The notes beneath the pieces were generated by a model. It did not search any database, was not told where the DNA came from, and saw nothing but the letters and a program-made list of their open reading frames with translations. The position numbers and the translations under genes are program-made. This document shows positions 1 to 64,000 of a stretch of 64,000 nt of DNA, piece by piece (positions within the stretch are counted from its first letter, which is position 1; every line of letters begins with the position of its first letter). The stretch is taken from contig NC_059440.1 in the NCBI RefSeq assembly GCF_021028975.2, forward strand, positions 29,388,001 through 29,452,000. The letters are read 5' to 3'. This DNA comes from Sphaerodactylus townsendi. Taxonomy: Eukaryota.

Positions 1-1377
1 GCTGAGAAATGATGAGGCATAATAGCTCCTTATGGAACGCTGCTTTGAGTCATGGCTATTTATAAACCGTGGGACAGGAGAAAAAAGAACTGTCCGTGTC
101 TAAGAGGCACGGGTGGCACTGCCGGAGTTCATCTCCTGTAGGGATAAACAGCACCAAAAACTGGCTAACATTTCTATTCCACCTTGTCCCTTGCAACTAA
201 TGGCAGCTCGAGGTTTAGCTTGGAGGAGCTCCGTTCATCTCTGAGCCTGAAGGGTCAGGAGGAATATTCTCCTGGATCAGCTGGGCAAAAGTCCTTGTTT
301 TGGATTGGGAACGTCCCCTGCAGCGTGGGCTACAGGGACACCCTTGGGAACTCTTCCCTTGAACCGTCAGGTGCCTGCTCAGGCCAGAGAGCAACCACTG
401 GGCCCAGCTCACTGGTCCTCAGCAGGGCCTGAACCGCCTGGCTTAGCAGCCTTCCCTCTGCCTGCAGGAGCTCCCCAGCTTCCAGGACCAGACAGACAAA
501 AAGAACTCCTCAGGCTTCCTTTGAGAGGCAACTGGTGCGGAGGATGCAAAGGCCACCTGAACTGCAATGCTTTAGTCGGCCGGGAGGCAGAGCTGCTGAG
601 CCCCCTGGAACTGCTCGGAGGCATCCTCTGGCGAGCTCCTGCTCAGAAGGGGAACTCTCCAGCCAAGGCCCGGGACACAGCAAACCTCAGCGCAGAAGCT
701 GCTGCTGCCACCCAGCAGCCAAGCCCCAGGCAAAGCGCGTGACCACGCCAGGAGAGGAGCAGCCACTTCGCGGGAAGCGGTGGGGGAAAGGCAGAGACCG
801 ACCAGAAAGCGAAGTGCTGCACGGCTGAGGCCTCAACCCTCTGAAGACAAAAGGAGCCCCCTTAAGTGGACTTGCGATGATCAACTTCAGCACACAGATG
901 TGAAACTTCTTTCCAGGCAGAAGAGCGCCTGCGTTCACTTCCTACAGTCACATGGCAACTGACGATGATCATCGGGCCTCAGCATGACCTGAGGCTCCTT
1001 GGGGCTCAACCCCACCCCATCCCACCCCACAAGTCTCCTGCCCACCCACCCCCTTTGTTTCAGGCAACACACCATGCTGGGCTGGCTGCAGAGTGCAGGA
1101 TACAAGCAAGGGAAAAGCACACTTCAGCTGCTCCCAGCTACTCCCCCCCCCCCCGAAGAGTTCTGCATGTCCAGCAGCTGCTTTGCAGTCGCCAGTTCCT
1201 CCGGCCGCTCATGTGACTCCACGGCATGGCCATTCCACACATTTGTCAGCTGTCCCACAAGCACAGAGGAGGGTGAGCCAGCCCCTGGAGAAACTCCGCT
1301 TCCTAAGACTGGGCTTCCAGGCCTCGTGAGACTACGGCCCCAAACTGCTAGGCCAGGAGGGTTCTGAAGTCCCTCCC

Positions 1378-1399
1378 GTGTGTGTGTGTGTGTGTGTGT
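1378..1399. repeat. (GT)n microsatellite
   Basis: Direct reading of the sequence. Confidence 0.9.
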
Positions 1400-2479
1400 G
1401 GCTCCTATGAATGGGCAGCAGAGCTGAGCTCCAGGGGTCCCAACCCACCGCTGGTCCCATCACTCCTGCATCCAGCCACTCTCTCCATGTGTGTACGGAA
1501 ATGCCACACTGGGGGAACAACTTCAGCACACGAGTCACTTGCAACACCACGCTTGGGACAGAGGGAAGGGGCATTCCTCTTATGGGATGCACACACCCGT
1601 GCTTAAGGCTTCTGGACCCCGTGAAGCACCTCTTGGCACACGACGACGGGTATAACGACAACAACAGTTAAAAACAGACTCAAATATGTGGCTCCCAACC
1701 AAAGAATTCTGGGACCTGTACTTGTGCAGAAGTGGTCAGAATGACGCACAAGGAACTCTCAGTGCGCTCTTCAAGAAGTCACTGTTCCCACAATTCTCTT
1801 TTTTGGGGGGTGGGTGGGGAGGAGGGCCAGGTGAGAGCAAAACATGTTGCAAACTGGCCCACCCCCTAAAAGGGCCAAAGGGAGCTCTTCGCCTGGCCTG
1901 GCAGGTTCTACGAGGAGGCTGTTGCGATCACGCAATCCCATGGGAATGAAGCACTGCCATTAACCCTTTCCCTCCCATGCCGGGAATATCAGGCATCCTC
2001 TACTGCAAGAGTAGTGGCGCCAAGGACAGCCCCGGGCAGAGACCGCAGAGCCACCGTTGAGCGTGGGCTGCCGTCCAGAACGCGTAAAGGGAGGTCTGGA
2101 GGACCTGCAGCCCGTCCGTCCGTCCGTCTGCCCGCCCGCCTCCAAGGACTCCCAGCGCCAGAGCCTTTCAGAGCAGCCCCCGGGCAGTGTCTCAGCAGCC
2201 GCTTTGCCCTCCAGGACTTGTTCCGAAGGCGGCAGAGAGCACCTCCCGGTTAGGTGAGGCCTCCTTCAGCACCACCGTCAGCACCGGCGGCCCAGCCGTG
2301 GGCACAACTGCACAGGGGCTGGACCACTTCCTGCTCTGCCTGTGCCTGTGGGGTGGGGGCGGGACAATCCCGGGATGCTGACAGTGACCCTGAATGATGG
2401 CGGAGGGAGGCCAGAGCCCAGCCTGGGCAAGAGACGTGGGGCTGAGGAGGCAGAATGGGGGGAGGGATGGGGGGCGCCC

Positions 2480-3960
2480 CCAGGAGACCAGGCTTCGTGG
2501 GAAGAGCAGCGCCCCAGAGGCCGGACGGCTGTCCCGCGGAGCCCACCCGCGCATCCAGCATGGCGGGCAGGGCGTGTGTGTGTGTGTGAACACCACCCAG
2601 CGGGGAAAGTCCGGGGCGCGGTCTGGGGCAGCGGCAGCAGCAGCACCGCCCCGTCCGGCAAGAGCGGGCAGAGGGGGCCAGCCAGGTGGCGGCGGGGGGT
2701 CTGGGAAGGGGCCCGTCCCGTCTGCGGGGCTCAGAGCGGCGTCTTGTCCTCCCCGCCGGCCGGCCCGTGGGGTCCAGGGAGAGGGCTGGTGCTGGGCGGA
2801 GTCTCTGCCCTCGACGGAACCGCTGCCTGGTCCCCCTCCCCAGCCAGGAGAGGCACCGGGGGGGGGCTCTATCGCCGCCCCCACACCCCGGCTTCGCGGC
2901 CCAGCGGCGGCCAGAGAGGAGGGAGGGAGGGAGGCGCTGGCTGTGGGGCGGCCCAGGGGGGAGGGGGACACCAGAGGCCGCCCCCCACCCCCCCGCCAGG
3001 CCGACTGACGTGTCCCTCTCTCCGGCGCCTCGGGGACCCCCCTCCCGCCGTGTGAATGGGGGGGACCCGCGTGCGGCGCTCTGACCTTCTTGACGGAGAG
3101 CGAGATGTTGTGCAGGATGCGGTCCTTCACCTCGGCCGGCTCCATGGCCGCCCCCCCGACGGCGCCCCTCGCGGCCCCCCGCCCCCGCCGCCGCGCCCGC
3201 CGCCGCCGCCGCTCCGTCCTGCCGGCCCCGCTGGCCAACCAGAGGCCGGGCGGGCGGCGCCCCGACCCCCGGATCCCCTCGGCCGCCCCGACCCCCGACG
3301 CCGCTTCCAGGGAGGGAGGACCGCCGGCGCCGCCCCCGCCCACCCGGGCCGCGTGACGGGAAGGGGGCGGGGCACCTGCCGGCTTCAGGCCGCTCCCCGG
3401 CGCCAGGCATGCCGGGAGTTGTAGTCCGCGGGCGGGTCCCCGGCCGGTGCCTGCAGAAAGGGCGCAGAAGGAGCCCCCTCCTGCCCCCCGCGAAACTGCC
3501 GCGCCCCCCCTCGCCGCGGGGGTCCAGCCTCCTGCCCACACATACGGGGGGTGGGGCGGGGGGCTGGATCCAAGCACACAGCGCCCCCCCCCCCACGCGG
3601 GGGTCTCACTGCTTGGGGTCGTGGGGAGCAAGAACATCTCGCCACTCGCCAGGATGCAGCGGAGTCCTCGAAGATGCTCCCGCCGACGCCCCCCCCTCGC
3701 CTTCTGCACCCGAGCAAAACGAAGCGCTCTGCGGGGGTCGCCCTTGTGCTCACCTGGAGCGCCCCGAGGCCGGCCAAGGGACGGGCCAAGCCCCCTTCCG
3801 CTGAGGGGCGCCCAGAAGCAAGGCTCAGGCATCGGCTCTTTAAAAATTAGGAGCAAACTTCAAGGGGCGGGGGGGAGACACCCCCCCCCCCCACAGGTGC
3901 CCCAGGAAAGCTTTGCTGAACATGACTGCAGTTCCTCTGGCTGGCAGCCCGCCCTGCGCG
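2480..3960. promoter_or_regulatory. CpG island / PLEKHM2 promoter with GC box and ZNF143-type motif
   Basis: Very CpG-dense. GGGGCGGGGC at about 3364. GGCATGCCGGGAGTTGTAGTCC at 3406-3427 (reverse complement ACTACAACTCCCGGCATGC) is the ACTACAnnTCCC ZNF143/THAP11 promoter motif. Island boundaries are approximate. Confidence 0.8.
3086..3145 (-). CDS. PLEKHM2: PLEKHM2 (SKIP) first coding exon; gene continues beyond the left edge of the window
   Basis: ATG at 3145 in a GCCATGG context encodes MEPAEVKDRILHNISLSVKK, nearly identical to the human N-terminus MEPGEVKDRILENISLSVKK. GT donor at 3085. Lies downstream of DDI2/RSC1A1, as in human. Confidence 0.93.
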
Positions 3961-4715
3961 GAGGGCTCCGTGTGACCAAAGCGGTCCCAACAGATTAAAA
4001 CCAGACACACACACACACACCCCCCGGGAGCCTCCAAGGCTGCACTGTAAAGGCTCCAAGCGCAGCTTCCGGGTGATGCTGAGCAGACCCGCCGCCCAGA
4101 AAAAAGGGGTCCTTTAGCCAGACGGCAGACACACACACCCCGCACATCCACCATCCAAAGGCACCTAAGTGGGGGCTGCCTCCATTGCCCTGGGCAACGA
4201 GCTTCTAGCAGCCTGGGCTCCCCCGTCCATCCAGAGATGGAGGCAACAGCTGAGTTCACACACTGCAAAGACCACTGTCCTTCGTATGGGTTGGCTGCCC
4301 TTCCTTCACCAGAGCTTGAATCCACCGAGAAGCACCCCCCACCCCCCCAACTTTATGAGAAGGAAGGCTTCTTTCCACTGCAGGGCGCTGAGGAGGCAGC
4401 TGGACCTGTGCGGGGAGACACAGATAACTGCTGGATTCCCCCCCCCCCCCACAGCTGGGTAGATTTATGCAGACTCAAAGGGTGGAGTAGACTGACATCT
4501 TGAGACTGACAACCAAATAAATCCACAATGCTTTCCTGCCTGTCCTGTGAGCAGAATCTGCAGGAGTGGGGGGGAGAATGAGAGGACATTCTCCCCCACC
4601 CCTTCCCTTGGAGCCAACCCTTTTCCTTGAAGGCAACCCCATGCCTGTCCTTTCCCCTTAGGCTAGCAGCAGCATCTGGGGCCAGAACACGCAAGTGATT
4701 CTGGAATGCCACCCT

Positions 4716-5110
4716 CTTCTCACAATACTAGAACCAGGGGGCATACATTGAAAATGCTGGGGGGGGGGGGGGATTTTAAAGACTAATAAAAGGAAACACT
4801 TCTTCATGCAATGTGTGATTGGTGTTTGGAATATGCTGCCACAGGAGGTGGTGATGGCCACTAACCTGGAAAGCTTTAAAAGGGGCTTGGACAGATTTAT
4901 GGAGAAGTCGATCTATGGCTACCAATCTTGATCCTCTTTGATCTGAGATTGTAAATTCCTTAACAGTCCAGGTGCTCGGGAGCAACAGCCGCAGAAGGCC
5001 ATTGCTTTCACATCCTGCACATGAGCTCCCAAAGGCACCTGGTGGGCCACTGTGAGTAGCAGAGTGCTGGACTAGATGGACGCTGGTCTGATCCAGCTGG
5101 CTTGTTCTTC
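4716..5110 (+). mobile_element. CR1 LINE 3' end fragment (ORF2 C-terminus plus 3' UTR)
   Basis: Encodes [54 protein letters not shown], a typical CR1 ORF2 tail. The 3' UTR ends in ttgttctt. Very similar to the inverted copy at 12683-13100. Confidence 0.88.
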
Positions 5111-5415
5111 TGTTCTCAGCAGTGCTGCTCCCTGTGTTCCTGTCACAACTGGCCAGGGGCCGGCCGGGAACCCTTTGCACACAAGCCCCCCCCCCCCCCC
5201 AATGCCCTGCCCTTTGCTCAGCATGCTCAGCCCGCAGGCACGACTGCTTAGCAAGGGGCCTCTTCGGCACAAGCCCTGCGCTGAATACAACAACAGGCTC
5301 ATGCGCTGCAGCCATGGCTAGTAGTGGCACTTGTGCGGAAAGCGTTTTCGAAGCATGGTGTTTCTTTCGGACTTGCATCTTGCATTAAAACCAGGAATTT
5401 AAATAAAAGATTATC

Positions 5416-5421
5416 TTTATT
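5416..5421 (-). terminator. Polyadenylation signal (AATAAA) for the DDI2/RSC1A1 transcript
   Basis: tttatt on the + strand in an AT-rich tract about 240 nt past the RSC1A1 stop. Confidence 0.55.
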
Positions 5422-5660
5422 TCATAATGCAGTACCTCAATAATAGTAGTAATTAAAAGTTGACATGTGGTTCAAGATTTGATTTTTTTTTAAAGCCTGA
5501 ATTGAACAAGGGGAAAAAGACAGACAGAGGATACTTTGGCTGAAAATAAAGCATTAAAAAAACAAACATCTAGCTCAAAAACCCAAGCAGAGTACTCTAT
5601 GCAGTCAAGATAAATTCTTGAAGGAAGTAAAGAGCAGGAGCCTGGCCATCTTTTTCACGG

Positions 5661-7390
5661 TTATGTAGGAACGACAATATTCTTGGCTAACAAAATGAGG
5701 AGGGCAAGATCCACGTTGCCACCAGCTTGCTCAAGGGCCTCGCTGGCTTCCTGGGGTGTGAAGCCTGCTCTCGTAATTTGAGCAATGTCCACAGAGGAGA
5801 AAAGTGGAGGCCGAGAAGGTGCAGAATCCATTTCTGGAGAGCAGATGTGCAGCGCAGCTGGTTCAGTGGCATCCGAGGAGACCGGCACTCCAGGCTCTCC
5901 TGGGGGAAAATCCAGAACCCTCCAAGATTCAGTGCCCCGCGTGAGGTCAGAGGGAGTCTGCTCCACAGCTTCGTCGCCTGCAGCATGGTCAGGAGACAAG
6001 CACGGAGATAACATTTCAGTGCACTCACCACACGGAGGCGGTTGGGAGGCTGCGGAAGATCTCCGAACAATGGAGCTGTCCCAACCCAAAGGCTCCTGGA
6101 TGAGGAGAGAATCTGGTGGTTCCAGGGCCTCCTGCCCGTCCTCTGCTCCAGCCCCAGAGAGCCACTCCCCTGCAGAGGCTCCAGCCCCAGGACACGCCGG
6201 CACCCCTTCGGGAGAGGAGAGTTCCACATCCCGGATGTCTCGGCCACATCCACGCTCCTCTTGAAAGGCAGCGTCCTCTTCAGGAAAGGTCCTTGGCTGA
6301 TCAAGGCTCTGGGGCCAAGAAGCCTTTTTGTAGCTGGCAACCAGAAGCTGATGGAGCTCCTTCAAGGCTGACGTGAGGGAGGGACAAGCCCCTTCCGCCT
6401 GGTGGCCCACCTGCCCTTCAGGAGGAGGAGGAGGAGGACCTGAGCAGCCGGCAGGGGCAGCCATGTCTGCGGATTCCACTGCTGCTCTTCCAGGCTGCCC
6501 CAAGTCCTTTGCAGAGATAGGATCAGCGGAGAGAGAAGAGTCAGGCTGGGATGACTGGGCCTCCATCATGGAGCACTCCGAGTTCACGGCAGACAAACCA
6601 AAGCGCTGCTCTTTCAGCTGGCTCTCCGCAGAAATAAGGACCTGATCTGTGACCTCCACTTCCATGACGGTTTCATCCCCAGGAAGCTGGTGTGGCGCAG
6701 ATTCTGGCCTCTGGGTCCCCTCACAGGAAAACTTCCACCCCTCAGGCAGAACGTGATCCATGGCCTGCCCTCCACGTGCAGGGGATGGGGATTCACCCTT
6801 GGCAGACAAATCATCTTGGCTTCTGGTTGTCTCGTCTGGGGGCTGTTCCGGGCCAAGCTCTTCATGGGGACTGGGACCCATTTGGCTCAATTTCAAAAGC
6901 GAGGGAGGCAGCAGACCAGCGACGTCTCCTGCTGGGGCATAACTACTCCCTCCTGTTTCTTCCAAAGGAGACTCTAGACCTGGACCACTGCCCTTAGCAC
7001 AAGATGGCATTGGAGTGCCAGAAGTGACCAGTTTTGCACACGTGTTGGGTGAGGGACTTTTTGTATGACGGCACGGTTCTGTTGCAGCTCGAGAAGCATC
7101 AACTCGGGTGAAAGTTTCACCATCAGAAAGATCCAGCAGTCCTTCCCTCCCGAGAGCGGCTGGGCACTCAGGAAGGGATTCTACAGACTTTGCAGCTGTC
7201 GGGTTAACAGTCTGAGCCAGACTGCACTTGTGGGAGCAGAGGGTGGGAGCAGAGGCGGAGCGATCGAGGGGCCGCCTGAAGGACTTCCTGGTCTTCAGAG
7301 CCACTTCGGGAAAATGGACTGGATGCTGAAATCCATCAGAACTCGGCAACAAAGACTGTTTCGGTGAGGTAGTTTCTTTGCCAGTAATCT
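5661..7390 (-). CDS. RSC1A1: RSC1A1 (RS1)-like coding exon with C-terminal UBA domain; also the terminal exon (exon 10) of DDI2
   Basis: 1730-nt open frame. The N-terminal LPSSDGFQHP matches human LPTSDGFNHP, and the internal ALKELHQLLVAS is conserved. The C-terminal FSSVDIAQITRAGFTPQEASEALEQAGGNVDLALLILLAKNIVVPT matches the human RSC1A1 UBA end. Preceded by a strong pyrimidine tract and CAG acceptor at 7393-7391. First in-frame ATG is only at 7010. Confidence 0.9.
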
Positions 7391-7869
7391 CTGTGCGGAG
7401 GGAGGAAGAGAGAAAAGAGCTGCATCAGATTCTGAACATGACCCAGGGTGCTGGTGCCACTTTGACCAGAGAGGGGCAAAGCGCACTCAGCGGCCTTACT
7501 CTGACCAGCATGCATCTGGAGTGAGGGACAGGGTCAAGGGAAAGGCTCTCACCTGCCTCAGCAATTCAAGCACACTTAATAACCAGACAATCAGAGAGAC
7601 CACAGAAGGTTTTATTATTGTCATTTCTCAAGAAATTGCACTAATGTAAAAAAAAAGGGGGGCTCTCAAATTATTTTGACAAAGACGATGAGTTGTGTTG
7701 CCTCGGTTCTTCCTCTCCTCAACGAGACAGAAAAGCACAGTTGGCTCAGCAGCCCGCTAAGCGACACACTCTGACCAGCTCAACTGTGGCCCTCCGTGGG
7801 GCTCACACCTGAGGCCATGAGGTCTTGCTCCCTCCTCCCAGGGTGCCGCTGCTGCTCTCCCGCATCCAC

Positions 7870-7990
7870 CCCCAGTCCTCGCAGAGCTCTCTCAGCCTCA
7901 CCTGCCTCACAAGTGTGTCTGTTGTAGGGAGAGAAAGGGAAGGAGTTTGTGTGTTGCTTTGAGACTCCTTATAATTGAGAAAAGTGAACA
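7870..7990 (+). mobile_element. Squamate SINE 3' fragment (same family as 45017-45298)
   Basis: ctctctcagcctcacctgcctcacaagtgtgtctgttgtagggagag..ggaagg resembles the reverse complement of the SINE at 45017-45298. Confidence 0.6.
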
Positions 7991-8439
7991 ACAGGCCTCA
8001 CCTGGCCGTCCGCCCTCAGAAAAGTCTGCTTTGTGAGGTAAGATCAAAGCAGCAGTCCCAGCAAGAGATGGCTTTTGGAGACAGCTTATTCAGGGCTTCA
8101 AAGGGAGCCACCAGTTCTGAGGTCTGTCTTGTACCTTCGAAGCCTCCAGCTCACGTGGCAATGTCTGCAGTCTGACTGCGGAGGCCAAGAAGCCAAAGCC
8201 ATCAACAGGTGGGCCCGTGGCACAAGACACCAGCACTGGGAGCAGGCATCTGTCTGAAACACTTTCTGGTTTGATCCTCTCTGACAGGCAGAAACCAGAG
8301 CATCACACAACATGCAAGCCAGCTCCGTGGCGATCAAAGGAGACCAAGGAAGTGGGAGGAACCGTTCAGAAACCGGGGCTGTGTGTAAATACCTGGTCTG
8401 TGGCCCACTCCAGCAGCAGCAAACCCCACACTACATGCA

Positions 8440-11400
8440 TCAAGGCTTCTGGTGCTCTGTTTCGAATTAGGAGACAAACACACCAAACTTGTGTTAGCAC
8501 ACTGCACATGCACAGTCCGGGCTCGCACCCTCCCCCGTCGCCTTTCCCAACCCGGCTTCGTTCAAGATAGGAGGCCCTCTCGATTTGGGGGCTCTTCCGA
8601 GAGCAGCTGCTCTGCCGTCCGTAGCACAGCAAGGCCTCACCGCAAGAAGAACGGCCCCTCTCCAAGGAAGGCACACTCTGCGCAGGCAGCGGCCCGGCTG
8701 GTTCCTGCTTTCAGCTGCCGCTGATGCGAAGCAGGACAGCCTTGGAGAGACTGCCAGACTCCACTCCCTTCTGCCACTGGTGCTGCCTTGCTTGCAAACT
8801 GTCTTCCTTCTGTCCCCCTGTCCTTCAGTTTGACCATGGAAACGAGGCCACTCCAACGGGACACGGGAACTTTCCAGGGGAATCAATCCCTCCTGATGCT
8901 GAGGTGCAGAACTCAACTGGAAATGGCTCAGGCACCAAGGCAGACAAGCCAGCCCACGGCTTCAGCCGCACAGGGCCCTCTGCAGAAGGGCACCCCAACG
9001 GGCAGGCTCTGCACGGAGCACCCTGCCAAAGCCCTCAACCCACAGCCCGCCACTTGCTAGCCTGGCCCACTACGCTGCCTTGCCTTGCGCAACCTGACTC
9101 TCTGGCCAGGCTCAGCTTTGCTGCCTGCCTCCTGACGGCTGCCCTCATCAAGAAAGAAGCTTCAAGAGACCTCAGGACTTCCTTGAAAAAACCTTCCTCC
9201 GCTTGCAAGTTACACAAGCTGGGCTGGCTGGTTCTGGCAAACTCAACAGGCTCCAGCGTGCCTGGACGTCTCTCACCGCAGCCCTTCCCTGCCACTCCTT
9301 GCAGACTGGCAGGCAGCAGAGACATCTAGAGCGAGGGAGAGCAGAGAACTGCCTGAGAACATTCTGAGTGCCCCTGGCTGGACACCAAGTCTCGAGTACA
9401 CCTCAAGTCACAACAGTGCCCAAGCAGGCAAGGGGCTTCCCTGCCCAACAGCCAGGAAGTCAGTGATGGAGAGAGAACAGGGAGGTGCATCTCACACCAC
9501 CTCAAAGATGCATCCCAGGTGGATTTCCCCAACAGAATGCATCTGGGCTCAGACTGGCGGGTGGGAAGTCCAGCTCTTAAAGTAATTGGAAGGGAAAAGG
9601 AGCGCACGGCAGCATTCTTCCCAACGCAGCAGAAGGAAAGCAGAAAAATCCATTTCAAATATAACCCTATAAATTGCCTACGGACACTTGACGGTTGCGG
9701 CATTTCTGGAGTACTGGGGGTACAATCCTGCTCCTTCGCTGGGGGGTGATGAATGAGAGTCTGCTAAGAGCAGCCTATGATGATAAGAAACTTGATTCTC
9801 CTATATAAAAACCTGGCACCCACCCAGAGTGCGAGCGGCCAGAGAATTCCACCAGGGCCAAGACAGGCCGGATGGTGCAGGGCAGCTCCCTTGTATAATC
9901 CACTACAGTTATCTTCTGCTGAAGCAATCACTGATGGACAGACCAGAACACGGCCAGGCAACCTGCCTGCTGCCTCCTAGGCTGCTGCCCTCTTGGCCAA
10001 GAAGCACTCCTGTGGTCTGTCCTGTCTTGACCTGACTTGCTCACCAGGAAGCCCAGAGGCTACTTTTCTGCTGACCTGTTGTTTTTGTTACACCAAACTT
10101 TGGTACTTCTAAGGAAGAGCAGAAGGAAGGAGAGGCTGTGCTTCACACACCCCATGACAGGCCAGCTGGAAGGCCTCAATGAACGCAAGGCTAAAAGCTG
10201 AAGCTGCTCAAATACCAGCTTGAACGGTGAGCTGCCCTGTTGCATTTTGTTCTTGAACTTCTCTGAGAGCGCTCCGGCGGCTGGAGCACAAAGACAGACG
10301 GTCCTGGGGTAAAGAGAGTCTACTGATGTCCGGACAAAGTTACTCTTGTTCACTTGGCCTTCCTGCTCTCGGAGTCGAAGATCTCTGTGGAATTCAGCTC
10401 TAGCTACAGTTTTTTGAAGGGAAGAGGACTGATGAATCAGAGTATTTTAATATACCTTCTGAGACTGAACCTTGTGGGGTTAGGCCTATATTATCTTATG
10501 GATGCTTTTCGGGGGGGTGGGGGAGGGCACCACATCTGGATCATGCAAGCTGAATTTCAAGAGATTAAAAGGAGTGCCTTGGTCAAGATGGTGGACTAGC
10601 CAGCCACCAATGGCTTCCAGCCTGACAAACAATAGCCAGCAAGGCAAGCCGGCACTGGTAAGACCCGGATCCACATTGACTGACCCTCGGAAAGGACCTT
10701 TTCTGCCTCATTTGCTGCACTGGATTGTTACCAGATTCAGGCCCGCTAATCAGGGCACAAACTGAGCAGTCATTCTAATAAGGCACCCAACTGCTAATGA
10801 GCCTTCCTCCCGCTGGCTGTGACTTGGCTAGGCAAGCGGCGGGAGTCTACTGGCCTCCGGAAACGCCTGGTGCTCCTGCCTCCTCAGGCTGCGCATCACA
10901 TGCAATCATGTGGCACAACCACACCAAGAAACAGCAGCATTGAGACAGTTCTAGGAAACTATAATGTATACAAGACAAGGGGGGGGTGCAACTTGAATAA
11001 CCAAACAAGCAAATATTTGCACACAACAAAGCTATCAGTCATAGATTATGTGGTTTGTGATAAATTATAGTCTATGACTGCTAGCGTGTGCAAATATTTG
11101 CTTGTTTAGTAGTTCTAGGAAACTGCCTGGAGGGAAACTAGTCCATCTCCTTTGGCCACACTGGGCTGCCCACAGGAGAGGTGGCCCCGATGTGCCTCCC
11201 CACTCATCCTCTGTCTACTCTGGGCCCTTGAGGTACCTGCTTCCTCGACAGATTTTTGGATAGCCTCTGCCAGTTCGTGGTCTGCAATCTCTTCTGGCCT
11301 GACATCCTCCCGGCCAGCCCCGTAAGCCAGCCTTGCGCACTCCGGGAGCTCCCCCTCTGGCAGGAAGGTTGTCTGAGAGCCGGTGGTGCCAATCACCAAG

Positions 11401-14400
11401 ACATTCTTCTTGAGGTCAATGGAGCACTGGGGGAGGGACCAAAGACGGAGAAACTGAGCCCTGTGACAGTAGGGGACCCCCAACCCTTTAATGCCCGCAA
11501 GACCCTCTGTGGAGAGAAGATGGGGGGCTGCCACCCAAAATGGCTGCTGCAGGAGGCAGAGCTGCACGTGACACCTCCTCGGTCGCTTTGCAAAAGAAAC
11601 AGCTCAGCAGCCACACTGGACTGGTCCTGGGTTGACTTTGCTTGGAAGCCAAGCCCTGGGAATAGGGACACAGATGACACTGGGGGGGAGGGGCTCCAGT
11701 GCTCCGGGCAGCTGCAGACACAGCTTTCCAAGACCCCCTCCTCTCCCCCTTCTCCCTCCAAACAGTTCAACTTCCACTGATTTAAGCATGCCTGCCTTGG
11801 CAGCATAATGAGTGTCTCCTTAAGGTGCTGGCTGGGCAGACATGGGGACGGCCAAAACAGTCATGGAAAAGGGCATTTGACTGCCCTGTGTGCCTCAGTG
11901 ACTCCATAAGTGGGCCCCACCTGGTGTGAGTTTTAAGCAGGAGAAGAGTTCAGATGGACTGCAGAGGCTCTGACCCGCTCACCTGGTGCCTCTTCAGCAT
12001 ATCCAGTCCTAGCAGCATGTCCATGGGCTGCTCTTCCAGGATGGAGAACGAGCAGGGCAGGAAATCCCCTTCAATCTGGACCTGAGCTGAAGCAGACGGA
12101 GAACTGCCTGTGAGCTTCCCAGAGGCTCCTGCCCTGGCTCCACACCGGCAGCCCCTCCTGTGCCCGCTTACCTAGATGCACTCGGCCAATGATCTTCTGA
12201 GTGCCCACGCCCTTCGCAATGCCGGCCCACCGCCGGTCCACCAGTCTTATGGGATGTTGCACCTCTCAAGCAAGCCAGTTCATGATGGTCATCTGAATTC
12301 TGAGACATACTGCATTGTCAAAAAGATTACAATCACTTGAGAGAGAGAAAAACCTATTGCCTTTTGCAAGGTCTTCCTCCCAATCGGGCATTTTTTCATA
12401 GAAGCTAAAATAAAGCTTCAAAAAATAAGCATACATGTAAGATTCATTTGTCACAGCATGACACCAAATTCTGGCAATTTAAAACAGCATTGGGGAACAA
12501 AACACCCCCAACACACAAAGATATAGGCACTGACTGCATCCCCCGCCCCCCGGTTCTAACATACTGGACATCCCACCCAAGTGTGCTTTCTGCCAAGCCA
12601 GCCGTCCGTCCCCCCGACAGTTTGCCCCAGCCAGCCCAGTCCGCTGAAGCAACAGATCCTTTCCAGTGCTGCTCTTGGTGGTCATAAGAACATAAGAACA
12701 AGCCAGCTGGATCAGACCAAGGTCCATCTAGTCCAGCTCTCTGCTACTCGCAGTGGCCCACCAGGTGCCTTTGGGAGCTCACATGTAGGATGTGAACGCA
12801 ATGGCCTTCTGCGGCTGTTGCTCCCGATCACCTGGTCTGTTAAGGCATTTGCAATCTCAGATCAAAGAGGATCTAGATTGGTAGCCATATAAATCGACTT
12901 CTCCTCCATAAATCCTGTCCAAGCCCCTTTTAAAGCTATAAAGGTTAGTGGCCAAATCACCACCTCCTGTAGCAGCATATTCCAAATGCCCACTCAATCA
13001 CACGTTAAGTGAAGAAGTGTTTCCTTTATTAGTCCCACCTTCTTTCCCCAGCATTTTCAAATTGAATGTCCCTCTGGTTCTCAGTATTGTAAGAAAGAGA
13101 TGAAAAATGCCTCTCTGTCAACATTTTCTACCCCATGCATAATTTTCTTGTAGGACTTCAATCATATCCCCCCCTCAGTCAGCCTCCTCTCCAAACTAAA
13201 GAGTCCCAAACGTAGCTGCAGCCTCTCCCTCATAGAGGAAGGTGCTCCAGTCCCTCAATCATCCTTGCTGCCCTTCTCTGCACTTTTTTTCTATCTCCTC
13301 AATATCCTTTTTGAGATGCGGCGACCAGAACTGGACACAGTACTCCAAGTGCGCGGCTCCACTGCTTTTATATAAGGGCATGACAATCTTTGCAGTTTTA
13401 TTATCAATTCCTTTTCTAATGATCCCCAGCATAGAGTTTGCCTTTTTCACAGCTGCCATGCATTGAGTTGACATTCCCATGGAACTATCAACTAAGACGC
13501 CCAAATCCCTTTCCTGGTCTGTGACTGATAGCACTGACCCCTGTAGCGTGTATGTGAAGTTTGGATTTTTTGCCCCTATGTGCATCACTTTACATTTTGC
13601 TACATTGAACTGCATTTGCCATTTCTGAGCCCACTCATCTAATTTATCAAGGTCCGCTTGGAGCTCTTCGCAATCCTTTGTGGTTCTCACCACGCTACAT
13701 AATTTTAGGGTGGTGAGAACCACAAAGAACCATAATTTTAGGGTCCTTTCGCTAGAGACACCGTGGACTGAACCCAGGACCCTCAGCAAGCCAGAAAAAG
13801 GCAGGCGTGCACAGCGCTGAAGGCAGGCCCAGGGCAGAGGGCCCCCAACACCCCCGGTCGTGCTGTGCCTGAGCCAGAAGGAAAGAAAAGGGAAGGGGCG
13901 CCCCCTCCAGCCTCACCCGAGTCCACAAAGGCCTTCACGGGGTGGCCGTTCACCTTGCAGTTGATGTAGAGCATGACCACCTGGCCGAAGCTCTCGGGGG
14001 CCTCTTCCATGGCAATTGTCATGTTCTCCTCGATGTTCTGCTGCCTGGAGCCAAGGGCCAAAGAAAAGGCTCAGTGCTCCTGAGGCCTGACGCTGCTCGT
14101 TCCTGGGCGGGCCAGGCAGCCTGTCTTCAGGTGGATGTGTGGCCCTGGGGTGGTGGTGGAGGCCAACCCTCCATGGGCCCAGAATAAGGCGCACGGGCTG
14201 TGAACGGGGGCTGCCGTGCCCCCTCGCCCACCCAGGACACATGGGGCTAGAGGGAGCCCTGAGGTGCAGGAGGCTAAACTGCTCCCGTGCGCCCTCTTCT
14301 CCCCTCCCACCTGCTCCAGGGAGTGACCATCCCTCGCCAGACAGCCACTTTACTGTGCAGAGATCCCCCAGCTCCCAAAGGCCCAGCTGGGCAGCAGAGC

Positions 14401-17400
14401 CAGGGCTGCCCTGCTTAACTCCTGGGTTCAAACTAGATCCCCCCACCCCACAGCATCGAGGCCTGGCCCCTTGGGCTGGTTACCGGATGTCCTCCTCGAT
14501 CTTTGCCTGAGCCTCCAGGTCAAAAGGGTCCGCAGAGAACAGACGGAGCCTCTCCTGCTCCCGGCGGGCCCGATCCTGCTGCTGCTCCACCAGGACCTGG
14601 GTGAACTTCTCTGCAGACATAAAGAACCCAGGCAGGTTGGAGGCCAGAAAAGACACCCATCAAGGCGGCAACCATCGCCCACGCAGAAACATTCAAAAAA
14701 CATTGTGGTAGGAAGAGACAACCCCCCTCCCCCCCGCACCCAAACTCCTCTCCCTAGCTGGAAAAACACTGCCTGTCTTCTGATGCTGTCACTCAAGCGC
14801 TTCAACCAAACAGCAAAAACAGAATCCTCAAAGAGGTGGCTGCCCCTGTGTGAGATCTGTGGGTAAGCAAACACCAGAACTCTTTGCAGCTGCTTTTATC
14901 ATAGCGACAGGTGATTTGAGGGCTCACTTAAAGTGGCAATCCCCCCCCCACACCCCACACACAAGATTTTGCTTTGCTGAACAGCCTCAAAGCCCAAACT
15001 TTGATTCAGCCTCCTTGGAGAACAGCCCCCATGGTTTCCCAACGGAAGAAGTGGAAGAGCGCCATTGTGCCAAAGCTCCACTTCAGCCTAACCAGAATGC
15101 ATTCCTTGCTGACGTAACATTCCAGCCGAGGAGCTGCGGATCAGTGGGTGCGCATCTGCTCGGCATGCAGAAGGGCCCCAGGTTCTATCCCCACCACCCT
15201 CGATGGAAAGAACTGGTCATAGCTGATGTGGAAGACCTCTGACTTGAGACCCTGGAGAGTAGCTGCCGGCCTGAGCAGAAAATACTGACTCAGATGGTTT
15301 GGTTCAGTAAGAGGCAGCTTCGTGGCCAGCAATCACCCTTCCGACAGGAGCCACTCGGCCCCCACATCGCCACCGCAGCAGGAGAGTGAGATGCTTTCAC
15401 ACATACCAGCGAAGGAGGACTGCCCCAGGATGCTCCCGGGGTCACAGCAGGCCTCAGCCCCAGAAAGACCAGACGGAGCAACGGTTCACTACTTAGCAGT
15501 GTTATTCATGGCACCCATGTGCCCCCTTCCCAAGTAACCCTCCCACCAAATGCTCCAGCTTCTATCAAAGGCAGAAACTACTGCCCACCTGCAGAACAGC
15601 CCACCCCTGCGAGCCAGGAGGCAGCCCCCCAGTGGCTGGAGAAAAACCCCCTTGGCTGAGTGCGACTTCCTGGCCAGCATCCTCAGCCTGATGGCAGGTT
15701 CCAAAGGGAGAAACCAGTCACCTCCACACAGCCAGGCCGAGTGGGGTGGGGGTGGGGAGCCTCCTCTGCCTCGCCCAGCCACTCACCAAGGTCTCCGCTC
15801 AGCAAGGCCTCCGCCAGGGGCGGGTTGCGCTCCTTCAGCAGCGAGAGCTCGTGTGGGTTGGACAGCAGCATGTCCCGGAGGAGGCCAGGGTTGTCCAAAC
15901 CTGGAGGCGCGGGGGGGACTTCGGGAGGAGACGCGCGAGAGGGCGGCCCAGGCTGTTGTGGGGGCATCGGTGCTGTTTGGGCCGACGTCCCGGGCACCGT
16001 GATGCTGCTGAAGTCTATCCGGGGCAAACCTGGGGAGAAGGAGAAACTCCTCAGCAGGCTGATGCCGCGCAGCCCACCCTGAACCAGGAGGTGCTGCAGA
16101 AGGATCCCCCCCCCCCCCGGGAACTAATCGCCTTTGTATCTGCACCGAGGATCCCCTTGGAAGCAACTGGCTCCATCCTACCATCCTAAGGAGACACTTT
16201 TCTTGGACCACCCCAACATTCTTGGTATGGTCGCATAGCAGGGGGATGGGGGACATATGGGGCCAAATGTCCCTGGGCTGTGGCCATTTTGTCACATGGG
16301 GGGTGATATTTCACACCCCTCCTCCTTCCAATAAACTGGGTCCATAAACTGACTTCAAGACTTGGTGCAAAAAAACCCTGTTTGGTCATGGTGGGGGAGG
16401 GCAGCTGCCTGTAGGGGGGGGGGACTTTTTTGCACCGAGCTCCATTTCCCCTAGATATGCCTCTGGCCCACCGCAGAAGTGGCGGCCCCCAAAGCTTGCT
16501 TTCAAAACCTGAAAGTGTCCACAGACGTAACAAGGTCAGCCAAGAACCCTGCTTTAAGCACAGCTCTTTCCACCAGGCGTCTCCAGGGCGCACGGCAGTT
16601 CGGGCTAGCTAGGGAGATAGTGAACAGACCACAGTTAGTCTTGTGCTGCTCTAGTCCTTCTGGGTTCTTATGCCATTTTGCCAGACTTGAGATGAGAATC
16701 GCAGATCTCTTTTGCCAAGACCACCCAGGGCTGTGGGTCCGTGGCGAGCCCGCTCAACTCCCTAGAACCTGGACTGGGGCTGGGTCTTCAGGCAAAAAGT
16801 GCCTGCACTTGAGGCCTCAACAATCCCAAATGCTTTCCACAAGGGTCTGTAGACAGCGCTCCCACCCAATGTGGAAAAGAAGTGTCTCTCCCCCCAGGAC
16901 CAAGAAACCTAATACCCTCCCTCTTCAGATGCTTCTGCAACGGCACCTCCCCTTTCTACTGCAGGGTGTCCAGCCAGTCCGCAGAAGGGGCCTGCATAGG
17001 ACCCGAGATCAACAGGTACTGCGGTCGGGGGTGGGGGAAAGGCAGCCCAACCCCAACCCCAGATTGAAGTCACAGATAACAATACTTTCACCCGCACTTA
17101 TCACAGTAGCTTCTGATGACATGGCAAAGCGAAACCAGAGAATCAAGGAACTGTGCCTCAACCTGACCCAAGGGTGCTGCTCTCACCAGGGAAGGCAGCT
17201 GCCGGCCGTTTTTCTGCATTCTCCACTTGCTGCAATACCACCACATCTCCATCTTTCAGTCCGTAGGAAGCCAGTGATCTATGGTTGTCAGTTAGGGGCA
17301 CCTCTGCATAGACAATCTGGAGGAAAAAGGGAGGCTAGTGAAAAGCTGACCAAGAAGTTCCAACTGAGCAGAGGGCAGCTTATGGTCCAGATCGGCCTCT

Positions 17401-18426
17401 CCAGCAGGCTCCCAGCCACGGCCATTCCTGTGCTCACTGCCAATTCATTTCACTGAAGCCCCTTCGGCTTGGGAGGGTTAAAGGGGCTGAGGTGCCACTT
17501 TCTGGACACAGGGCTGGCAGCCGGAGCTCCCCTCACTGCAATTCATCCAATCCCACCCCGTTTCTTTTTCCACGTAGGTGGCCCTGCCTCGAATTGACCC
17601 GGAGGACTCTGCTTCCTCAGCAGCCCTGATTGTAAACCGAGAGCTTCGCCCCACCCGGCCCCCAAGCAGCAGCCACCCACCCACCCCCGCCGCAGGGTTT
17701 GGCAGGGAGACACCTGGCAGGAGAAAGGCGTCCTCCGCCCACCCCCATCTGCTGCACCCTGACGACGGTGGTGCCAAGTGGGAAGCAAAGAGCTGCTCCT
17801 CCAGATCCCTGGGCCCTCCCCAACCACCGGGGCTGAGAGGCGGGGCGGGGAAGGGCGAGGACCGGGCGCCCTCCTCCTCCTCCGGCCTCTGCCAACCCTG
17901 GCCCAGCCTGCCAAGAGCGCCCACCGGCCCACACAGCCCGGGGCAGCCCAGCCCCCTCCCTTCCCGCGGCCCCCACCGGGCAGGGCGGAGCAGACCAGAG
18001 CCGCGGGGGGAGGAAGAGGGGGGCAGCCAGCCCAGGCCAAGGAATCTGCCGCGTCCCCGACTCTTAAAATAGCCTCTCTCGCGGGCGGGCGGGCGGGCGG
18101 GCGGGCGGGCGGGGGGGAGAGAGGGGAGGAGCGGCCGCCCCGCCCGCGGGGTCCCGGCCAGCCAAGGGGCAGAGCGAAGGGGGGGCCGGCGGACTGAGCC
18201 CCCTCCCGGCGGGGCCGTGGCGCGGGGCGCCCCCCCTTCCCTTCCCTTCCCTTCCCTTCCCTCCCTCCCTCCCCCCCGGGGCGCGGACCTGGCTCTCGGC
18301 GGCGGGGATGCCGGACTCGAGCTCGCAGAGGGCGCGGAAGTTCTGGAGCTCGAAGTCCGCGTCCACCTGCAGCGAGAAGGTCAGCTCGGAGCGGTCCCGC
18401 CGCAGGCAGAAGACCGTCAGCAGCAT
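8440..18426 (-). CDS. DDI2: DDI2, DNA damage-inducible 1 homolog 2 (UBL, HDD, retroviral-like aspartic protease, UIM); about 401 aa
   Basis: Exons: 18426-18289 ([27 protein letters not shown]..), 17316-17187, 16029-15787, 14610-14484, 14044-13917 (..KAFVDS-G, catalytic Asp), about 12299-12172 (5' part corrupted by indels), 12086-11983, 11426-11237, 8456-8440 (EHQKP*; exon extends to 8393). All introns are GT-AG and phases are consistent except at exon 6. Confidence 0.95.
10947..11124. repeat. AT-rich hairpin insertion flanked by a 14-bp direct repeat
   Basis: agttctaggaaact at 10947-10960 and 11111-11124. Perfect 22-bp inverted repeat at 11003-11024 / 11086-11107, plus an inner 14-bp inverted repeat at 11036-11049 / 11067-11080. 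Confidence 0.85.
12683..13706 (-). mobile_element. 5'-truncated CR1 LINE in DDI2 intron 5
   Basis: ORF2 RT C-terminal part [69 protein letters not shown]. The 3' terminal repeat (cataagaa)2 is at 12683. Confidence 0.93.
15128..15325 (+). mobile_element. tRNA-derived squamate SINE (Squam-like), diverged
   Basis: tRNA-like head (cagtgggtgcgcatctgctcggcatgcagaagggcccaggttc) followed by a gaccctggagag..ctgccggcctgag body. Family assignment is from memory. Confidence 0.6.
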
Positions 18427-18800
18427 CGCGGAGGGACCCCGCCGCCGCCGCCGCCGCCGCCGCCTGAGGCCCGCCTGCCCGGAAGGAAGACGCGCGCTTT
18501 ACGGCAGGCGGGCGGCGGTCGCAAATCCAGAGACTGGGCGGGCGCTCTGCGCATGCTCGAAGGCGGGGCGGGAGCGGAGCAGCCTCCCCCCGGAAGGACT
18601 GCAGGTGGGCGGGGGCGGGGCTTAGCCCCCCAGCATAGTCCGCCCCGCAGCCCCTCCCCTCCGCAGAGCGGCATCCCCGGTCTTCAGCCCCCCCCCCCGC
18701 AGCAGCGGCTGACGTCGCCTGGGGGGCAGAGGTCATTCCGGGGAGATCTCCAACCCCCCCCCCCTGCAGGTGCTTCTGCAGGGGGCAGCGCCTCAGTGGG
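17680..18800. promoter_or_regulatory. CpG island / DDI2 promoter
   Basis: CpG-dense region around exon 1. NRF1-like TGCGCATGCT at about 18548, several GC boxes, and CRE-like TGACGTCG at about 18710. Confidence 0.75.
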
Positions 18801-19062
18801 GGCCACAGGCTGCCTTTTGCCACCCCAAATCCCTCCCACCCCCCGCACCCTCTTCCAGCCAGACTCAGGCAAGAGCCTATTTCACGCAGCAGGGAGTCCC
18901 CCTGCCTCAGACAGGAGTTTGGGCTCTGCAGGCTTCAGGTGGTTCCTGCTCCTTCAGACCCGGCAGGCTCCCAGGCTGCTTTCATCCCTGCCCTCAGCAA
19001 AGCCTGCTTGGCACCCAGTCCCCAAATGGACACAAACAAGAGCGAGGAGAGGGAACAGCGCT

Positions 19063-19068
19063 TTTATT
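19063..19068 (-). terminator. DDOST polyadenylation signal (AATAAA)
   Basis: tttatt on the + strand, 140 nt past the DDOST stop. It is the only clear signal before the DDI2 promoter. Confidence 0.6.
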
Positions 19069-19207
19069 TTGGGAAAGATGAACAAGACGGCCCCTTGGGC
19101 CCAGAGCCAGCCCACCCACCCACCTACAGTAGATTGGCAGCAAAACTTCTTGTGGAACGCCTGCCCCTCTCCCCCCCCAGTCATGAACCCACGGCAAGGC
19201 CTCCCAC

Positions 19208-24186
<4,979 letters not shown>

Positions 24187-24189
24187 CTT

Positions 24190-24760
24190 CACAGGTCCCT
24201 CGGGCAGGGCGAGGGAGGAGCGCCGCCGCCGGCCCGCCAATCAGAAAAGGACGCTGCCTCACGTCCGCAGGCGCGACTACGCGCGAACCTCCAATCAGCC
24301 GAGTCCAGCTCCCGCCAGGCCCGCCTCCCCTCACTCGGGAGCCAATCAAGGGCAGACAGCTCCGGCCCCTCGAACGCTTCGTGGTTCTCCCACCCGCCGC
24401 CGCCGCAGAGGAGGCGCGTCAGCCTGAGACCAATCCGACGCCGCGACAGGTTCTTACGTAGAAAAAGAGCGCCAGCCCGAACGAGGGTTGCCATGGCAAC
24501 GGAAGCGCCCGCCGATTTTCCACCCCAGCGGTGACGTTTCCCCCCCGCCCCCCACACAGAAAGACCACACAGCAAATGGCGTGGCGGTTGGAAACGTTTA
24601 TTTCGGGCGACAAAATATCTCGGCTGAACATCTGACAGACATCAACTGCCGCCCCACCCCCCCACCCCTTGTACGCAGGTCCCGCCTCTGACGGCGCTAC
24701 GGGCAGCTTTTGCTGACCACGCGCCACGTCCAATACCCGGGGCGGGGTGTGTGTGTGCTC
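24190..24760. promoter_or_regulatory. DDOST CpG-island promoter with four CCAAT boxes and a perfect RFX X-box
   Basis: CCAAT at about 24237, 24292, 24343 and 24430. Palindromic GTTGCCATGGCAAC at 24487-24500. ACGT-core (XBP1/ATF6-like) sites at about 24533 and 24725. Confidence 0.75.
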
Positions 24761-25348
24761 GGTCTGCCCTGCTTCCCACTTCCGTGATTCTTGTCCCATT
24801 GGGCTGCTGTCCAGCGGGTGACCTGCCTTAATTCCTCTTGACAAAGGCCAGGTATAAGTAAACATTTAGGATATAAATAAACATGTCTATGAATAAATAA
24901 TCGTTTAAAATATAATCATTTTAAATAGCAGCATGAATTAATTAATACCGTTAAATAAATAGCATGCCCACATGAAATTCCTTTCCAATGACATCTGACC
25001 ACAGGCAGGCACTTGGCAGCCCCACGAAGCCCACAGGAAGATGAGCCACAAACATTTGCCAGGAGAGGCACAATTTGGAATAAAACGTGATTCTTCTCAG
25101 TGCACTTTGAAGTCTTCCTGGGGCTGCAGGGAACTGTTGCACGAGGAGGAACATTTTCCCATTTATCTTACATACCTGCCCCCACTCCTCAAACAGGCCA
25201 ACTCCTGAAATGTAACAGCTATTATGAAATATTACAGCTCTACAAGACTCACATGGTTTTGCTGTTACAGACTAATCCAGCCACCCTTGTAAAACTGATG
25301 TTTCAATAACGTTTAATTTACAGATTGTATTAGTGGTCCCCCCCATAT

Positions 25349-25515
25349 AGGTAAAAGTGGTCATCTGGGCAAGCACTGAGTCATTACTGATCTGTTGGGT
25401 AGCATCACATTCTATTGACTACGAGGCAGACCATGTTTTGAGAGTGGTTTGCCATTGCCTTCCCCAGTTATCTACACTTTACCCCAGCAATCTGGGCACT
25501 CACTTTACCAACCCC
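25349..25515 (-). mobile_element. Sauria SINE-like fragment
   Basis: gtggtttgccattgccttccccag..tctacactttaccccagcaatctgggcactcactttacc matches the remembered Sauria SINE 3' region. Confidence 0.65.
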
Positions 25516-25904
25516 CAAACCAGGCAAATATAAAAGAGGCTGAAAGAGCAACATCCTTACTGTAAATTTTGAAAATTATTCTTACCGAGTCTAAGCAATG
25601 ATAATGAATCACTGAAGTTAATGTGATGTCTTGCCCTGAATTACTAGAACAATTAAGAGGGTGTTGACCGCTCCTTAACGCCCAGAGATGTTGATGTATT
25701 GGAAGCCTTTGGCTAGATAAGTTTGCTATGGACATTCATATTCTACTAAGCTGAGACTGAACCTGTACTATGAAGGATCCATACCACATCAGGACCACTA
25801 GGCAAGCCAAAGAGAGGAAAGTGTGGTGCTGCTTGGATACCACAACGTTGTTTGTACAACTCTACATGGATGATACAGATGGTTAAACAAGAGTCCCTTT
25901 GCCA

Positions 25905-30426
<4,522 letters not shown>

Positions 30427-30876
30427 GGCTGCAGGCGGCTGGGGAGGCGCGCGCCCGCCCGCGCCCAGGTGAGCATCGCCGGCCCGCAGCCAGGCGCGCC
30501 CCCCGCCCCGGGTCACCCGCCCACGGCCGCCCGCGGCATTGCCGCTCAGGCGCCCCCGGCCCGGGAGCTCCGCTGCTCCGGTTACCTGCCCGAACCACCG
30601 GCCAGCCAATCGGCGGCCAGGAAGGCGAGGCCCCGCCCCCGCGGGCGGCCGGGAGGGATGGAGACCAGGCCCGGCAGGGGAGCATCCGGGACCCGCCGCC
30701 AGGTGACCCCGGAGGCGGCGGCGGCGGCGGCTCTGGCAGGGCTGCTGCCCGCCTTGACCAAGGCTGGCCCGCAGCTGGCAGCAGGAGGCCGGGAAAGGGC
30801 GGCAGGTGGGGCTGCCAAACAAGCAGGGCGGGGGAGGCCAGGCAGGAGTGGCCCCTCCGCCAGGCTCCCTTAGATG

Positions 30877-31073
30877 CCCGCTGTGCTTTGCTGCACCTCT
30901 GCCAGAAGGCCGGGAACGGGCACAGGCCGGGAACGGGCACAGGCCGGCCATGGGCTTGGCACAAGGCAAGGGGGGGGGGGAGGGCATCTAAGCCTTAGTG
31001 GACATTGCCTTGTGGCCAGCCCATTCCTGGCCTGCCCCGGCCTTCTGGCAGAGGTGCAGCAAAACACAGCGGG
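30877..31073. repeat. Long inverted repeat (MITE-like) upstream of SH2D5
   Basis: 30877-30914 and 31036-31073 are reverse complements at 37/38 positions. Inner arms at 30950-30969 / 31005-31024. Internal 17-bp tandem duplication aggccgggaacgggcac. Confidence 0.85.
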
Positions 31074-31712
31074 AGACTCATTACAGGGGGAGGACGAGAC
31101 AGAGAGCCTGCTGCCCTGCCCCTGGAGTCGAGGGGACCCAGCTGTCCCCAGGGAGGTGCAGGAAATCCCTGCCCGGCATCTGAAGGCCCTCCTGGGCGCC
31201 CCAGGTTCCAGCTAGCCCTCTGGGGGAGTTGTGCAAGGATCTGTCCTGACCCTTTTCAGCCCTGAAGGACGCCCTCTGACTCTGACTGCTACCCTCTGTG
31301 CTTTTGCGCAGGGACACCTCATTGAACAGGCTGCAAAATCCACTCCCACCCCCTGCTCCCCCATAACAAGTAGAAAGAAGCCCCCTTCGCACTACAGAGA
31401 GGCAGAAGCACAGAAGCCCCAGGTCTGGCAGGGGACTCCCCCCTCCCTCAGCCAAACTATTTCTACTTCACCTGGTTAGCAGAAGCCTTCAAAAGACAGT
31501 CATGACCTGCTAGGCCCCCAGATCACTTTCTGGGGTGGACACATGTAGGGTAGGACAGGGGTCCAACCTGATGCCCACTAAGCAGGGAGGGGGGGGGCTC
31601 TTGCTCCGGGCTGCTGTCAATGTGATGCCTCAGCCCACCCCACCTGGGTCCCAGGCCAGGACCTTCTGGCAGCAACAAAAGACACAGCCCAGCCAGGCCT
31701 TCAAGTCTCGGT

Positions 31713-31718
31713 TTTATT
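31713..31718 (-). terminator. HP1BP3 polyadenylation signal (AATAAA)
   Basis: tttatt on the + strand at the end of an AT-richer 3' UTR. Confidence 0.6.
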
Positions 31719-32374
31719 TAGCAAACAGCAAATCCGTTCCTTATTGGCTCTACGTGAGCAAACAGAGCAAACAGATAATTCTCTTGACATTTCTTATGCT
31801 TTTTTCCATTAAAAAAGGGGGCAGCAAGTGACAGAAAAATGCAGATTCCTCGTCTCTCTTTAAAAAGAACACGTTTCAAAAGTTGAGTTCGTGACAACCT
31901 TTTTTTAACAGACGGAGAAGCAACTCCTGGGGATGGGGGGGGAGGCGGGGGGAGAAGGCAAGCAACTAAGCTAAGCACGAAACCAGCCCCGGCAGGGCCC
32001 AGATTCCCCTCCAGGTTCTTATGGGAAAAGACCAGTCTGGAAACCCAGGGGGGGCCTTCCCCAAGCCAGAGCAAGAAGGCCCCTCCTGGCCGTCACCTCT
32101 GCCCCCCCCCCCCCAAAGCAGCGGCTTCCGCTTTCTAGAAATATAGAAATTTGCTTTGCAACCCCTGTACAAAGAAACGTTTGCTTCGGGGGAGCCCTGG
32201 GCTGCCAGAGGTTGGTTCTGAGGCCAGAGAGGGAGGGAGAGGGGAGGCCCGGCTCAGACCCGAGTGCTCAGGGAAAGGCAGACTCTGCCGGCGTTGGGAG
32301 GTTCTGCTTTTTCTCCCCAGCTCAAGGAAGGGAGGGGAAAGGAAAGAGAGAGAGAGAACTAGGTACGCGTTGAA

Positions 32375-35300
32375 CTAAGATACAAGGGCGTTTTGACCAT
32401 ACAAAGCAACTCGAGGTGTAGGGGGGCCCGAAGAGGGCAGGCTCCTCTGCCCGGAAGCGCGCTCACTTCCTTGCCCTCTGGGACTTGGCAAGCATTGACT
32501 TTTGGTCTTGCTCTGGTTCCTTGGCAGGGGCTTCACCTCCCTTCCCCATGGCTTGACAGCTGGCTTCTTGGGGGCAGGATCACAAGCGCAGAGGCTTCTT
32601 GGGGCTACGGCATGGGGCGTTGGCTTGGCTTTTTTGGCAGGGGTTTTGGCCGCAGGTGGGGGGGGGCTGGCTTTCCCACGGCGCACTGTGGGGGCCTTGC
32701 GTGGCTTGGGCTTGGCCTCTCGCCGCTTCACCGGGGGGGCCCTGTTCCGTGCTTTTGGCGGGGGCCTCTTCTGCACCCTGCTGAGAGAAGCAAAGGACCT
32801 CAAGCCTGGGGCTGTCTGTTGTGCCTGCATTTTCTCCCATGTTTCTCTGATGGACTCAACCCAAGGGAGCGATGCCAATTTGCGCCACTTCGCTGCAAGG
32901 GCTGGCCCCAGAAGGTGACAAACCACCCCCCACCACCCCGGCCCATTTCTTGTCTTGATGACGAGGCGGGCAGCAATCCCCCCCAGCCCTCGCCCCCGGC
33001 TGCCCCAGACCTTTTCTTGGGAGGGGGCTCTTCCTCCTCAGACTCCTCCTCCTCAGACTCTTCCTCCTCAGACTCAGACTCCTCCTCTTCCTCCTCCGAA
33101 CTGTCCTCTTTCTGTTTGTCTGGGAACAGAACTCCAGGGCTGTGGGGGGCAGGGAATGGGCACGTTGCCATGAATGAAAGCACCCCCAATCTACAGTGGC
33201 AACACCCCTGCGTCCAGGAGGCGGGCAGAAGCCAGCCCTCCCTGCTTGCCACCCAGCTGCGGGTTGACGGGTTTTGGGGCAGGGGGTTGGGGAAGGCCCA
33301 GCTGCCAGACAACCACTGCTCCCCCACGCCTGGGCAGCACAGTGCAGGAGGAATGCCCCCGCCAGGGGCGTCCCTCACCTGGGGTAGTAGGGGAAGCAGA
33401 GTTGGAAAGTGCCGCTGAAGCCCTTCCCGGAGATCTGCTCCATCCAGCCGTTCTTCTCACACTTCTGCAGGGTCCTCTTCAGTAAGTGGACTGTGGGGCG
33501 GGAAAGAGCAGCGGAGGGAGAAGGCATCAGCACTCCCGCCAGGCAGGCAGCACCCAGCCCTGCGTGCAGACACCTTCCTGTCCTGCCGCCAGCCCACTTT
33601 CAGCATCTCTGTGGCCACTGCAGCCTTCAGTCAAGAAGCCAAGCAAGCGCAATGGAAAAGGAGCCAAAAACAAGGTCAGCCCTTGGGCCTCCTGAACCCT
33701 GCGGGGGCCACACGGGGGCAGGAGGAGAGCTGGGAGGGTCCTGCAGGATCATCCAAGTCTGGACTGCTCACTCTTGAGAACATTTCTGTCTCCTTTTCCC
33801 AAAGCCTCTCTGGAAGTGGACTCCACAGTCTCTTGGCGATCTGGTCCTACACCAGATCTCTGTCTTTTGGGCTCCCCTCTCAGCAAGGTAAAGCAGGGAG
33901 CCATCCCTGGGGAGCCGCCTGGGCGGCCGTGGAGGGGCAGAGAGCCAGAAGAGGCCAGGATGGGGGCAATCGTCACCAAGTTCTTTCTGAGCCGCCTGCC
34001 AAAAGCTGGCCTTTCTCTCCACATTCACATTCCTTCATCTGATTGGCTCCCAGCACCTGCTGCCCACTCGCTTCACCAGGCAAAGCCACGCCAGAACCCT
34101 TCCAGGCACAGACTGTGCTCGGAGCTGCCCACGGACCTCGTGCAGCAACCAGGAGACACCACATCAAAACGAAGGAGCCGGGGGGGGGAGGGGGGGCACA
34201 CACCAAAAGCATGGCTTCCAAGGGGCTGGAGAACTTGACTCTGACTAGCACACTGTTCTCTTAACAAGACTGGCACGCACACAGTCAAGCTAAAACCTAA
34301 GAGTGGGGTGGGATAGCCAGAGCTACGTGCTCCAAGTACAAGGGAGGGAGGGAGGGAGGGAGGAAAAGGGGTGGGAAAGCACACATCTGCACAGGGCTTC
34401 TCCTGAGGAACATTCAGAGATCAAGAGTTGCTTTTCCTGGATTGTGCAGCATCACGGGGGGGGGGGGGGGGGGGAGGGGGAACAGGGGTGTGAGGACAGA
34501 GGAGGCGCTGCATCCTTTCTCCGCAGATGTGCTGCATAGCGTACAGCAGGGCCGTTCCAAGCCTGGGGAACTGGAAGTGGTGGTGGTGGTGGGGGGGGCT
34601 CTTCCTACCCTGGAGGCTGGTGTTTGTCCCTGGATGCTTCTCTAAGACATATTTCTTCAGGGCAGTGGTGGAGCAGGTCTTGGGCTCATTCATGGCCGCG
34701 ATGGCAGACAGGATCGCATCCTCCATCAGGCTCCCGCCCAGCAGTGGCTTCTCCCCTGATTTCTTCAGCTGGTTTGCAAAGAGAAAGGCACAATTAACAG
34801 CCGGGGCAGCAGCCTGTGATCCAGGCAGGCCACTCATTGGGAGAGGGTCTGGTCCCCAACCTGGAATGTCCCGGAAGCCCCTTTGCCCGTGATCTGCTCC
34901 AGCTGCCCCTTCTCCACTGCTCTCTGCAGGGCGTTCTTCAGCAACTGGGGCCTGTGGGAGAGAAGCCAGGATGGGGGCATCATTTGCAGGGAAAGCTGGA
35001 GGAGGACCTTTGGCCCATGAATCATGAACTTGGGGGACTCACTGACACGAGATGGAAAAACTGATCCTGGCTTTACATGGGGACTAGATACATTGCTGGG
35101 AGACGGGTCCATCAGTGCCTAACGGAAGTCCCGTGGCTGGAGGCAGCACACTGTTGGGGCCAGCGAGGAAACCACGACCTCAGTCTGTGCTTGGCTTATG
35201 GGCCTTTTAGCACATCTGGCTGGCCACTGTGCGGAGGCAGCAGTAGGTGGTCCATCCAGCAGAGTTTGTGGGGCTGCTCTTTGCATATGGTGCCCCCCCA

Positions 35301-38300
35301 CCCCCACCCAAGTAAGTTCCACAGACCCTGACGCCCCTTCTAGGCCAAAGAGGAGTCTGCCCACTGAAGGTGTGCCTGTGGAAACCCAGCCCCCAAAGGA
35401 GCTGCTTTTGATATTCTAGCATTTGTACATAAGCTGAGAAGAGCACAACATTTATTTTTTGGGGAAGGAACAGAAAACATTTTAGTAAAATAAGCTTTCA
35501 ATATCCCAAGAGCGCAATGGCCGTTCTCTAAGCCCAGGCCAGGCTGCGCAAGCTCAGAGGTGCTCTCTCTGAGCACTACGGCCACCGTTTCAGGGCCGGG
35601 GTGCTTTGCAAAGGAAACGGCTGGCTGCTGTTAGTACGAAAAGCGCAGGATGAGTGCAGCAGTCCCACAGGTGACAGAAAGGCTATTCCCCCGCCCCACC
35701 TCAGAAGAGCTGAGGGACAAGAGAGGCGCTGCTCCACGGCCCTCCGCACCTACCTCACATCCACCTTCAGCTTGGGGTAATATTGGGAGACATATTTTTT
35801 AATCAGGCTGTAGGACGCCTCCTTCGGCTCACAGAGGCGGGTGAAGGCCAGCGGGAGGACGTCTTCGAGCTTGACTTGCTGCTCCGGACCAGAGGCTGAA
35901 GTGCTCCTCTGAAAGACAGGGCAGGAGCTCTCCGTGAGAACCCGCAGCTGCAGGCGCCAAGTGGACTGCCGCGAAGCCAAGGCCGGCCGTCAGCCACTCC
36001 GGGCAAATTTCCCTGCGCCCACCGACACACGCGGGGTGCCAGCACTCACCCACTCCTCAACACGCTCTCTGTCCAGAGCAACTCAGCCCTCGGCTTTTCT
36101 TCCAACAGAAAGCGAATCAGACTCCTCAAAGTCTAAATACTGCAGCCAACTACAAGGAGGGCAGTTTCCACCCCCAGCCCCCCTCCTTTGCCAAGGAGGC
36201 AAGCAGGACAGCAACAGGCAGGCATTGCTGGCCAAAGGGCCACTCAGTCCTCGGCCATGAACGCTCTTGGCGTGGCTTCCTCCACTGGCTTCCATTGTCC
36301 CTTTGGACTCAACGCCAGTCAGACACGCAAACTGTGTGAAGGCGGAAGCAAAGCAAAATGGTGGAACTGGGTGGTGGCGGCGCCTGGGTCCTTTTGGGCA
36401 GAGAACTGCCTGCAGTAATAGCTCCAAATAGCCCCTGGTTTGACTCGCCTGCACAGGCAAGCTCTCCCTCCCTTCCCAGGAATATGGGAGAGAGGGGAGG
36501 GGGAGAAACATCAGCAGCTTCCCTTCCAAATCCTCACTGCGTCTGCCACCGCTGGATGGCTTCCACAACGGACAGCCCCACGCGCCCTGCAAGGGAGGCC
36601 TCAGCAGTGACGGCGCCTGGGTTCAGGGGGTGCTACTTTTTGCAAGACCAGCAAGACTTTTTGCAAGACCAGGCATGCTGCCTGACCTTCAGCCTTACCT
36701 TCCGTTCTCTGGATTTTGGAGCCGTTTTCCCTGAGTTTGGGGTCACCACAAAGCTCCCAGAAGCCCCCTTTCCTTTCACCTAATACACAAAGGGAAAGGA
36801 AGAGCAGTCCAAGGGGGATTGGCTGCATCTCACTCTGTTGCCCGGAGCGCCCCCCCCCCCTTCTCGAACATACCAAGGCCACCTCCGTTCTTAGCCAGGC
36901 TGAAGAACAAGCGACTACAGCCTCTTTGGCAGGACCGACAGCCCAGTTGCCTTTGATGGCGGGCCAGCCAATGGTGGCCCTGGGGACACTGGCTCCGGGA
37001 TGCTCTCAGCGTACCTGTCGAATGACTCCCCTCTCCAGTTCCCTCTTCAGGGCCTGCTTCAGGAGGTAGCCTCTTCTCTCCAGCTCCAGCGACGGGTACT
37101 TGTGGATGATGTACTTACGAATGGCCACGACCGAGGCCCCTCCTTTCTGGTAGCAGGCCTGCAAGAGATCCAGCCCATTCACAGGCTGAGAACCAGGCTG
37201 AGCTTTTTCAGGGTGGAAGGGGGAATCCTGACGGGGAACCAAAATGCGGCCCCCAGAGTCCCCCTGGACACCCCCCCAATTTCTCCCTTGCCTAAACAGT
37301 GGTGCTGTAGAGTAATCAAGGTGATGCAACTATGTGCCCATCCACTGGTGGCAAACAGAATGCCAACTTGGCATTAGCGGGATTTGCTCTCAGTGACGCT
37401 GGAAAAGGGAAAGCCTCTCCAGCTACCTGACAGCAGCAGCAGCATTTTGCTGGACAGGGACAGAAAGATGATCCTGAAAGAAAAGGCTGGCCAGGGCTGC
37501 AGTTGCTGAAGGCGGCTGTGAAAAGGACACTCCCACCCACCTACCCACGCAGCACCACCGTCACTGCTCTGCTCTAGGCAGGCGGGGTTGGGATTGGTTT
37601 GTTTGCAGAAAGGATTTGTGCGGGAGCTGATGCCGGCGTGACGGTGGCCCTGCTGTGCTGCTACTCCTGGCCCCTCTCCTTTCTAGGATCCGTTCTGGCC
37701 AGCAACACTGCTGCGCCCCAAACTCAGCACAGTTCAGGCTTGCCTTGATGGCCTCGATCAGAATGGCATCCATCTTGGGGCGGGAGGAGGCTGCCATCTG
37801 CGTCTGCTTCTGAGCTCTGGCTAGCTGGCTGGCTGAGAGGGTCGCCCAGGCAGGAATGGTCTTCTTCACTTTCTTCTCCTTCTCTTTTGCTGCATCCTTC
37901 TCTCTGCACGAGGAAGACAACATGGGGAAGCCATCAGGCAGGCCGTGGGAGTGTGCACCATGCGAGGCAGAGAATCAAAGCAGTGCCGGTCACCCGTGGC
38001 AGAGTTGCCGTGGGAGCAGCCACTGGACTCTGCGTGTGTGTGTGTAGAGGAATTAAATTCCTGTTTAAAAATCACTTGCTTATTGTAAACTGAGGAAAGT
38101 GGTAAATAAGAAGATCAGGCCTTCTCAAGCGTTTTAAGCTTCCTGGTAGTCTCTCCTCTCCACAGATAGCCTCGTCCCCACGCCCCCCCCTCCCGCTCCA
38201 GAAGGCACGGTGCCTTACTCCTTCGAGGAAGACTTCCCCTGCGACGTAACCTTCTCGCCTGCCTTTTCCCTCCCAGCCTCGAGGCTCGCTTCGGGAGGTC

Positions 38301-39360
38301 TGCCCACACTCCTTGGTGGCTGACGGCGTTTCGTTCCCCCGCTCCTCTACGGTGGAAGCAGATTCCTCGGAACTGACATCAGGTTCTGTGGGCAAAAGAG
38401 GCAGCGCGCAGGTTGGGTAGATGCGGGACTGAGCAGCACTGCCCAAGGACCGCCAGGGACACAGATGCTCCCCAGTGGCCAACGGCCAGAAACCCCAGGA
38501 ACAGGACAGGAGGGCTGCCTGCATCTGATCTGCAGCAGCCACACTCCTTCAAGCCTCTTCGCAGTCTCCAAAACCAGTGGCAGCTCAGTCAGCCCCCATC
38601 CCTGCATCCCACTGGCCTGGTCCACACCAAGCTCCCAACTGCCCCCCTGCTGGCCCCCCAGAGGTGGTGCCCGGGAAGACCTGCCTGCAAGGAGCTGATG
38701 ACTTTACCTGGTTTGGCCTCTTCTGCTTCAGCAGGCTTGCTTTTGGGAGGGGTTTCCCGAGCAGAAGAATTCACAGCCCTGCGGATTGGCATGGTATCGT
38801 CCTCGGCCTTCTGGAAGGGATTGGAAGCAGGCCAGAATGTCACAAGGAGGGGGAAGACTCCAAGGGGCTCGAAAGCAAAACGCAGAGGACAGGAGACCCC
38901 TTGCAGGCAGCCTCAGCGCGACCCCCTCACTCTCCTCCCATCAAGGGAAAGTGGAGCTGCGTCCGCGCTCACAAGGAGGCTGCCGCCGCTGCCTGCTCCC
39001 CACTCCACTTGCACGACCCAGAAGAGAGGCCGTTTCAGCTTCCGCTTGCTCAGCCTGGCAGCAGCAAAGGGACCCAGTGAGGGAGGGAGACCTCCAGGAA
39101 AGCAGAAGAGGGGAAGCATGTTTGCACCTACAGGAGCAGGGGGGGGCGGGGGGGGCAGGGGGTGGAGCTTGATGTGGCCCCAGCCGCGGTTCCTACAAGC
39201 AGGGGAAGAACAGCAGAGCAGCTCCGCTCTGAGCCGGTCCGCGGGCCAGCGCGGAGCAGGGGTCAGCCCCTACCTCACTGAACTTGTCCAGGGGAGCGGC
39301 CGTTAAGAGTGCAAGCGTCTTACGGTGTGCGGGATCCGCTTCGGACAGATCGGTCGCCAT
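32375..39360 (-). CDS. HP1BP3: HP1BP3, heterochromatin protein 1 binding protein 3 (three H15 linker-histone domains)
   Basis: Exons: 39360-39274 (MATDLS..), 38810-38708, 38385-38219, 37903-37744 (GC donor), 37158-37015, 36779-36699, 35908-35754, 34951-34861, 34768-34609, 33490-33379, 33139-33011, 32777-32375. There is a phase conflict at the 38219/37903 junction. A probable frameshift near 32500 would put the homologous stop at 32463. Confidence 0.94.
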
Positions 39361-40149
39361 TTAAATTAATGCCCAGCCCCAGTGTGAGGGTAACACTTTG
39401 GAGCCCTGAGTGTTAACCACAAGGGGGTGGGCTTCCTAACAGAGACAACCTGAAGTGAAGAGGGGAAACAAGAGCATAAACCATCCACAGCTGAACTCCA
39501 CTCACACTGCAGAGTTAAACAGACAGCAAATCTCCCGGTGAGAGGGGGGCCGACCAGTTCCCACTGTTCCCTGTTGGACAGCCGAGCTAGAACTAGCCGC
39601 ACGTCTGCTGGCCTGGAGGCCTCACCCGGCCAGTCCAGAGCCAGAGGGCCAAGGAGCTCCTCCGTCCTCCTGGCAAGCAGGAGCAGCAGGGCGCAGGCGC
39701 CCCGAGGGCCAGGGACAAACAGCCCTCGACTCCCAAGTGCCCGGGGCTCATCTGTGTTCAGCATTTAAAGACCTCTATGGCAGTTACTGCAGATGGGAGA
39801 AACTTTGAATAAATAAAGCACGCCATGCACCCACGGCACCCAGAGGGCTCAGGGCAACAAAATGCTACTGGCCCAGGAGGGCAGCTCCCCCCATTTTACC
39901 TTCTTGGGCTAATGTTAAACAATCATGTGCTGAAGGCAGCTTACAATACACCCCACCCCACCCCCCCCGCAAAAAATCTCAAGGCAGTCCTATGCTTTCC
40001 TGTTTCCCTCCCCCCCACAATGGATCAAAGAAGCACAAAGCACAGGGCAGGGGGGGTCTGTTCTGCACCCCTCCACAGGCCCAGAAGGAGGCCTCTGACA
40101 GAGCCCGCTACCCTATGGGACATTCCTGCTTTCAGGATGATGACTGTGG

Positions 40150-40500
40150 ATTGGGTACAGAAACTTCAGCACAGAAATTTAACTAGAGTTAATTCCGATT
40201 CAGTCCTTGTGAGAATTTCACTGGAAGACCCAGTTTCTTTTATATCTCAGCAGGTAGCTAAATTTTGTATGCTGGCACATAATAAGCGAAGAATCATGTT
40301 AGGACCAAGAGCCAGACCACATGAAGGTGACCGTAATAATGCTACAAGCTGATGATATTTTTTGTGTACAGACTTACACCATGGATTTCTGAACAAATTC
40401 GATTTTTCTTTTTTTTTTTAAGGTTCTTCCTTTTTCTTGTTCTTCTCTACTCTTTTTTGCTGGCCTAATGGCCGTAATAAAACTGACTGACTGAAAACTG
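40150..40500 (+). mobile_element. Non-LTR retrotransposon 3' end fragment (family uncertain)
   Basis: AT-rich island encoding ..LEDPVSFISQQVAKFCMLAHNKRRIML, like a LINE ORF2 C-terminus, followed by AATAAA and a (CTGA)n tail. Confidence 0.45.
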
Positions 40501-40889
40501 ACCGGGGCTGCCGGCCTGGCCAGTGATTTGCTAGGATTCCCTCCCTCCATCTTATTTCTACTCCCCCTTCTGTGATGGGGCTGGTGAGCCAATAGGAAGA
40601 CCACCGAGGGGCCTTTAATAAGAAATAGCTGGGCTGGTGGCAGGAAACAAACACCCGACAGGACACGGCCTCGGCATTTTCATTCCTTGAAAGTCTGGGT
40701 TCACTGGACACGTTAAGAGCCGCCCTGTTTCCAGCAGGACAGCCTGGAAGATCCACAGGCAGCCTCAAGCAAATTCTGGGGGCGCCCGTTCTGATGATGA
40801 AAATGGATGAGATCATCACTGCTGGACCTTAACTCTCCAACCAGAGGCTTTGCTCAGAACCTGCACAATGTTATCAGCCTCCCTCCCGT

Positions 40890-41660
40890 CCCCTTGACCT
40901 GCCTTATTTCCTGACTGAGAAGCCCCAAACTCTTCAGGCTTTCCTACCTAGGGAAGCGTTTCCAGCCCCTCCGTCACCACCTCTTTCTGCCCTTTGTTCA
41001 GCAGGGACTGTCAGCAGTATTCCAGGTGAGGCCGCACCATCTACGCAAGGGCCCTGCAGGTGCTGGCTGTTTTATTCTCATCCCCTTTCCTAGTAATTGC
41101 CAGCAGGATATTTGCCTTTCTCACCACAGCCACAAACTGAATTGACGTTTCAATTTTGCTCTCCGCTTCAAAATCCAAGACCTCTTTTCATCTCAGCTTC
41201 AGTCAGTTCAGATCTCACAAGACTTCTCGTGCGCACATGTACCACTTTACACGCTTTGAGCTTCACTGGCCACAATGAGGCCCACTTACCAATTTGGTGG
41301 TATCTTCTTGTACTTCTTTTTGATCCACCTTGGGTTGTCATCTTTCTGAATAATTTGGTATTTTCTGTAAACTTGGCCACTAGACTGCGCCCCCCCCCCC
41401 CCCGGTTCCAGATCCTTTCTGAAGCATGGGGCCCCAATTCAGATCCTCGTGGAACCCCACTGCTTGCTCCCCTCCAGTGCGAATGCCACCTGCCGATTTG
41501 CAGTCTCTGCTTTCTGCTTGGCCAATTTTTATTCCATCAGAGGACCGGCTCTCTCTTCTCATGATGGCCAAGTGGACTCAGGAATCTTTGAGGAAGCCCC
41601 CCCCCCCCCCCAAGCCATTCAAAAGGATAATGTTCACGACATCACCCTTGCGCCTATTCT
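40890..41660 (-). mobile_element. Old, decayed CR1 LINE fragment in HP1BP3 intron 1
   Basis: SLVAKFTENTKLFR..IGKWASLWPVKLKACKVVHV resembles the CR1 RT KFADDTKL..W..W....N..KCKV.H region. Boundaries are approximate. Confidence 0.7.
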
Positions 41661-42144
41661 TGGCTAACATTCCCAAAGAACCCCAATAGGGTTGCTGGAC
41701 AGAATTATGGGAATAACTGGAACCACACCAGACACTGAGAGCTGTGTCCCCTCGTCTTCCTCCCCCATGAAGGTTTTCCAGGCTGCACCTTCACCTCCTC
41801 CACAAACATCAACTGCTGCACAGTTTAACAGGAGTTCATTAAACAAAAACGGCTGCCTGGATGCTTGAACGAGTCTCGAAGAAAACTCGGTGAGGTGATG
41901 GACTGTCCAACGGTGAACCTGCAACCCACGGGCGGGCCGGATTCGCAAAGGGAGCCCTGCGTGCCCACTGGTGACCGACCTTCCATCCACTCCCCTGCTC
42001 GCTGTCCCCTGACCAAGGACCAAGCCAGCCCCCCAACGGCCTCCTGGCTCCCCCACCATCGCCACCCCCAACAGCCATGCAGCCACAGCCGGCCAGCAAC
42101 ACCTTGGCGCCCGCTGCTCTGCCCCAACAGCCTCCTGGTCCCCG

Positions 42145-42203
42145 CTACCTGAGCCTTCGGGGAGGGCGGCGTACAAATACAGTAAAGAAATAAATAAATA
42201 AAT
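42145..42203 (+). mobile_element. LINE/SINE 3' tail fragment
   Basis: cctgagccttcggggagggcgg..aaataaataaataaata. A similar tail is at 45610-45675. Confidence 0.55.
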
Positions 42204-42299
42204 ACCACCCCCACCCAAACGCCAATCCAGCCTGTCGGAGCAGCAATCACCAGTGGGTAGCGCACCCGCCAAACACCCAACTCAACCCGTGACACCCCC

Positions 42300-44030
42300 A
42301 CCTCCTACCAGGACTGGGAGCAGCAGCCCAAACTCACCCGCCTTTCCCTGACCCACCTGCAAGCCCGGCCCCCACCCAGGCCGACGCCCCCACCCCCATG
42401 GCAACCCTCCCTCGCCCAACACCCACCCCCGCTTGGCTGGTAAGAGCAGCGCTGGGGGGGGGAGCTCCGTCCCTCGCGTGCCTTTCCCTGGCCCCAGGGG
42501 CCCCCACCCCTGCACGCAGCCAGGTCGGAGCCGGGGGCAGTGGGGGGGGGGATGCTCCAGCCGTCCCGCGGCCCACTGCGCGGGAGAGTGTCTGCTGGCC
42601 CCCTCGCCCTTTGACAGCCTCGCCCCGCCCCTTCGCCAGGGGCTTTGCAGCGGGGGGCTGGGCGCGGGGGCTCGGGGGGCGTTCAAGGCGGCCTGCCGTG
42701 GCCGTGGGGGCTTCGCCACGCGTGTTCTCAAGAGGCTGGCTGCTCCTCCGCCGCCGCCGCCGCCCCCGCTGCCAGTTGAAGGCCGGGCGGGCAGCCGCCG
42801 CCGCCGCCCCCCACGGAGCCCCTCCCTCCCTCCCCCACAGAGAGGAGTCCGGCCACCGCTGCGGCCGTGGAGCGGCTGGGCCTGGCGGGCAGCGATGCAC
42901 GGGCCTGTCCATCCCCCGCCGCCCGCCACTGCACGGGGCTCCCGGAGGAGGCGGCGGCGCGGCCGAGAGCGCGCCCGGATCCCGGCCCTGCTCGGGGAAG
43001 AGGCGGCGGTGGCGGGGCAGAGACCCAGGCGCGGCTCCCGGTATTTGCATATTGAGCGTTATGCAAATAGGCATACCTACCGCAACATGCAAATCAGCGC
43101 CCCGCCCCCCCGCGTGACCTCTGACCCTCCCGCGGTTCCGCCCCCAAGGCTCCGCCCGCCTGTCACTCACCGGCTCAGGGCCGTTCTCGGCCGGCGCGCC
43201 AGACACAAAGCTGCGGAGCCCCGAACAATGGCGGCGGTGGCGGCGGAACCGGACGGGCTCCGCGGAAGGAGGGGGCGGGACTAACGCTGCGTCGGGCCAA
43301 TGGCAGGCCGCGAGCATCTTTCAAATGCCAGGCCGAGGTCCTGCCGCCCTCGCTCCAGTGCAGTAGCCAATCAACAACGCAGCCCAACGCATGCGCCCTC
43401 GAGGCGGATGCCCATAGGACACCCTTTGGGGGGAGGTGGCTGTGGCGGAAACAAAACAAGAGCGGGAGCGTGCATATGTTAGCGCGCGTGCACCGCGACT
43501 GGAGGCGCAGGCGCTCTTCCCTCGGCGGGAAAGAAGCCTTGAGGGGACTGCCGGCCACGCCCCCTCCGCTGTAGGCGTGTCCGTCAGGAGGGGGCGGGGC
43601 CAGCGGGGTGAAGCGTCATCGCCTTGTGGGGCGGCGGCCTCGCAGGACACGTGGGCTGCAAAACAGCACGAAAAGACGCGTTCGGTGCGGCAGCTCCCGC
43701 CCAAGCCACGCCCCCCCGCCCCTACAACGACTCAGGCGGATGTGGCCCAGGAGGGTCTCCTCGGCACCACGCGCCCCCCTCCCACAGGGGAGACCGCCCA
43801 CCCTTCGCCGGAAGCACCTCCGGTGGCGGCGAAGGTCCAGCAGCCCCCCTTCCTCTAGCAGGGACCTCGTGGGGCTAAGCAGGAGCAAAACAGCAGGAAT
43901 GGGTGGGCGCCAGGGCGGCAGCAAGGGCCAGAGCCGAGTGGCCGCCAGCCATCCCTTCCACTTGGTCCTCCGCAGGCAACTTGCAGAGCGACTCCAGGAA
44001 GCCCTGCAAAATTACGAAGCCCCGCGAGCC
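42300..44030. promoter_or_regulatory. HP1BP3 CpG-island promoter and non-coding exon 1 (about 43260-43171)
   Basis: Minus-strand GTGAGT donor at 43170. YY1-like GCCGCCATTG at about 43230, CCAAT at about 43297 and 43368, NRF1-like CGCATGCGC at about 43389, GC boxes, and three ATGCAAAT octamers at 43043-43094. Confidence 0.75.
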
Positions 44031-44329
44031 ACAGCTCAAACTTAACCTCTGGAACGGACGTGCCCAAAAAAGCATCACAGATAAAAGGAAAAGGAGTTGA
44101 GGCTGGCAAACGCTGGGAGGGGGGGTGTGTGTGTTTGTGTGTGTGTGTGTGGGGGGGGGGGCAAAATTTTCAACCAGCTTGACCTACAAATGCAGGACAC
44201 CATTATTACAAGGTATCCCATAGATGTCTGCAGCCCCCGCAGGACAGACTCCTGCTGTCACTTGTCACAAAACCATAAAGAAATAGCATGCTATGTGGCC
44301 ATCCAACATCTTGGAAATCAACATGGTTG

Positions 44330-46500
44330 AATTAGTTTCACGACACGGCCGCCACTTCCTCAGCAGTCTGGAAAAAGGAGGAGAAGGGTGAGCTGTTCTG
44401 GATCTCAGGTTCCTCAACAGATTCACAAGATACCAGGATTTCAAAGGAGAAATGCTGAAGATGACAGCGGGGCGTCTTCTGAGGGAGGATTTCATGTCCC
44501 CTGTAGACTTCCCAGAGGGCTATCTATGTGTCCCATCTGCCTTTCCCACAGATGAGTCCTCTGGTTTGCCTTTGACAACTGACACTTTCCATTCAAGGCT
44601 GAGTCCTTTGGCCTGGGCATTCACTAACCTGATGGCTCATCTTCCCATCAGGGGGAGTGCACCACCAGCCTTATCAGGTCTTCATCCACAGCAATAGTGG
44701 CAACTAAATTTTATTGACTTCAGCACAGATTTGTTTAATATAGATTTAATCTAACCATCCAACGTCTTATGGCAGGATGGCTTCCTCAAGCTTCCAGAAA
44801 AGCCAACTCAAGTAGGGTGATAATCAACAAGCGTGCTTTCCTCTTCCAGATAAGGGTGGAAAGTAAATGGAAGCTGTAATTCAAGCACAGACCGTCAAGC
44901 TGCTGGATCTTGTGTCCCCAAGTCACACACACAAAGCCCAATGACTGCAACCATTAACACTGTTCCTCGGCAATAGCACATCTGATAGTCCTTCAGTTCA
45001 GTTCCAGTACTCAGTAGCACTTGAAGAGGAGTTTGGATTCATACCCGCCTTTCTCTCCTGTAAGGACACACAAAGGGGCTTACAAATCCTTTCCCTTCCT
45101 CTCCCCACAACAGACACCTTAGGAGATAGGTGGGGCTGAGAGAGTTCAGAGATAACTATGACTAATCTAAGGTATGGAGGAGTGGAGAAACAAATCTGGT
45201 TCATCAGATGAGACTGCCGCACTTGTGGAGAAATGGGGAATCAAATCTGGTTCGCCAGACTTGAGTCCACCTGCTCTTAACCACTACACCGTGCTGGCTT
45301 TCTCCGGACATGTCATGTTGGTAATGACTCCGTTTAAAGAAGACCTACAGGAGTGGTCAGTGGAAGACGACACATGCAAGGCAGATCCTTCCAGCTTCGC
45401 TCAATGGGCAGATTGGTAGATATGGCCACTTTTTTAGTTGAGGTGCCGCTGCTCTTTGCCTCACCTAATCAGAACAAGATTGGTAGCTTGGACATCTGCA
45501 TCAAGATTGACACCACCTCTGCAAAAGCACACATGAACAGGAAAGTGGGCACCAAATCCAGAGTGCTGCACAGAGCCTCCAGTGACCACTGCTTGTGGGC
45601 AGAGAAATGTTGTAAACCACCCAGAGCCCTCCGGGGGTGGGCGGTATAAAAGTCAAATACATAATAATAATAAATACCTTCACTCCCTAAGGGCGGTGGT
45701 TCCCTGAATATCCAAACGAGTGCTTGAGCCAAAGCAGCCTGCGCTGGGAGGATGTCTCTAAACCCAGAGTTCCTCCTGAGTGTGGTTCTTCATTTTGGTT
45801 AATGACAACTGTGTCCGCCGCTCTCCACAAAGTGATTATCGCTGATCATCAAGACTATATCACACTAGTTAGAAAAGAAATGCATCCACAGGTGGCAAAC
45901 CCCCCTCGTATTCTGCTGTTTCTACAAGGCGGCCTGGCCTGTACGATCAGGGTCTGAGGAGGCAGATACTGGCTGCAGCCTCCATATTGGACATTCCCAC
46001 ATTCGACATCCACTACTTCCCAGTCCAAACAGTGAATGTGGTAGTCCACTTGAACCTGGTGGAGGAGCATCCCTCTGATTTCTCATGCAGATGTTTCTTT
46101 TCTTTAGCTTCTGTAGCCAAGGGCCTCTGTTTATTCTCCAAGGATAATAACCCAACCCGACCCTCTTGCTTCGACGTTTCACAAATTGTAGGATTGCCTG
46201 CTTTCTTTTCATCCCAAAACAGTCCATCAGAGGGAAAAATCTGTATCGGGCTTTGCACGTCTACATTAGGTGAATCAAGCTGATCAGAAAATTGGGTTCC
46301 TTGTTTCTGCTGGATGTTAAGGGAGGAAGATGCTCAGCATATGGCTGCAGAAGGCCATCTCTTCCCAAGAGCACCAGAGGGGAAAATTGCACACTCCATT
46401 AAAAGGACGCTGACAACAGTGGCTTTCACCATCACATCCTCAGGTTTTTAGACATCTGCAAGGCAGAAACTTGGGCTCTCGTGGCCCACATTTCTTACCT
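44330..46500 (+). mobile_element. Decayed DIRS-like tyrosine-recombinase retrotransposon (RT, RNase H and YR remnants)
   Basis: RT: VLDLRFLNRFTRYQDFKGEMLK..EDFMSPVDFPEGYLCVP (about 44395-44535), then ..PFKAESFGL. RNase H: IKIDTTSAKAHMNRKVGTKSRVL..LWAEK (about 45500-45607). YR: ILLFLQGGL, LRRQI, RALHVYIR, AHSIKR (about 46389), DICKAETW (46451). The domain order is typical of DIRS, with many stops and frameshifts. Confidence 0.75.
45017..45298 (-). mobile_element. Gecko/squamate tRNA-derived SINE inserted into the DIRS relic
   Basis: Minus-strand head agccagcacggtgtagtggttaagagc..gaaccagatttgattccccat, with body ctctctcagccccacc..ggggagaggaagggaaagg. Confidence 0.75.
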
Positions 46501-46681
46501 AGAATTAACTCCATGGCTTTAGCTGACATGCCAAATAGGGTTCCACACGTGGTATCTTCCTTCCGCTGAATCTGTGGAAAACATTCCCTCCTGCACACAG
46601 CTTTGTAATGTCCCAAGCGATGTGACGTCAGTAACAACTCCAATGCTTGCGCAGAATACCTTTACCTTTTAAGTGTTACCA

Positions 46682-46941
46682 CAGAGGGTCCCCAGCTGCA
46701 TGGGGCCAGATAAGACTTTTGCCCAGCAAGGCTTTTGATTGGCTCTGCCGAATTTTCAAAATGTGGCTTTGGCAGCTGCTGCCACCACAGCACAAGGATC
46801 TGCACTGCTTCTGAAGTTAAGTTGTGGCAGCCATTTTGTGACTGGCTCTTCTTCCTGTGGCAGCCATTTTGTGACTGCGCCCACTATGCCGTGAGAGAAT
46901 TCCAAATGTGCCCACAGGCGCAAAAAGGTTGGTGACCTCTG
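46682..46941. mobile_element. Non-autonomous DNA transposon (hAT-like MITE)
   Basis: Imperfect termini cagagggtcccca / ggttggtgacctctg. Internal 22-bp direct repeat tgtggcagccattttgtgactg occurs twice. Confidence 0.5.
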
Positions 46942-48440
46942 GTGATACAGGACGTCTTTCCCAAGTGAAAACTGGGCTGTTATTTCAGAAAGAGGACATC
47001 CCAGATCCACCTGATCACTTGGCTGCTCAGGTTCAGAGAGGGCGCAGGTGAGGAGAGGGTCTGCCAAAGCATCCCTATGCATGCATCTAAATGTATCTGT
47101 GTTCTAATTCACTTATACCCAGAGTTTTGTATGTTTTGTCAATCTTGTTAACATTACTATCAAAGTTCTTCAACTGCTGCTCTTAGCATCGTATCTTATG
47201 AGGTTATGGTTCTACATAATTCCTGGAATGGCAGGATGACCCTGTGCAGTTCTCAGCAGGGCCCCGACTGCAGCTGTCCTCCCAGGAACAGCAGCCCCAC
47301 TTCCTGCCTCCCGGGATCACAGCACAAACAGCACCTCAAGCATTCACAGGAAAGCCTCCTCTCCCCTCGGGTTGAATGAATTCTCCTGTTAAGTCACTGC
47401 TCCATTCAGGAAAAACCCCAGGGACCAATGTTTATACACAGGTAGCACTTTAGTGCTCACATCCCATTTGAACACATCACAAAGACAAGGGCAGGGAACC
47501 GTTGCTATGAAAAAAAGCTACTCATACAGGGACTTTGGCAGGCAAATCCATTTCTTTTCCAAGGCAAGCCTCAACTGCACAGATCACGGTGCAGCAAAAG
47601 TGGACTCCACAGAACACTTCTTAAAATTAGTCTGACAAATGAAAAAGGATTCTGGAGAGCTGCTTGTGGTGACAGTCCGAGTTCTTCTCTGAAGTGTGTT
47701 TTCCTCAGTGTTCTTCTAAGCCCCCCAACTCCGGCTGGCCCTGCTCCTGTGACAAAGGCCCAGGAAGCGGTTCCAGGCTGCCGATTTTCCCATGAGATGA
47801 GAATCCTACTGCAGAACCACAGGAGGATTATGAGAGCTTTCATATACAAAACAGAAATCATGTTCAACTTTTGGTGGTTACAGAAACAAAAAGAAGAGCA
47901 CTGGTTTTCATTATGAATTGCCAGAACACCTTAATACCCAGCAGTAAGTTTACAGCAGAATGCCCAAGTATCCCTTAATCCTACTCAACTATGCTTTGAC
48001 ACAGTTTCTGGTGATCAAAACAGTACTTCAAAAATTCAGCCAGGCAAATGCCACATTCCTTCCTGCCTTGGTCCAGAGTAGCCCCCACCCTGCAAATGTG
48101 ACACCAACTGTTTTTCCCGCAGTGAGCCATTCCTTCCACCTAGGAGGAAGGCCCAGGGCCCAGTATGTGCATGGGGGAGGATCAGGAATGGGACAGAACA
48201 AAGGCACAGCTTCACCCTCTTCCGCAGAGCAATTAAACACACAAAGAACGGTTACAAAATGCAATCTGCAGCATGCAGCGACCCCGCCCCTTTACTCACT
48301 GCTCCTATGAGAACTGGTCATATCTGGAACAGCCCCCTCCTCACCCAGAGGCAAGACCCCGTCGAGAGGGGGAAGGCAGCACGCTCCATTGCTGTGAAAA
48401 GACAAGCCACTTCCTCTCCTTTTAAACTTGCAAGGTTGTC

Positions 48441-49299
48441 TTTATTTTGTTCTTTATAATTTGAAAATGAAAAGAAATAGTATGGAGTCAATTTCTTTCT
48501 TTTTTAAATATTTGTTCTATGTATTTACAAGCTGTAAAGTTGCACTAGAGGTTCTGAAAGGACTGCTACTAATTCCTCCTTCTCCAGGGCAGCACTTGTT
48601 TGCACTCAGCCAGGTATCCCAAGCAGTCTGGTCCACAGCTGGTTTTTCAAACTCGCTCCTTCGGTTCCAATGTCACGCTTTGTTCTTTTTGTTCTTTTTT
48701 TTGGAAGCAAGCTCAGAGGCGGGCAGAAAGGTCTGGTGGCCATTTGTGAAGAGTTCCTCCCCTCCGCTAGCTCATTCCCAACCCCCTTGAGGATTTATTA
48801 CACAGCTACCGTGCTCTGAAACAAAACTGAGGTGGATCTGCAAGGGAGGGAAATTTATTTCTCTGCTTTTTTGTCTATTTTACAATTTGTTACAGAAACT
48901 GCAAATTTAAAAATTACACTGACATTTGCAGTCCTTAGAATAATAAATTAAAAGTTCCCACTTTTTTTCCTAAACAGATTTGTTTCTTTTTAAAGTATGA
49001 GTCCTTGTTTAAAAAGGAAAAAGATTAAAACAGAAAATATTTTCTATAAATAATAGATGTATTTTGGTTTAGTGCTCCTGCCCTCAGGTTTGAAGTGGAC
49101 TTGAATTTTCAAGTAGTTTTCCGTCCTCCATGATCACCTTTTGCGTTTACATCTATTTTTTCCTCTCCCGCTCGTGCACATGCGGGAGAAGGGGGGGGGG
49201 GTTCTGCGCGAGAATTGGCCTTGCTGCACTGTGATTGGCGAAGACATGAACCTTTGTTAAAAAAAAATACTTAAATTGTTTTTTTTTTTGTATTCAGTT
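48441..49299 (-). other. EIF4G3 3' UTR with several AATAAA signals
   Basis: AT-rich tract after the stop. tttatt on the + strand at about 48854, 48794 and 48441. Confidence 0.6.
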
Positions 49300-52200
49300 T
49301 TAATTATCCTCCGACTCCTCTTCGGCTTCCCGAAGCCACGTAAAGAAGGCCGTGACTGATTTAAGCGCTACACCTTTCCCATTCTGCTCTGCTGGGTCTT
49401 TGCTGCTTTCCCATTTGTAGAAGGCATCCTCTGATATCACTTCCTCATCGTACAGGCAATCGAAAAACATCCGTAACAAATCTGCAGGAAGAGAAGAATA
49501 TCCTCTGAACAGCATTTATTGGCTCAGCATCACATGAATGCATGGAACTGGTCCATCTAGTTCTGGACTGAACTGCAGTAGTTCTCCTGAGCCCAGTGCA
49601 AAGTATCTTTTCTGAGCAATATTGATGCCCAAGATTCTTAAAACAGACAGTCTAAGGAACAAACCTGGGATTGCCTGCCTGCCTGCACACCAAGCAGTCC
49701 TCACCCACTAGGGATGGATCACGGTCTCAGTTCAAAGTGTCACTTGCAGAACTGCAGATATGGTGAAGGGAATCCTGCCTAGCTTATGACGTCATGCAGA
49801 CTTAGAAGGTTCTGACATTGCAAATTTGAATGGTATGTTTAGACCAGGGGTAGGGAACCTGTGGCTCTCCAGATGTTCAGGAACTACAATTCCCATCAGC
49901 CCCTACCAGCATGGCCAATTGGCCGCAGGTTCCCTACCCCTGTTTTAGACAATGCTGGCACCCCGTTCTGAATATATTTATTAGTGCTCGGAGTCTTTTA
50001 GGCACATGAGAATCCAGACCCCCCCCCCCCCATCACATAAAGAGAGATGCACACCTGTCTAGCACTTGAGCAAATACCAAGTCCTAAGAGATTATATATT
50101 CCATGTATCCCCTGGAGGTTGTTTGAAAGGGGGGAAAGAAGGCTTTTGCACAGATGATGGGGTTCATAAGGCTGAAGCAGAAGGCTGTGCATGTGAACTT
50201 TTGTCAGGACACCCATACCTTCCTTTGAAGAAACTCTGAGCTCTTGCGGCAGGAATAGCCCTTTCTTTCCCTTGTTAAACTGGGACTGGGGAGAGGAAGG
50301 ATGTCTCCTCTGGGAGTTTCAAAAAAATCAATTACTTTTCAACATACTTCCAGCAGGACAATACACGGTCAGGCCTACAAGTGGGGGGGGGGAGGGGGGG
50401 GGTGATGGGCTCAATTTTTTTTCCAGCAAAACCTCTCTGATAGCAGAAGCAGAGTTATGTAACACAAGTCAATGTTCTGTCAGCCCTACAACCAGAGACG
50501 TTCACTGAGCAGCGAGACAACTTCTGCCCACACTGCACAAAGCTGACTTAAGAGTCCAAGCAACACAGGCTGTCAAATGGGAGGACACTTACTAGGAGGC
50601 TGATCAAGTTTTACTATTGATGCTTGTAGTGCGTAAAGTGCTTGTAGTTCCTTCTCCGTGTCCGAGCCTAGGTACTTAAGTAAGATCGGCACTCTCTGCT
50701 TGATAACAGCAGTGTCCACTCGTAAGCTAGAACTATCCACTGAAAAGAAAAAGAAGAGACCTGCGTCAGGCTGTGGCTGAGGGGAGGGCAGGCCAGGTCT
50801 GCCTCCAGAAGACAGGACAATTGCAGAAGACTTCATGGGAGTTTGGGCCAACCACATGACAGACAAGATGCGCTGAGAGAAAGTGGCTGCCATCCCACCC
50901 TGCCCTCAGACACAAAGATCAGGAACTGAGACACACTTGTGATACTAACAACGCAGGCTCAGTTCTCAGCTTTACTGAGTTGCTGAAATAGACAACACCA
51001 CGTTTCCCACCAATTAAACACTTGTCGAGCCACATAAAGATGCTCAAGAACACCAAGTGATATGGTGACTTTCATGACCTAGAAAATGAAAAGTGAGAAA
51101 GCACCCATGCCCACACAACAGGAAGGAGAAAGTCCTCTTCCCCAAAGTGAACANNNNNNNNNNNNNNNNNNNNNNNNNNNNNNNNNNNNNNNNNNNNNNN
51201 NNNNNNNNNNNNNNNNNNNNNNNNNNNNNNNNNNNNNNNNNNNNNNNNNNNNNNNNNNNNNNNNNNNNNNNNNNNNNNNNNNNNNNNTTTCCAACAATAT
51301 AAGTCTGGATGAAAACCAACTGCTGTACAACAATACCTTGGACTTACTTGGGAAGGTGTCTTCTCTACAGTATGGCAAAGTAATCTAGCTGGTTTAGGTC
51401 ACATCCCCAATAATTTAGGCAGGGCTATGTAAATTTTTATGCACCCTCTTCAGTATAGCCAAGTCCTGATCGACCTTGGTCCCAAGATAATTGTTCCCAC
51501 TATCCTGGGTGGGTTTCTGGATAACTTTGCCCTACTGTAGATGTGCCCCCTGTGCACAGAGCAGGCTGCCCCTGTGCAGTCTTTAAACAATTCCCCTTAT
51601 CCTCCTCCGTCAAAGAAGAAGGGGCTGTGGGGACCTTTCCTTTCTCCATGCTGAGCAGATCTGGTGGACAAATTCGCACTCAGCTTTGAGAAGCCCAGAG
51701 CAAGGATCAAAGCTCCTGCCCTGAGTGAGCAGGAACTGGAGAGAGGTCGGCCTCGTCAGCCAGGAGAGGATGCCAAAAAAACAAACACATAGCCCTGCTG
51801 GAAATATTGGGGGCGTGACCTAAACTAGATGGATGAGTGAAGCCCTATGGTAAAAGATGTCAACTGTTCCTTCCCCATCCTCAATTGACTTGGATTTAAA
51901 GTCGTGATGATTCTTTGTTTATGCTGATAAAGGACTGATCTGCTTTGATTCAAAGAGGACCCCCAAAGTCCACTGTGCCAAAAGCCTGTGTCTCAGAGCC
52001 CAACTAGATGGGATGAAACATGGGGAATCCTGATCTAACTCCCATCATGCCACTGTCAAAGGCTGTTTGCAGGAAAGAAAGCTCCCAAGCACTCTGGGGC
52101 CAACAGGGATCATTGCTGTCACCCAGGAGGAGAAAGGGCTGGAGGCTGAGACCGCTTCTCCCCTCTATGCTGAGGTTATCAGGGGTCCCCCGAGTGTCTA

Positions 52201-55200
52201 GTTTGGCTCTCTGGGTCACCGTGTGCTGGAGTCATTCTTCATGCACAGGGAATGATAGTAACAGACAAATTCTGTGGTTAAACAATGCGCAACTCACCTA
52301 TAATAGCTGCTTTACAAACTGCTGTCATTAAAGCTCTAAGGAATGTCGGTGAACTCATCTGGCTTTCATCTAGATTTGCCTAAAATGAAGAGCGGGAAGT
52401 CCGTTAGTTGCCTTCATAAACAATTGCTGGCCACAGGAGAGCCAAGGCTTCCGAAGGCTGCTGAAGCTGGCTGGTTTGCCAAATCAGCTCCTCACTGGAG
52501 CCACAGGGAGCAGGCGAGAGACACCCCTCCTGTGGGAGTCCCTTCAGCCAGAGCACGCCTGTTGAAGCACATGGCCCACAGAGAGACACTGAGGGCAAGG
52601 ATCTACTCTGCCACATGGATGTTGGCTGCAGCAAAACACTGGCCTGGAAAATACAACTGGTGATAGCCGCAACTCTCAGGGACTAATCTGGCACAAGGGG
52701 CAAGTGCCAGAGACCAGCTGGGTCATGCCAGCCAGCCAGCAAAGGGAGCCTGTACCTCTACCCAGTCAAAGATCTGCTCGTCGTTCGCCTTGTCCTCCAT
52801 AATGAGTTTCTCCAGCTGTTTGTTCAGCTCTTCAGCAGAGAGTTCTTTCTTTGAAAGTGCTTCTGAGGAACCGGAACTGTCAGTCTCTGTGAAGTCCAAC
52901 TTCTGCAGAGACGAGGAGGAGAAGGGAGTTTCCATCTATCCCTTGTTGGACTCTCCAACTGCCCCTCCTGCCCACCACCCCACAATCAAGACAGGAGCAG
53001 TCTTCATCGCGATTCCTGCCTGTCCAACTCCTGTGTGCCCTGGGACCAGAGTCTCCCTGGGCTAGTCCCCCTGCCCATTGTTGAGGCCTTCCACTCAAGA
53101 GCATCCCTTGTCAGGGTTTCTTCTCACTGGGCCTCACAGTGCTATAGCAGGGTTCACTCCTGCTGAGTCCCGAGTGCCACATTAAAACAAGATGTCATTT
53201 ACCCAGGACTTGGGTTAAGCCGTTTACATTGCTGGAAGGCTGTTCACATAGTCGTCGTCGTGGCCCCCCCCCGCCCCCCCCCCCAAATCCTTTTCTTTGT
53301 TTTTTACTGTATACTGCTGGGCTGCTGCTGGATATTTTTCCAGTAGCTTTTTATGGTTTATAATGCTTTATTAAAAGATTTTCTTGCTGCTGGTAATGGC
53401 TTTGGAAGTCAAGGGAGAAAGACTTTTCATCCAAGTCAAGCCAAGAGTTGTGCAGCCACACATGGGCACCCCCATTCATTAAATCGGTCACTTTCTTGTA
53501 CGCAGGATGCTGTCCCCGCAGAGCATCCTGGCCCCAACGTACCTGCTCCATGAGAAATGCCTGGACCTCTTCTCCTTCTGGTAAGAAGTCTTTCCAGCTG
53601 AGGCCAGCCTCCCTCCACAAGGCTGCCACTTTCTTATGGCTCTAGAACACAAAGGGAGCCCCTCGGCTGTGAACCTGGGAGGGGCAGCCAAGGGGCCCAG
53701 GCAGGCCGTCCCTAGGGGGGAAGGAGTGGCTGCAGAGGAGGCCTCGTTGGCAGCAGCGACTGGGCCACCCCGCAGAAGGGTCTGGCAGTGCACTACTGGG
53801 GGGTACTGGCAGCATTTCACAGCGGAGGGGGAAAGAATGCTCAGGCCATGACGGTGGGCCCTTCAGAGAAAGGAGAGTGACCGGGAAGCTCAAACAACAT
53901 TCCGAAGCTGACCTCAAGGGTCTCCAGAATTTTTTTTTTTTGGGGGGGTGGCTGTTTCTGAACTGCCCACGCAGACTTCACAACCATCTCTGAAAAATCT
54001 GCACTCAGCCCACAAGACTGCTGGCTTTCCCCCAGCACTGCCACCTGCCTGGCCCCATCACTGTCGTTATTCGTCCGTGGAAGTGGCCCCTGGCACACTC
54101 ACCATTTGTTTGCATAGAAGGTGCAGCATTTCGGAAAGTAAGATCCCGGCTCTTCCGACTGGAAGCAGAGGCTTGCTAAATTCTCTGCAATGGAACAGCA
54201 ACAAACAGGGACTTTTGAGACGGAGGCTGCGGAAGAATCCCACCAAGGACTTCTCAAGGGGCAGCCCTTCTGCTCTGCTTGACAAGCTCTCTGGACTCAT
54301 CCATGGAATGCCAGCTCCAGCTCCAGCCAGGGCTGGCTTTGCTACCCATCCCCAAAGGAAGAGCTCTGCTTACGTCAGAAGTTCTCGCATAGAGATCCCT
54401 CCTTCTTTTAACATGGGGGTCACTAGCTCAGCCAAGTACAACCAGATGTGTGGGATATCAATAGCCATGTCATCTGCGGTCTCCAAAGTGTCTGAAAACC
54501 TACAGGAGAAAGTCACCCTGGTCAATTCACATTCCGTCTGGGAGCCTGCACTGGTCACTTCCGAGTGAATGATGCTATGTGTATGATTCTTGTGTATCAT
54601 CCACAAAAGAGAACACCCAAAAATCGTTCTTCCTTCCCTGGCAGTCTACCCACCCCTTGAAGAAGTCCTCCTTGCTTAGTTTTTCTGACTGCACCAGCTG
54701 ATACAGCAACTGGCCCATGTGATCTCTGGTGATCTGGCTCCTCTCAAGGGTGGATTCCACTCCCACTTGCACGAAGACAGGCAGCACATCCGGAACGTTC
54801 AGCTCCTCCACACACTGCATTGCTTCCTGTGCAGGCAACACAAGGGAGGGGGGACACAGAGGCTGTCTTCTTGGTGCCTGCGAATCTCATCTCAACATTC
54901 AGACAAAAGATGGGAATCCCATGCAAGCCGCCCGTTAGGGCACGGTGACCCACTCCCTCCCCAGAAGCTGCTATGGCGGTCCTGCTGGGGGCTGCCGTTC
55001 CACTTGCCTTGTAGTCGTTAATGTGCAAGAATTCATCAATGATTGATCTGCACTTTCTCTCCACTTCCTCGTCTGACAGGGCAGGCTTGCTGTCTTGGGC
55101 AGGGTAGGTGGGAATCTCAACTTTGGCTTTTGAAATGGTTAAAGAGAAGATTAACGCACAGGCATGAAGCAGAAGGCAGCTTCCTTGGGACCACTCCCCA

Positions 55201-58200
55201 CCAGTGGAACTGAAAAAGTCCTTGTGAATCATTCTCACCAGGGGGCCAGCCCCGCCCCAAGAACCTATCCTATCACATTTGACGTGCAGGAGGGGGAGGA
55301 AGGGAAAACATGGGTAGCAGCACCCACAGTTCCTTCCTGTCTCATTGACTTAGGCTTACTTTCCATAGGGGAGAGCTTGTGCCCAAAATTTCACAGGAAA
55401 AGAAAGGTTTGAAGGAAGTACAAGGTGGCCTCATCAGGGGAGAGGCGGCTGCAGGCAGACAAGAGAAAGGGCTGGCAGGAGCAGAAGACCGTGAGGCAGC
55501 TGAGGGGTGGTGCTGTGAACATCACCAGGGGCCAAGAGCAAGGAGTTGGGGAGTCGATGGGGAGACGACGGATAGAGAAAACAGCCCTGTGGGCAGTGGC
55601 AGCAAGGGGGAGTGCTCTGCCAGCAGAGAGGGCGGTGTGCCAGTGGAGGGGGGGAGGGCAACACAGAGAGGGTGACCTCCTCAGCATGAACTGCAGCACA
55701 GATTCAAAGGTGGACCATTCAGTGGGCTCAGGCATTCTTCTCTGTGCTCCTCTAGGTTAATGTTGCTCTGCTTGCTTTCTAAGAATTCTATGGCTAAAAT
55801 CATTAAGAATATGAAAGTCCACAAGGAATTCTGTCCACTACCCACCTTAACAGAAACTCTCTACACACAAAAGCAACCAGCAGCCACCCACCCACCCCGG
55901 CTTTTTGACATGAGGGACACTGCAGCCGTTTGGAGGCTGAATGCAGATGAAATCACAGACAAGCAGGTAGGTGAAGCTGCTCCCCCGCCTGGCAGCTGCT
56001 CCCCCGCCTGGCCTCCACAGTCCCCAGCAGGCTCAGCAGGGCTCCCCACAGCTCCCAAGTGCTGGTCAGAAGGCCCCAGGCAGGCAGCACACATAGGAGA
56101 AGGGAAACTCACCCACTTCCTTGACTTTGCTCCGGTCTGCCTCCGTGCTGTTCCGGTCACTCTCCAGGCCACCAGTTAACTGTTTCACTGTCTCCAGCAT
56201 CTCCCGCCGCTGCTCCTCTTGAGCTTGGTTGTCCAGGAGGAGTTCTTTGCTGCTGCTGCCCCGCAGGAAGGTGCCGGGCCGGGAAACAGAAGAGGGCAGC
56301 AGCTTGTCATTCTTCTCCCTGCCCGAGCTCCCACGACTGCAGGAAGAAAGACGTTGCACGGGCTGCTGCCTGACCCCATCAGGGCATTTATACCAACCAA
56401 CCTCTACTGTGAACTGCGACTAAGAATAAGCAGAAAAATTCAGGTCTCCCCAGAAGAGGGGCCAGAGGCTGGTTTTAAGGGAACGGGTGAAATGCCATGC
56501 TTCTCACCCAGGAAGGCATGCACGGGTGGGTGGTCCTGCTCTGCCCGCTGGTGCCTCTGAGGCAGCATCACCCACGGCCTTCTTGAAAAATAAGACCCAG
56601 AGACCCAGTAGTCGGCTGCTCACTGCTTACCTGGTTAAGGCCCGGCGAGAGTCCAATTCTGACGAGGTGACAGACGCTGACACGGATGACACGGGAGGCT
56701 GCAGTGCAGAGAAGCGGTTCAAACTAGTGGCACTTGGTCGTAGGGAATCTGCAAGAGGATGTTGGGGAGAGTGACAGCCGTCTCTAGAGCACAGCAGCTC
56801 CACCCACGACCACCTGGACTCTGGGGCAGGAGTCTGTTTTGCGCCTGGGAATATTTGAGAGGCCGACAACAAGCCAGGTAGGGAGCCCCAGGGCAGCGAG
56901 AGGACAGGATTCAGTGGGCCAGGAGAAGCAGGATCTGGCCATCTCGAAAGCCACCCAAACATCCTGACGGGCATGAACCTGGCTAGTTGGCAAGCTCACA
57001 CCACAATTCAACAACGGGTTACAAAGCCACCGAAACAGGGCAGATGCTTTCATGATCAGCTCTTTATTTCTCTCAATGCCAGTAACTAAGACTGATAACT
57101 CCATTTAATCCGAATTAAGAATGCTTGTTAGTGGGAAACACAGCCCTTTGTGCTTAGGCATTTTAGCTCACTGGAGTTAAAGACCTGCACCACAAAACAC
57201 AGAACTTTGTGTGAGGGAAAGATTATGCAAGTATTGCTGCTGATCAGGCTCATCATCCCTCAGGCCCTCCAGATGTTATGGACTACAGTTCCAATCATCC
57301 CCTGCCAGAATCATGCTGGCAGGGGATGATGGGAACTGTAGTCCATAACATCTGGAGGGATGCGAGTTTGACACCTGTGCCTCAGGGCAAACGGAGATCT
57401 GATTCTGAGGTCCATGCTAAGCCGAAGAATGTGGGATTTCATTTAAAAAAAGACACATGCACCGAGTAGCCGGTCCTTTCGACAGAGAGGAGGGGCTCAG
57501 CAGGGGGCAAGCTACACAACGTTTCAGGGGCTCAGGCCAGAGAAGCACAAGGGGCAACGGCTGAACAAACATGCATATGCAAAAGGACTCTGGTGGCCTC
57601 AATTACGCCAGTCCTGGCATCTGACCACTGGGTCTCGTTTTAGTCACTCTTGGAGCAGGATTCTGAGGTGGCTTCTCAAAAGCCAGGCCACAATCAGAAA
57701 GCCTGGCTGACAAGTCGGGGGAGGGGGGGAACTCTGTACTTCCCCCGAGGAGGCCATGTTCTGAGCCCTGGAGCAGAGAGAAGGAAAGAGAGCCCCGTGC
57801 TTACCAATCTCGCTGACCTTCGCTCCGCCACTGCTGCCTTTTCCCCAGCTGCCCAGCTGGGCTTTAGGCACAAGCTGGATCTTTTCATCAATTGTGGGCT
57901 GCAAGACACAAGAGGGCTCATCAGGCGGAGTCTGCTCGGGGCGGGGGCGGCTCTTTGGCAAGCGGCCAGGAGGAACTGCCCGTCTCCCCACAAAGGCAGC
58001 ACACATCAGTCAAGCACGCTTGAAGAACAGCTTCCAGGTGGAAGGGGTATGAAAACCTGGGGCCAGGTGAACTGCACAGTTTTCGGCGGTCCCCCCAGCC
58101 AGTCCTCTCACCAAGGGCCTCTTCTCAAATACACACCTTTGTGATTTTAAGGAACTTGGTGGGGTCCAGAACACGGCTGTTCTTCGCCCCTTGCACAGTG

Positions 58201-61200
58201 TTCCAGCCCCCATCCTCCACCCTCTGGACTCCTCCTACAAAGAAACAGACAGATACAGGATGGAAGCTCAGGGCAAGATTCTGAAGGTGTTTTCAGGGAA
58301 ACTGTCCTGCACACTTCTGCCCATTCCAGCTAGAGAGGCCCCCTCCAGCCAAAGAGAACACCACAGATGAGCCTGCCCTCCAGTCCAGCCTTCCAATGAG
58401 TGCGCTTGCTGACGCACCACTCAGGAGCCAAGACAGGCGAGCACAAGGCATGGTGCCAGGACTTACCAGGCCTCCTCTTCTCTTTGGTCATCAACTGCTG
58501 GACTTTCCGTTGCTCCTCCTGCTCTTCAATTTTTGCTTCTTTATGGATCTGTTCTATTGTCTTGGGGCCTTGATCTGCCCTTCGTGATACCCAGTTACAC
58601 TGCAAAAGATGGGAGGACAAACCCTGTAAGGGAGGCATTCCTTACAGCAGTGGTGTATTCCTCACACAAACTATGCAGATCCGGTAGGAGCCCATTCCTA
58701 TCTGCTTTCATGTCTGTCCCTTTTTGTTTTTTTGTTAAGTTTATAAACTGGGAAGACCGTGGATCTAGGATTCCACTGCACAAGCAGCCTGTGGCCAGTG
58801 GGGAAAAATATCCTGTCGCTCTAATGGAGGTTATTATTCCTAATAATATGGAAATGGGAAGCTGAAGCTCTTTATGGCATGGAGGTAAATAACACCCTGA
58901 CAAGACTCTACCGAAGGCAGGTGGCACTCCTTTGCCCCTCTCCTTGTAAGGCACCCTGGGAAACTGACGGTACGAGCAGACAAACAAAGTGGGTCAAGAC
59001 ACTTAGCGGAGGACTGCTCTGAGAACGGTGATCAAATTCCCAACGAAAACCATCAACAAAGCCAGGCCTGTCCTTGAGCAACCACTCTGACCCACCAGCC
59101 TGCTTTTCAGATCTCTTCTGGTCACATCTCTCACCAAACACATACCTGCCTGAGGTCTATGACATCTTGAAGCATGAACCGGATCCTAGATGAAGTTTTC
59201 CTCTCTTTCACTATCTTCTCCATTTGGTTGAAATACTGATCCATTCGAGGCTGGAAGACAGACAAATGCCCTCACCATCTCTGCCAGCAGAGGGGGGTCA
59301 TTCCAGGGAGCCTCAGTGTGTCCAGTTGATCCCCAAAGCAAATCACAGTAGTGGTAAACTCTAAATGTTTGGGGGTGACTGAACTTCCCAAGTGAACAGC
59401 AGAAAGAGGACAAAACACAAGCCTCCAGAAGGGCACCGAGTGGGCTCCGTCCTCCAACCAGATCTGGAAATCTCTGCCAAGTTTACTTGAAGCCTGGAGT
59501 GAATGTAGGAAGCGAAATCTGTTCGCTCACCACAGATGGAGAACACAGCAAGAATTGGGATGACCATCAAACTCTCAAGCTGATGTCAATTCATCAAACA
59601 TGAACTGCAGGATTCCTAATTTGTGGCAATATGAGGTCAGCGAATGGGGGAAAGGCTGGTGCCACTTAGAATGCCCCCCCCCCCCCCCAAGCCTGGACCA
59701 GTTTGTCATGACTGCGGCCCTGCCTCACCTTGGCTTTCTCAAAGTCCAAGTCTTTGCCAATGGTGGTCAAGAGGCGGCAGAGGCACTCCAAGGACTCCTC
59801 GTCGTGGTTCTTCAGCAGCTTCACCACGCAGTCGTGCATGATGGCCTCCGTCAGCATCTTCAGCTTGAAGAGCTCTCCAATGAACTTGATGTTGCCAATG
59901 GAGCGCCGGCGGGCCTTGTCCTTGGCCTCCTCCAGCTCATCGTGAAGCCGTGTCCTCTCCTCCGGCTGCAGCACAGGAAAGGGAATGTCCACAAGGGGTC
60001 AGAGCGGCCATCCCACGACCGCACAGCCAGAGACACCCACCTTCTTATTCCCAGCACCAGTGAAAAACAAACCCCTCTGTCCACATTCAGCCAAACGAGG
60101 CATACCCGGCCCCCGCCCCCAGACGCTCTGCGGAAGGAACTTCGCTGGAGACTTACCGTGGTGGCAGCTTCCAGCTCCTTCTGCTTTTTCTCAAAGACAT
60201 CATCGTCAGCTTTGTCCTTTTCAAATTCCTTCTGGCAGCGATTCAGCAGCAACTTGCGGAAATTGACGGTGCTTCCAGGCTTCTCTGCCATGGGCACTTT
60301 TAGCTACGCCCAGCACAAGGGAAGCAAAAGTCAGGTCCCCTCTGTAATTCCTGACTTATTCACCAGAGAACACCAATTCTGCCCCACCCCCACCCCACCC
60401 CGGGGAAGGGGAGAAGGAATCCTCCACTTTGGGGCCTCTCCCCCAGGGCCATTCAACTGGCCGGCAGGGGGACTTGCCAGCAGCAAACTGGGGCCACAGG
60501 AAGTGACATCATCCCATCACTAGTGATGCATGGATGCTCTGGTATTTGGGCAAAAACTCTATGGTAAGAACAGCTTCTACCATAGAGTTCTTGCCCAAAT
60601 ACCAGAGTGTCCCTGTGTCACCGGCTACATGATATCAATGCACTGCCCATGACAGAAGCCCATGCTTGAGTTGATCCACTTGCTATCCCTGCTTCTTTCA
60701 TGGGGGACAGTCTGAGGGCAACATCCACCCACGGCTGCTCTCGGCACAGTCCCTCCCATTTGACTGCACGGAGCAGATTCCACAACAAGGCTCTGATGCT
60801 TATCTGAATGATCTGCAAGGGACCATCCCATGACACCAGCCGCTGTATTCAAATCCCACCCAAGCTGCGAGAGTCATTTGTTTCAGCCTGAGCTCACCAG
60901 ACCACCCCCTGTCCTTCCCCTAGCCAGGAACCCTCCCCTCCCCAGCCTCACCGTGACAAGACATCGACACATGTTCGCATAGGCCACAGAGAAGCTGGGC
61001 TCATCAATCGCCTTCTCAAACACCAGGTCAATGATGCCTTTCAGCCTTTCTTCTGTGTCCACAGTTAGATCGGTCACTTGCTTCATTAGCTGATTGAACA
61101 TCTGCGGGGTCAGCTTGTTCAAGATACTTCGCACTTTGCGGAACAGCTCCTGAAGCAAAAGCAGAAGCAGATGCAAGAGAAAGGCCGCCAAATGTGGTGA

Positions 61201-63860
61201 GATGGAGAGAAATGGTGGGGGTTGCCCCAAGGCAGCTTACGGTACCCCCCCCCCTCTGCATTTATGTTGGATCCGCCAGCACGCCAACAGTGGCCCACTG
61301 TGAATTCCACAAAACTCCCCCACACACAAAGCCCCCTCCATACAAGACCAGTTGGAACAAACAGCTCCACCCACTTGAGGAGGGCAAGGCAGAGATAGTC
61401 AGACTCAACAAGACTGTGAGAAGGACCCTTGGCACGCGGGAGGCTTCTTTCTTTATTCCAAAGGCAGAAATATTCCAGAAGAGGCAGTAGGTTGTCTGGT
61501 ATCCTGATCCCTTTTCCATGCAACGTGAAACCCAAGGGAAGCCAGGCTGGCACCCAAAGATCTCACCTGGGTCTTGATGCTCTCGGGGTCTTCTGGCTGC
61601 GTCTCACGTTTCAGGCTGGGCTTCCAGGCATTCTCGGATTTCTTCAGGTGGATGTCCTCTTTGACGCAAACCGTGATGATCTTTCGGGGCTCTCGCCTCT
61701 GACCAGGCTGAGATCTCCGTGGCCCAACATTCAACAGCTAAGACAAAAATTCCCCCACCCAAAATTACATTCCCTTGGCTTAGACAGAGACGCATAGCAA
61801 CATGACATGCTCCGGCAGCCTGTGAGAAGTCCTGCAAGCAGCGTCTGAATGGGGGGGAGGAAGGTCTGGGGCTGCCTGGGCTACACTCCTGACGTTTGGG
61901 GAAGGCCCACCTCACCCTGGAAGCAGTGCTGGTTTGGAAAACTCTGCTGATGCTGCCGTCCTTTTTCGTAAATGAATGTCACAACAACTTAAAGAGTAGC
62001 AATGGTTTTCTCACAAAATCCAACTAAGCTGCTCAGGCAGGGAAAAAGCGACATGCTCCCCTCCTCCCGCAAAGGCAAGCCCACATCTGAGGAGGAGACA
62101 ATGAGCCCCAAGTCCTCCCTCACCCCCTTCCCCTTGCAAAGAACAGGAAAACCCTCCTTCCCCCCCAGAACAGCCACTGCCGCTGCAAAGCACAGCCTCC
62201 AGCTCCGCCTTCGGAGGGATGCCCACTGCCCTCCCACTGCCTCCCACCAGGTTTCTCCAAGCACAAAAATCAAGGGAGACATCCCCCGGCCCCTCCATGC
62301 TGAGGGGCAGCTTAAGTGCAGGCACTAAACTGCAACTAGTTCTGTCAGGGCTCGGCACCTGGGCAGGCCACTCACGCTGTGGCAATGGGGAGACAACTCT
62401 GCTCTTTAGAGAGACCAAATCCTGCTTCACAGTGGACGTGTCCAAGTTCATCTGCAATATTTGGTGCGCGGCTTGACAAGTACAGAAAACACACACCACA
62501 GGAGCACACAAGTCCACCCATCGGCACCAAGCCTCACAAGCGGAGAACTGATTTCACTGAGCTCAACCTGTCACTCAAACATGGTCCATGCAGGCTGACC
62601 CACAACACCCCCTAAGCGACTGCTGCCAAAGGCAGAGCGGGCCCTTCCTTCAGCAGCCCTGGCTACGAAGGCACAAGGATCTCGGAACCTCTCCGCGTCA
62701 GCTTAATGGCACACAACCTGCTTCAGTCCTGCCCTTTTCCTCAGGCATCTGGAAAGAGAAATGGGCCCACTGGCACGCCCCAGGACTCAGCAGGCCCAAA
62801 CCAACTGCGGCTGAGAGAGAAGCTCTCCTGACGGGCCTCCATGCAACACAGTCAAAGAACATGGACAGGGACAACTCTAACCAAGGCCTTGGGGCACCAG
62901 CAGCTGACATTCTTCTCCTGGTCAGTCCCTTATTCCAACTGGCTTCCAGGAAGTGAAGGGTGCAGAAGGAAATCCTTCCTTCTGCCCACGGTCAAGGACT
63001 CCGTGCCCACACCACCTCTGGACACTCCCCACTGACTTCTCTTTCTCCATCCCCTCCAACAGCCAGGCTTCCCTTGTGGCCACCAACCTCAGGAACACCA
63101 CTGGAGGAAGGAGCTGAAACGTCAGCACAGGGGCCACGTCTCGTGGGAAAGGGGGTGGTTAGCAATGAGCCCCTTCCACAGCTCTTGCTTTTTGGCACAG
63201 GGCGCCCCAGAGAGGACAAGGGGCACACAAATCCCCCTGCCCCATGAGGCAGCCCAAGACACAGAGGTTGTAGCTCTCAGGTGGCCAAGGACATGTTCCC
63301 CCCAGCTCCTGCTGCCTCACGCGTGCCCACAACACACATGGCAGGTATTCGGCCTCATCTGAATTCCTTGGGAAACAATACATTACCCAGGTGAGTGTTT
63401 TTCAGGACCCCCAGGTTACTGAAATGCCATTACTTTCACAAAACACAATGGAGGAAGCTGCCAGTCAGGAACACAAGGGGGGAAATGCACTCTGCCCTGA
63501 ATGCTTTCGAGCAAGACTTACCTGATCTCCCCCTCTCTCTCCTCAGGACCGCAAAGGGCAGCCCCGGGCGAATCCAGCTCAGGCCAAAGTTCCAGCTCGC
63601 CCTCTGCTGGGGATGTCCCACCCACCACTGAAGAGACTGCCTAGAGAAGGGACAAGGCAAGGCGGGCGGCTGGGTGCCTCTGGCTCCTCTCTCGGGAGGA
63701 AGGGGGAGAGAGCCCTTCGCAGAAAGAGGGGAGGGGGGAGAGGGTGGCTTACCCCTATCGACAGGTTCCGCAGGGGTGGGTGAGAGACCAACAAAGGGCA
63801 GGCTGGGGTGCCACACCGAGCAAGAGACTGGAGGCCAGGAGGGGGCTGCACTTTGCAGGC
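49300..63860 (-). CDS. EIF4G3: EIF4G3, eukaryotic translation initiation factor 4 gamma 3; 3' half (MIF4G, MA3, W2 domains); 5' part lies beyond the right edge
   Basis: Exons: 63860-63753 (alternative exon [16 protein letters not shown]), 61737-61567, 61149-60952 ([18 protein letters not shown]), 60303-60157, 59965-59729, 59250-59146, 58599-58467, 58234-58137, 57898-57805, 56748-56631, 56336-56113, 55126-55008 (GC donor), 54826-54654, 54499-54374, 54184-54103, 53641-53543, 52902-52756, 52379-52298, 50739-50593, 49481-49300 (..[15 protein letters not shown]). All in phase. Confidence 0.97.
49845..49942. mobile_element. hAT-type MITE with TIRs and 8-bp target-site duplication
   Basis: 17-bp perfect TIRs caggggtagggaacctg / caggttccctacccctg. 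Flanks gtttagac / ttttagac match at 7/8. Confidence 0.85.
51154..51287. other. Assembly gap (134 N) in an EIF4G3 intron
   Basis: Run of N. The flanking exons join in phase, so no constitutive coding exon is missing. Confidence 0.99.
57265..57359. mobile_element. Palindromic MITE (related to 49845-49942)
   Basis: Near-perfect 95-bp hairpin ccctccagatgttatggactacagttcc..gggaactgtagtccataacatctggaggg. Confidence 0.8.
60537..60607. repeat. 30-bp inverted repeat, probably the core of a palindromic DNA element
   Basis: ctctggtatttgggcaaaaactctatggta / taccatagagttcttgcccaaataccagag, with one mismatch and an 11-nt loop. Confidence 0.8.
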
Positions 63861-64000
63861 CTGGAGAGAGACAAAAGGGGGCGGGGGGGCAAGTCATCCA
63901 CAGGTCAGGCTTAGCTTTGGATGCCCTCCCCGCAGAGGGCCAGGCACACAGCATGCCACACGCAGGCAGGGCGGATGGTGGGCCCTGCAAAAGAAGCCCC

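Follow-up and report, generated by a model that had tools for sequence, protein, structure and literature searches.

The RSC1A1 frame of Sphaerodactylus townsendi is a last exon of DDI2 without its usual ATG and is likely translated by skipping of exon 9

In the gecko Sphaerodactylus townsendi, the RSC1A1 (RS1) frame is the last exon of DDI2 without the usual ATG, and it is likely translated, by skipping of exon 9, as the tail of a long DDI2 form; we give this reading a probability of about 0.7. According to this proposal, exon 9 would be skipped in some tissues of this gecko, giving an in-frame join between exons 8 and 10 and a protein consisting of UBL, HDD, protease and UIM, followed by a long low-complexity linker and a UBA-type domain.

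The window, i.e. the whole stretch of 64,000 nucleotides that was analysed, carries DDI2 on its minus strand, in the order exon 1 (from 18426), exon 8, exon 9 and a last exon that starts at 7390 in phase 1. The stretch holding the locus is single-copy in the 1.81-Gb genome; the best database protein match is from Sphaerodactylus townsendi and the next four are from geckos. As expected for RSC1A1, the orthologous frame lies directly downstream of DDI2. The features on which the argument relies are given below, in window coordinates; X1 and X2 are an RNA-like and a DNA-like run from two samples of organism A, of which X2 may be the assembled sample itself.

18289..18426, minus strand: coding part of DDI2 exon 1 (start of the UBL), inside a CpG island (GC 0.76, CpG o/e 0.74)
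11983..17316, minus strand: DDI2 exons 2-7, placed by GT-AG ends and match to gecko DDI2
17316-17187, 16029-15787, 14610-14484 and 14044-13917, minus strand: DDI2 exons 2-5
about 12300-12172, minus strand: DDI2 exon 6, garbled in the assembly
12086-11983, minus strand: DDI2 exon 7
11237..11426, minus strand: DDI2 exon 8, 190 nt, ends in phase 1, encodes the UIM
8507..8512, minus strand: TGCATG (RBFOX-type) upstream of exon 9, 51 nt away
8393..8456, minus strand: exon 9, a 64-nt internal exon with both joints in run X1
8442-8440, minus strand: DDI2 stop TGA in exon 9, 47 nt before the last junction
8434..8440, minus strand: overlapping TGA/ATG (8440), ATG 8436 and exonic TGCATG (8439-8434)
8311..8316, minus strand: TGCATG (RBFOX-type) downstream of exon 9, 77 nt away
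7391..8392, minus strand: intron 9, 1002 nt, GT-AG
5661..7390, minus strand: open reading frame of the last exon ('RSC1A1'), 575 codons after the phase-1 join, without stop or frameshift
7359..7390, minus strand: linker codons upstream of the Met site, including a TTS motif
7356..7358, minus strand: CAG at the RS1 Met site, from alignment to relatives and contigs
7008..7010, minus strand: first in-frame ATG of the RS1 frame, in a weak context
6342..6371, minus strand: SALKELHQLL, a conserved helical motif midway along the RS1 exon
5664..5801, minus strand: C-terminal UBA-type three-helix domain (Pfam, solved-structure match, helix prediction)
5416..5421, minus strand: AATAAA, candidate polyadenylation signal of the shared transcript (the X1 contig ends at 5483)

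DDI2 exons 2-7 encode the UBL, the HDD and the retroviral-protease-like domain. The 5' part of exon 6 (12172-12330, minus strand) contains an in-frame TGA and lacks a clear acceptor, and the garbled stretch is invariant in eight aligned relatives; to judge from the sequence, the garbling is probably a local assembly error. Intron 5 contains, at about 12700-13750 (minus strand), an indel-ridden remnant that we take to resemble the 3' end of a CR1-type LINE. One high-copy short repeat lies in intron 9 (7790-7990), with a depth above 100,000 in DNA-like runs, and another high-copy repeat is found near 10890-11095. At 19200-21000 and beyond (minus strand) lie what we take to be the last exons of an upstream gene resembling DDOST/OST48, which ends about 650 nt before the DDI2 start.

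The original prediction held that RSC1A1 lacks a start codon of its own here although its N-terminal motif is conserved, that its frame is open back to the splice acceptor, that the first in-frame ATG lies more than 110 codons downstream, and that both ATGs of exon 9 are out of frame; all of this was upheld. At the position of the RS1 Met the alignment has CAG (7358-7356), and the frame is open from 7424, across the acceptor AG at 7392-7391, down to the stop at 5663-5661. The first in-frame ATG, at 7010, lies 116 codons downstream of the CAG. In exon 9, the ATG at 8440, which overlaps the DDI2 stop, starts a run of 47 open codons in the +1 frame, and the ATG at 8436 is in the +2 frame and directly followed by TAG. 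The RS1 proteins of Artibeus and Chrysochloris start with the same motif as the one quoted for human RS1 in the original prediction. Neither a QSP nor a QCP motif was found in the 575 residues of the RS1 frame. Since neither exon 9 nor the Met site supplies an in-frame ATG, a protein carrying the N-terminal motif needs either skipping of exon 9 or a non-ATG start.

That the CAG is an assembly error, as might be feared with the garbled exon 6 only 5 kb away, has a negligible probability, and we rule it out, because not a single other letter is found at this codon in the contigs of X1 (5483-7393) and X2 (5300-7911). Loss of the Met is, moreover, common in relatives.

Indeed, the missing ATG is common across vertebrates and ordinary in itself, not peculiar to this gecko, so that the rarity implied by the original prediction was not borne out. 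In a set of 32 named species hand-picked to span the vertebrates, the Met is absent from 19: all six non-tetrapods (chimaera, two teleosts, Amia, sturgeon and coelacanth), three of the five amphibians (the three being frogs), seven of the twelve squamates, rat, Rhea and Pogoniulus. It is present in 56 of 66 linker-bearing proteins, a bird-heavy set. All 32 species, from chimaera to mammals, retain the TTS motif that precedes the Met site, and the Met, absent from 19 of them, therefore behaves like an internal residue. On the species tree, its history would presumably comprise one gain in tetrapods and about nine losses. In our proposal, the 'RS1 start' would be an internal Met that was gained in tetrapods and then repeatedly lost, since the exon can do without it. 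Rat is a convenient test species, since its model P0307 has Thr at the Met site and is annotated as a 959-aa DDI2-RS1 protein.

How the RS1 exon is attached to DDI2 can be seen in run X1, which is not on record as RNA and was judged to be RNA by its GT-AG joints. It has two such joints, 11237-8456 between exons 8 and 9 (depth 67) and 8393-7390 between exon 9 and the RS1 exon (depth 66), which make exon 9 internal and place the RS1 frame in the final exon of the DDI2 mRNA. The acceptor of intron 9 has a strong pyrimidine tract (18/20). In X1, the RS1 exon is thus transcribed as an exon spliced onto DDI2 exon 9, in contigs from which start sites cannot be read. Inclusion of exon 9 gives a DDI2 of 400 aa and leaves the RS1 frame in the 3' UTR. 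The NMD rule sets a distance of 50-55 nt from the stop to the last junction; with its stop 47 nt before that junction, the short mRNA would, by this rule, escape NMD.

The original prediction regarded a DDI2 fusion as the simplest way to translate the conserved motif, and this stands in part. Joining exon 8 to exon 10 keeps the frame, the only stop being the one at the end, and annotations from chimaera to mammals contain the same join; the exon 8 donor is predicted to serve both the short DDI2 form and the long form. The long product would be about 970 aa, a figure that uses the exon 6 length of relatives because the assembly is garbled there. As for the skip joint itself, no exon 8-10 joint was found among the joints of X1, the sole RNA-like run of this organism. 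Rare forms are lost from contigs, which are no measure of levels either, so the X1 result neither shows absence of the skip form nor supports it. The depth of the exon 8-9 joint (67) matches that of the exon 8 contig (61), hence inclusion of exon 9 looks dominant in X1. Note that X1 contigs also span introns 8 and 9, and that an AATAAA inside intron 9 (7611-7616, minus strand) could end a transcript with exon 9 as its terminal exon. Two other routes out of DDI2 were considered. Read-through of its stop was ruled out because a second stop, TAG, follows two codons past the TGA and the frame is not that of RS1; a second donor in exon 9 (GT at 8408) still leaves the ATG at 8440 out of frame.

The long form is already predicted in databases, and its spliced RNA was not found in the one RNA-like run of this species. 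A direct exon 8-10 join is found in 60 of the 63 database proteins that have both the protease site and an RS1-type C-terminus, a set made up of computed models that includes isoforms of one species. The long form is represented in fishes (Callorhinchus, Huso, Amia, Carassius, Cololabis and Latimeria), amphibians (Geotrypetes, Pleurodeles and Ascaphus) and amniotes (turtles, birds, lizards, Artibeus and Rattus). Every case of the skip comes from annotation pipelines; such isoform models usually rest on RNA-seq introns. Among 20 assembly-derived ORFs (Logan/JGI/ENA), the exon 8-10 skip was not found: 13 have the exon 9-10 join, four contain intron sequence and three start at the Met. Some database proteins have other joins at this locus: in Patagioenas an acceptor inside exon 9 bypasses the stop, in Alligator the annotated join adds 25 residues, in Paroedura X2 there is an in-frame internal intron within the RS1 exon, and one ORF reads through a short intron 9 (proteins P0038, P0039, P0006 and P0047). 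The short ORFs P0235 and P0248, with which P0256 is grouped, have a UIM-like motif, a short linker and the same UBA, a sequence layout that is suggestive of the ancestral one.

Exon 9 has features that could make it a switch. The bases after the DDI2 stop in the window, TGATGCATG, contain TGCATG (UGCAUG in RNA), which we take to be the RBFOX motif. Together with the upstream and downstream copies, three TGCATG lie within exon 9 and 150 nt on either side (364 nt), against 0.15 expected (p 5e-4 at the window's own rate), in a count made after the motif had been noticed. This is the sole such cluster on the minus strand of the window, none being found around six other exons; a fourth TGCATG lies in intron 9, at 7514-7509. 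The pyrimidine tract of the exon 9 acceptor (12/20) is the lowest of the eight acceptors compared. Clustered UGCAUG, a short exon and weak sites are what is expected of an RBFOX-type cassette, an assignment that is likewise post hoc. Upstream and exonic RBFOX sites favour skipping, and a downstream site favours inclusion. In our proposal, RBFOX acting at the three UGCAUG sites would drive skipping of exon 9, with brain, heart and muscle as the predicted tissues.

The same bases bear on a rival explanation, in which ribosomes that have passed the DDI2 stop would re-initiate in exon 9 to make RS1, using an ATG in other vertebrates and, in this gecko, a near-cognate GTG (8429 or 8408). Here no stop interrupts the RS1 frame in the 3' part of exon 9, in-frame exon-9 ATG starts are found in database models of Varanus, a galliform, Hyla, Spea and rat-cluster ORFs, and several of the models that start in exon 9 lack the inner Met. 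Furthermore, the G-run of exon 9 is one base shorter, at 8424, in organism C, whose exon has 63 nt, than in organisms A and B, where it has 64; this difference would bring the ATG at 8436 into the RS1 frame in organism C, so that re-initiation stays a rival for other species. For this gecko we nevertheless hold it to be improbable. Neither ATG of exon 9 is in the RS1 frame here, and a model that starts in exon 9 is no evidence of use, since gene callers prolong a frame to whatever ATG lies upstream. The models of this kind in Hyla, Spea, Dryobates and the rat-cluster ORFs read M(M)HV, which indicates, from several lineages, conservation of the bases that follow the DDI2 stop. The ATGs and the frame of the exon-9 peptide, by contrast, differ between lineages, which fits a nucleotide-level constraint better than a conserved start.

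We then turn to selection on the RS1 frame. Identity to Gekko is 59% (75/127) over residues 1-127 versus 53% (215/403) over residues 128-530. On this gecko's branch of a fixed tree, the rates are 0.297 for residues 1-126, 0.288 for the linker (127-529) and 0.069 for the UBA, which has thus changed about four times slower than the linker; judged by these rates, the UBA is constrained. The ratio of residues 1-126 to linker is 1.03 on this branch (bootstrap 0.56-1.55) compared to 0.59 tree-wide, the branch ratio exceeding the tree-wide value in 58 of 60 replicates; the Met-retaining lacertoids Podarcis, Lacerta and Rhineura give values of 1.08-1.24 for this ratio. Upstream of the ATG at 7010, therefore, identity to relatives is as high as downstream and the branch rate is raised.

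Such rates could be read as favouring a free, shortened RS1 started at ATG 7010 or 6881 through a local promoter or leaky scanning, with the upstream motif a decaying remnant: residues 1-126 are fast on this branch while the UBA is still constrained, and the database model of the closest species (P0002) is a truncated RS1 that starts at ATG 6881. This explanation is, in our view, as unlikely as re-initiation. The ATG at 7010 has C at both -3 and +4, corresponds to Met in none of nine aligned relatives and is preceded by five out-of-frame ATGs on the exon 9-10 mRNA; the frame upstream of it is intact, and no CpG island was found upstream of the last exon or in intron 9.

A further rival, to which we attach slightly less weight still, is that the exon has recently turned into pure 3' UTR, both starts being lost, skipping negligible and the frame not yet decayed. 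Only inclusion joints are seen in X1, and the extra base of exon 9, present in organisms A and B and not in C, may be recent. Against this, the 575 codons are open and the UBA is slow. In addition, comparison with organism C over the last 177 codons gives eight synonymous and eight nonsynonymous changes among 16 listed differences (22 of the 26 differences of that contig being listed), i.e. a pN/pS of 0.35 (p 0.03 without transition correction). We retain skipping of exon 9 as the preferred reading. Assuming one indel per ten substitutions, the chance that a 126-codon frame survives untranslated is about 0.03 at 0.1 substitutions per site, which speaks for this reading, and 0.2 at 0.05, which speaks less for it.

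What skipping would add to DDI2 is, at its C-terminus, the UBA-type domain. Pfam UBA (PF00627) matches it with E 0.0012 and 19 bits, below the curated cut-off of 22.4. The structural model has helices at 21-29, 34-43 and 48-59 (pLDDT about 90), which form a three-helix bundle like those of solved UBA domains, and its top fold matches are UBA domains. The best solved match, both by sequence (E 0.023) and by fold (rmsd 0.5 A over 34 columns, E 0.08), is the UBA of Mud1, which we take to be the fission-yeast Ddi1; no fold match in the comparison with solved structures reached E 0.001. Conversely, a search with the RS1 profile picks up the UBA of P0274, a Ddi1-like protein from a fungus, with E 1e-4. 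In our proposal, the domain would bind ubiquitin. These sequence and model lines are each weak singly, and agree with the proposal of an ancestral UBA in RSC1A1 (PMC4962041).

In its available text, PMC4962041 states that the Ddi1-like proteins of all vertebrates lack a UBA, attributes this to insertion of a new gene, RSC1A1, and has the ancestral UBA become part of that gene; 'exon' and 'splic' occur 0 times in that text. The absence of a UBA from vertebrate DDI2 is repeated in PMC9062259 and PMC11012796, whose available portions do not mention RSC1, and the former calls ubiquitin binding by DDI2 unclear. For its part, RS1 is presented, in the accessible parts of PMC7462918 and PMC11469190, as a free regulator of SGLT1 trafficking that acts through QSP, the active motif reported for RS1-Reg. 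Among ten papers naming both DDI2 and RSC1A1, PMC4962041 alone mentions each more than once. The titles and abstracts that literature searches listed contain nothing on a long DDI2 form or its splicing; subscription papers (including the original RS1 gene papers) and supplements lay outside this coverage. The long form is thus already in databases, yet contrary to the UBA-less vertebrate DDI2 of the published texts, as far as these were available.

Taken together, the observations allow a broader reading, which we put forward tentatively and consider somewhat less probable than its negation. RSC1A1 would be the expanded ancestral last exon of Ddi1 and not an inserted gene, and the stop-bearing exon 9 would be a vertebrate novelty forming an RBFOX-controlled switch between UBA-less and UBA-bearing forms. 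Long DDI2 would be the main product in fishes, frogs, many lizards and rat, free RS1 a secondary tetrapod product of the internal Met, and the phenotypes of Rsc1a1-null animals partly due to loss of long DDI2. DDI2 cleaves NRF1 and is studied as a target alongside proteasome inhibitors; RS1 is known for SGLT1 regulation, and knockout mice are obese. If true, a conserved, splice-controlled UBA-bearing DDI2 would reopen the question of ubiquitin binding and change the reading of RS1, as regards both SGLT1 regulation and the obese knockout mice. The missing ATG of this gecko is useful here as a natural test of skipping versus a non-ATG start.

Four known systems can be compared with the gecko locus. 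The closest are the long RefSeq/UniRef models named 'protein DDI1 homolog 2 isoform X1' (e.g. Gekko P0003, Callorhinchus XP_007905422.2, Latimeria XP_006004330.1, Artibeus XP_037001998.2 and Rattus A0A8I6GFW9), which have the same exon 8-RS1 join, linker and UBA-type domain. These models are computed and belong to other species, the closest species' own model being only the truncated RS1 from 6881; in contrast to them, the gecko locus offers an in-frame ATG neither at the Met site nor in exon 9. Mammalian RS1 (RSC1A1) shares with the gecko the orthologous frame, the LPxSDG motif, the helical motif in the middle and the C-terminal UBA, whereas the gecko frame has neither its own Met nor QSP or QCP. 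The short vertebrate DDI2 (UBL-HDD-RVP-UIM) is the very form, 400 aa long, that the gecko mRNA including exon 9 gives; it is said to lack a UBA in the available text of PMC4962041 and PMC9062259, whereas the gecko splice structure would allow a UBA form from the same transcript. Finally, the fungal and invertebrate Ddi1/Mud1 proteins (UBL-RVP-UBA) share their domain order with the predicted long form of the gecko. Ahead of the UBA, the gecko form has a linker of about 530 residues where those proteins have about 50 and, unlike in them, the UBA of the predicted gecko form would be optional through splicing.

Follow-up and report, generated by a model that had tools for sequence, protein, structure and literature searches.

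DDI2 activates NFE2L1/NRF1, and the literature describes it as having lost the UBA domain of yeast Ddi1. Fungal Ddi1 and S. pombe Mud1 combine a UBL, a retropepsin-like protease and a C-terminal UBA. In mammals, RSC1A1 is a single-exon gene in the 3' region of DDI2, and its product, RS1, is reportedly a protein in its own right. Siva et al. (2016, Sci Rep 6:30443; PMC4962041) placed the ancestral UBA of DDI2 in the RSC1A1 polypeptide of present-day vertebrates, and regarded RSC1A1 as a new gene whose insertion had separated the protease part from the UBA; the first-pass annotation of the locus studied here had rightly suspected that this evolutionary link was already known. Their account makes no mention of isoforms, whereas the present data fit a continuous long isoform with an ancient stop-carrying cassette exon, to which a separate start codon was added later.

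Such long isoforms are already present in public databases. Fused models of about 1000 aa with the junction ..EEA/E-N-S-D-K-E-T-T-S.. occur in at least 247 protein clusters, from Callorhinchus to mammals, placentals included. Most fused proteins of other species are automatic gene models, but a curated cow protein is among them (Bos taurus NP_001422309.1, 'isoform 2', 1021 aa), along with models from chimaera (Callorhinchus milii XP_007905422.2, 1082 aa), bowfin, sturgeon, carp, coelacanth, salamander, frog and the geckos Gekko japonicus (XP_015268109.1, 959 aa) and Heteronotia binoei (XP_060115561.1, 970 aa). The open literature that we searched contained no mention of a long DDI2 isoform and no papers on RSC1A1 as an intronless gene. 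We considered DDI2 as a known MBNL/CELF splicing target and rejected the idea, as the matches in myotonic-dystrophy papers were a DOI string (hmg/ddi223) in reference lists.

We analyzed a 64,000-nt stretch of the Sphaerodactylus townsendi genome (hereafter, the window; contig NC_059440.1, positions 29,388,001 to 29,452,000), in which the first-pass annotation had seen a reptilian exon-skip switch joining DDI2 to an RSC1A1 exon. The window shares with the annotated long proteins the exon 8 ..EEA to E-x-x-D/G-K-E-T-T-S.. junction, the domain order and the C-terminal UBA; relative to the Gekko model, identity is 85-100% over the DDI2 part and 55% over exon 10. It differs from them in an exon 9 of 64 rather than 63 nt, in lacking the internal methionine of most amniotes and in probable assembly errors within exons 5 and 6, and its fused form is one that we infer, as opposed to the models annotated in other vertebrates. 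The fused DDI2-RSC1A1 arrangement is neither reptile-specific nor new. It is no new kind of system, as hundreds of vertebrates already have the fused isoform in their RefSeq and Ensembl-derived records, but a real and ordinary case of an annotated, little-studied isoform switch. The further proposal that mammalian RSC1A1 arose by fission of this exon is unsupported, since fused models are annotated across jawed vertebrates, placental mammals among them.

The DDI2 gene in the window

Judged by its sequence, the gene is the gecko ortholog of DDI2, a Ddi1-like aspartic protease with a UBL, an HDD and a retropepsin-like domain bearing the D-S/T-G-A motif; its exon 6 is corrupted in the window. All features lie on the minus strand. 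Exons were searched one at a time, with tblastn of the Gekko protein P0002 (which carries PF24669 and PF09668), and for searches across the junction the queries were database proteins (P0004 region 332-470). The eight exons, in conserved order, are 85-100% identical to P0002. The coding part of exon 1 (18289-18426; 98% identity) opens the UBL with an ATG at 18426 and is followed by exons 2 (17187-17316), 3 (15787-16029) and 4 (14484-14610), the boundaries of which were read directly. Exon 5 (13917-14044; 100% identity) ends in the catalytic FVDSG, and exons 6 (12172-12299) and 7 (11983-12086) lead to exon 8 (11237-11426), which encodes a UIM-like stretch of 15 residues. In the gecko and monitor loci compared, DDOST lies upstream and PLEKHM2 downstream of DDI2. 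The window also contains a run of N at 51154-51287.

Exon 6 as assembled contains a -2/+2 indel pair, substitutions and an in-frame stop, which are most likely assembly errors: the four public runs (X1-X4) all have contigs at odds with the window there, with 7 other letters and 4 gaps, and exons 6, 7 and 8 are spliced together in an X4 RNA contig. At the end of exon 5, the G run at 13916-13918 also appears one G too short in the window, because the loose end that the RNA contig has at 12296 shows five G where the window exons predict four. The exon sums agree with the previously proposed lengths of about 401 aa for the short protein and 972 aa for the fused one, and these totals hold only if the exon 5 and 6 defects are assembly errors. 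Over 6400-7390, within exon 10, the contigs of all four runs contain no other letters; over 6400-7911, there is one gap in X1, seven in X3 and none in X2 or X4.

Exon 9, a cassette with the DDI2 stop

Exon 8 ends in ..GAG GAA GCA G/GTACCT, a phase-1 donor. Read with the carried G, exon 9 (8393-8456) gives E-H-Q-K-P-TGA, with the stop at 8442-8440 and the donor CAG/GTATTT. From the stop to the last exon junction there are 47 nt in the window and 45-46 nt in six other species. The usual rule for nonsense-mediated decay sets the distance at 50-55 nt; by that rule, a stop 45-47 nt from the last junction is too close to trigger decay, and the mRNA should escape it.

The exon itself is old. Its length is 62-64 nt across seven sauropsid loci; gecko and bird share 88% identity over the exon 9 block, compared with 82% for coding exon 8, and the exon is 85% identical between gecko and cow and still recognizable in Callorhinchus. 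From chimaera to cow, TGATGCATG and both splice sites are invariant. Conservation extends into the end of intron 8 (8457-8502), where a TGCTAAC branch-point match (8499-8493) precedes a G/T-rich, purine-interrupted tract, and where invariant columns persist over the seven sauropsids and also over gecko, bird, cow and chimaera. The tract is weak, at 60% pyrimidine before exon 9 versus 90% before exon 10. Exon 9 combines several marks of a regulated cassette, namely a skip that keeps the frame in all seven loci, unusual conservation of exon and flanks, and a weak splice site; RNA joints were seen for inclusion and not for skipping, in contigs that can miss rare forms. The ancient conservation of the exon, its non-coding part and the preceding intron end suggests, at the level of sequence, that its inclusion is regulated.

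The RNA evidence consists of assembled contigs of one RNA-like run (X4) of unspecified tissue, none of the runs being on record as RNA. Its contigs contain the joints 12172/12086, 11983/11426, 11237/8456 and 8393/7390, all GT..AG on the minus strand, and one contig matches 8393-8459 exactly. Depth at the two joints that include exon 9 is 65-67, the same as over exons 6-8, and exon depth exceeds intron depth. The joint 11237/7390, from exon 8 to exon 10, is absent from all X4 contigs. With joints 8-9 and 9-10 and none for 8-10, the stop-exon form is the major mRNA in that sample; since contigs drop rare variants, X4 shows only that exon 9 skipping is at most a minor form there. In that sample, the main product is accordingly the 401-aa DDI2 lacking a UBA, and the RSC1A1 frame falls in the 3' untranslated part of its 8-9-10 mRNA. 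The proposed switch stands as to the in-frame 8-10 join, the stop-carrying exon 9 and the UBA, but its skipping joint is missing from X4.

Exon 10 and its UBA domain

The coding part of exon 10 (5661-7390) follows a tract that is 90% pyrimidine and then CAG, and its first codon is completed by one base of the preceding exon: the G of exon 8 and the AG of exon 10 give E, then ITGKETTSPKQSLLPSSDGF..., and the frame stays open for 575 codons to a TAA at 5663-5661 (1730 nt). The exon coordinates, the frames, the phase-1 donor of exon 8, the exon 10 length and the UBA end of the first-pass annotation were all borne out by the sequence. Its acceptor was right in position and phase, although the string quoted for it was short of one CT, to no consequence. 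The pairing of phase-1 donor and phase-1 acceptor is identical in the window, Heteronotia, Gekko, Paroedura, Anolis, Varanus and Regulus, so the expected phase conservation holds in geckos, anole, monitor and bird.

Exon 10 is orthologous to mammalian RSC1A1/RS1, with which it shares SLPxSDGF, LDRSxSAP, the SALKELHxLLV helix and a UBA ending in ..LLAKNIVVPT. At the RS1 N-terminus, the window reads K-Q-S-L-L-P-S-S-D-G, a CAG (Q) replacing the ATG (M) of other amniotes, so that the RS1 start motif M-S/P-S-L-P-x-S-D-G is absent from the window while the orthologous motifs and the C-terminal UBA are present. Codons 1-126 contain no in-frame ATG; the first is codon 127 (7010-7008). With no start codon at the RS1 position, a stand-alone protein of the RS1 type could not be made from this gene in the ordinary way. 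A start codon in intron 9 (7391-8392), such as an RSC1A1 mRNA left unspliced or begun internally could use, was ruled out as well, since the exon 10 frame meets a TGA (7427-7425) 13 codons upstream, with no ATG from there to the exon. The intron also contains a high-copy repeat at ~7882-7986, and a scan of it for bacterial promoters and terminators, a method not applicable to this genome, found nothing.

Elsewhere, the internal ATG of exon 10 is present in amniotes and a salamander, is absent in chimaera, ray-finned fishes, coelacanth and frogs, and is absent again in several squamates. In birds, turtles, crocodilians and mammals it opens the conserved N-terminal motif. The evolutionary change at the locus lies in this internal ATG.

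The UBA (5679-5795) occupies residues 532-570 of the exon 10 product. The Pfam match is below the 22.4-bit cut-off (19 bits, E 0.0012), and a single-sequence search of solved structures gave the Mud1 UBA as best match (E 6e-4); a profile of seven orthologs matched the UBAs of NUB1 (4.8e-8), Mud1 (4.9e-6, third) and yeast Ddi1 (0.005, sixth). AlphaFold2 places three helices at 532-540, 545-554 and 559-570 (pLDDT 90-94). Profile and model together identify a C-terminal UBA, for which ubiquitin binding is predicted. The only confident structure in the linker is a predicted helix at 338-356 (pLDDT ~81), containing the motif ..SALKELHQLLV.. (6321-6377) with invariant columns L342, E344, L345, H346 and L349. 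Among 109 sequence matches to the UBA region, none was an invertebrate or fungal Ddi1; the ten with a DDI2 part were vertebrate fusions, and the sampled matches of 400-500 aa were without a protease domain. Given this and the rank of NUB1 above Mud1 in the profile search, the case for descent from the Ddi1 UBA is one of gene position (PMC4962041) and not of sequence.

Competing readings of the 3' end

We consider it probable that this gecko has a DDI2 gene with the 3' end common to all jawed vertebrates, in which the main mRNA is spliced 8-9-10 and skipping of exon 9 yields an in-frame UBA fusion of ~972 aa. Exon 8 would then join exon 10 directly, and the protein would run from UBL, HDD and retropepsin-like protease through the UIM-like stretch and ~530 residues that are mostly disordered and include one conserved helix to the C-terminal UBA. 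This is the domain order of yeast Ddi1 and Mud1, from which the putative gecko fusion would differ in its very long protease-UBA tether with a conserved helix of its own. Because codons 1-126 lack an ATG, the fusion would be the only ordinary route by which the gecko could translate them. The indirect evidence for the fusion is good: the phases agree in seven sauropsid loci, these ATG-less codons remain open and constrained, and exon 9 with the intron before it is conserved from chimaera to cow.

It is less likely, yet deserves weight, that no meaningful quantity of the fusion is ever produced. Exon 9 would then be constitutive and the phase match a relic of a Ddi1 with a C-terminal UBA, and exon 10 would be translated alone, on the 8-9-10 mRNA or on transcripts initiated within intron 9 or retaining it, using the codon 127 ATG or a non-AUG codon to give a shorter RSC1A1-like UBA protein. 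The inclusion-only joints of X4 agree with this, as do the N-terminal-motif ATG of birds, turtles, crocodilians and mammals and the reported status of mammalian RS1 as a separate protein. X4 depth also rises into exon 10, a faint hint of extra transcripts: exon 10 stands at 121 versus 61 for exons 6-8, and intron 9 at 33.6 beside exon 10 versus 24.6 and 21.9 farther upstream, values of contig depth, which cannot rank parts of a gene. Against independent translation stand the CAG in place of ATG, the 126 codons without a start and the intron 9 stop; the next ATGs after the DDI2 stop open only a 1-codon frame and an out-of-frame one of ~50 codons, and the internal ATG is missing also from chimaera, ray-finned fishes, coelacanth and frogs. 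Moreover, codons 1-126 are as constrained as the remainder (dN/dS 0.33-0.63 in four gecko pairs, where 0.000-0.056 of bootstrap replicates reach 1 or more, versus 0.45-0.51 for the remainder), and neither stops nor frameshifts interrupt them in geckos that likewise lack the ATG. Two points tell against the fusion itself: a dN/dS of ~0.5 is weak constraint, and conservation of the first 11 codons past the acceptor could reflect splicing signals instead of coding.

That the exon 10 frame goes untranslated in the gecko, as a leftover in the 3' untranslated part of DDI2 mRNA, is improbable: the coding frame has no stops versus 10 and 26 in the other two, dN/dS over the whole exon is clearly below 1 in every pair, aligned indels between species are all multiples of three, and both UBA and helix motif contain invariant residues. 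The major mRNA nevertheless offers no usable start codon and X4 no fusion joint, and the protein evolves fast (49-55% identity among geckos), as such a leftover would. Hardly credible is a restart on the 8-9-10 mRNA at the ATG two codons past the DDI2 stop (TGA TGC ATG), which we rejected for this gecko. The ATG lies in a sequence invariant from chimaera to cow, and in Varanus and Regulus it shares the exon 10 frame and no stop intervenes (the Varanus model P0006 begins there), but in the window and three other geckos a TAG follows at once. As exon 9 has 62, 63 or 64 nt depending on species, the frame relation of this ATG to exon 10 is not conserved and is shifted in the window. Restart after a 400-codon frame is normally inefficient.

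We tentatively raise the possibility that a regulated switch, the 63-nt stop exon, has for more than 450 million years toggled DDI2 between a short form without a UBA and a long, Ddi1-like form with one. 'RSC1A1' would then have originated as the C-terminal exon of long DDI2, acquiring a start codon of its own only in tetrapods, and where that codon is lacking, as in this gecko, all RS1-type function would lie inside DDI2. The textbook view of vertebrate DDI2 as a protein without a UBA would then be true of the short isoform alone. Should the long isoform be made, a long flexible tether can link the DDI2 protease to a UBA after all, and the transporter regulator RS1 and DDI2 would be two readings of one gene. 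Without a separate RSC1A1 start codon, any protein from the conserved N-terminal part of exon 10 should be a DDI2 fusion, and this gecko is a natural test case for it. Besides this test case, the window contributes the finding that few sequences of the DDI2 locus are as conserved as the stop exon with its flanks.

Anatomy of the 3' end of DDI2

On the minus strand of the window, DDI2 exons 1-8 lie at 18426-11237, at 85-100% identity in a tblastn search with the Gekko japonicus DDI2 model (P0002); searches took the exons individually. Exon 8 (11426-11237) ends in ..QKSVEEA and a single G, followed by the donor GTACCT. In exon 9 (8456-8393, 64 nt) the codon begun by this G becomes E, and HQKP and TGA follow; exon 10, the RSC1A1-like exon that begins at 7390, also needs one base from the preceding exon, and no pyrimidine tract in the gene is stronger than the one ahead of it (0.90). 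Joined directly to exon 8, exon 10 reads E-ITGKETTSPKQSLLPSSDGF.. for 575 codons before a TAA at 5663-5661, and its remaining two frames contain 10 and 26 stops. The coordinates and frames of these phase-matched exons (minus strand, 5661-11426) are those given by the first-pass annotation. Its lengths of ~972 aa for a fused protein and ~401 aa for a short one agree with the summed exons (972 and 401 aa), provided that two defects, in exons 5 and 6, are assembly errors.

Exon 6 in the window has an in-frame stop and a -2/+2 indel pair, and exon 5 apparently ends one G short (13916-13918). At ~11800-12310, the window differs from the contigs of all four public sequencing runs (34 other letters, 29 gaps), and the contig of the RNA-like run has exons 6-7-8 spliced and continues into exon 5 sequence. 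The intervals 11800-12310 and 13916-13918 are a low-quality assembly patch; because of the read-contig disagreement and the 6-7-8 splicing, we treat DDI2 as intact.

The S. townsendi UniRef protein P0001 matches exon 10 of the window exactly, bar one predicted internal intron. This model splices out a 129-nt in-frame segment (43 aa; 5900-6028, minus strand) flanked by G/GTGAGT and by a pyrimidine tract plus CAG, which makes the segment a candidate exitron. A comparable in-frame gap, closer to the N-terminus, is present in Paroedura isoform X2 (P0005).

Exon 9 in RNA and across species

The public record names none of the runs as RNA, but X4 behaves like RNA in its joints and depth. Its contigs carry the GT..AG joints 12172/12086, 11983/11426, 11237/8456 (depth 67) and 8393/7390 (depth 65.6), with depths of 61-121 over exons and 22-34 over introns; the three DNA-like runs contain none of these joints. 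The exon 8-10 joint 11237/7390, by which the first-pass annotation had DDI2 switch to a UBA-bearing form, is absent from the X4 contigs, which come from one sample and drop rare variants. Since both joints present around exon 9 are inclusion joints, the mRNA there is 8-9-10: in the X4 sample DDI2 terminates at the stop of exon 9, which leaves the RSC1A1 frame in the 3' untranslated part. The proposed switch makes structural sense and has comparatively good support, but no skipping of exon 9 is seen in the only RNA data set from the species.

We compared the window with six annotated relatives (Heteronotia, Gekko, Paroedura, Anolis, Varanus and the bird Regulus). The exon 8 donor (GCA G/GTAC) and the exon 10 acceptor (YAG/AG AAT ..GAC AAA GAA ACT ACC) are in phase 1 in 6/6 of them, Anolis, Varanus and Regulus included, so that the phase conservation on which the switch had been made to depend is borne out. 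Exon 9 is 62-64 nt long and its stop falls 45-47 nt ahead of the last junction in 7/7 species; stops this near the last junction normally escape nonsense-mediated decay, and by this general rule the exon 9 stop lies inside the escape zone.

The exon 9 block together with ~45 nt of upstream intron, where a TGCTAAC branch-point match occurs, has a gecko-bird identity of 88%, whereas coding exon 8 reaches only 82%. Against cattle the exon 9 block retains 85% identity. It can still be aligned in Callorhinchus, and TGATGCATG and the two splice sites do not vary. Conserved from chimaera to cow, the block lies at 8393-8502 (minus strand) in the window and at ~6500-6620 and 33581-33702 in the loci L007 and L008. 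Because most of the conserved part follows the stop and does not keep frame, it resembles an RNA-level signal, and we infer that the block may be one of the kind typical of regulated cassette exons. Exon 9 carries the invariant TGATGCATG, which includes GCATG, and a GCTGCTGCTG run, and a GTGTGTTTGT tract lies upstream; we take these to be candidate RBFOX, MBNL and CELF-type motifs.

Possible translation of the first 126 codons and the start of RS1

The first ATG in the exon 10 frame of the window is codon 127 (7010), and unspliced DNA has a TGA 13 codons upstream of exon 10 with no ATG in between. The position at which RS1, the RSC1A1 product, starts in most amniotes (..SLEM-P/S-SLP..) is Q in the window, T in Gekko and I in Paroedura. 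Codons 1-126 (7388-7011 in the window) are nevertheless open in every species compared, with a dN/dS among geckos of 0.33-0.63 (bootstrap fractions at or above 1: 0.056, 0.009, 0.001 and 0.000) versus 0.45-0.51 for the rest of exon 10. A restart from an ATG beside the DDI2 stop was considered as another way of reading them; geckos read ATG and then TAG there and the length of exon 9 is variable, so the window has no restart frame and this route is ruled out here. Fusion to exon 8 is the only ordinary route by which the conserved codons 1-126 can be translated in S. townsendi. In Varanus (L005 ~9981-10043) and Regulus (L006 9819-9881), the ATG two codons past the DDI2 stop shares its frame with the RSC1A1 exon and no stop intervenes; the Varanus RefSeq model begins at this ATG.

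The database proteins P0185, P0237, P0218, P0238, P0171, P0180 and P0196 were compared with the amniote models for the internal Met at which mammalian RS1 starts. Amniotes and Pleurodeles have this Met. It is absent from chimaera, bowfin, sturgeon, carp, coelacanth and two frogs, and Gekko, Paroedura, the window, Anolis, Varanus and Crotalus again lack it. Its absence from chimaera, ray-finned fishes, coelacanth and frogs suggests, as far as gene models go, that the long reading is probably the ancestral state and that RS1 acquired its separate start later.

Fused models and the UBA in other vertebrates

Residues 332-470 of the Heteronotia model matched at least 247 clusters, and the 120 listed are fused models, ~800-1050 aa long, that come from squamates, birds, turtles, crocodilians, platypus, marsupials and placentals. 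Among them, the model from cattle is a curated entry (NP_001422309.1, 'isoform 2'). Fusion at the same junction as in the amniote models is also found in representatives of Callorhinchus, Amia, Huso, Carassius, Latimeria, Pleurodeles and frogs. The arrangement is common to all jawed vertebrates and already annotated, and the window is an ordinary instance of it. With fused models from chimaera to placentals, it is not the reptile feature that had been supposed, and an origin of the mammalian gene by fission of this exon is unsupported. The first-pass annotation was right that the evolutionary link might be known: Siva et al. 2016 (PMC4962041) place the ancestral DDI2 UBA now within RSC1A1, describing a gene insertion and no isoform. 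Our literature search found no other papers on the DDI2-RSC1A1 pair.

The C-terminal UBA scores below the Pfam cut-off (E 0.0012). Against solved structures, a seven-ortholog profile matches the UBAs of NUB1 (4.8e-8), S. pombe Mud1 (4.9e-6) and yeast Ddi1 (0.005), and the best single-sequence match is Mud1. Sequence alone does no more than suggest the Ddi1 type that had been claimed for this UBA; the Mud1 match favors this, but none of the 109 sequence matches to the UBA region is a non-vertebrate Ddi1. When the exon 10 product was modelled with AlphaFold2 from a 19-sequence alignment, pLDDT was <50 for 421/575 residues; one helix, at 338-356, corresponds to the invariant ALKELHxLLV motif, and residues 532-570 form a three-helix UBA with pLDDT >90. 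The earlier description of a UBA on a long disordered tether is fair by this model.

High-copy repeats lie at 7882-7986 (intron 9), ~10965-11026 and 11530-11562. In the DNA-like runs, the bin 7793-7991 has a summed contig depth of 150,000-540,000, along with numerous partial contigs and loose ends; a SINE-like element probably accounts for the repeat at 7882-7986. The bases at 51154-51287 are a run of N, either an assembly gap or a mask.
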